A DNA stretch of 64,000 bases from Bugula neritina (taxonomy: Eukaryota; Animalia; Bryozoa): NCBI GenBank assembly GCA_964035545.1, contig OZ037769.1, forward strand, positions 8,475,929-8,539,928. Reading direction: 5' to 3'. The notes below the pieces were generated by a model. That model worked only from the letters and a program-made list of their open reading frames with translations, did not search any database and was not told where the DNA came from. Positions 1 through 64,000 of the stretch are shown in pieces. The position numbers and the translations under genes were made by a program. Position 1 is the stretch's first letter; every line of letters starts with the position of its first letter.

Positions 1-81
1 AGCTACAACCCAATCTTGAATTCCTAGGTTGGTTGACCTAAATAAAACAATTATATAATCATGATTTCATGTTTTAGGAAT

Positions 82-206
82 TTACTCTATTCCAACCTGC
101 TGCCGAGCTAGTTCTATTCTCTTATCATAATTTTTGTTGTAATTACAGAATTGGTGTGATGGATTTCTTTGGCAACCACCCAAGTTATAAAATGCAGTAA
201 TGGTAC
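82..206 (-). CDS. Possible downstream exon of the CTHRC1-domain gene (GTITAFYNLGGCQRNPSHQFCNYNKNYDKRIELARQQVGIE*)
   Basis: Acceptor TATAG| at 207-208; open in the phase-1 frame required by the donor at 3150. No recognisable homology. Confidence 0.3.
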
Positions 207-1526
207 CTATAATATTATATTATTATCATTATGATATATTATATAGTATTATGTGTTTTTTATTATATTGCATAATATATATTTTTTATTGTTGTTGTGC
301 AAGCATGTGCAATTAACCTAGTTTTCAAAATGTACTTCTAAATTATTAGAAGGTTAGTTTAGATATTTCCGTGGTTTGTTAGGTGAACCTAAAAAAAGAG
401 GCTGTATTCCGAAAGGAAAGGATTTTGAACCATAATAAACTATACTAGATTACTTGATCAGCCACTCTGCTACCAATTGCATCAGTATATTATATGAATA
501 GCTGTGATGCTTTGTCTCTGGTGGCTGGCTGCGATATGAAAACTTGGCAAACTTCCAATAGTGCAAAATTGGCAAAACTATTCAAGAGGTTACATACTGC
601 ATAAAGCTAGCCATGATAGTAGCCTTGCTATTATCAGTACTTATTACAACTGCCAGCATATAATAAGCTACATTGTAGAATGCTGTTGGGGTAATTGCTA
701 CCAAACCCAAATTTTTCTCCATAATATACCTTAAACACAATGCAGCAACGTAATTTTTAGTTTCAAATTACATTGCCACCCTTACATTAGCTGTGGGCTT
801 CATAAATATTCATATGATTAGAGAGTTATGCTATAGGCCCTACGTGTGCTAGTGTATGAAGAAAATAACACATCATTGTCAAAGTTTACTTCAAGTATGT
901 TGTTTTCCAAAAACTCAGTATTGTACATCACTCTTTTGCATACAAATACTTATGTAATAGCATACAGTTTAAGTTTTATTTTAGAGCACATCTGCAAACT
1001 CTACAATAATAGGCAAGAGCATGCTTTACCAGTCTATTTCAGACCTGTTTTTGTACCTACATGTAGTAATATGCAAGCTATTTATTTTTCAACATTTGGG
1101 TTATTTGTTCAAAACCATTAGCTCTGCTAGTAACCTGAGGCTATTGCAACAGTTTATGAAAATAGCTGCTAGTCAACATGAATTGACAGCCTAAAAATCC
1201 CATTTGCGCCTCAAAATATCTATGATAGTTACTTATATAATTTGTCTTGTCAGTTACGATGACTATGTGTTTCAGAGGTTAAGGGCGCCAGCTAGAAGTT
1301 TGTAGGTCATGTTTCAAGCCTTTGCTTTAGCAAATTTTTTTGTCAACTTATGCAAATCCTACACATTTCTATGTGTAATAAATATGGCTATAGCTGTAGA
1401 ATTTCTTCAACTTTTAAATTATTATTCAACAGTAGTACATCATTCATGCATACTAATTAGATACTGAACACTGGGCTAAACCTTAAATTGATCTTATGGA
1501 AAATAAAGTACTTAAAATAATCATGT

Positions 1527-1840
1527 TGTAGTAGTTTGTGGATTATAGAATGAAATCAGGCAGAGAACATAATTCCTTGTTATAGAAGAGACAAGAGAGA
1601 GAGAGAGTAGAACCCGTGTGTTTGCAGTAATTTATTGTAGCATAGATGCATCCAGTGTGAGCTCCAGTCCTGAAGTGACTGAAGCTTTAAAATGCATGTC
1701 CTTTTATACTAGTAGAACAAAGGACTTCTAGAACCTTCCACTGACAGCAGGCCGACATTTGGCGACACTGACTATGTCGGTAACCGACAGACCCAATGTC
1801 GGCATCCACCTGCCAAACTCGGTCCAACTGTCGGGTTACA
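1527..1840 (-). mobile_element. Solo LTR related to the Gypsy family A LTRs
   Basis: Begins TGTAGTAGTTTGTGG and ends GGTTACA, like the LTRs at 4292 and 9383. Has minus-strand AATAAA and TATAAAA. A related fragment lies at ~2950-3040. No clean TSD. Confidence 0.55.
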
Positions 1841-3127
1841 TGAATCAACAAAAATGAACCCAACCAAGTGTATGCTTATTGTAACTTGTAATTGGGGGAA
1901 AAGGGATTAACTATTTACTATGCTAAAAGCTTAACAGTAGCCATAGTATTTAAGGTATTAGAAAGTTACGCCACAGACTTAGCTATAACTACAGTATTTA
2001 GAAAAATAGCCATAAGTAATGTGTCAAGGGGGATAACTCCTAATATTTACCACAATATATGTAAATTAGAGAAACTGAAAGTATACCTGCTGCACTATAG
2101 ACAGACCTTTACTGACAAAGACTGCAAAGTGAGGTGGGTAGCAGATTTAGCTGAAATTAACTCTGGCAGACAAACGAAAAAATTATGTTGTGCTGAGGCA
2201 TTTTCAATAGCTTGTAACATAGTGAGAAGGTGCAGCTAAGTGCTAATGTGAAAGAAGGGAACATTATATTGGCAGAATTCCAATAGATTGCCGATTTGCA
2301 CGAGAAGGTACTATGTTATTGTGCTAGCGTGCAGAGCGGCAAATGTACTAGGAAAGTTATAGTTAGTCACAGGATCGTAGCTAGAACCACCATGTGCAGA
2401 ATCTAGATAATTGCAATGAAACTTACATAATGGTATACGTTTTGACCAAATTGTAAAGAGCATTAACAGAATTTCAAAAAACAAAGAAAGATATTAGAAA
2501 AACATATTAAGAAATGTCAAGTTTAAATTTTAGACCTAATGAAATGAATCCCCTGTGCTACAGCAGTGGAACATGGAGGGTGTAAAGTTTTACTTATAGT
2601 ATAACAACTTCATCAAAAAAAGTTCTTTTGAAAAGATAAAAAATAATATTATAGAAGAAGAATGCGAGAGCTATCTTTTCATGTATAGTTTGTTATTGTG
2701 AGACAAAAACTGTTTGAGCTATACCCTGGAAACCGTTTATATATAACATAAAGCAGTGTCTGAATCTGGAAAGTTATGACCTTAAACTAGCTGCGTATAG
2801 CTAAGTCTGTGGCGTAACTTTCTAATACCTTAAATACTATAGCTATTGTTAAGCTTTTAGCCTAGTAAATAGTTGATCTCTTTTCCGCAATTACAAGTTA
2901 CAATAAGCATACACTTGGTTGGGTTCAATTTTGCTGATTCATGTAAACTGACAGTCTACCGAGGTTCGGCTCACTGGCTGCCAACAGACCGAATGTCTGT
3001 TACCGACATGACGAATGTCGGCATACCAGCTGCCGAACTTCAGAACCTGATTAGATTTGAACTTCTTTGTTTTCAAAGTGTTGGATTTAAATTGTTTAAC
3101 TCATCCTCAAAATTATCATAAATAAGT

Positions 3128-6100
3128 TCATCTAGAAAGCTGCTGCATACCTAGAGTTACTTGTGGCGGCACCATCTCCATAATCAACATCGTTCTTGCA
3201 GAGTTCCATCCAGAGTGAGCATCACTAGATCCATAACCGTCACATGGGCCGACTACTAACTCTACTACTCTGTCACCAGCCTCCAGTCCATAGCATGTGC
3301 CATCAACTAAATATCACAACATTTTAGTGGCGCAAACATTGGTATGAAATATTTATAGAAATCAATATCAATTTAAGTTAGTCTCTGTTCTTATAAATTA
3401 TGGTTTAACCTTTACTAAATCGCATATTTTATCTAATATCTCATTAGCAAATATGGGCATTAAACATGTTCAAAAAAAGTATCCCGTTACATTGTCTTTC
3501 AAGAAAGGTTTGCTTCATGAGCATAACATATATCATATTTAAGTAAAATTTTTTTGAAGGAGAATTATAATTTAAAATGATGATTTTTTTAGACCTACTA
3601 TCTATTGCTCGATGTAAGTCTCCTGCAGTAGCACTGTAATCTAACACCTCGATAGTGTCTGGGTTAGCGCACTTGTTACCATCAAATGTCAAGTACCAGT
3701 GGTGACAAAAGTCAGCTATATTATTATGTCCTCTGGCGGCCATATGGATAATGACTCTGAGTCCCGAGTCTGCCCTAGACTTTGGGTATGTGGCTATCTG
3801 AAAACGTTGTCAAAATTAAATGACACACAAGTCCTTTAATATTGCGTCAATACTAATCTTGTTTTGTATGAATAATGAAACATATATCACATATTAACAC
3901 GATCCGCTTTCTCTTTGTGTTTATTTTAGTCATTTTGTAAAAATAACAATAAAATGTTTCCAACAACATCGTGAATAAAACCCAATACAGTTGTTCAGTA
4001 TAAACATTTGCTAAAATACTTTACAATTGTACACCTTACCATTACACTGCCTATATCTGTTTGATCTTCAAAATCTGTAGACCAATAATGTCTGATGTTT
4101 GTGTACTCATTTCTCAACTCGCATTCAGCTGATTCCTCACCTGTTTTAAAATTATTCAAAGTTTGTATTTTAAATTACAATTGTTACAATTACAATACAA
4201 TTACAATTACTTGAAGTTATCATATGTGTGTGATTTAATTTAGCAATTATGCTTTGTAGTATTTCAATTATTCCTTTACCATATTACACATTGTAGTAGT
4301 GTTGTGGGTAGAGTGAAGTTTAAGTAGGGAGCATAACTCCAATATAAGAGCAAGATGTAGTGAAAGTTCTTAGTGAATAAACCTTTATTACATAGTGGAT
4401 GCTTTAATAGGTAGTCTGTAGTAAACTGATTCTACACTGTGAGCTCGCCTGCTTTTTTACACAAAAGGGTTCTTTGTTCTCATTCTGTCTAAAAGTCGAG
4501 GCCTGATACTCGGAACTTGGTTCGATTATCGGAGCTTAAAGATCGAGATTAGATTACATCTCAAAATTGCGGGAACGTGGTCTCGTTGACCACGAACGTA
4601 TGGCCTGTGTGGCAATGTGGTATGTGCTGGTGGCGCAGCATATAGTCGTGTTAGTAAGAGTATTTGTCAAACGGGCAAAAATACATTCACAAAGTGTTGC
4701 GGGGCGTGTACACACAGCCGCCGTGTAGAGGAGAACTTCCGCTGGCACTGGCGGCATATGCGGTTGCCCGACTCGCCACAAGTTTTGTGAATCCGAGGCT
4801 AGGATTTTTTGGAGGTTCAGTGCTGGCGGGCAGTCAGAGCTCGAGGCAGGGCCAGCACATCAGTTGCATCTTCCTCAAAAGGCTCACCGAGCAGGATCAC
4901 CTGCTCTTCCTCGCAGCTAACCGGAACTTGACAGGTTTAGACGCAGGCACACTTGCGAAGGTTGATAGCACCTCAGGTGGTTGAGAGGCACTTTTCGGGG
5001 TGCTAGGAGTCAAACCAGGGGCCGGGCAGGAAGGGAGTCAGTACGATTTGTCCCAGCCTCCTCACACTCAATTGTAGTCCCTACAACAGTCAGTAGAGAC
5101 CGTGACCGGCCAGTCTTACTGCTGCCGAAACTCGGCATCTGTTTATAAGGTACCATGCTGGAGACTGGGGGTCCCGATGAATCCCAGAGAGCAACTGACC
5201 CCATGTCATGATCAAACAGGTAATCGTGAAGTAAGTCTTCTCCGAGATCCATATTGATCTCAGTCTCCAACAGGGTAGTTTTGAGTAAATCTAGTGCATA
5301 ACAATTGGTAAAGGTTGGGTTAGACTCTGATACTGGAGGATCTAACCCTAGACCAATACCTGACTGACTATTCTTTTTTGGCAAAGTCATTCCCATAGCG
5401 TAGTAAGTGTTATCAGAATTACGTTCAACCGTGGTGGAATGACTGTTTAAAATGACCGAGCCTTGTGTCACCAAGTTTTCACGTGCCAACCCCCTTGGTC
5501 ACGTGTGCGGGCAGTAATTACACCAATTTTTGAAAAAACAACTTTAACGATCGCATCCCTTCCGAATTTCAGTCCAGACTTTCTACACTCTGTCACAATT
5601 CTCCGAAATACTGAAGAGGATTTACAACCAAATTACTGGAGTAGTTGCCAGTAGTCGGTGTACTATCCCCCATGGAAGGTAGATCCATGTGCCCAACATG
5701 ATAGTCAGCCAGATATCTAGGTGGCCTGTTGGTTCTCCGACTTCTTCCCAGAGTGACTGGCTCCTGTGCTCTCGGTGACTCCTCAGGCTTTGTGGGTGGG
5801 GGGTCCCCACCTTCACCCACACTGGGGTTGGGAACGTCCTCCATTGATGGGGTGCTGGCCTTGGGGCCTGCTGCTCTGGATCTCCACCTGGGTTGGGTCA
5901 CTCTTCTTCGAGTGTTGGGTTGACGATTCAGCTCCAGGAAAGGTGGAGCTTGTCCTACTGCATCTGAACTGAAACCTGCCCAGAGTGCTACACTCGAGAC
6001 AAATGATTGAGCAGCACCTCCATCACACAGTAAGGACCCACAAACTTGGGCTGAAGCTTAGCCGACTGTCGGCGTTGCCTATGGTAGCTCGCAATCCAGA

Positions 6101-9100
6101 CTCAGTCCCTTCTCTGGTATACGAGGGGCTCCTTGGAGTCGTCCGTCCAAATCTGCGATTGTTTCTCCTGCAATGCATTATGGACCTGTCCCATGATCTC
6201 CACCAGCTTTTCCACGCACGCATGTACTGGGGACTCGGGAGCTGGAACATGGTATGTCAGATGATCCAGAACCCGTGTCTCCCAGCCGAACATCAGGAAG
6301 TTTGGGGTCTCCTGCGTGCTAGAATGTGGTGTGCTGCGGCAGGCCCGCATAATCTGAGGCAGCACCACGTCCCATTACTCCTGACTCCTGCCTAAGAGTG
6401 GGCTCCTGAGAGCGTCACCTAACATCCAGTTGTTCCTCTCCATGACTCTAGTTCCTTGCGGGTGATATGGGGTGGTTCGATTCTGATTCACCCCATAAAC
6501 GACAGAGGTCTCCTTTGAGTTGGGCTGGAACTGGGCACCCTGGTCCGTGTGTATCTATTCCGGCAGCCTGAAATAACCGAATACATTATGATCCAGGGCC
6601 CCAGCCACCATAGGGGGTGACGAATTTGGAAGAGCCAGGGCGTCTGCCCACCGGGTGAATTGGTTCGTGAGCACCAGTATCCAGGTTTTTCCTCTGGTGA
6701 ATAATAGCATAGGTCCGACGAGGTCTACTTCCACCACTTGCCACGGCCGACCAGCGTACAGCCGGCGTCGATCAGTAGGTTCCATTAGGCAGCCATGCTT
6801 ACTAGTTTGGCAGATATCGCATTGCCGTACCCACAGTCGCACGCCCCGAGTCATTCCAGGCCAGTACTATCGCAGCTGCAGACACCCGAGGACCTAACTG
6901 GCTCCAGCATGAGCCTGTTTATGGGTGTCCCAGATCAGTTCCCGTCAGAGAGCGCCTGGACATACAACGTGGTCTTACTCCTGCTGACAGTTGTTTGCTG
7001 CTAGCATCATCATCAGTAGGCTATCCAGACTGACCCTGAGGGAATCTTAACAACGGCAGAGGAATTGGAACTCAACGTCTCCCTGCCGCTTATGTTCTTC
7101 GCTAGTTCGTCAGCCTTCCTTCTTGGCCCGGAATATGTTCGCTACCGCGCCGGGTAGCGTCTCCTGGAGTCGGCACAGCTCCTTGATGTTCTGATACAGA
7201 GTGGGGTTGGCACGAAGTGCCTGGACGTCATCTGAGTGGGTTTCGGTGCGAAGATGGCCGTGCTCCTACCGATAGACGGCGCCCTCCCCTAGCTCTGTCT
7301 CCACGTCAAGGCAAGCGGGTCCCCGTCTCGCTTCTTGATGTGCAGGCATTGCTTGCAGTCCTCTACGGGCCGAGGACTCATGCCGTCAGCGTTCCCATGC
7401 TTCCGGCCAGCACGGCGCTCCATCCGATAAGATAACTCAGTAAGATTCTCTAGCCAACGAGCTACCTGGCTCGAAGGCTTTGCATGTTTACACAGCCATA
7501 TAAGTGATGCATGGTCTGTTCGTAACCTGAACGTTCTCCCATACAGATATGGCTGAAAATGCTTGACCGCCTTGAGTGCTGCTAAGATCTCCTTCCTAGT
7601 AGTTCAGTAGTTCTTTTCGGCGGCCTAAGAGTCTTGCTGTAGTAAGCTAAGACCACTTCACTTTCACCCTAGACCCAAGACAGAACAGTTCCCACACTGT
7701 GGTCACTGGCGTCGGTGTCCAAGATGTACTATTTGACTGGATCAGGATACGCCAGAATTGGCGCCTTCATTAACCATTTCTTGAGGTGGTCAAATGCCTG
7801 CTGCTTCTCTTTTGTCTACTGGCACCAAACTTCTTTAGCGGTTAGCCGATTCAGAAAGTGAGCCATCTCTGCAAACCCGGGTATGTACTGCCGATAGTAC
7901 CTTACCAGGCCAAGAAATGCCGGCAACTCAAAGAGGTCGCGGGGAACCGTCTACTCCTTCACAGCATGCACCTTCTCCGGGCCGGTAGCGACCCCGTCAC
8001 GGCCAACCACATGGCTTAGGTACGTGACTTCTGACTGCAGAAGTGCACACTTGGAGGGCTTCAACTTCAGTCCAGCTGCCTGGAGGCAGTCAAAGACTTC
8101 TCGCAGACGACTGACATGTGTCATAATGTCTGGGCAGATAACAATGATGTCATTCAGATAGATGAGAAAGGTCCTCCAGTGTAATCCACTGAGGACTTGC
8201 TCCATGACTCGCTGAAAATTTGTTGGGCAAATGTAAGCCCAAATGACAGTACTTTCCATTCCCAGAGTCCATTCTGGATTATGAGCGCTGCTGTTTACTG
8301 GGCAGCTAGACTGAGGGGCACTTGCCAGCACCTGCTAAGCAGATCCAAAACACTGAAGCACTTACTATACCCGCGAGGAAATCTACAGACTCATCTATCT
8401 GTGAGAGAATGTAGGCGTCCTGGATGTTAACACTGTTGAGTCTGCGGTAGTCCACAAAGAACCTCCAGTTACCATCCTTCTTTTTGACCAGGACTACTGG
8501 AGAGCTCTACCCACGTTGCCATATGCTCCAACAGACAGGTTAGCCAAGTGCTTTGAGACTGCTCCTCGACTGGCACGAGGGAAATTTCCCTAGGCGGCAG
8601 CCACTGTCTCTAGTGCCGGCCCCACATCCGCTTCCTGGATGGAGTGGTACTTCCCCACCAGCGCTCCAGCCCACAATCGGACGAGTTCCTTAAAGAGGTT
8701 GATACACTGCACGAGGAGTTCTCTCCCACAGTTCAGCCAATTCAGGCTGTTTGCCAGTTGGATTGCTCCGTGCCTTCTTCCACCACTCCCAGACCAGCAA
8801 TCGCCTCGCAGTTAACCCTGTAGTGAAGAGTTGCCTGGGATCTACCCGGGACCGTGTAGTCCGGCACTACCTTGACTCCGCCCACTAAGGCCCTGCAAAA
8901 CTTGTCAACAAAGACAAGTACTTTCCCAGCCATTACCACTGCTGACTTCTGAAAATCCATGTGACACTACTGTTTTTCCAGAAATGGCATCCCCAGGATG
9001 CCATCTTCCTTTAGCTGGCTGACTATGAATGTCTCGTAAATCACCTGATCACAACGCGTTCAGGCAGTGTGATGATGCTGTAGAAAGCAATGCATAACCT

Positions 9101-12100
9101 GTCCGCCAATGTATCATGTGAACCTTTGTACGGCTCTAAGCTCGCTCGCTCTCGAGTGCCAAGAGTGTCAAAAAGACGCCTACTCAGCAGGTTTGTACTG
9201 CACCCAGTGTCTAGCAGACCTTCTCTTTGTTTTAAAAACAAAGGGGGTTTTCTGAAGTTGAGAGGGTAGTTTGGGATACTCTTGCGAGTAAGCTGAATCC
9301 TCTTCCACAACCTCCTTAGGCAATGTTCTTCTATCCCTTTAATGGCCCACTTAACTATTCGGAATCTCACCACTGACACCAACGTAGTAGTTTTGTGGGT
9401 AGAATGAAGTTTAAGTGGGGAGCATAACTCCAACATAGTAAGAACAAAATGCGGTGAAAGTTCCCAGTGAATATATCTTTATTGTGGAGTGGGTGCTTTA
9501 ATAGGTAGTCTGTATCAGGCAAGCTCCAGTAGTAGACTGATTCTACACTGCGAGCTCGCCTGCTTTTATACGCAAAAAGGTTCTTTGTTCTGATTTTGTC
9601 CAAAAGCCGAAGCCCGATCATCCGCTGTTCTGATAATCGGAACTTGATCCGATTACCGGAGCCCGACAATCGGGAGTGCCGACTTTTCGACAGGGTGGAA
9701 TTACATAATCGCGTTTATATAAAGTATAAAAATGAAGTGCAAGAAAAAATAGTTCTACCACGATAAAGATGCAAAAAAAGATAACCCTACTATAACATTC
9801 ATATTCCTACCACAACAATATTACAGTTTCTTCAACTTGTTAGCTTAATCCATTCAAAGAATCACCTGCATTGACGCAGGACAATTCATCACTATTCACT
9901 TATATACTATCTATGTCAGCTACTCACTCAGCTACAGCCTTGTAAACCACAGATGACTTTGTGTTCACCATCACAAAGCAATGATTTTTTAACCACAACA
10001 TTTGTCAGGTTTCATAGCTTGTAGCCAGAAATTAGAGCAGCTCAGTTGCTTTGTGCTTTCATTCTTGTCTGATACACTTTGTCCAGACCACAACACTTGC
10101 GTTACATATATCATTAGTTACCTTTTTGATTGATTAACAGCATTCTGTACATATTTCATATTTGACCTGTTACCTTTAAAACCATAGTTATCTAATTTTA
10201 ACTTTCCCCAGAAAAGGTGATAGTGGTATGTTAAACATTTTATGCAAAAGTTTTGTAATGTTGTATGTTTCCTTTTTTTCATTCATGCCTTTGTTATCAA
10301 ATAGTATCAATGTATTGTTATAATTTCACATAGAGTTTACATCTTATTAGCTATAATTAGTAGATATATGACTTCTATGTGAATCATGCATTTCCTTATT
10401 ATTGTCATAGTCAGCATCTATATATAATGCTTGTGTAGGTATTGCTAAACAGTTAGTTAGTTGCTAGATTCCAAAGTGTTATTATCATTTTATATTCATA
10501 GTAGTTGTACCAAATAAATCAGCATGTAAAACATTACAAGTCAGCACCACCCTGTCACACACCATCAAGCATACATTATAACATGTATTATTAGCTATAG
10601 TTTTAAGTTGGCTTTTATAAACATCGTTAAAGCTCCAGCAGTGCAACATGTTATCTATCAACTGGGGTAAAAGTTAAAGTCAAACTTTTTCCTACTAATG
10701 AAAAGACCATTAAGTTCTGTACAGTTGTTGGCATATCCAAAAAGACACAAACCTGTTGTAACTCCTTGCCTCGGAGTGGAGCACTCAAATAATCAACCAC
10801 AAAATCAAACCATAAAGCCATTAGAGGTCAAGATTCAATTCCTGGCTGCATCCAGTTTCAACTATCATGACCAGTATGTTATTTTGGCAGCTAGAACAAC
10901 ATCCAGCACCAGAACTACACAGATGGAGCTAGCAGTCAACAGACAACCAACTCAACCGATAGGTTGTTATACTGTATTATTGTGGATTAAACTCCTGAAC
11001 GAACCTTCTCCAATCCTTGAGTTGCCTACTTGCCATAATCACTCAAGCTAAGTGATGGCACATCAACAATTTTTTTATATTCTTTATTTTGTTAAACTTG
11101 ATATAACTAAGCTGAATTTGTGTTTATTATTTTGGGAAACTGTAACATTGGTAATTTTAATAATGAAATCAAAAGGCAGCGGGTTGACTTGTGAAAACAT
11201 TATCAAATGTTTTGACACACTAGCTGACATTTATTCATCATAATCTGCTGAGTATTGATGTCTAAAGCCAACACTCCAAAATCCTATAAGTTTTCAAAAT
11301 GAAAGGTATTCAAAATGCTGCACAACTTGAACAGAAAATAACAAACTGTACTGACTTACACAAATCCATATTTGTATACTTTGCATCAAAACAGGATATT
11401 TTGTATTGCTCACTGGAAGGTTATCAAAACCAGCTACAAAAAGCTAAACACAACCTAGAGGAAACTTATGAGAAGTAGCACTTTATGCCAGGAGTTTATG
11501 AGCCACAGCTCAGGGTCTAAAATCAAATAAATAGATTGCATTCTGATTGTGGAACATTGAATGGTAATTCCATAGATCGCATGAGTCAACTTTCAACTAA
11601 AATAAAAACTGCTGGCTTCGCACAGAAAAATTATTGTTTTGAGATCTTAGAATATTCTGTTATTCACACTTTTAGTTTGAAATCGAATTCATCCTGTCAC
11701 TCATCTCGAGCTATTTCACAGTTACAGCTAAGATTGATGCAGGTGCCATTCAAAGCTAAAGCAGTTATACACTAAACTAATTAGTGTCTGCACATATTAT
11801 TCATGACCTAGAACAGCAAGCCAGTCAACTTACAAACAGTATCAAGCAGCAACAGTTCCAAGCTAAAATATACGCCGCACAGGCTGAAAAGTAAGTCCTA
11901 GCCTAAACCATTGCATAAGAAGAAGAAAAGGACAGCTCCATTCTTCCTCCAAAAACTATCGCCGTTCAGCATACCAGCTGCTCCATTTCCACCACTCATT
12001 CCCACACCCAAGTCTTCAACTCAAAATATCATGCAACCTCAAATTCTTCCAACTACACCTGTAACTTCTATAAACCCTTTCTTCTAGTTCACCAAGCCTC

Positions 12101-15100
12101 CACCATCCACATAAGCCCATTTCTACAGCCCACCAAGCTTTTGAGCCATGTTCCCCATGCTACTTATCAAAGCCTTATTGCTATATCCAGCTACCAACAG
12201 CAGCCTGCTTTAACTCCTGACAATAACGGTGAAGCTATCAACCTAGTTAGGCAACGCCTATCAGAACCGCCCATAACTTTTGGTGATTCACTGGAATACT
12301 CAGATTGGAAGGTGGCCGGCCTTGAATTAGGCTGGCTACCTCTCAGAAAGCTCAGCCAGGCTAAAATGGCTAAAGCTAAGACAGTTTATAGATGGCAGAG
12401 CCTACATGGCTATCTAGGGTTTTTACAAACAAGAGACAGAACACTCATATGAGGCAGCTTGGGGTAAACTAGACAACAGATACTGAAAAGGGGAAAGATG
12501 ACCCAAAGATTCATAAGCTTTAAACGACGTCAGTGATTTTTTAAAATCAGTTGATGGCCTTGATGCGAATATCAACCTCAACGCAAAAGCAGCTAATAAA
12601 ATGTTAATACTGAAAATTGCACTTCAAATAAGGGAAAGGTGAGCTGACAAAAGAAAACAGGGATGTTTTTTCCTCTAAAAACTTTTGTAGAATTTTTATC
12701 GCAAAACTCTGATATAGCTCAAAATTCATTGTCAAAAGCCCTCTATGAGTCCAACACAAGCAAAGACAAAAACTCAAGACATCATCATGCCTGTAAATCC
12801 AAAGATAACATTTGATATGCAGCGGGTTGAAATCACTCCACAGCAATCTGAAGCACACACTTATGCATGTATGTTTTGTAAAAAATTGACAGTCACAAGC
12901 TAACCTTTCTGCCATTTTCAAAAAGCTCATGAGTTCATATGAGCCAAAGGCTTCTGCAATCCCCGTTTAGATGAAAACGACATGAATCTCCGGCTGTCTG
13001 CAACACCTGCAAAGAAAAGCACCCAACTTCTTTTCCCAAAATGCATAAATATCCATCCAATGATTTAAACAAGCAACCAGTCACAACGCCATATCCACTA
13101 GAAAACCAAGAAAAACAAAGCTCTGAACAAAATACATCAAGTAACTAACTAGACGATAAAAAACGAACTTTCACCAGAAATGTGAACTCCATCAACTTTG
13201 CCCCCTTCTCCCCCCCCCGATAGCTTTTCATGGGTAATACCAGTTTGAGTCAGCACTGCGCGAAATCCATCAACAGAATGTATAGTTTTTGCTTTCTTAG
13301 ACTCTATGTCTGACACAACATGCATAATTCATCACACTATAGCAAAATTATTTCCTGAAACTTTGCAAACACAAATTGGTCTTACCAAACGGGCTTCCAA
13401 TAACAAACCGATGGATTATGATATTGTTACTGGTTTAAACGTTTGTAACTACAGAGGAACAGAGCAACATTCACTACCACCAAGTTATTCACACCAATCA
13501 CTACTTATTAATAACAATCAAATTGCAATGAGGCAAAAGCTACAAAGATGGATCTCGATTTGTTAACAGTCGCAAGGGAACCACCGAATCCTAGCAATGA
13601 CATACCTGTTGGATTGCCGATTAGCAAAACTTTCACAACAGACCTCAACAAATATTTATCACAAGAAACAAAAAAGAACCATTCGCAATCAAAACAGTGA
13701 TAAGTTAGAATGTCATCAGTAAACTCAATCCCAGGCATGTTATACATACTGCAATTTTCAGTCAACCATGCCGCATGGCAGAAAGCTGGTAACTTTCAAG
13801 TGTACCACTCACCCAAACAGAGAGCTTGCTAAACTAATTGACATATTTAATGCTGAATATTCAAACTCACATGATAAAGTACCAAGTTTCTCTATTAAAG
13901 ACAAGGAACTTCTCTCTATAATAAAAAGTCAAACCACGATGACAAAAAGCAGGGTTTGGATGCTGTTGCCATTTAAAGCTTTACCTCCACATATTGACAC
14001 CAAGTCTTCTGCACTACATCGATTCAAACTTCTAGAAAAGAACGTCAACAGCGATCCCGTGTACAAAACTCAGATCATCAATTCATGACTGACATCATTT
14101 CGAAGGGTAAAGTCGTCATCGCTCCTCATGGGATGACTGGCTCCTGGTGTATTCCTCACATCGGATTGTTTTATTTTCCCAAACTGATCGCAATCGTGTT
14201 GTCTATGATTGTGCTGTCAAAGTGGGAGGAGTTAGCCTGAATGACTTCCTTCTGCAGGGTCCAAATCGCATGAATGATCTCCAAGGTAACCCACTGAAAT
14301 TTTGAAAACACCATACAGCCTTTTTGAGAGACATAGAAGAATTGTTCCATCAGTTCAAGGTCTTACCAAAGCACCAGGTCTACCTGAAACTCATATGGTA
14401 TGATGAAGATGGGATACATGCTACATACAAGTTGACTGTCCATTTATTTGGAGCATGATCTTTCCCCACAAGTGCAACCTACGATCTTAGTTTCCTAGCT
14501 AATTGTCTCAAGTTATTCTCACCTACTCTTCCACCATCACATCATTTCATTATTTGCAACTTTGACGTTGATGATGGTCTCACGAGTCTCACAGTTCAAT
14601 TTCCTTTGTCAAGACGGTCAGTTGCGGCTCCAAAAAACAGCCTCTAACAGTAGCTCCGTCTTGTCGCAGTTACCAAAGAATGAGTTTGCAAACACACTTG
14701 GTACCCTAAATCTCACATCCAATTCATTAGCTCAAGAACGATCACTTGGTGTGTCCATTGGGATACAGATCAAGACCAATTGACATTCCAGTATCGCCCA
14801 TCATCAAACAGACAAAAGATGTCTTATCCACAGTAGCTTCTGAGTTTGATCCCCGTGGTCTGATAACTCCTTTTTCTTTCTAGGGTAGAATTATTTTACA
14901 AGAGGCATGTAATAATAATCCTGGTTGGAATGCACCACCCACAGGCTCACAACTCGTCAGATAGTCTGCTTAGAAATCAGACTTATAAAGTCTGCCTACC
15001 ATAACACCAAACCTCGCTCTTTCACTCCTCATAAGTTTGATTCAACTGATGCTGCTCAACTGCATGCATTTGCTAATGCCAATACAATTGGCTATAGTCA

Positions 15101-18100
15101 TTGCACATACATTTGACTAGCTGACTCTGCAAGGCGAGTGCATGTTGCACTTCTTTCAAGTAAGTGAGACAATGAGACCAGTTACTGTTCTAAGGCTTCA
15201 GCTTCCAGCAGCAGCAAGTGCTGTCAGATCGATAACAAAATATGTCAAGGAAGTTAACATTTCAAACATTGCCAGACACTGCTATTCAGACTAAACTGTT
15301 GATTTTTGGCAAAAAAGTAATACTGCTGATTGTTTTCACACATATGACACAAAGTAGAAACAATTGGGCATCTTTCAAATCCTGATAGCTGGAAACACGC
15401 CCCTCAACTGCCAAAAATGCAGTTGACCTCAGTTCAGAAGGCGCAAATGTGACCCAGGCAGAAAAGCACTTTGTGACAAAATTCACATTTTCAGTTAATG
15501 CTTGATTCTTATTTGCCTATTTATACTGATTGATTTGCAGTTTAAATTTTTGAAATCGGACTACTATTATAATATTGGTCCGATTTCAAAAATTTAAAGT
15601 GCAAATCAATCAGTATAAAGAGGCAAAGAAGAATTAAGCATTAACTAAAAATGTGAATTTTGTCACAAAGTGCTTTTCTGACTGCCTGGGTCACAAATGT
15701 TAAAGAAGTCAGCTCATCTGATTTACTAAGTTGTCTACAATTCTTCAGGACTGGACCCTTTATTTTTCCCGAACTATCTCAAGTGTACATCAACCCTGAC
15801 GATGTGGAGATATATCAGTCATCATTGTCATTCATGCACAAACCGTTTAATTTCTATCGATAAATACTTGGAAAAGTTTTTTGACTAGAACAGAGCAATC
15901 AGAACAATCGCCAGAATTCAAAAACACTTAAGCAAAATTCCCCAGTCAATTTCAAAATGCTAAACAAACTATTTTACAAATCATTCAAGCAGAATATTTC
16001 TCAAATTAGTTCAGCGCACTCAAGCCATCTCAGGCTTTAAAAAAATATAGTTGTCTGACAAAACTAGATACATCCCTAGACTCAAGAGTTTTACTCCACC
16101 TCTACATCAAGTTCATATTTAATCTAGCTTACTCTAGTCACATGGGTGATGTGTGGGAGCATTTGATTTGATCTGCCAAAACAATCTTTAGAGGAATAGG
16201 AAGGACACATTGTGCAAGGTTGAGCACCTCTCAGTTAAAAACCCTTCTACATGAGGCTACAACAATTATTAGCAGTAGACCTCGGGGAATCGTCTCTGAA
16301 AACAATCTACCACTCACCCCAACTATGCTTCTTACTATGAAATACCAACTCACTCTGCACCCTCTTCGTAAATTCTCTGACTCAGACCTTTACTCCCGCA
16401 AGCATTGGCGAGTCATTCAAAAGCAATTTGACCAATTCTGGCGTAATTACCGTAACAAGTTACTTCAGACATTTCAGATGTGACAGAGATGGACTAGGAA
16501 GACCCCTGAGGTGACTGTAGGTGACATCGTTCATGTCATAAAAGAAGCCGGTTTTCAAAATGAATAATCAATGACAATTATTGTATAAGTCTATGCAAAC
16601 TTTTTATTGATGAAACATGAGAATACACTTACCTAAGCAGACAGGGTTTTCCAAGATGGTATCTCCACATCCAATCATACAGACTTCTGAACTTGAACAG
16701 CTTCTACCATTGCAGTTTGACAGCTTAAAAACATAGATACATGCAACAATTACAGTTGACAATATTACAGTAAATCAGTATTAAACTAAAGATATACTTT
16801 ACATTTAAGAAATCTACATAAAACATTTTTTACACAACCTGTATTTTTGTTAGCAATTGTCCATTAATGGCTAAATTACATGATGTGTTTAACGATTTGC
16901 ATATCGTTCTTGAATCATACCAAACAGATAATAAAATAAACTTCTAGACCAGCTTTTATGCTAATTATTGTGCTTAATAATTTTAATTATTTAAGGAAAT
17001 ACCATATTAATCAGCAAGCTAAAGCCTTTTTAAATATGTAGTTTGCAGTCAATAGCCTATACTATAATTACTATGTTCCCAATATATTACTGGTAGCAGT
17101 TTTTTAACTGTGACTCAATAAGAAAAAATTCCAAATGATCTTCATAAAGCAAGCGCAATCTACTACGAAGTCAAATGGCATTTTCATCTATGAAATATTT
17201 CATGAAAATTTCCTCTCTCACCTCTCCTGTAGTCATCAATTCCATGAAATATCCATCGACCAAGTCACTTTTAGAAGATACATTCAAAGTGGAAGTGGCA
17301 CCATTTAACTCATAACACAATCCTAAAACAGCTATAATGAATTATAATAGATAGGAAATCACCCTAATGAGCTTCCAAGTATAACATAAAAATGAACAGA
17401 TAACCTGGTTTAACTGTTGTTAGAAAAGACTATAAGGTTGTAAAAGAGTGTCATGCGCGTTAGTTTGTTTTTGTATTTATTTATCCACAATATTTCACTC
17501 TATAACTTAAAATTCTTTGGTAATCGAGTACTAAATATTTTATTCAATGAAATGGTTTTACACTGAGATTGCATTGTTTCAGTCTGCAAACAATATATTT
17601 CACACAAATATTGTTTTTAAATCATCACTGAGACATTATATATTTATATTACAAGTTTATATTAAAATAATATTACATATATATCTTGGCTTATATCAGC
17701 TCAATGCAAATTAAAGATAACATGTTGGCTAGACTCCGATTACGGAGGATAAAGCCCAATGTAAATAATTGAACAATTACTGTGAGGCACACTCATAATG
17801 TCTTTTGGATCGGTAAAGATACATCTGAATGCAATGGAATTACTAGTAGAAATGACTGAATCGTGGTTTTGTAGAATTCTCACCCGACAATCCAATGGTC
17901 ACGTGTCAATTTTTTAAGTTTTATTCGGATTACAAAAGCTAATGTCATCTTGTTTAAATCTGTATTATTTTCATAATGTTACTCAAACTTTTTGATTCAT
18001 ATCATTACTTGCAGCAGTTTACATAATTTCTATTTTTCCCATTATGTTTCCAGGATACGATTCGATAGTCAATAAACTTAAGAACCTGTTGCCAAGTTGG

Positions 18101-19986
18101 CTAAGAGATGAAGTATATCACAATCTAAGTCACCCAGACACTGTCACAAACCTGATACAGTAATCATTATTGCAGTATCAGTATCTGTAAGTAGGTCTAT
18201 ATTCGTTGAACTTTAATTTGTGCCTAATTGAACAAAAAAATTGTATAATTAATGGCTATGCGTGAACCAAAAACTGATTTTTAAAAAACTATGTTTCAAA
18301 ATTGACAACTGTAGTTTGATGATTCAACTAGATTATTATGCATAATTAATTTCTAGTGTTTGAAATTTTTATTGCCACACTGTTTAAAGTCAGTTTATTA
18401 GTAACAAAATTATTATAGCATATGAAATTAACCTATAATCTATATTGGCTACTAAGATTTTGTGTTGGTCTAAAGGACATAAATATATGATAACTAAGGT
18501 GACAAAAGTTCAGACATTACTATTGCAACTGATCACAAACTTTTGCAACATTAGAAGATGAAATATGACTCTCTGAGGGACAAAGACTTCTGGTGTTTAC
18601 AAATTTCATTGTAAGTTGATTACAGCACAAACGATTGGTTAAAGCATCCATTGTTTAAATCACAATGACCAATATTTTTCCAATACTCATAGTTGCACTG
18701 TATGCAATATGGCATTCACGCGCCCACGTTGAATAATGGATGCTTGCATGACAAAAAATACAATATTTATCATATAGCTATTGACTTTAAAACAACCTAT
18801 AGTTGAATAATATTTCATAATATGAAACAACATTACTTTTGAGTGCAAACCTCAACATTGAGCAACATTGTTTAGTAATGCATGTAAGTAAGGCAAAAAA
18901 TTAATTACAAAAAACTTTTGCACCAAAATAATGAGTCTTTAAGCATTATTTAGATGCCCATTATTGCAAAGTTTTGCTGCAAGTATAAAAACAGCGAAGG
19001 TGCACTTAAGGTTTGTGCAAAAGTGTAAACACATGTATATGTATTTAGAAATATGCAATTTCGCTTAAAGACAAATGCAACAAGCTACCATGTGTAGTGT
19101 GAAACATTTGCATTCTATAGACAGGCATTCTATATTAATTAAGTGGCTGTAAAGAGAAATATTTAAATTTTATCAACTTATATCTTGAACAAAATCACTT
19201 TATTTGTATTGTACAAAATATTTCTTTTACCAATATAGCTTCTAATTTCTAAACAATTTATTACAACTGTTATCGTTTACCTGCATTGCTTTTAAAAATA
19301 GCATTGCATTCCAAAGGAAAATTTCTCCAGCAGTTGACTAAACACTCTGTAAGACTTCTGGTTGATGATTTTCGGGTTATAAGAGAGCTCTTAGGGTTGA
19401 GGTACTGGCCTTTTGATACACTGACAGAGTCTCCACAGTCTGGTAAATCTACAAAATATGTAACACATGGTCATGGTTGAATTAATATTTATTTCAGCTT
19501 CAGTCTATGAGTTTTCTTCAGTTTTAGCATGTATATTATACTGGTATATGCAATAAACTTATATGAAAAGCCTCAGTGGAATAATCATTCAATAGGTTGC
19601 CACATAATATTTATTGCTTAAACATTTTTAACAGCACTCTTTTTCACTCCAAATAATATATATAGATATTTTTAGAGTGAAAAAGTGTGATGTTGATTCA
19701 TCTCTCAGTGCATATAATCTCCTGGGAAGTGATCATTTATTCAAGTAGGCTCTGTATGGTCTGAATGATACAAAAGTAAAATCAATGAATATACATAATA
19801 CAATTATATATAAAAACAAAATCTAAATTTTAAAGCTCAAACTTCAAAGCTCAAAGCTTCATAATTTTTCTGATAACCACAACAGTTATTTATAATGAAG
19901 GAAACACACTTACCTAGTATACTCGGCATAGCTAACTGGAATGATGAACAAAACCAAATGATGAACAGCATACGTTTTAGCTTCAT
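3128..19986 (-). CDS. Secreted PAN/Apple + Cys-rich + CTHRC1-C-terminal-domain protein, 7 coding exons, ~303 aa, no collagen Gly-X-Y segment
   Basis: GT-AG exons with matching phases: 19914-19986 (MKLKRMLFIIWFCSSFQLAMPSIL, signal peptide); 19281-19448 and 17222-17322 (DCG...ECLVNCWRNFPLECNAIFKSNAGLCYELN, PAN-type Cys spacing); 16633-16723 (CNGRSCSSSEVCMIGC..PVCL); 4040-4140; 3599-3797; 3128/3151-3306. The last three give NIRHYWSTDFEDQTDIGSVMIATYPKSRADSGLRV..FCHHWYLTFDGNKCANPDTIE..LHRAIDIDGTCYGL..GPCDGY..DAHSGWNSARTMLIMEM, matching the CTHRC1 C-domain pattern (WYFTFNGAEC / GLCEG / DASTGWNSVS). The 3' end is either the read-through stop at 3128 or splicing at a donor at 3150. Confidence 0.85.
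4292..9705 (-). mobile_element. Degenerate Ty3/Gypsy LTR retrotransposon (family A) in the 12.5-kb intron of the CTHRC1-domain gene
   Basis: Diverged LTRs 4292-4558 and 9383-9705; degenerate tRNA-Leu-type PBS 9364-9381. Fragments of protease (LLDTGCSTNL), RT (IYLNDII, LKLKPSKC), RNase H and integrase (VDLVGP, tail RRTNRPPRYLADY). Gag is mostly deleted, with many stops and frameshifts and no TSD. Confidence 0.93.
4560..5396 (-). pseudogene. Decayed third ORF (zinc-finger accessory gene) of Gypsy family A
   Basis: Frame at ~4612-4780 reads CGESGNRICRQCQRKFSSTRRLCVHAPQHFVNVF/(frameshift)CPFDKYSY*HDYMLRHQHIPHC, aligning with the double finger of family B ORF3. The upstream part is the 5010-5489 ORF. 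Confidence 0.7.
11200..16570 (+). mobile_element. Highly degenerate BEL/Pao LTR retrotransposon
   Basis: BEL motifs across broken frames: YDCAVKVGGVSLNDFLLQGPN, DIEELFHQ, VHLFGA, ERSLGV, FDPRGLITPF, QLHAFANA, HEATTIISSRP, PLTPTMLL, KHWRVIQKQFDQFW, VGDIV. LTR ends not resolved. Confidence 0.88.
15449..15694. mobile_element. Palindromic MITE (246 bp) with 4-bp AAAT TSD nested in BEL pol
   Basis: GTGACCCAGGCAG...CTGCCTGGGTCAC with ~115-bp arms pairing over nearly their whole length. Removing it restores the BEL reading GGC GCA AAT GTT AAA. Confidence 0.85.
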
Positions 19987-21839
19987 CCTAAAATGAGTCG
20001 AAGATATTTTAGGTTATGTTTTTCACAACTTGGAGTTCAAATATTTTATATAGATAATTGCTTAGACTGTAATACTTCTAAATATGTAGATAATATTGTT
20101 TAATTATATTGCATAAACATAGTAACATAAGTAGAGTTCTAAAAATGGAGTTTATATGGAGTTTATAGAGTAACTGAATTTATTTTTAGCTGAAATATGT
20201 ATGTGTAAAAAAATCTAGTGTGTACAATTGAGCATAACTTTTTTCATCTGGTTGTGCTTGATTTATTTATTGTAAGTTGTTTAAATAGGTATTTGTTTTG
20301 GATATCGAAGTAATTTATAATTGAAAGAGTTTATATAAAATTATATAGATTGAATTATTACTGCTATGGTATAACGTAACGATACTCAAGATTTTTTAGT
20401 TTATTTTTGCGCAATTACCTGCAATCTACTTAATATTTAGTTTTATATTATCAGCAAAAACGGACCTTCATTCAACAAATCTTCCAATTGTTTTTTTAAT
20501 TTGTAATAAAAAGAATACAAGATATATAAAAAAAGGAACTTAATATTTTACTTTAAACAAGTATCAGTATTTAGTTTAGCATCTTTAATAATGTAACTGT
20601 TTTTGGCAGAAACTCGCTTGGTAATTTTTTTTTGTTATTTTGAAAATAAAACAATCATAAAATACTAGGCAAAAATGAAACAATTAAATCAACATCATTC
20701 AATCTTTGGTTTTCTATACTTTATGAAAATTTAAATGTTTTACAAAATATATAACTTTCTACATGACCAAGAATGTAACAAAATGATTGTTTAACATATT
20801 TGTCGTGTATTTCTATAACCAAAATGCAACAAAAACTAATTATAAACAAATATTATTCAACAAAGTTTTTGATAATAAAATAATTACTTAAACAAAAATT
20901 TTACATAGAAATCGCTGGATAAATTATAAAGGTGCAGTGACATACCTGACAGTTGACCAAAAGAGAAAGCAGACAAGAACTGGTTTAATGTGTGTAGACC
21001 AACCGCAAGCACCCTCACCAAAAAACTGCAACTTAAATATTGATTTCTATTTGCTGTCATAATTTTAATATTTATTGATTGTTTGCATATGATATGATAG
21101 AATTGCCCCCAAGGTGTAATGTTACCATAACAAATCATTTATATATACATATCAAATGTTTTACATTTTACAAATTGCGCCATAGCTTACAAGTTTTTGT
21201 GCTATAGTATAATTGTAGTAATAATGCTTTATTTTGAAGAGTGTATAGGAACTTTTTCTCAGTGACTATATCTAATGTATTTTAAACATCTATATACTCG
21301 ATCACTAACCACGAATATTTTAATAATTATCACAAAACACCTGATTTAATCTTAGTATTATATATAGGATCTGCTCTCACAAGCTATTGAATGCATTGTT
21401 AAATTGTAGAATTTTGGCCTAATTTAAAATTGGAAGTCATATACATGCACTATGTGTATTAGGCTCTCAGTGATTGTGTTTGCCAAACTCAATAATATAA
21501 GTCACATTGTGTTGTCTGATTCCTGAACTTGTAGTAATTATAGCTAATATATTCTAATTATTTCAACTGTAACTGCTTCAAATAAACGGTTATAGTGTTT
21601 CTCCATTAATTGAAAAGTTAATACAAAACCATATGTATAAAGCAACTATTTTTATCCGATGAGCTGCCCAATAACATAAAATGAATACATGTATGTAGTG
21701 AATTTATTTATTTTTCCTAGAATAAATTAAATTTTACAGTAAGTGGTTGTCTATAAAATAAGAATGAACTAGCAACTTTCTACAATATCATGTTTTCCAA
21801 AACTCTGTCCTTGCATTATATAAAATAGTATAATTTATA

Positions 21840-23845
21840 GTTCCCGATTTTTACTTACAGCTATAGGTACAATCTAAACTTAATACAATACAAATTTAAA
21901 CAAATTTATAATCAGACACTAAAGAATTAAATATCATGTACATCATAATTTGATACAGCTTTACGGCTTTAAAAATATATTATGAAGCCAACATATATTA
22001 TATACTTTTATTATTTTGCAATAGTTTGTTAACGAGAGCTCATAATATCATTTTACACATATGATGTACTTTACAGTTATCAGGCTCAGGGAATGTACTA
22101 TTTTTAATCATTTATGTCACACCTGTACTCATAGACATTGTTCATTTGTATACAAAAAATTTTTTTATCTATATTTTAGTAGTGTACATTTTAGCATACC
22201 TCTCAAGTACACTTATACAATAATTATAAACTACTTCTGCTTTAAATGGTGCATATAATTCAACTTTGAATAGCAGAAATATTTTGTTTGGTGTGATTAT
22301 AAATAAAAACTGTTTGTAGAAAGAATTCTCTAAATTTTAGATTAAAAATAAGTGCTGGAAAGTGACTATAATATATTGTTAAATCAAAGTGAGCATGTTT
22401 AAATTAAAATGTCGGCAAAAAATAATGCAAATTGTGGAAACTATATATTTTCATTAATTATTTATAGCGTATACACTGTGAAGTGTGAACATTATAATTA
22501 CAAAAAAACATGGAATAACATGATACTAGCATGTTGTTAAAATAAACCTAAACTATTTTTTCCTTCATTCTACTATTTTCCTCCAACTATCCGGAGTATG
22601 CATAAATGTTTTAACAACATAACTTTTGCAAAAGATTGCATAGGCATGCATAAGTATTAGCTTTCACCTTTTACTGCCATGTCCTGACAACATAGTGGGT
22701 TATATGCATTATATAATATAGTATGATTGATAGTTTCTGATTTTCACTTACAGCTAGGTACAAACTAAACTTAATACAATACAAATTTAAACAAATTTAT
22801 AATCAGACACTACAGAACTAAATACCATGTACATCATAATTTGCTACAACTTTACGGCTCTAAAAATATATTATGAGGCCTACATATATTATATACTTTT
22901 ATTATTTTGCAATAGTTTGTTAACGAGAGCTCATAATATCATTTTACATATGATGTACTTTTGTTGTCTTCAGGCTCAACAAAGTGGCTTGTACTTTCTT
23001 TTTTAACGAAGAGTTAGATATAAATAGCATTTGTAAAGTCTTGGTGTTAAACATGATCTCTGTAAACTGTCATGTTTTAGCAGGGTTTAACACCATAGTG
23101 ACAGTTATTGATTTTCTGTGTAAAACTGGATGCGGGTATTCTGATACATCTTCTTTTGGGAGTTGAAAATTTAAGTTGTGCATAATTAAAATACTAATAA
23201 TAAATAACACTATCACATAAAATGTATAGAATTCTTTCTACAAACAGTTTTTATTTATAATCACACCAAACAAAATATTTCGTTTATTCAAAGTTAAATT
23301 ATATGCACCATTTAAAGCAGAAGTAATATATAATTCATGTATGATGAAGATTTTACCCAAGTGCAAGTGCACATAATTTGATTCAGGCTACAACAGTGGG
23401 TAAAAAGTCATGTTAGTTTCTAGAGAATAATATATTTTACCCAGCACAACATAAACCTTATTATATAAAATAAAAAGAAAAAATGTCTTGTTATACTTTG
23501 TTTTTCGTTTACATCAAACCTTTTATAGTAAATTTGTTCACAAAAATAATGCTACAACTGCATTTGCTTAATAATAATTAGTATATCGGCTGTATATATT
23601 AACACTTTTTGCAATGCGATGAAATCCAGTTACATTATAGTTGAAAATTGGGTGTGACACTGAGATGAGCACATGAGCTATTTAGAGGCTTTACCCTGAT
23701 AAGTGTACTTGAGAGGTATGCTAAAATACACTACTGAAATATGAATAAAAAAAGTTTTGTATACAAATGAACAATGTCTATGAGTACAGCTGTGACATGA
23801 ATGATAAAAATAGTACATTCCCCAAGCCTAATAATTGTAAAGATG
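21840..23845. repeat. Local complex duplication with direct and inverted copies
   Basis: ~21845-22075 is repeated directly at ~22738-22960; ~22066-22217 is inverted at ~23699-23843; ~22232-22330 is inverted at ~23227-23325. Confidence 0.85.
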
Positions 23846-25656
23846 CCACGACCAATCTCCACAAAAACTACTGTAAACAATCAATTGTGCAATGTTAGCA
23901 CAAATTATACTGAGTTTACCATACAATCACTGCAACTATACTTAGAATCTGCTCTTCCCCATTTCACGTAATGTATTGATATAAAATTTTTAATTTGACT
24001 AATTCAAAGATTTTAATGCAAATATATTTAATGACTGATACTGTAAATTTTAAAAAACAATTCTGTACATCTTTGTATATTCACCTTTATGAAGTTATTT
24101 TTTCATGATATAATTTCAAATGGAGCCGGTAGAGTAGTTCATGCAGCCTGCTTAAGTTTTAGGATCAGTATTTCGATTTGTTTAATTTGTTTTGTTCTGT
24201 TCTAATATTGACAGTCGCCAATGAAAAATGATATTTGAAGGAACTATTGATTTTCATTTTAAAAAAAGTTTATTGTTAATAATTCAACCCTGTTTACTGT
24301 GAGCAACAACTATGGTACCAAGTGTCATAAACATACAAGTGAAGAAATCAGGGTACTTAAAAGTTCCCAAAACACAGGTTTTAATTTTAAAAGGGGGCAA
24401 TTTATCTTGCATTGGAGAATGTATACTGGCATAGTAACTAAAGTAAAATAAATAATCCAATCTAATGCTCTACTATACATGTGATGTGAGCTCACGACTA
24501 TCAATATTCATGTATCTGTCTAAAAAATTACCTTGTGGTAGGAATGAGATTTTAGCATAATAATGCATGCTTCATGTCTTATGCTGTGTAAAAAATTTCT
24601 TCTGAAAAATGTTTGTATCAATCAGGCTATCCTTGTATAAAATAGTAATCAGCATATAAAATAGAATATAACTAAATCAGCTGAATATATTTTTAAATTT
24701 CTTAAATCACTGTAATACATTTAGAAAATATTCTTTTTTTAAAGCAGCGCGAAGCTATGCAGGGCAATGCAGAGCAATGCAGGGCAGTGTAGTGCAAGTA
24801 TTTTATTAATTATTATTTAATCTAATCAAGTTACTCAACAATTGCACTTGCAAGCAAGCAAGATATTTACTAATCGCCATCTTTCACACTATAAATATCA
24901 GAGTTAATAGTTTGATGAGCTCCACAAGCAGTCAGCCTGAGCCTAGTGTCCGAATACTTGTTTTCAGAAACGGTGTTGAGGAGTGAGAGGAAATCTTACT
25001 TCTCAACACCTTTTTCACTATTTCACTTAAAGCCCATTTTGTTAACATTTCAGATTTCCACTGCTACATCTTTCGGTTGCAAGTTAAATTGCTAAAATAG
25101 TTGTAAGATAATATTCGAAAAATAATTTTAGTATTGAATTTTTTAAATCCAAATTTGTTAGTTTCACATTAGCAGGATCATGCAGAATCTCTGCTTCGAT
25201 AAATTTCAAGAGTATCAGAATAAAAATGAAAGTGTACTTTTTTGCATGTATGATTTCTTCATGCTTTATATACTGATAAAAAATGTAAACTCCAGGGCTA
25301 ACTGAACTGAATATGTATACACGTTTGGTCTCGCCCACAATTTGTTTGTTAATTTTTCACTTTCTCTAGAAATTGATAATTCAAGTGAGTAGTTTACTTT
25401 TGCATTTTCATCAAAACCCCTACTCATAACTATCAATGTTGTATTAGCTATGGAAAACACAAGCCACTTAATACTTGATTGCAATTGATTAAGTATATAT
25501 TTTTGATATGCTTTAAAATATTATTGGTAAATAACTTATGAACTTCTTTCAGCCTTTGTGCTAAAATCATATTTACCTATTTCTTCAAAATTTTGACTAT
25601 AAAGCGTTATTTTATACTATTTTTAGAATTCTTAAATCCATTTGACTGCCTTTCGA

Positions 25657-26226
25657 CAATTTCCAATAAATTAGAAGTTTCTCACCATGGTCAAATCCTT
25701 ATTATTTTTGTGTATCTTAAAACAACTGATGCATTTTTTGTATGATTATTTTTGCAAGCTGATATGTAACTTGTAGTGATAGAGGTGCCAAGTATGGAAT
25801 GTTCATTTGTACCCACAATGCAATTGAGAAGAATAAAGCTGAACAGAAAGTCGATTTCTATAGTAGAGTTCTGATCGCCATGCATACTGAGACGTTCTCA
25901 ATTTTTCACCAGACTGGCAAGGAATATGTTCTTTTGTATATAGTATATTTAATATGCGACACACATGTGTTACAGGGTTTTTTTGTTGAATAATGCTCAG
26001 CAAATTTGAGTTGAAAAAAATTAAAATAAAAATATCTAAGCTTTCTTCATCTTATATTATGTAGTGACTATAAAATAAACTAATGGGTAGTGAATTTTTT
26101 TTTAATTGTTGAAATTTATGCAGCAGTTTTATGTTACAGGCAAGTTATGTGAAACTGTATGAGCTTTTGGCAAATTATCTTAAAAGTTTTGACAGACACC
26201 AGAGTCTAGCTAAAATAATCAGATAA
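25657..26226 (+). pseudogene. Relic 3' end (last two D2 exons plus intron sequence) of a paralogous RPTP gene
   Basis: Similar to 56777-57330. Exon from 25777 reads DRGAKYGMFICTHNAIEKNKAEQKVDFYSRVLIA, followed by a frameshifting insertion and a GT>GC donor. Exon 26140-26226 reads ASYVKLYELLANYLKSF..*. Confidence 0.88.
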
Positions 26227-27539
26227 GGAAGCATGATTGAATAGTCCAAAATTATTTTTGCTCTTACACTTCATAACTATTGCATTATGAAATGTTGGTA
26301 TACACTATACAGGCTTTCAAAGAAAAAGCCATAGAAATATTACCATTGATTAGCTAATGTTATTTTTATTACTAAAATTACATTTTATTACTCTATTGTA
26401 TAACATTATACTCTGTATAATTATTAATAAATATAGTTATTCTCGATCCTACAAAACAGTGTTTACTTTATAATTCAGAATTCTTCCTTTTACATCTTTC
26501 TACATTTCATTATTATATATTTTTTACTCAGTTACAACACAAATATTTAACAAAGTATTTTGAATATATTTCATAGCCAACTTGAAAACCTCATTATAAA
26601 AGCTCTTTTGTGCTAAAGAATGCTTGCTTTAACATGTACTTGGCTTTCATCTTTTCAATGTTCTTTTGTTGTACACTAAACACTAGCACAGTCCTATACA
26701 CCCATGTGTGAAATTTAACCCTTTCTATACATTCACTTTTATTTCAGTCAATAGCTTATTTTGCACTTAGCTAATAAGCTAGAGTTGCCTCACTACAAAC
26801 CTGCCATATACACTATCATTGCAAGCTTTAGGAGTTGTATAGGCTGCATTAACTTTTGTATTGCTTACATATTAGCTGAGCTATAAGTACATTAAATGCA
26901 TTTATAGCTTTTTTAATAGTTTAGAAGCTTGCAAGGCTAAGTATTTTCTGCAACCAATACAACCACATTCATGCACCTCAGATAGTATATTTCATTTACT
27001 TTTCTCTATTTCACAGCATGTTGTAACTTCTCCAATAATACACATACTTTCATATAATTACTATTGGACATTGAACACTGTCTTAATAATAGTAATTAAT
27101 AAATTATTTTTTTATAGTTGGCAGTTCATAACTTCTAATCTAAAGCAGATGAATTCCTTATATAGTTGCGTCACTACTTCTCTCAACATGAACAATAGTC
27201 ATGGAATTATTCTTATATGCAGTACTTTCCAACTTCCGTCATGTGTTAGCTAATAAGTAAACCTGTTTATATTTACCTTAGCTTTCAGCTTTTGTTTGAT
27301 TATTATTTACAACATTTTTATGCTGTCGTTCCTTATGCTATAAATATAAATCAGTCATTATGTCTATGTCTATTTAGAATAATTGCAACATTTATCAATA
27401 TACATATAATACCACTGTCACAACTTTACGGAAGCAGTGCTCTTTTAGACTACCTATGATATCATTAGAGTTCTACAGTAGATAATAAAGAACTAGAACT
27501 ATAAAACAAAGCTCTTGTGTGGTATATAAATAAATTGTA

Positions 27540-27840
27540 TGGTGTCAGGAGTTCAAAATTCTGAGCTGAATATAGAAGTAAAATGGCTACTGGAGCTACA
27601 GGTATATGCCACCAGATGGCTTGGATTTTAGTAGAGATAAAGAAATGTGGAGTAACTGGGTCAAGAGACTCAATAGATATAGCAGAGCCTCACAGCTGAG
27701 TAAGAGAGAGGAGAAAGTGCAGGTAGACACTTTATTATATTTAATGGGAGAAAAAGCTGAGACAGTATTTGAGCAGTTGGTGTTTACGACAAGAAGTCAC
27801 CTGATATTTCTGAGCATGTAGTTGAACAATTTGAAAAATA
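27540..27840 (+). mobile_element. Truncated 5' end (PBS + gag start) of a third Gypsy family
   Basis: PBS TGGTGTCAGGAGT (tRNA-Leu type) at 27540, followed by the gag-type peptide PPDGLDFS..WSNWVKRLNRYSRASQL..EKVQVDTLLYLMGEKAETVF. Confidence 0.75.
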
Positions 27841-28116
27841 GCCAAGCCGCTAAGAATTATTTGCATTATGAGTCACCTCTGTTACACTTATAGAATCCTA
27901 TTAACTAGGAAGCTACTTGAAACAGCATACTTTAAACCTTTCATAACAAAACTACTGAATAAAGCTGCCAATCAGTTTCAAGACTAAGGATAACACATGT
28001 ATGCCTTAATACAAAAGGTGTTTTGTAAGCTGTGAGTAAAAAGTAAATTTAGTCATAAAGCTGTTAGCGCTTCTCAATGTAGGTCAGGCTTATAACTAAC
28101 GTGTCTCAACAAAGAT

Positions 28117-57368
<29,252 letters not shown>

Positions 57369-58321
57369 GCTTGATTTGAAAGCAAAGTTCAAGAAACAGT
57401 ATTTGTGCTATTGTACTTTATGTCAACATTATTTATAATAATATAGGACAACAAAGTAATTACAGCATGTAATGAATACTCTGTTTCCATATATATGATA
57501 TAGTTATTATAATATTATCATAGATGTTGTAATCATATCGCATAAACCTCTGCTGCTTGTGAGCTTTAAAAAGAAAAGTTATTTTAGAAAACAATAGCCA
57601 CCGGAATATCAATTTTTAGTACATAAAATTATTTTGAATAGATTCATATGTTTTTTTTAATAAAGTATATGCAAATACGTCCATTGTTTCCGTTATAATG
57701 TTGTCCTTGTTTCTATTTCTATAAACTTACTTGGGTACATTAAGGTAGCTTATAAACCTCATAAGTGTAATTTTTTTATGCTAAAGATGTTGCATTATAA
57801 CATTATTGCTATAGAGAAGTTCAAAGAAACTATAGAGATATTTAGGTTTAAAAGCTAATGTTTATTGAAATACTGAAACGACTACTACTCCATTGTATAA
57901 CATACTCGGTAATCATCAATAAAATATATATTTATTCCTAATCTTACAAAATTATTTGCTATTGTTATGATATTTTCAGTATTAGGGTTGATATGCAATC
58001 CAGAGAGTCTAATTACTTGCTAGAGAACTTCACCAGGATAAGTCGAGTAAGCGAGTATATATTTTAACACAATAACACATTACAAAAACTATACAAATAC
58101 ATCTAATAATACACACATCTAGACTATTCAGCACTCTAACTTCGACTGACTAACAGCGGGAAAACTACTACTGCTACTAACTATCAAAACCGCTAATTGG
58201 CTATCAATTGTTTCGGGTCAATTACGCGACCCTGCGTACTGTGCTGCTGGTAGCTCTACAAGCCACCACACCGCCCCCACCAGCAGAAAGCCCTCTTTCT
58301 GATACAGAAAGTATTTCATTA

Positions 58322-59630
58322 TTACCCACGTACATCAGTAGACCAAAAGAAAAGACATAACATATATAAAGATACACAATAACAGACAGAGTCATTATAA
58401 CAGCAGGTTACATACAATTGGCCAGCTATAGAGAAAGAATACCGGCTAGTTGTGGTATTGGACAAGGACTCGAGCTTTCGAGCAGTCAAGCATTTGCATG
58501 ATCGTCTTGGATCCCCAAGAAGACGAGGCTTGTAGATCATTCCGGCAGCAGAACCAGAGTCAGTGTTGGGCACGACGATGTTTGGCCTGGCATATACGTA
58601 ACTTTCTTTAATCCGGCCAACCGAGCCTTTTAACTGAAAGAGTCCCGCCGTGGTATTAAGCAGATCCGGTGCTAACTGGGTAAACTCAGCCTGCAGTCGG
58701 AGGAGGCGTTCCTCTACAGTGGCCAGGCGAGCGGGGTCTGGGGACAGTGTCCATCTACGACAAAGAGGGGGACTTGGAGACCGGGTCCGTCTTTTCGTCG
58801 GGGTGGGGGAGACCTCTCCTTCTTCGGGATAGGTAAACTCTTCGGGGGTGTACACAATCTGAGGGCGGTCAGATACCAATGGAGATTGTTGCCTGGCATA
58901 GTCTAGTACGCGCTGGAAACCTGAGGTCAGGACGGCCAACAACATAGCCTTCTTCACTAGGGGTCGTATCAGAGTTAAGAATTCTGGATAGAGTTTGGCA
59001 TCCACCAGGTAATCCTCTCCGGAGAAACAGCCCGTCGCCCGATGTCTGGTGACGGGGTAGGGGTAGACATCATTATATCCACAGGGGCAGAATGTGAGTA
59101 AGAGGTGGGCGTTGACATGTAGCTTCAAGGAGCGGTGAGAGGCGCACTCCTCGTCACAAATCTGGCACCGCGTTCTTCCTTTGGATCCCCAGGCCGTTTC
59201 TATCTGCTCTTCTGTTTCCGGCGACACCCACCGCCAACGGCGGCGCAGTGGCTCGGGCCGGTCACCATTGGCATACTCCTCAGTATGCGGAGCGGGAAGT
59301 GCTCTATCCCGTACCCTGGTTGTAACTGGTCGAGTGTAATCTGAAAAAGTTTCAACAGTGTTAGTATAATACACTGCAGTGTTGTCAGCTTGAACAGCCT
59401 GGCAACTTCTCGTTCAGTTACTTCGTAAAGATTTATGGTAGTGAATAGTCAGATAGAACACGTATTGCAATGAGATTATAAAATCTCTAAGTCAAACTGA
59501 GTTCTTACTACGGTAGTTCACTAGCCTATCTCCAGTTCATTTGACTCAGTGAGTCGGAGCTGAGCAATGCAATCGAGTTTCCATATCAAGATATAGTTAA
59601 CTCACCCCACGATCTGTTGTCGTAAGACAT
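58322..59630 (-). CDS. Spliced ORF3 zinc-finger/coiled-coil accessory gene, copy 2 (exons 59606-59630 and 58322-59340; inferred ancestral stop 58560)
   Basis: Same 25-nt mini-exon, 265-nt intron 59341-59605 with TACTAAC at 59360-59366 and TTTTTCAG acceptor. CQIC-x12-H-x3-H, CPC-x12-H-x4-C, KRRTRSPSPP, leucine-rich helix. A 1-nt deletion after GRIK extends the ORF. Confidence 0.78.
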
Positions 59631-59799
59631 ACTGAATTTGTGAAATGGTTTGAACTACTGCTTAGAAACACATCTACTCTTGACTGCATCAGCGTATGAA
59701 AAGATTGAGCAACGTGGTTGGGGTGCGTGATTAAGACTTTGTGCACCCGGCGGATGAATTTTGTTTCTATTTCCGCCGATACAAAAGTTGATATTTCCG

Positions 59800-62700
59800 T
59801 GGTGTTGACAACTCCCACATTTGCTCGATACTTTTCTCGTACGGTTTTCCCCTAGACTTTCATACGCGCCGCTTTTAATGCAGTCGCATACGAAGTCTTT
59901 CAAATATGCGGGGGGTTGCCTCGTACGCTGTCCCCTTTCTAGGGAGGGGTGACACGCTCGCCGGTTTATTAGCAGGGGCCTCTAATGGCGTCTCTTCTTC
60001 ACCGTTAGCGGTCACTTCTTCTTGTTCTCCGGATGGAGCCCCTCCCTCCGTGGGGGTTTGCACTTCCGGAACCGGCTCGGTTTCTGAAAATGATGGAATC
60101 AGACTTGGCGGCGGCGGACGTGCTTTTGCTGGCAAAAGCTGTCGCTCCTCTCTCACCAAGTCTTTCTCCCGCGGTATGACCACTTCATATTCAGGTCCAT
60201 GCCGCCGTCGCCCGCGTGTTGTTGTCTGCCTCCTGGGCTCCAACAACGGGGGGGCTTTTCCCACTGCGTCGGGGCTAGCCCAATACGGCTTCAAGCAAGA
60301 CTCATTCTGGATAGACACCTGTCCTGAGCGCTCAATCTTGTACGTATGGTTGGGCATAGCCTCGACGATCACGTAGGGTCCCACGAACTTAGGCTGTAAC
60401 TTAGCCGCCTGCCCGCGACGCCTACGGTAATTGACCATCCACACCTTATCCCCCGTTTGGTAGAGGGGTGGTTCCTTGGAATCTTCGTGTCGCACCTTCC
60501 ACTGCTGTTCGCACAGTATATCGTGTGCGGCCTTCATCCGTTCCACTAGTTCACTGGCATACTCGTGAATCGAGTTGTCTAGCTTTGGAACGTGGTAGGT
60601 GAGATGGTCAGGTACCCGGGTCTCTCTCCCGAGCATCAAGAGGTGTGTGGGGTGCTACGGTATGCACACATGACCTGCGGCAACACCGTGTCCCATTCCT
60701 CTTGACTGCGTCCAAGGAGGAGACTCCGGAGCGCATCACCTAGCATCCGGTTGTTGCGCTCCACCACTCCATTACCTTGTGGGTGATAGGGGGTGGTCCT
60801 GCTCTGATTTACTCCCCAGAGGCGGCAAAGGTCGCTCATCAGTTGAGACTGGAATTGAGCGCCTTGATCAGAGTGTATCTGTTCGGGGAGACCAAAATAA
60901 CAGAATACATGTTGGTCTAGTACCCTGGCCACTGTTGGGGCTGACGCATCAGGGATAGCCAGAGCATCCGCCCACCTAGTAAAGTGGTCGGTCAGTACTA
61001 AGATCCAACTATTGCCTCTGGGGGTCAGGGGCATGGGTCCGACCAGGTCAACAGCTACCACTTGCCACAGCCTTCCAGCATGTAACCTCCGCCGTCCCGC
61101 TTCACCAAGGAGACGGCCATGCTTGCTGGCCTGGCAGATTTCGCACTGCTTTACTCTGAGCCGGACATCCCGCCCCATTTTGGGCCAATACCACCGGAGT
61201 TGCAATTTGGAGATCACTCTCTTGACCCCTGCGTGGGCCTGTTTGTGAGTGTCCCCGATTAACTCACGGCGTATGGCACTGGGGCAGACCACCCTTTTCT
61301 TCTCCGGGTGTCTGCCGTTGGCAGCTAGAGAGATGGTCAATAGACCATCCTGCCCGATCCTCAGCGAGTCGCAACGCTGGCAGAATAGCCGGAACTCGGC
61401 GCATCCCTGCCGTATGCGTTCCTCCTTGGGTCGTCGCCCGTCCTTTTTGGCCCGATATATGTCTGCCACTACCCCAGGCAACTCCTCTTGGAGCTTCTTC
61501 AGCTCCTGGACATTATCGGCCAGTACAGGATTGGTGCGGAGGTTCTGTACAACCTCCGGGGACTCGTCAACCTCCTGCCTGAGTTGACCCTGGTCCCAGT
61601 CAAACGGTGCTCCGTGGTGAGCCAATGTCTCCAGCTCACATCGCGGGGACCTCCCGTCCCTCCTCTCGATGTTGAGACACTGTTTGCAACCTCCATCAGG
61701 TCGGCGGCTCAAACCATCCGCATTGCTGTGTCTCTTGCCCGGTCGATGTTCGATCCGGTACGAGAATTCAGCTAGGATTTCGAGCCACCCGGCGACCTGA
61801 CTAGAGGGCTCTGCTCTCTTGCACAACCAGATCAGCGAGGCATGATCCGTACGCAGCCGGAACTTCCTGCCGTATAAGTATGGTCTGAAGTGCTTTACTG
61901 ACTTGATTACTGCCAGCAGCTCCTTGCGGGTAGTGCAGTAATTTCGTTCAGTGGGAGAGAGAGACTTGCTGTAGTAGGCTACTACTACCTCTCGGCCTTC
62001 CTGCACTTGAGACAGCACAGCGCCAACATTTTGGTCACTGGCGTCAGTGTCGAGGATGTACTCCAGAATGGGGTCTGGGTAGGCCAAGATGGGCGCCGTT
62101 AGTAGGCAGCCCTTAAGGCGGTCGAACGCTCCTTGTTCGACTGGGGTCCACTGCCACGTCACTCCCTTTGCGATGAGCCGGTTTAACGGCTGTGCTATGC
62201 CCGCAAAGTCTGGTATGTATTGCCTGTAATACCCTACCAGCCCCAAGAAAGCCCTAAGTCCGGTCAAGTCTTGGGGGGTGACCCAGTCTTCTATTGCCCG
62301 TACCTTTTCGGGATCCGTTGCCACGCCGTTTCGGCCGACAACGTGCCCCAGGTACTTGACCTCCAGCTGCAATAGAGCGCACTTGGAAGGTTTGAGCTTA
62401 AGACCGGCACCTCGGAGTCTCTCGAAGACCTCCTGCAGACGACTGACATGCGTCTCGAAGTCTGGGGAGATCACGATGACATCGTCGAGGTAGATCAGCA
62501 GCGTCTTCCAATGGAGCCCGCTGAGGACTTGCTCCATCAGCCTCTGGAAGGTGGCTGGGGCGGAGGTTAACCCGAAAGGCAACACCTTCCACTTCCACAA
62601 ACCGTCCCGTGTGATAAACGCCGCTTTCTCCTGGGCGTCGGGACTCAGAGGAACTTGCCAGTAGCCACTCAGCAAGTCTAACGTACTGAAGTACTTGCTG

Positions 62701-64000
62701 ACGGCTAAGGCATCCAGTGACTCATCAATACGAGGTAGAGGGTAGGCGTCCTGTATGGTTACGCTATTGAGTTTGCGGTAATCCACACAGAACCGCCAAC
62801 TGCCGTCTTTCTTCCGGACCAGTACGACCGGCGAGCTCCACGCACTATGGGCGGGCTCTATGAGGCCGCGGTCCAGAAGATCCCGTACGTGTCGGCTAAC
62901 CTCCTTCTCTTTTTCCGGCCCCAGCCTGCGTGTGGGTTGCCGGACAGGGACTGTCCCTGCAGTCAGCGGTATTTCGTGTCTGACAACTCCAGTCAGCCTC
63001 ACGTCATAATCTCCGCTGCTGAACACATCACCGTAGTCGCGTAGCAACTTCGCCATAGCTTGGCGTTCTTTGTTACTCGCGCAGCCGCCACAGGCTGTGT
63101 CATACAACTCCCGGAGATGTGCTGGGACTGTCCCTCACCCTTGAGTAGGGCACCGAGGGAATGCTTCCGTCGCATCACCTAGCGACGGGCCCACGTCCTT
63201 CTCCTGAACAGAGTGAAAACGGCCCAGCATAGACCCAGCCGGAAGCTTGACAGACTCGGTAAAGGGGTTGACACACTGCACTAAGATCTCCCCTTGCTCA
63301 GTCAGCTTATGCAGACTGCTGGCAAGTTGGATCCTTTCGTGCGCGCCTTCAACTACCCCGAGTCCAGAGATCCGGCTATTGTTCACCCTGCAGTGAATGG
63401 TAGCCCGGGAGCGGCCTGGTATGGTACGGTTGCGTACCACCTGCACACCTCCCACTAAAAGGCGGCCGAACTTGTCGACGCAGGCGAGTTCTCGCCCGGA
63501 CATCACCATCGCAGATTTACTAAAATCGATGTGACATCCGTGCCATTTTAGGAATGGCATCCCGAGGATGGCGTCCTCCTTGAGCTGACTGACGATAAAC
63601 ATCTCTTGGATCGTTTGATCCCGGACTCGTCCCGTAAAGCTCAATTATACCATAGAAGGGAAGGCACGACCCGTCAGCTAGGGTGCCATACTCCCCCTCG
63701 TATGGTTCCATCTCGCCCCTGACCCTACCACTGAGGGTGTCGAAAAGTTGGCGGCTTAAGAGGTTCGTGGTACAGCCCGAATCAATGAGGAAAGTAACAG
63801 CTTTGCCTTCCAGTTTACCGGGCAAGAAATAGCTGTTCCCATGGGGCTGCACCTGAACTCTCTCTTCAGGCCTTACTTTCGCAGGGAGTACCTCCCTCGC
63901 TTTGGGTCGCGAAGGAGGTCTTTTGGGATGATGGTAAGTGGGCCTCGGAGGTGCCGAGGCTAGATTTCCGGCTACCTTTGTTGGCTCCCATCCAGATTCT
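59800..64000 (-). pseudogene. pol: Pol of family B copy 2, with frameshifts or stops near 63640, 63135 and 60636
   Basis: 823-aa RT-RH-IN ORF at 60636-63107, with flanking protease and integrase C-terminal ORFs in other frames. Confidence 0.93.

Follow-up and report, generated by a model that had tools for sequence, protein, structure and literature searches.

A putative zinc-finger accessory gene located after pol in two Gypsy families of the bryozoan Bugula neritina

Introduction

Several Gypsy elements are known to carry ORFs in addition to gag and pol. In errantiviruses the third ORF, env, is located after pol and before the 3' LTR. The element Cer1 of C. elegans codes for CERV, a protein of 517 aa that comprises an H, an M and a G domain and a C4 loop and whose exons lie in the gag region. 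It is made from a spliced mRNA which shares the N-terminus of gag, and homologues outside nematodes are reported to be absent (PMC10309623). Elements of the MDG1 group of Drosophila, which belong to the env-less Metaviridae, contain the accessory ORFs sORF1 and sORF2, both described as selected (passages of PMC11952523). Accessory genes were also described for plant Gypsy elements (parts of PMC13547354, PMC8220671 and PMC2774666). The searched passages of surveys of annelid and metazoan elements do not mention zinc fingers (PMC8556966, PMC13524379). Our literature search, which covered papers, found no description of the finger family presented here; the family may be annotated in Repbase, Dfam or supplements.

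The ORF3 of this study shares with errantivirus env the position after pol and before the 3' LTR. In contrast to env, it appears to code for a zinc-finger/coiled-coil protein and not for a fusogen, and the signal peptide, fusion peptide and transmembrane segment expected of env were not recognized. No segment of transmembrane strength is present in 73 of 78 long family members; a 19-residue hydropathy above 1.6 is reached in the other five (maximum 1.8), and none of the 78 has a strongly hydrophobic segment. A Pfam search of 112 members gave no env family. ORF3 resembles CERV in that both are accessory proteins with a leucine-zipper-like helix, a cysteine-based finger and basic stretches, which regulate, in the case of ORF3 putatively, their own element (CERV as described in parts of PMC10309623). 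The same description sets the two apart, because ORF3 is located after pol and has a C2H2 and a C2HC-type finger. The H domain, the M domain with its C4 loop and the G domain were not found in ORF3, whose model consists of a two-finger core and one long helix. The MDG1 sORFs, unlike ORF3, are short and located upstream of gag, and sORF2 is a membrane protein (passages of PMC11952523).

The 3' placement, the DNA-binding-like part and the acidic region of ORF3 recall Tas/Bel1 of foamy viruses, although activation by ORF3 is only what we infer. Tas is a self-encoded transactivator at the 3' end, in which a part that binds DNA is combined with an acidic region for activation. Its expression starts from an internal promoter, and the protein is no C2H2 pair. 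Classical C2H2 proteins (PF00096/PF13894; Zif268, WT1, SALL) share with ORF3 the C-x2-C-x12-H-x3-H form of finger 1, and Pfam, PDB sequences and Foldseek give weak matches to them. The Kruppel-type consensus has a TGEKP-type linker of 7 residues and a second finger of the form C-x2-4-C. In ORF3, however, the linker consists of 5 hydrophobic residues in all 129 matches, the second finger has a C-x-C knuckle and mostly ends in Cys, and conserved helices and a strand flank the fingers. Pfam recognizes a finger (zf-C2H2_4, weakly) in only 10 of the 112 members.

Three Gypsy elements in the window

The analyzed window is an AT-rich stretch of 64,000 nucleotides. It contains three Gypsy LTR elements, A, B1 and B2, all on the minus strand (Table 1). 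B1 and B2 form family B, which is younger than A and abundant. The LTRs start with TG and end with CA, except for the 5' LTR of A, which ends with CG. Beside each 5' LTR lies a primer-binding site starting with TGG, as in Ty3/Gypsy elements; that of A is probably of the tRNA-Leu type, like that of B1, judging from tRNA ends. The order PR-RT-RH-IN was identified by Pfam in B1 and B2. Pol of A is collinear with pol of B1, with 48-78% amino acid identity in the main blocks, and its integrase tail ends at a stop at 5595-5593. The gag gene of A is deleted between the primer-binding site and the protease, and the element's own gag start is gone as well. Comparison of the flanks of A revealed no matching target-site duplication, and an Rfam search of element A gave no match. 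The LTRs of A and B were considered unrelated in the preliminary description of this DNA, which agrees with a longest shared local match of 17 nt. The window also contains host exons, encoding F5/8 type C, receptor-phosphatase Fn3 and CTHRC1-like sequences; together with the bryozoan homologues of ORF3, they suggest an invertebrate host.

Table 1. Positions of the Gypsy elements and of candidate ORF3 features in the window
Feature	Position	Strand	Remarks
Element A	4292-9705	-	LTRs 86% identical; gag deleted; pol decayed
A 5' LTR	9383..9705	-	86% identity to 3' LTR in aligned columns (228/266)
A primer-binding-site-like sequence	9364..9381	-	adjoins 5' LTR
A pol, decayed	5593..9217	-	PR-RT-RH-IN; many stops and frame changes
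Two CACGTG	5480-5485, 5500-5505	.	in A only
Proposed A ATG mini-exon	5360..5396	-	ATG at 5396; CAG/GTATTG at 5360/5359
Predicted A RNA stem-loop	5307..5360	-	core arms 5348-5340 / 5325-5317
A candidate branch motif CTAAC (5323-5319) and phase-1 acceptor CACTAG (to 5291)	5291..5323	-	no other AG between
A ORF3, putative N-terminal coding part	5013..5290	-	acidic-hydrophobic patch near 5252-5200
A ORF3, putative core	4559..4925	-	lead-in helix, two fingers, start of next strand and helix
A C2H2 finger (finger 1)	4756-4694	-	within ORF3 core
A second finger	4677-4612	-	within ORF3 core
A 3' LTR	4292..4558	-	abuts truncated ORF3; no PPT
Element B1	42168-50288	-	LTRs 98% identical (285/291)
B1 gag start	49900..49948	-	14 codons and one base; phase-1 donor AAG/GTGAGC at 49905; candidate first exon of ORF3 mRNA
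B1 branch motif, acceptor 43483 (phase 1) and ORF3	42753..43506	-	internal deletion and frame change near 43000
Element B2	57963 to window end	-	same family as B1
B2 branch motif TACTAAC, acceptor 59341 (phase 1) and ORF3	58563..59364	-	core, Pro/Arg linker, C-terminal helix
B local ATG mini-exon, donor GGG/GTGAGT	59600..59631	-	donor 59605; 43748 in B1
B stem-loop at integrase end (predicted RNA fold)	59855..59900 (B2); 44045-44005 (B1)	-	z -6.8 (B2); z -5.8 (B1)

The ORF3 copy of element A

On the minus strand, the region 4559-5290 reads as a decayed ORF3 of element A. It occupies the slot that follows pol and precedes the 3' LTR. The preliminary description had reported two finger motifs here, with the same spacing as in family B. 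Both motifs are present: CRQC-x12-H-x3-H has its Cys codons at 4756 and 4747 and its His codons at 4708 and 4696, and FCP..x12-H..C has Cys at 4677, His at 4632 and Cys at 4614. The equal spacing did not hold, since the last interval of finger 2 is x5 in A versus x4 in B. In addition, finger 1 and finger 2 are read in different frames, so that this copy has no continuous ORF, and finger 2 lacks its second cysteine. Four stops are located at 4819, 4801, 4653 and 4563, and at least one further frame change occurs between 5012 and about 4925. ORF3 is cut at the 3' LTR (4558) and thereby lacks the linker and the C-terminal helix, and the element has lost its PPT. In B2, the ORF3 frame changes near 58605.

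Homology, breadth and selection of the ORF3 family

The alignment of the ORF3 proteins proposed in the preliminary description confirms the homology of A and B: 23 of 88 core residues are identical between A and B2 (score 102). None of 2000 plain shuffles reached this score (maximum 48), and neither did any of 2000 shuffles in which Cys and His were kept fixed (maximum 69). A profile built from 25 B-type proteins from outside the window matches A at 4885-4673 (iE 2.9e-6) and 4686-4549 (iE 4.3e-4). These matches extend over the helix that precedes finger 1 and the strand that follows finger 2. Solved PDB fingers, on the other hand, match the profile only at positions 83-120 (one row to 142), which is essentially finger 1. 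On these alignments, the ORF3 of A and B are homologous outside the Cys/His ligands, far beyond chance. A likeness no greater than that to generic C2H2 fingers, which would have spoken against the earlier proposal, was not what we observed, neither with fixed ligands nor in the PDB and Pfam comparisons.

A word search yielded 112 B-type proteins. When 1.84 billion representatives were searched with the profile, 123 matches had E <= 0.001, and 67 of these had E <= 1e-10. Uninterrupted or nearly uninterrupted A-type relatives exist which are 62-66% identical to A; in the closest four (P0155, P0158, P0162, P0177), 57-60 of 89-93 core residues are identical, and several A-type relatives run on into the C-terminal helix. 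Of 45 N-termini compared, those of P0188, P0195, P0177, P0169 and P0163 match the frame 5252-5016 of A (0 or 1 among 200 shuffles); this frame therefore belongs to the finger protein. A word search with the finger-1 frame of A gave 30 candidates, none of them scoring, and an Atlas search yielded clusters without names and leads to generic C2H2 proteins.

When 107 core rows were placed in a tree, A of the window fell into a supported group of 9 rows (99/85) and B2 into a separate group of 41 rows (97/95). The remainder consists of a third group and of one that is deep and diverse. The tree has few columns and a midpoint root, and was calculated without P0126 and rows with fewer than 85 core residues; P0234 is located on a long branch. 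P0232, which matches in the coil only, was taken as a false match and excluded from the alignment. Members with a species name are from Watersipora subatra and Bugula neritina, in 4 of the 20 clusters that were looked up. The annotation treats bryozoan homologues as ordinary genes, some with two domains. Linkage to Gypsy was seen in the three elements of the window and in related contigs which join the integrase end, the island 5314-5350 and the fingers. The finger pattern occurs once in viral contigs and ten times in metagenome contigs, and all 11 matches were due to chance, with no likeness to Gypsy or ORF3. Protein-based scans of viral and prokaryote contigs revealed no relative.

Comparison of B1 and B2 from the acceptor to the core end gave a dN/dS of 0.28 for ORF3 (15 synonymous and 13 nonsynonymous changes; p 9e-4), whereas the other two frames gave 1.16 and 2.9. 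The value for pol is 0.27. For the C-terminal helix, dN/dS is likewise 0.28, with few changes (p 0.09). No sign of positive selection was found in ORF3 between B1 and B2. ORF3 in family B is under purifying selection, like pol. The earlier view of ORF3 as an old and selected feature and not a one-off capture of host DNA is supported by the selection in frame, the homology outside the ligands, the 123 profile matches of shared architecture and the contigs which join integrase end and finger region.

Predicted fold

In the common layout of the family, a core of about 115 aa is followed by a Pro/Arg linker and, at the C-terminus, by a coiled-coil-like helix. The core consists of a C2H2 finger, a C-x-C-x12-H-x3-5-C finger and packing helices. 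Among 112 aligned rows, the ligands C34, C37, H50, H54, C60, C62 and H75 are conserved in 95-99% of the rows with a residue (the first Cys in 100 of 105), and the last, C81, in 90 of 103. Conserved residues other than ligands are W13 (91/100) and D88 (101/107), as well as T18, I22 and F59. The x12 spacing of finger 1 was found in 118 of 129 matches. The helix of finger 1 is basic, with R/K at +2 in 80 of 109 and at +5 in 89 of 109 rows, and finger 2 has D at +2 in 50 of 110 and R/K at +6 in 46 of 108. The linker and the tail are Arg-rich and Ser-Pro-rich. A heptad-like tail was scored in 68 of 78 long-tailed members by a crude, uncalibrated score of our own. An acidic-hydrophobic N-terminal patch is present in A-type, third-group and many deep members.

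AlphaFold with the family alignment (mean pLDDT 85.8) predicts that the two fingers form a compact core and that the protein ends in a long helix. Residues 1-120 are confident (pLDDT above 90 in ten-residue blocks across residues 11-120), the linker is loose, and the helix spans 187-225. A fold from 26 B-type rows alone reached a pLDDT of 42 and was set aside. Foldseek against PDB and BFVD gave no match with E <= 0.001. A VIA structure search matched the C-terminal helix alone (Z <= 4.8) and barely probed the core.

Proposed transcript structure of ORF3

Of the 22 B-type proteins that extend to the acceptor, 21 read [FL]-[SL]-[DG] there, as YAG acceptors would give; P0072, where the pattern matched an earlier site, was counted by hand. 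The exception is P0043, in which a different stretch of 14 residues with Glu at its end is attached precisely at the acceptor Asp. In P0072, a close relative of P0043, the frame continues through the intron. The leader of P0043 and the gag start of B1 have equal length and the same last residue (Glu), and 4 of 14 residues are identical. In insect Metaviridae, splicing joins env to upstream exons, which in one subclade lie within gag (parts of PMC12992720). By comparison with this, the P0043 leader and the gag donor of B1 suggest that ORF3 is translated from an env-like spliced subgenomic RNA, in which the gag-start donor would be joined to the phase-1 acceptor; one protein, P0043, carries this suggestion. 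Because of the local ATG mini-exon and its good donor, an internal start in B may also be possible.

For A, the preliminary description had proposed an internal promoter with paired CACGTG E-boxes, followed by an ATG mini-exon and a 69-nt phase-1 intron. The distribution of the E-boxes does not support this promoter. The hexamer was searched in B1 and B2 and found in neither, and it is not enriched in the window (5 seen, 6.9 expected). The motifs of mini-exon and intron are present; the relatives of A, however, diverge before the ATG, and most of the 69-nt segment is taken up by a predicted hairpin over the branch motif. We aligned 41 contigs to A, 39 of them less than 95% alike, and they behave as DNA. 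Islands are kept at about 4550-4780, 5170-5372 and 5597-5760. Similarity ends near 5370, short of the ATG at 5396; in several contigs, 5370-5600 is bridged by sequence unlike A. The island that most contigs keep, 5314-5350, falls on the stem-loop, which is the strongest of 135 windows in the 3' region of A (z -5.4; 0 of 200 shuffles). Its 3' arm holds the branch motif, and the donor sits at the base of the stem-loop. Among the 40 of 107 differences listed, three at paired sites of the stem would leave G-U pairs and no compensatory double change was found.

There is about an even chance that the 69-nt segment is the structured 3' end of a long intron with its acceptor at 5291, where the layout from branch to AG is the same as in B. 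It is doubtful, but still conceivable, that the segment is coding and ORF3 begins upstream, at an acceptor at 5360 or the ATG at 5396, which would concern the gene model only and not the function. For this speak the in-frame, stop-free sequence within an open frame of 161 codons, the alignment of P0166 from 5327 on (z 6.6), the open frames of P0163 and P0193 across the matching place, and a weak excess of third positions among the listed differences (4 of 5 in the segment, p 0.045; 7 of 11 in 5208-5328, p 0.039). However, the hairpin explains the same sites, the acceptor at 5291 resembles that of B, and P0222 starts right at the Leu-Asp of the acceptor position. A short intron behind the mini-exon is unlikely for the segment. 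Distinctly unlikely, too, is the complete model of an internal promoter with E-boxes, ATG mini-exon and a phase-1 intron of short length, 69 nt for A and 265 nt for B; this model could coexist with env-like splicing. In its favor, B1 and B2 both keep the ATG, eight codons and GGG/GTGAGT in the right phase, and P0026 starts with Val-Ser at the matching place, as the kept GTGAG would give. Apart from the missing E-boxes in B and the diverging contigs, the A donor argues against it, as it matches U1 at 6 of 9 bases and ties with five other sites among 84 GTs. In addition, the leader of P0043 has 14 residues and not 8 or 12.

Possible functions of ORF3

An acidic patch, a finger pair, a basic linker and a coiled-coil-like helix together with the absence of a membrane anchor form the layout of a dimeric activator. 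As ORF3 shows this layout, we tentatively prefer, at somewhat less than an even chance, to regard it as a third gene, located after pol in A and B, which codes for a nuclear, nucleic-acid-binding regulator and likely for a self-activator of the LTR made from spliced RNA. The ORF3 mRNA would be spliced from the gag-start donor to the phase-1 acceptor, and the hairpin of A would damp the acceptor, so that unspliced genome RNA remains. The protein would dimerize via its C-terminal helix and bind with its fingers to the LTR of its own element, while the acidic patch would activate transcription. Several findings count against activation. At +6, finger 1 mostly has Leu/Val, which differs from canonical base-reading fingers, and the finger linker is short and hydrophobic. 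The best Foldseek match to DNA-binding finger pairs is non-significant (E 0.87 over 55 columns). B-type proteins have a short acidic stretch only and no clear patch, and no motif common to the LTRs of A and B was found as a shared target. Moreover, most homologues are proteins without genomic context, with DNA of three elements only.

The same gene and splicing would also fit a protein of the Rev or CERV kind, which oligomerizes on structured RNA near the acceptor and exports unspliced RNA or blocks splicing. This is the main rival reading, which we consider rather unlikely, although both families have strong stem-loops between integrase end and acceptor (z -5.4, -5.8 and -6.8), which would exist in unspliced RNA only. 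The hiding of the branch motif in A, the G-U pairs left by the listed differences and the Arg-rich, Ser-Pro-rich linker and tail would also fit, and CERV is a precedent of a spliced nuclear export factor in a Gypsy element (passages of PMC10309623). The hairpins of A and B are, however, unlike in sequence and place, a compensatory double change is missing among the 40 of 107 differences listed, the acidic patch is left unexplained, and the C4 loop, the G-like domain and the gag-region exons of CERV were not seen in ORF3. An anti-silencing or decoy factor which binds chromatin or silencing proteins of the host appears improbable. Plant VANC and an Athila domain are described as anti-silencing or as coiled-coil multimers (parts of PMC13547354), and the divergence of A and B, with 26% identity in ORF3 compared to 48-78% in pol, would be expected under conflict with the host. 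Against this, no likeness to such factors in sequence or fold was found, and between the B copies ORF3 evolves at the dN/dS of pol, with no sign of positive selection. There is next to no probability left for a host C2H2 fragment captured once and carried passively, or for a generic finger pattern shared by A and B, and for B this is largely refuted. The weak generic matches of 10 of 112 members and the annotation of bryozoan homologues as genes point in this direction, but selection acts in frame only, homology persists with Cys and His fixed, PDB fingers cover essentially finger 1, and one architecture is found across deep branches. An ancient host origin followed by selection is possible.

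Conclusions

The ORF3 finger family is a real, old and selected accessory gene family, added to the extra ORFs already known from Gypsy elements. It may have originated either in Gypsy elements or in a host gene. Few cases of accessory genes other than env are described for Gypsy elements of animals (CERV and the MDG1 sORFs). The ORF3 family, in contrast, persists in element families with pol identities of only about 60%, and its relatives extend to bryozoan proteins. If ORF3 is a regulator, these elements would have a self-control like that of Tas or Rev and would be a possible source or sink of zinc-finger genes of the host. It is conceivable, though we would not count on it, that a widespread lineage of animal Gypsy elements is complex in this sense: env would be replaced by a dimeric zinc-finger transcription factor which the element itself encodes and expresses through env-like splicing behind a hairpin gate at the branch point, and the family would have spread across lophotrochozoans and seeded host genes such as the two-domain bryozoan proteins.

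Linkage of ORF3 to pol

P0126, one of the ORF3-related proteins found in the searches, consists of the ORF3 core joined in frame to an integrase-tail-like segment, as a deletion within another B-type element would give. This fusion is an independent sign that ORF3 is linked to pol. The integrase tail of B1 is about 750 nt longer than that of B2 through an insertion. Since the C-terminal end of another related protein, P0106, is a translated part of this same insert, the insert is a repeat in its own right.

Family B copies and their surroundings

Family B copies are very abundant in X1, a sequencing run of unrecorded kind whose contigs behave as DNA: 1473 contigs aligned to window positions 57900-60300 in the B2 region, most of them 90-99+% alike. 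A cluster of strong stem-loops is predicted in both copies, and the two differences between B1 and B2 in its main stem both preserve pairing in the predicted structure. B1 is flanked by a target-site duplication; the flanks of element A, compared for such a duplication, did not match (ATTA vs ATGT). B1 and B2 may be located in introns of a phosphatase gene. The palindromic or inverted-repeat elements are probably non-autonomous DNA transposons.

Features in and around the elements (window coordinates)
Feature	Position	Strand
Palindromic or inverted-repeat element	1774-3009	
Palindromic or inverted-repeat element	15448-15695	
Palindromic or inverted-repeat element	50974-51394	
Host exon, CTHRC1 C-terminal-like	3447-3809	-
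Host exon, F5/8 type C	30141-30503	+
Host exon, receptor tyrosine phosphatase Fn3	39809-40111	+
B1 target-site duplication (ATAT, 4 bp)	42164-42167; 50289-50292	
B1 stem-loop cluster (predicted), 3' of integrase end	43865-44045	
Region with the B1 integrase-tail insertion (about 750 nt)	44400-45200	
B2 stem-loop cluster (predicted), 3' of integrase end	59725-59900	

Two-core proteins

The core domain occurs twice, with a single C-terminal coil, in P0137 and P0235, both annotated proteins of Watersipora subatra, and in P0184. Two adjacent locus tags of Bugula neritina also belong to the ORF3 protein family. These proteins are possibly domesticated copies.
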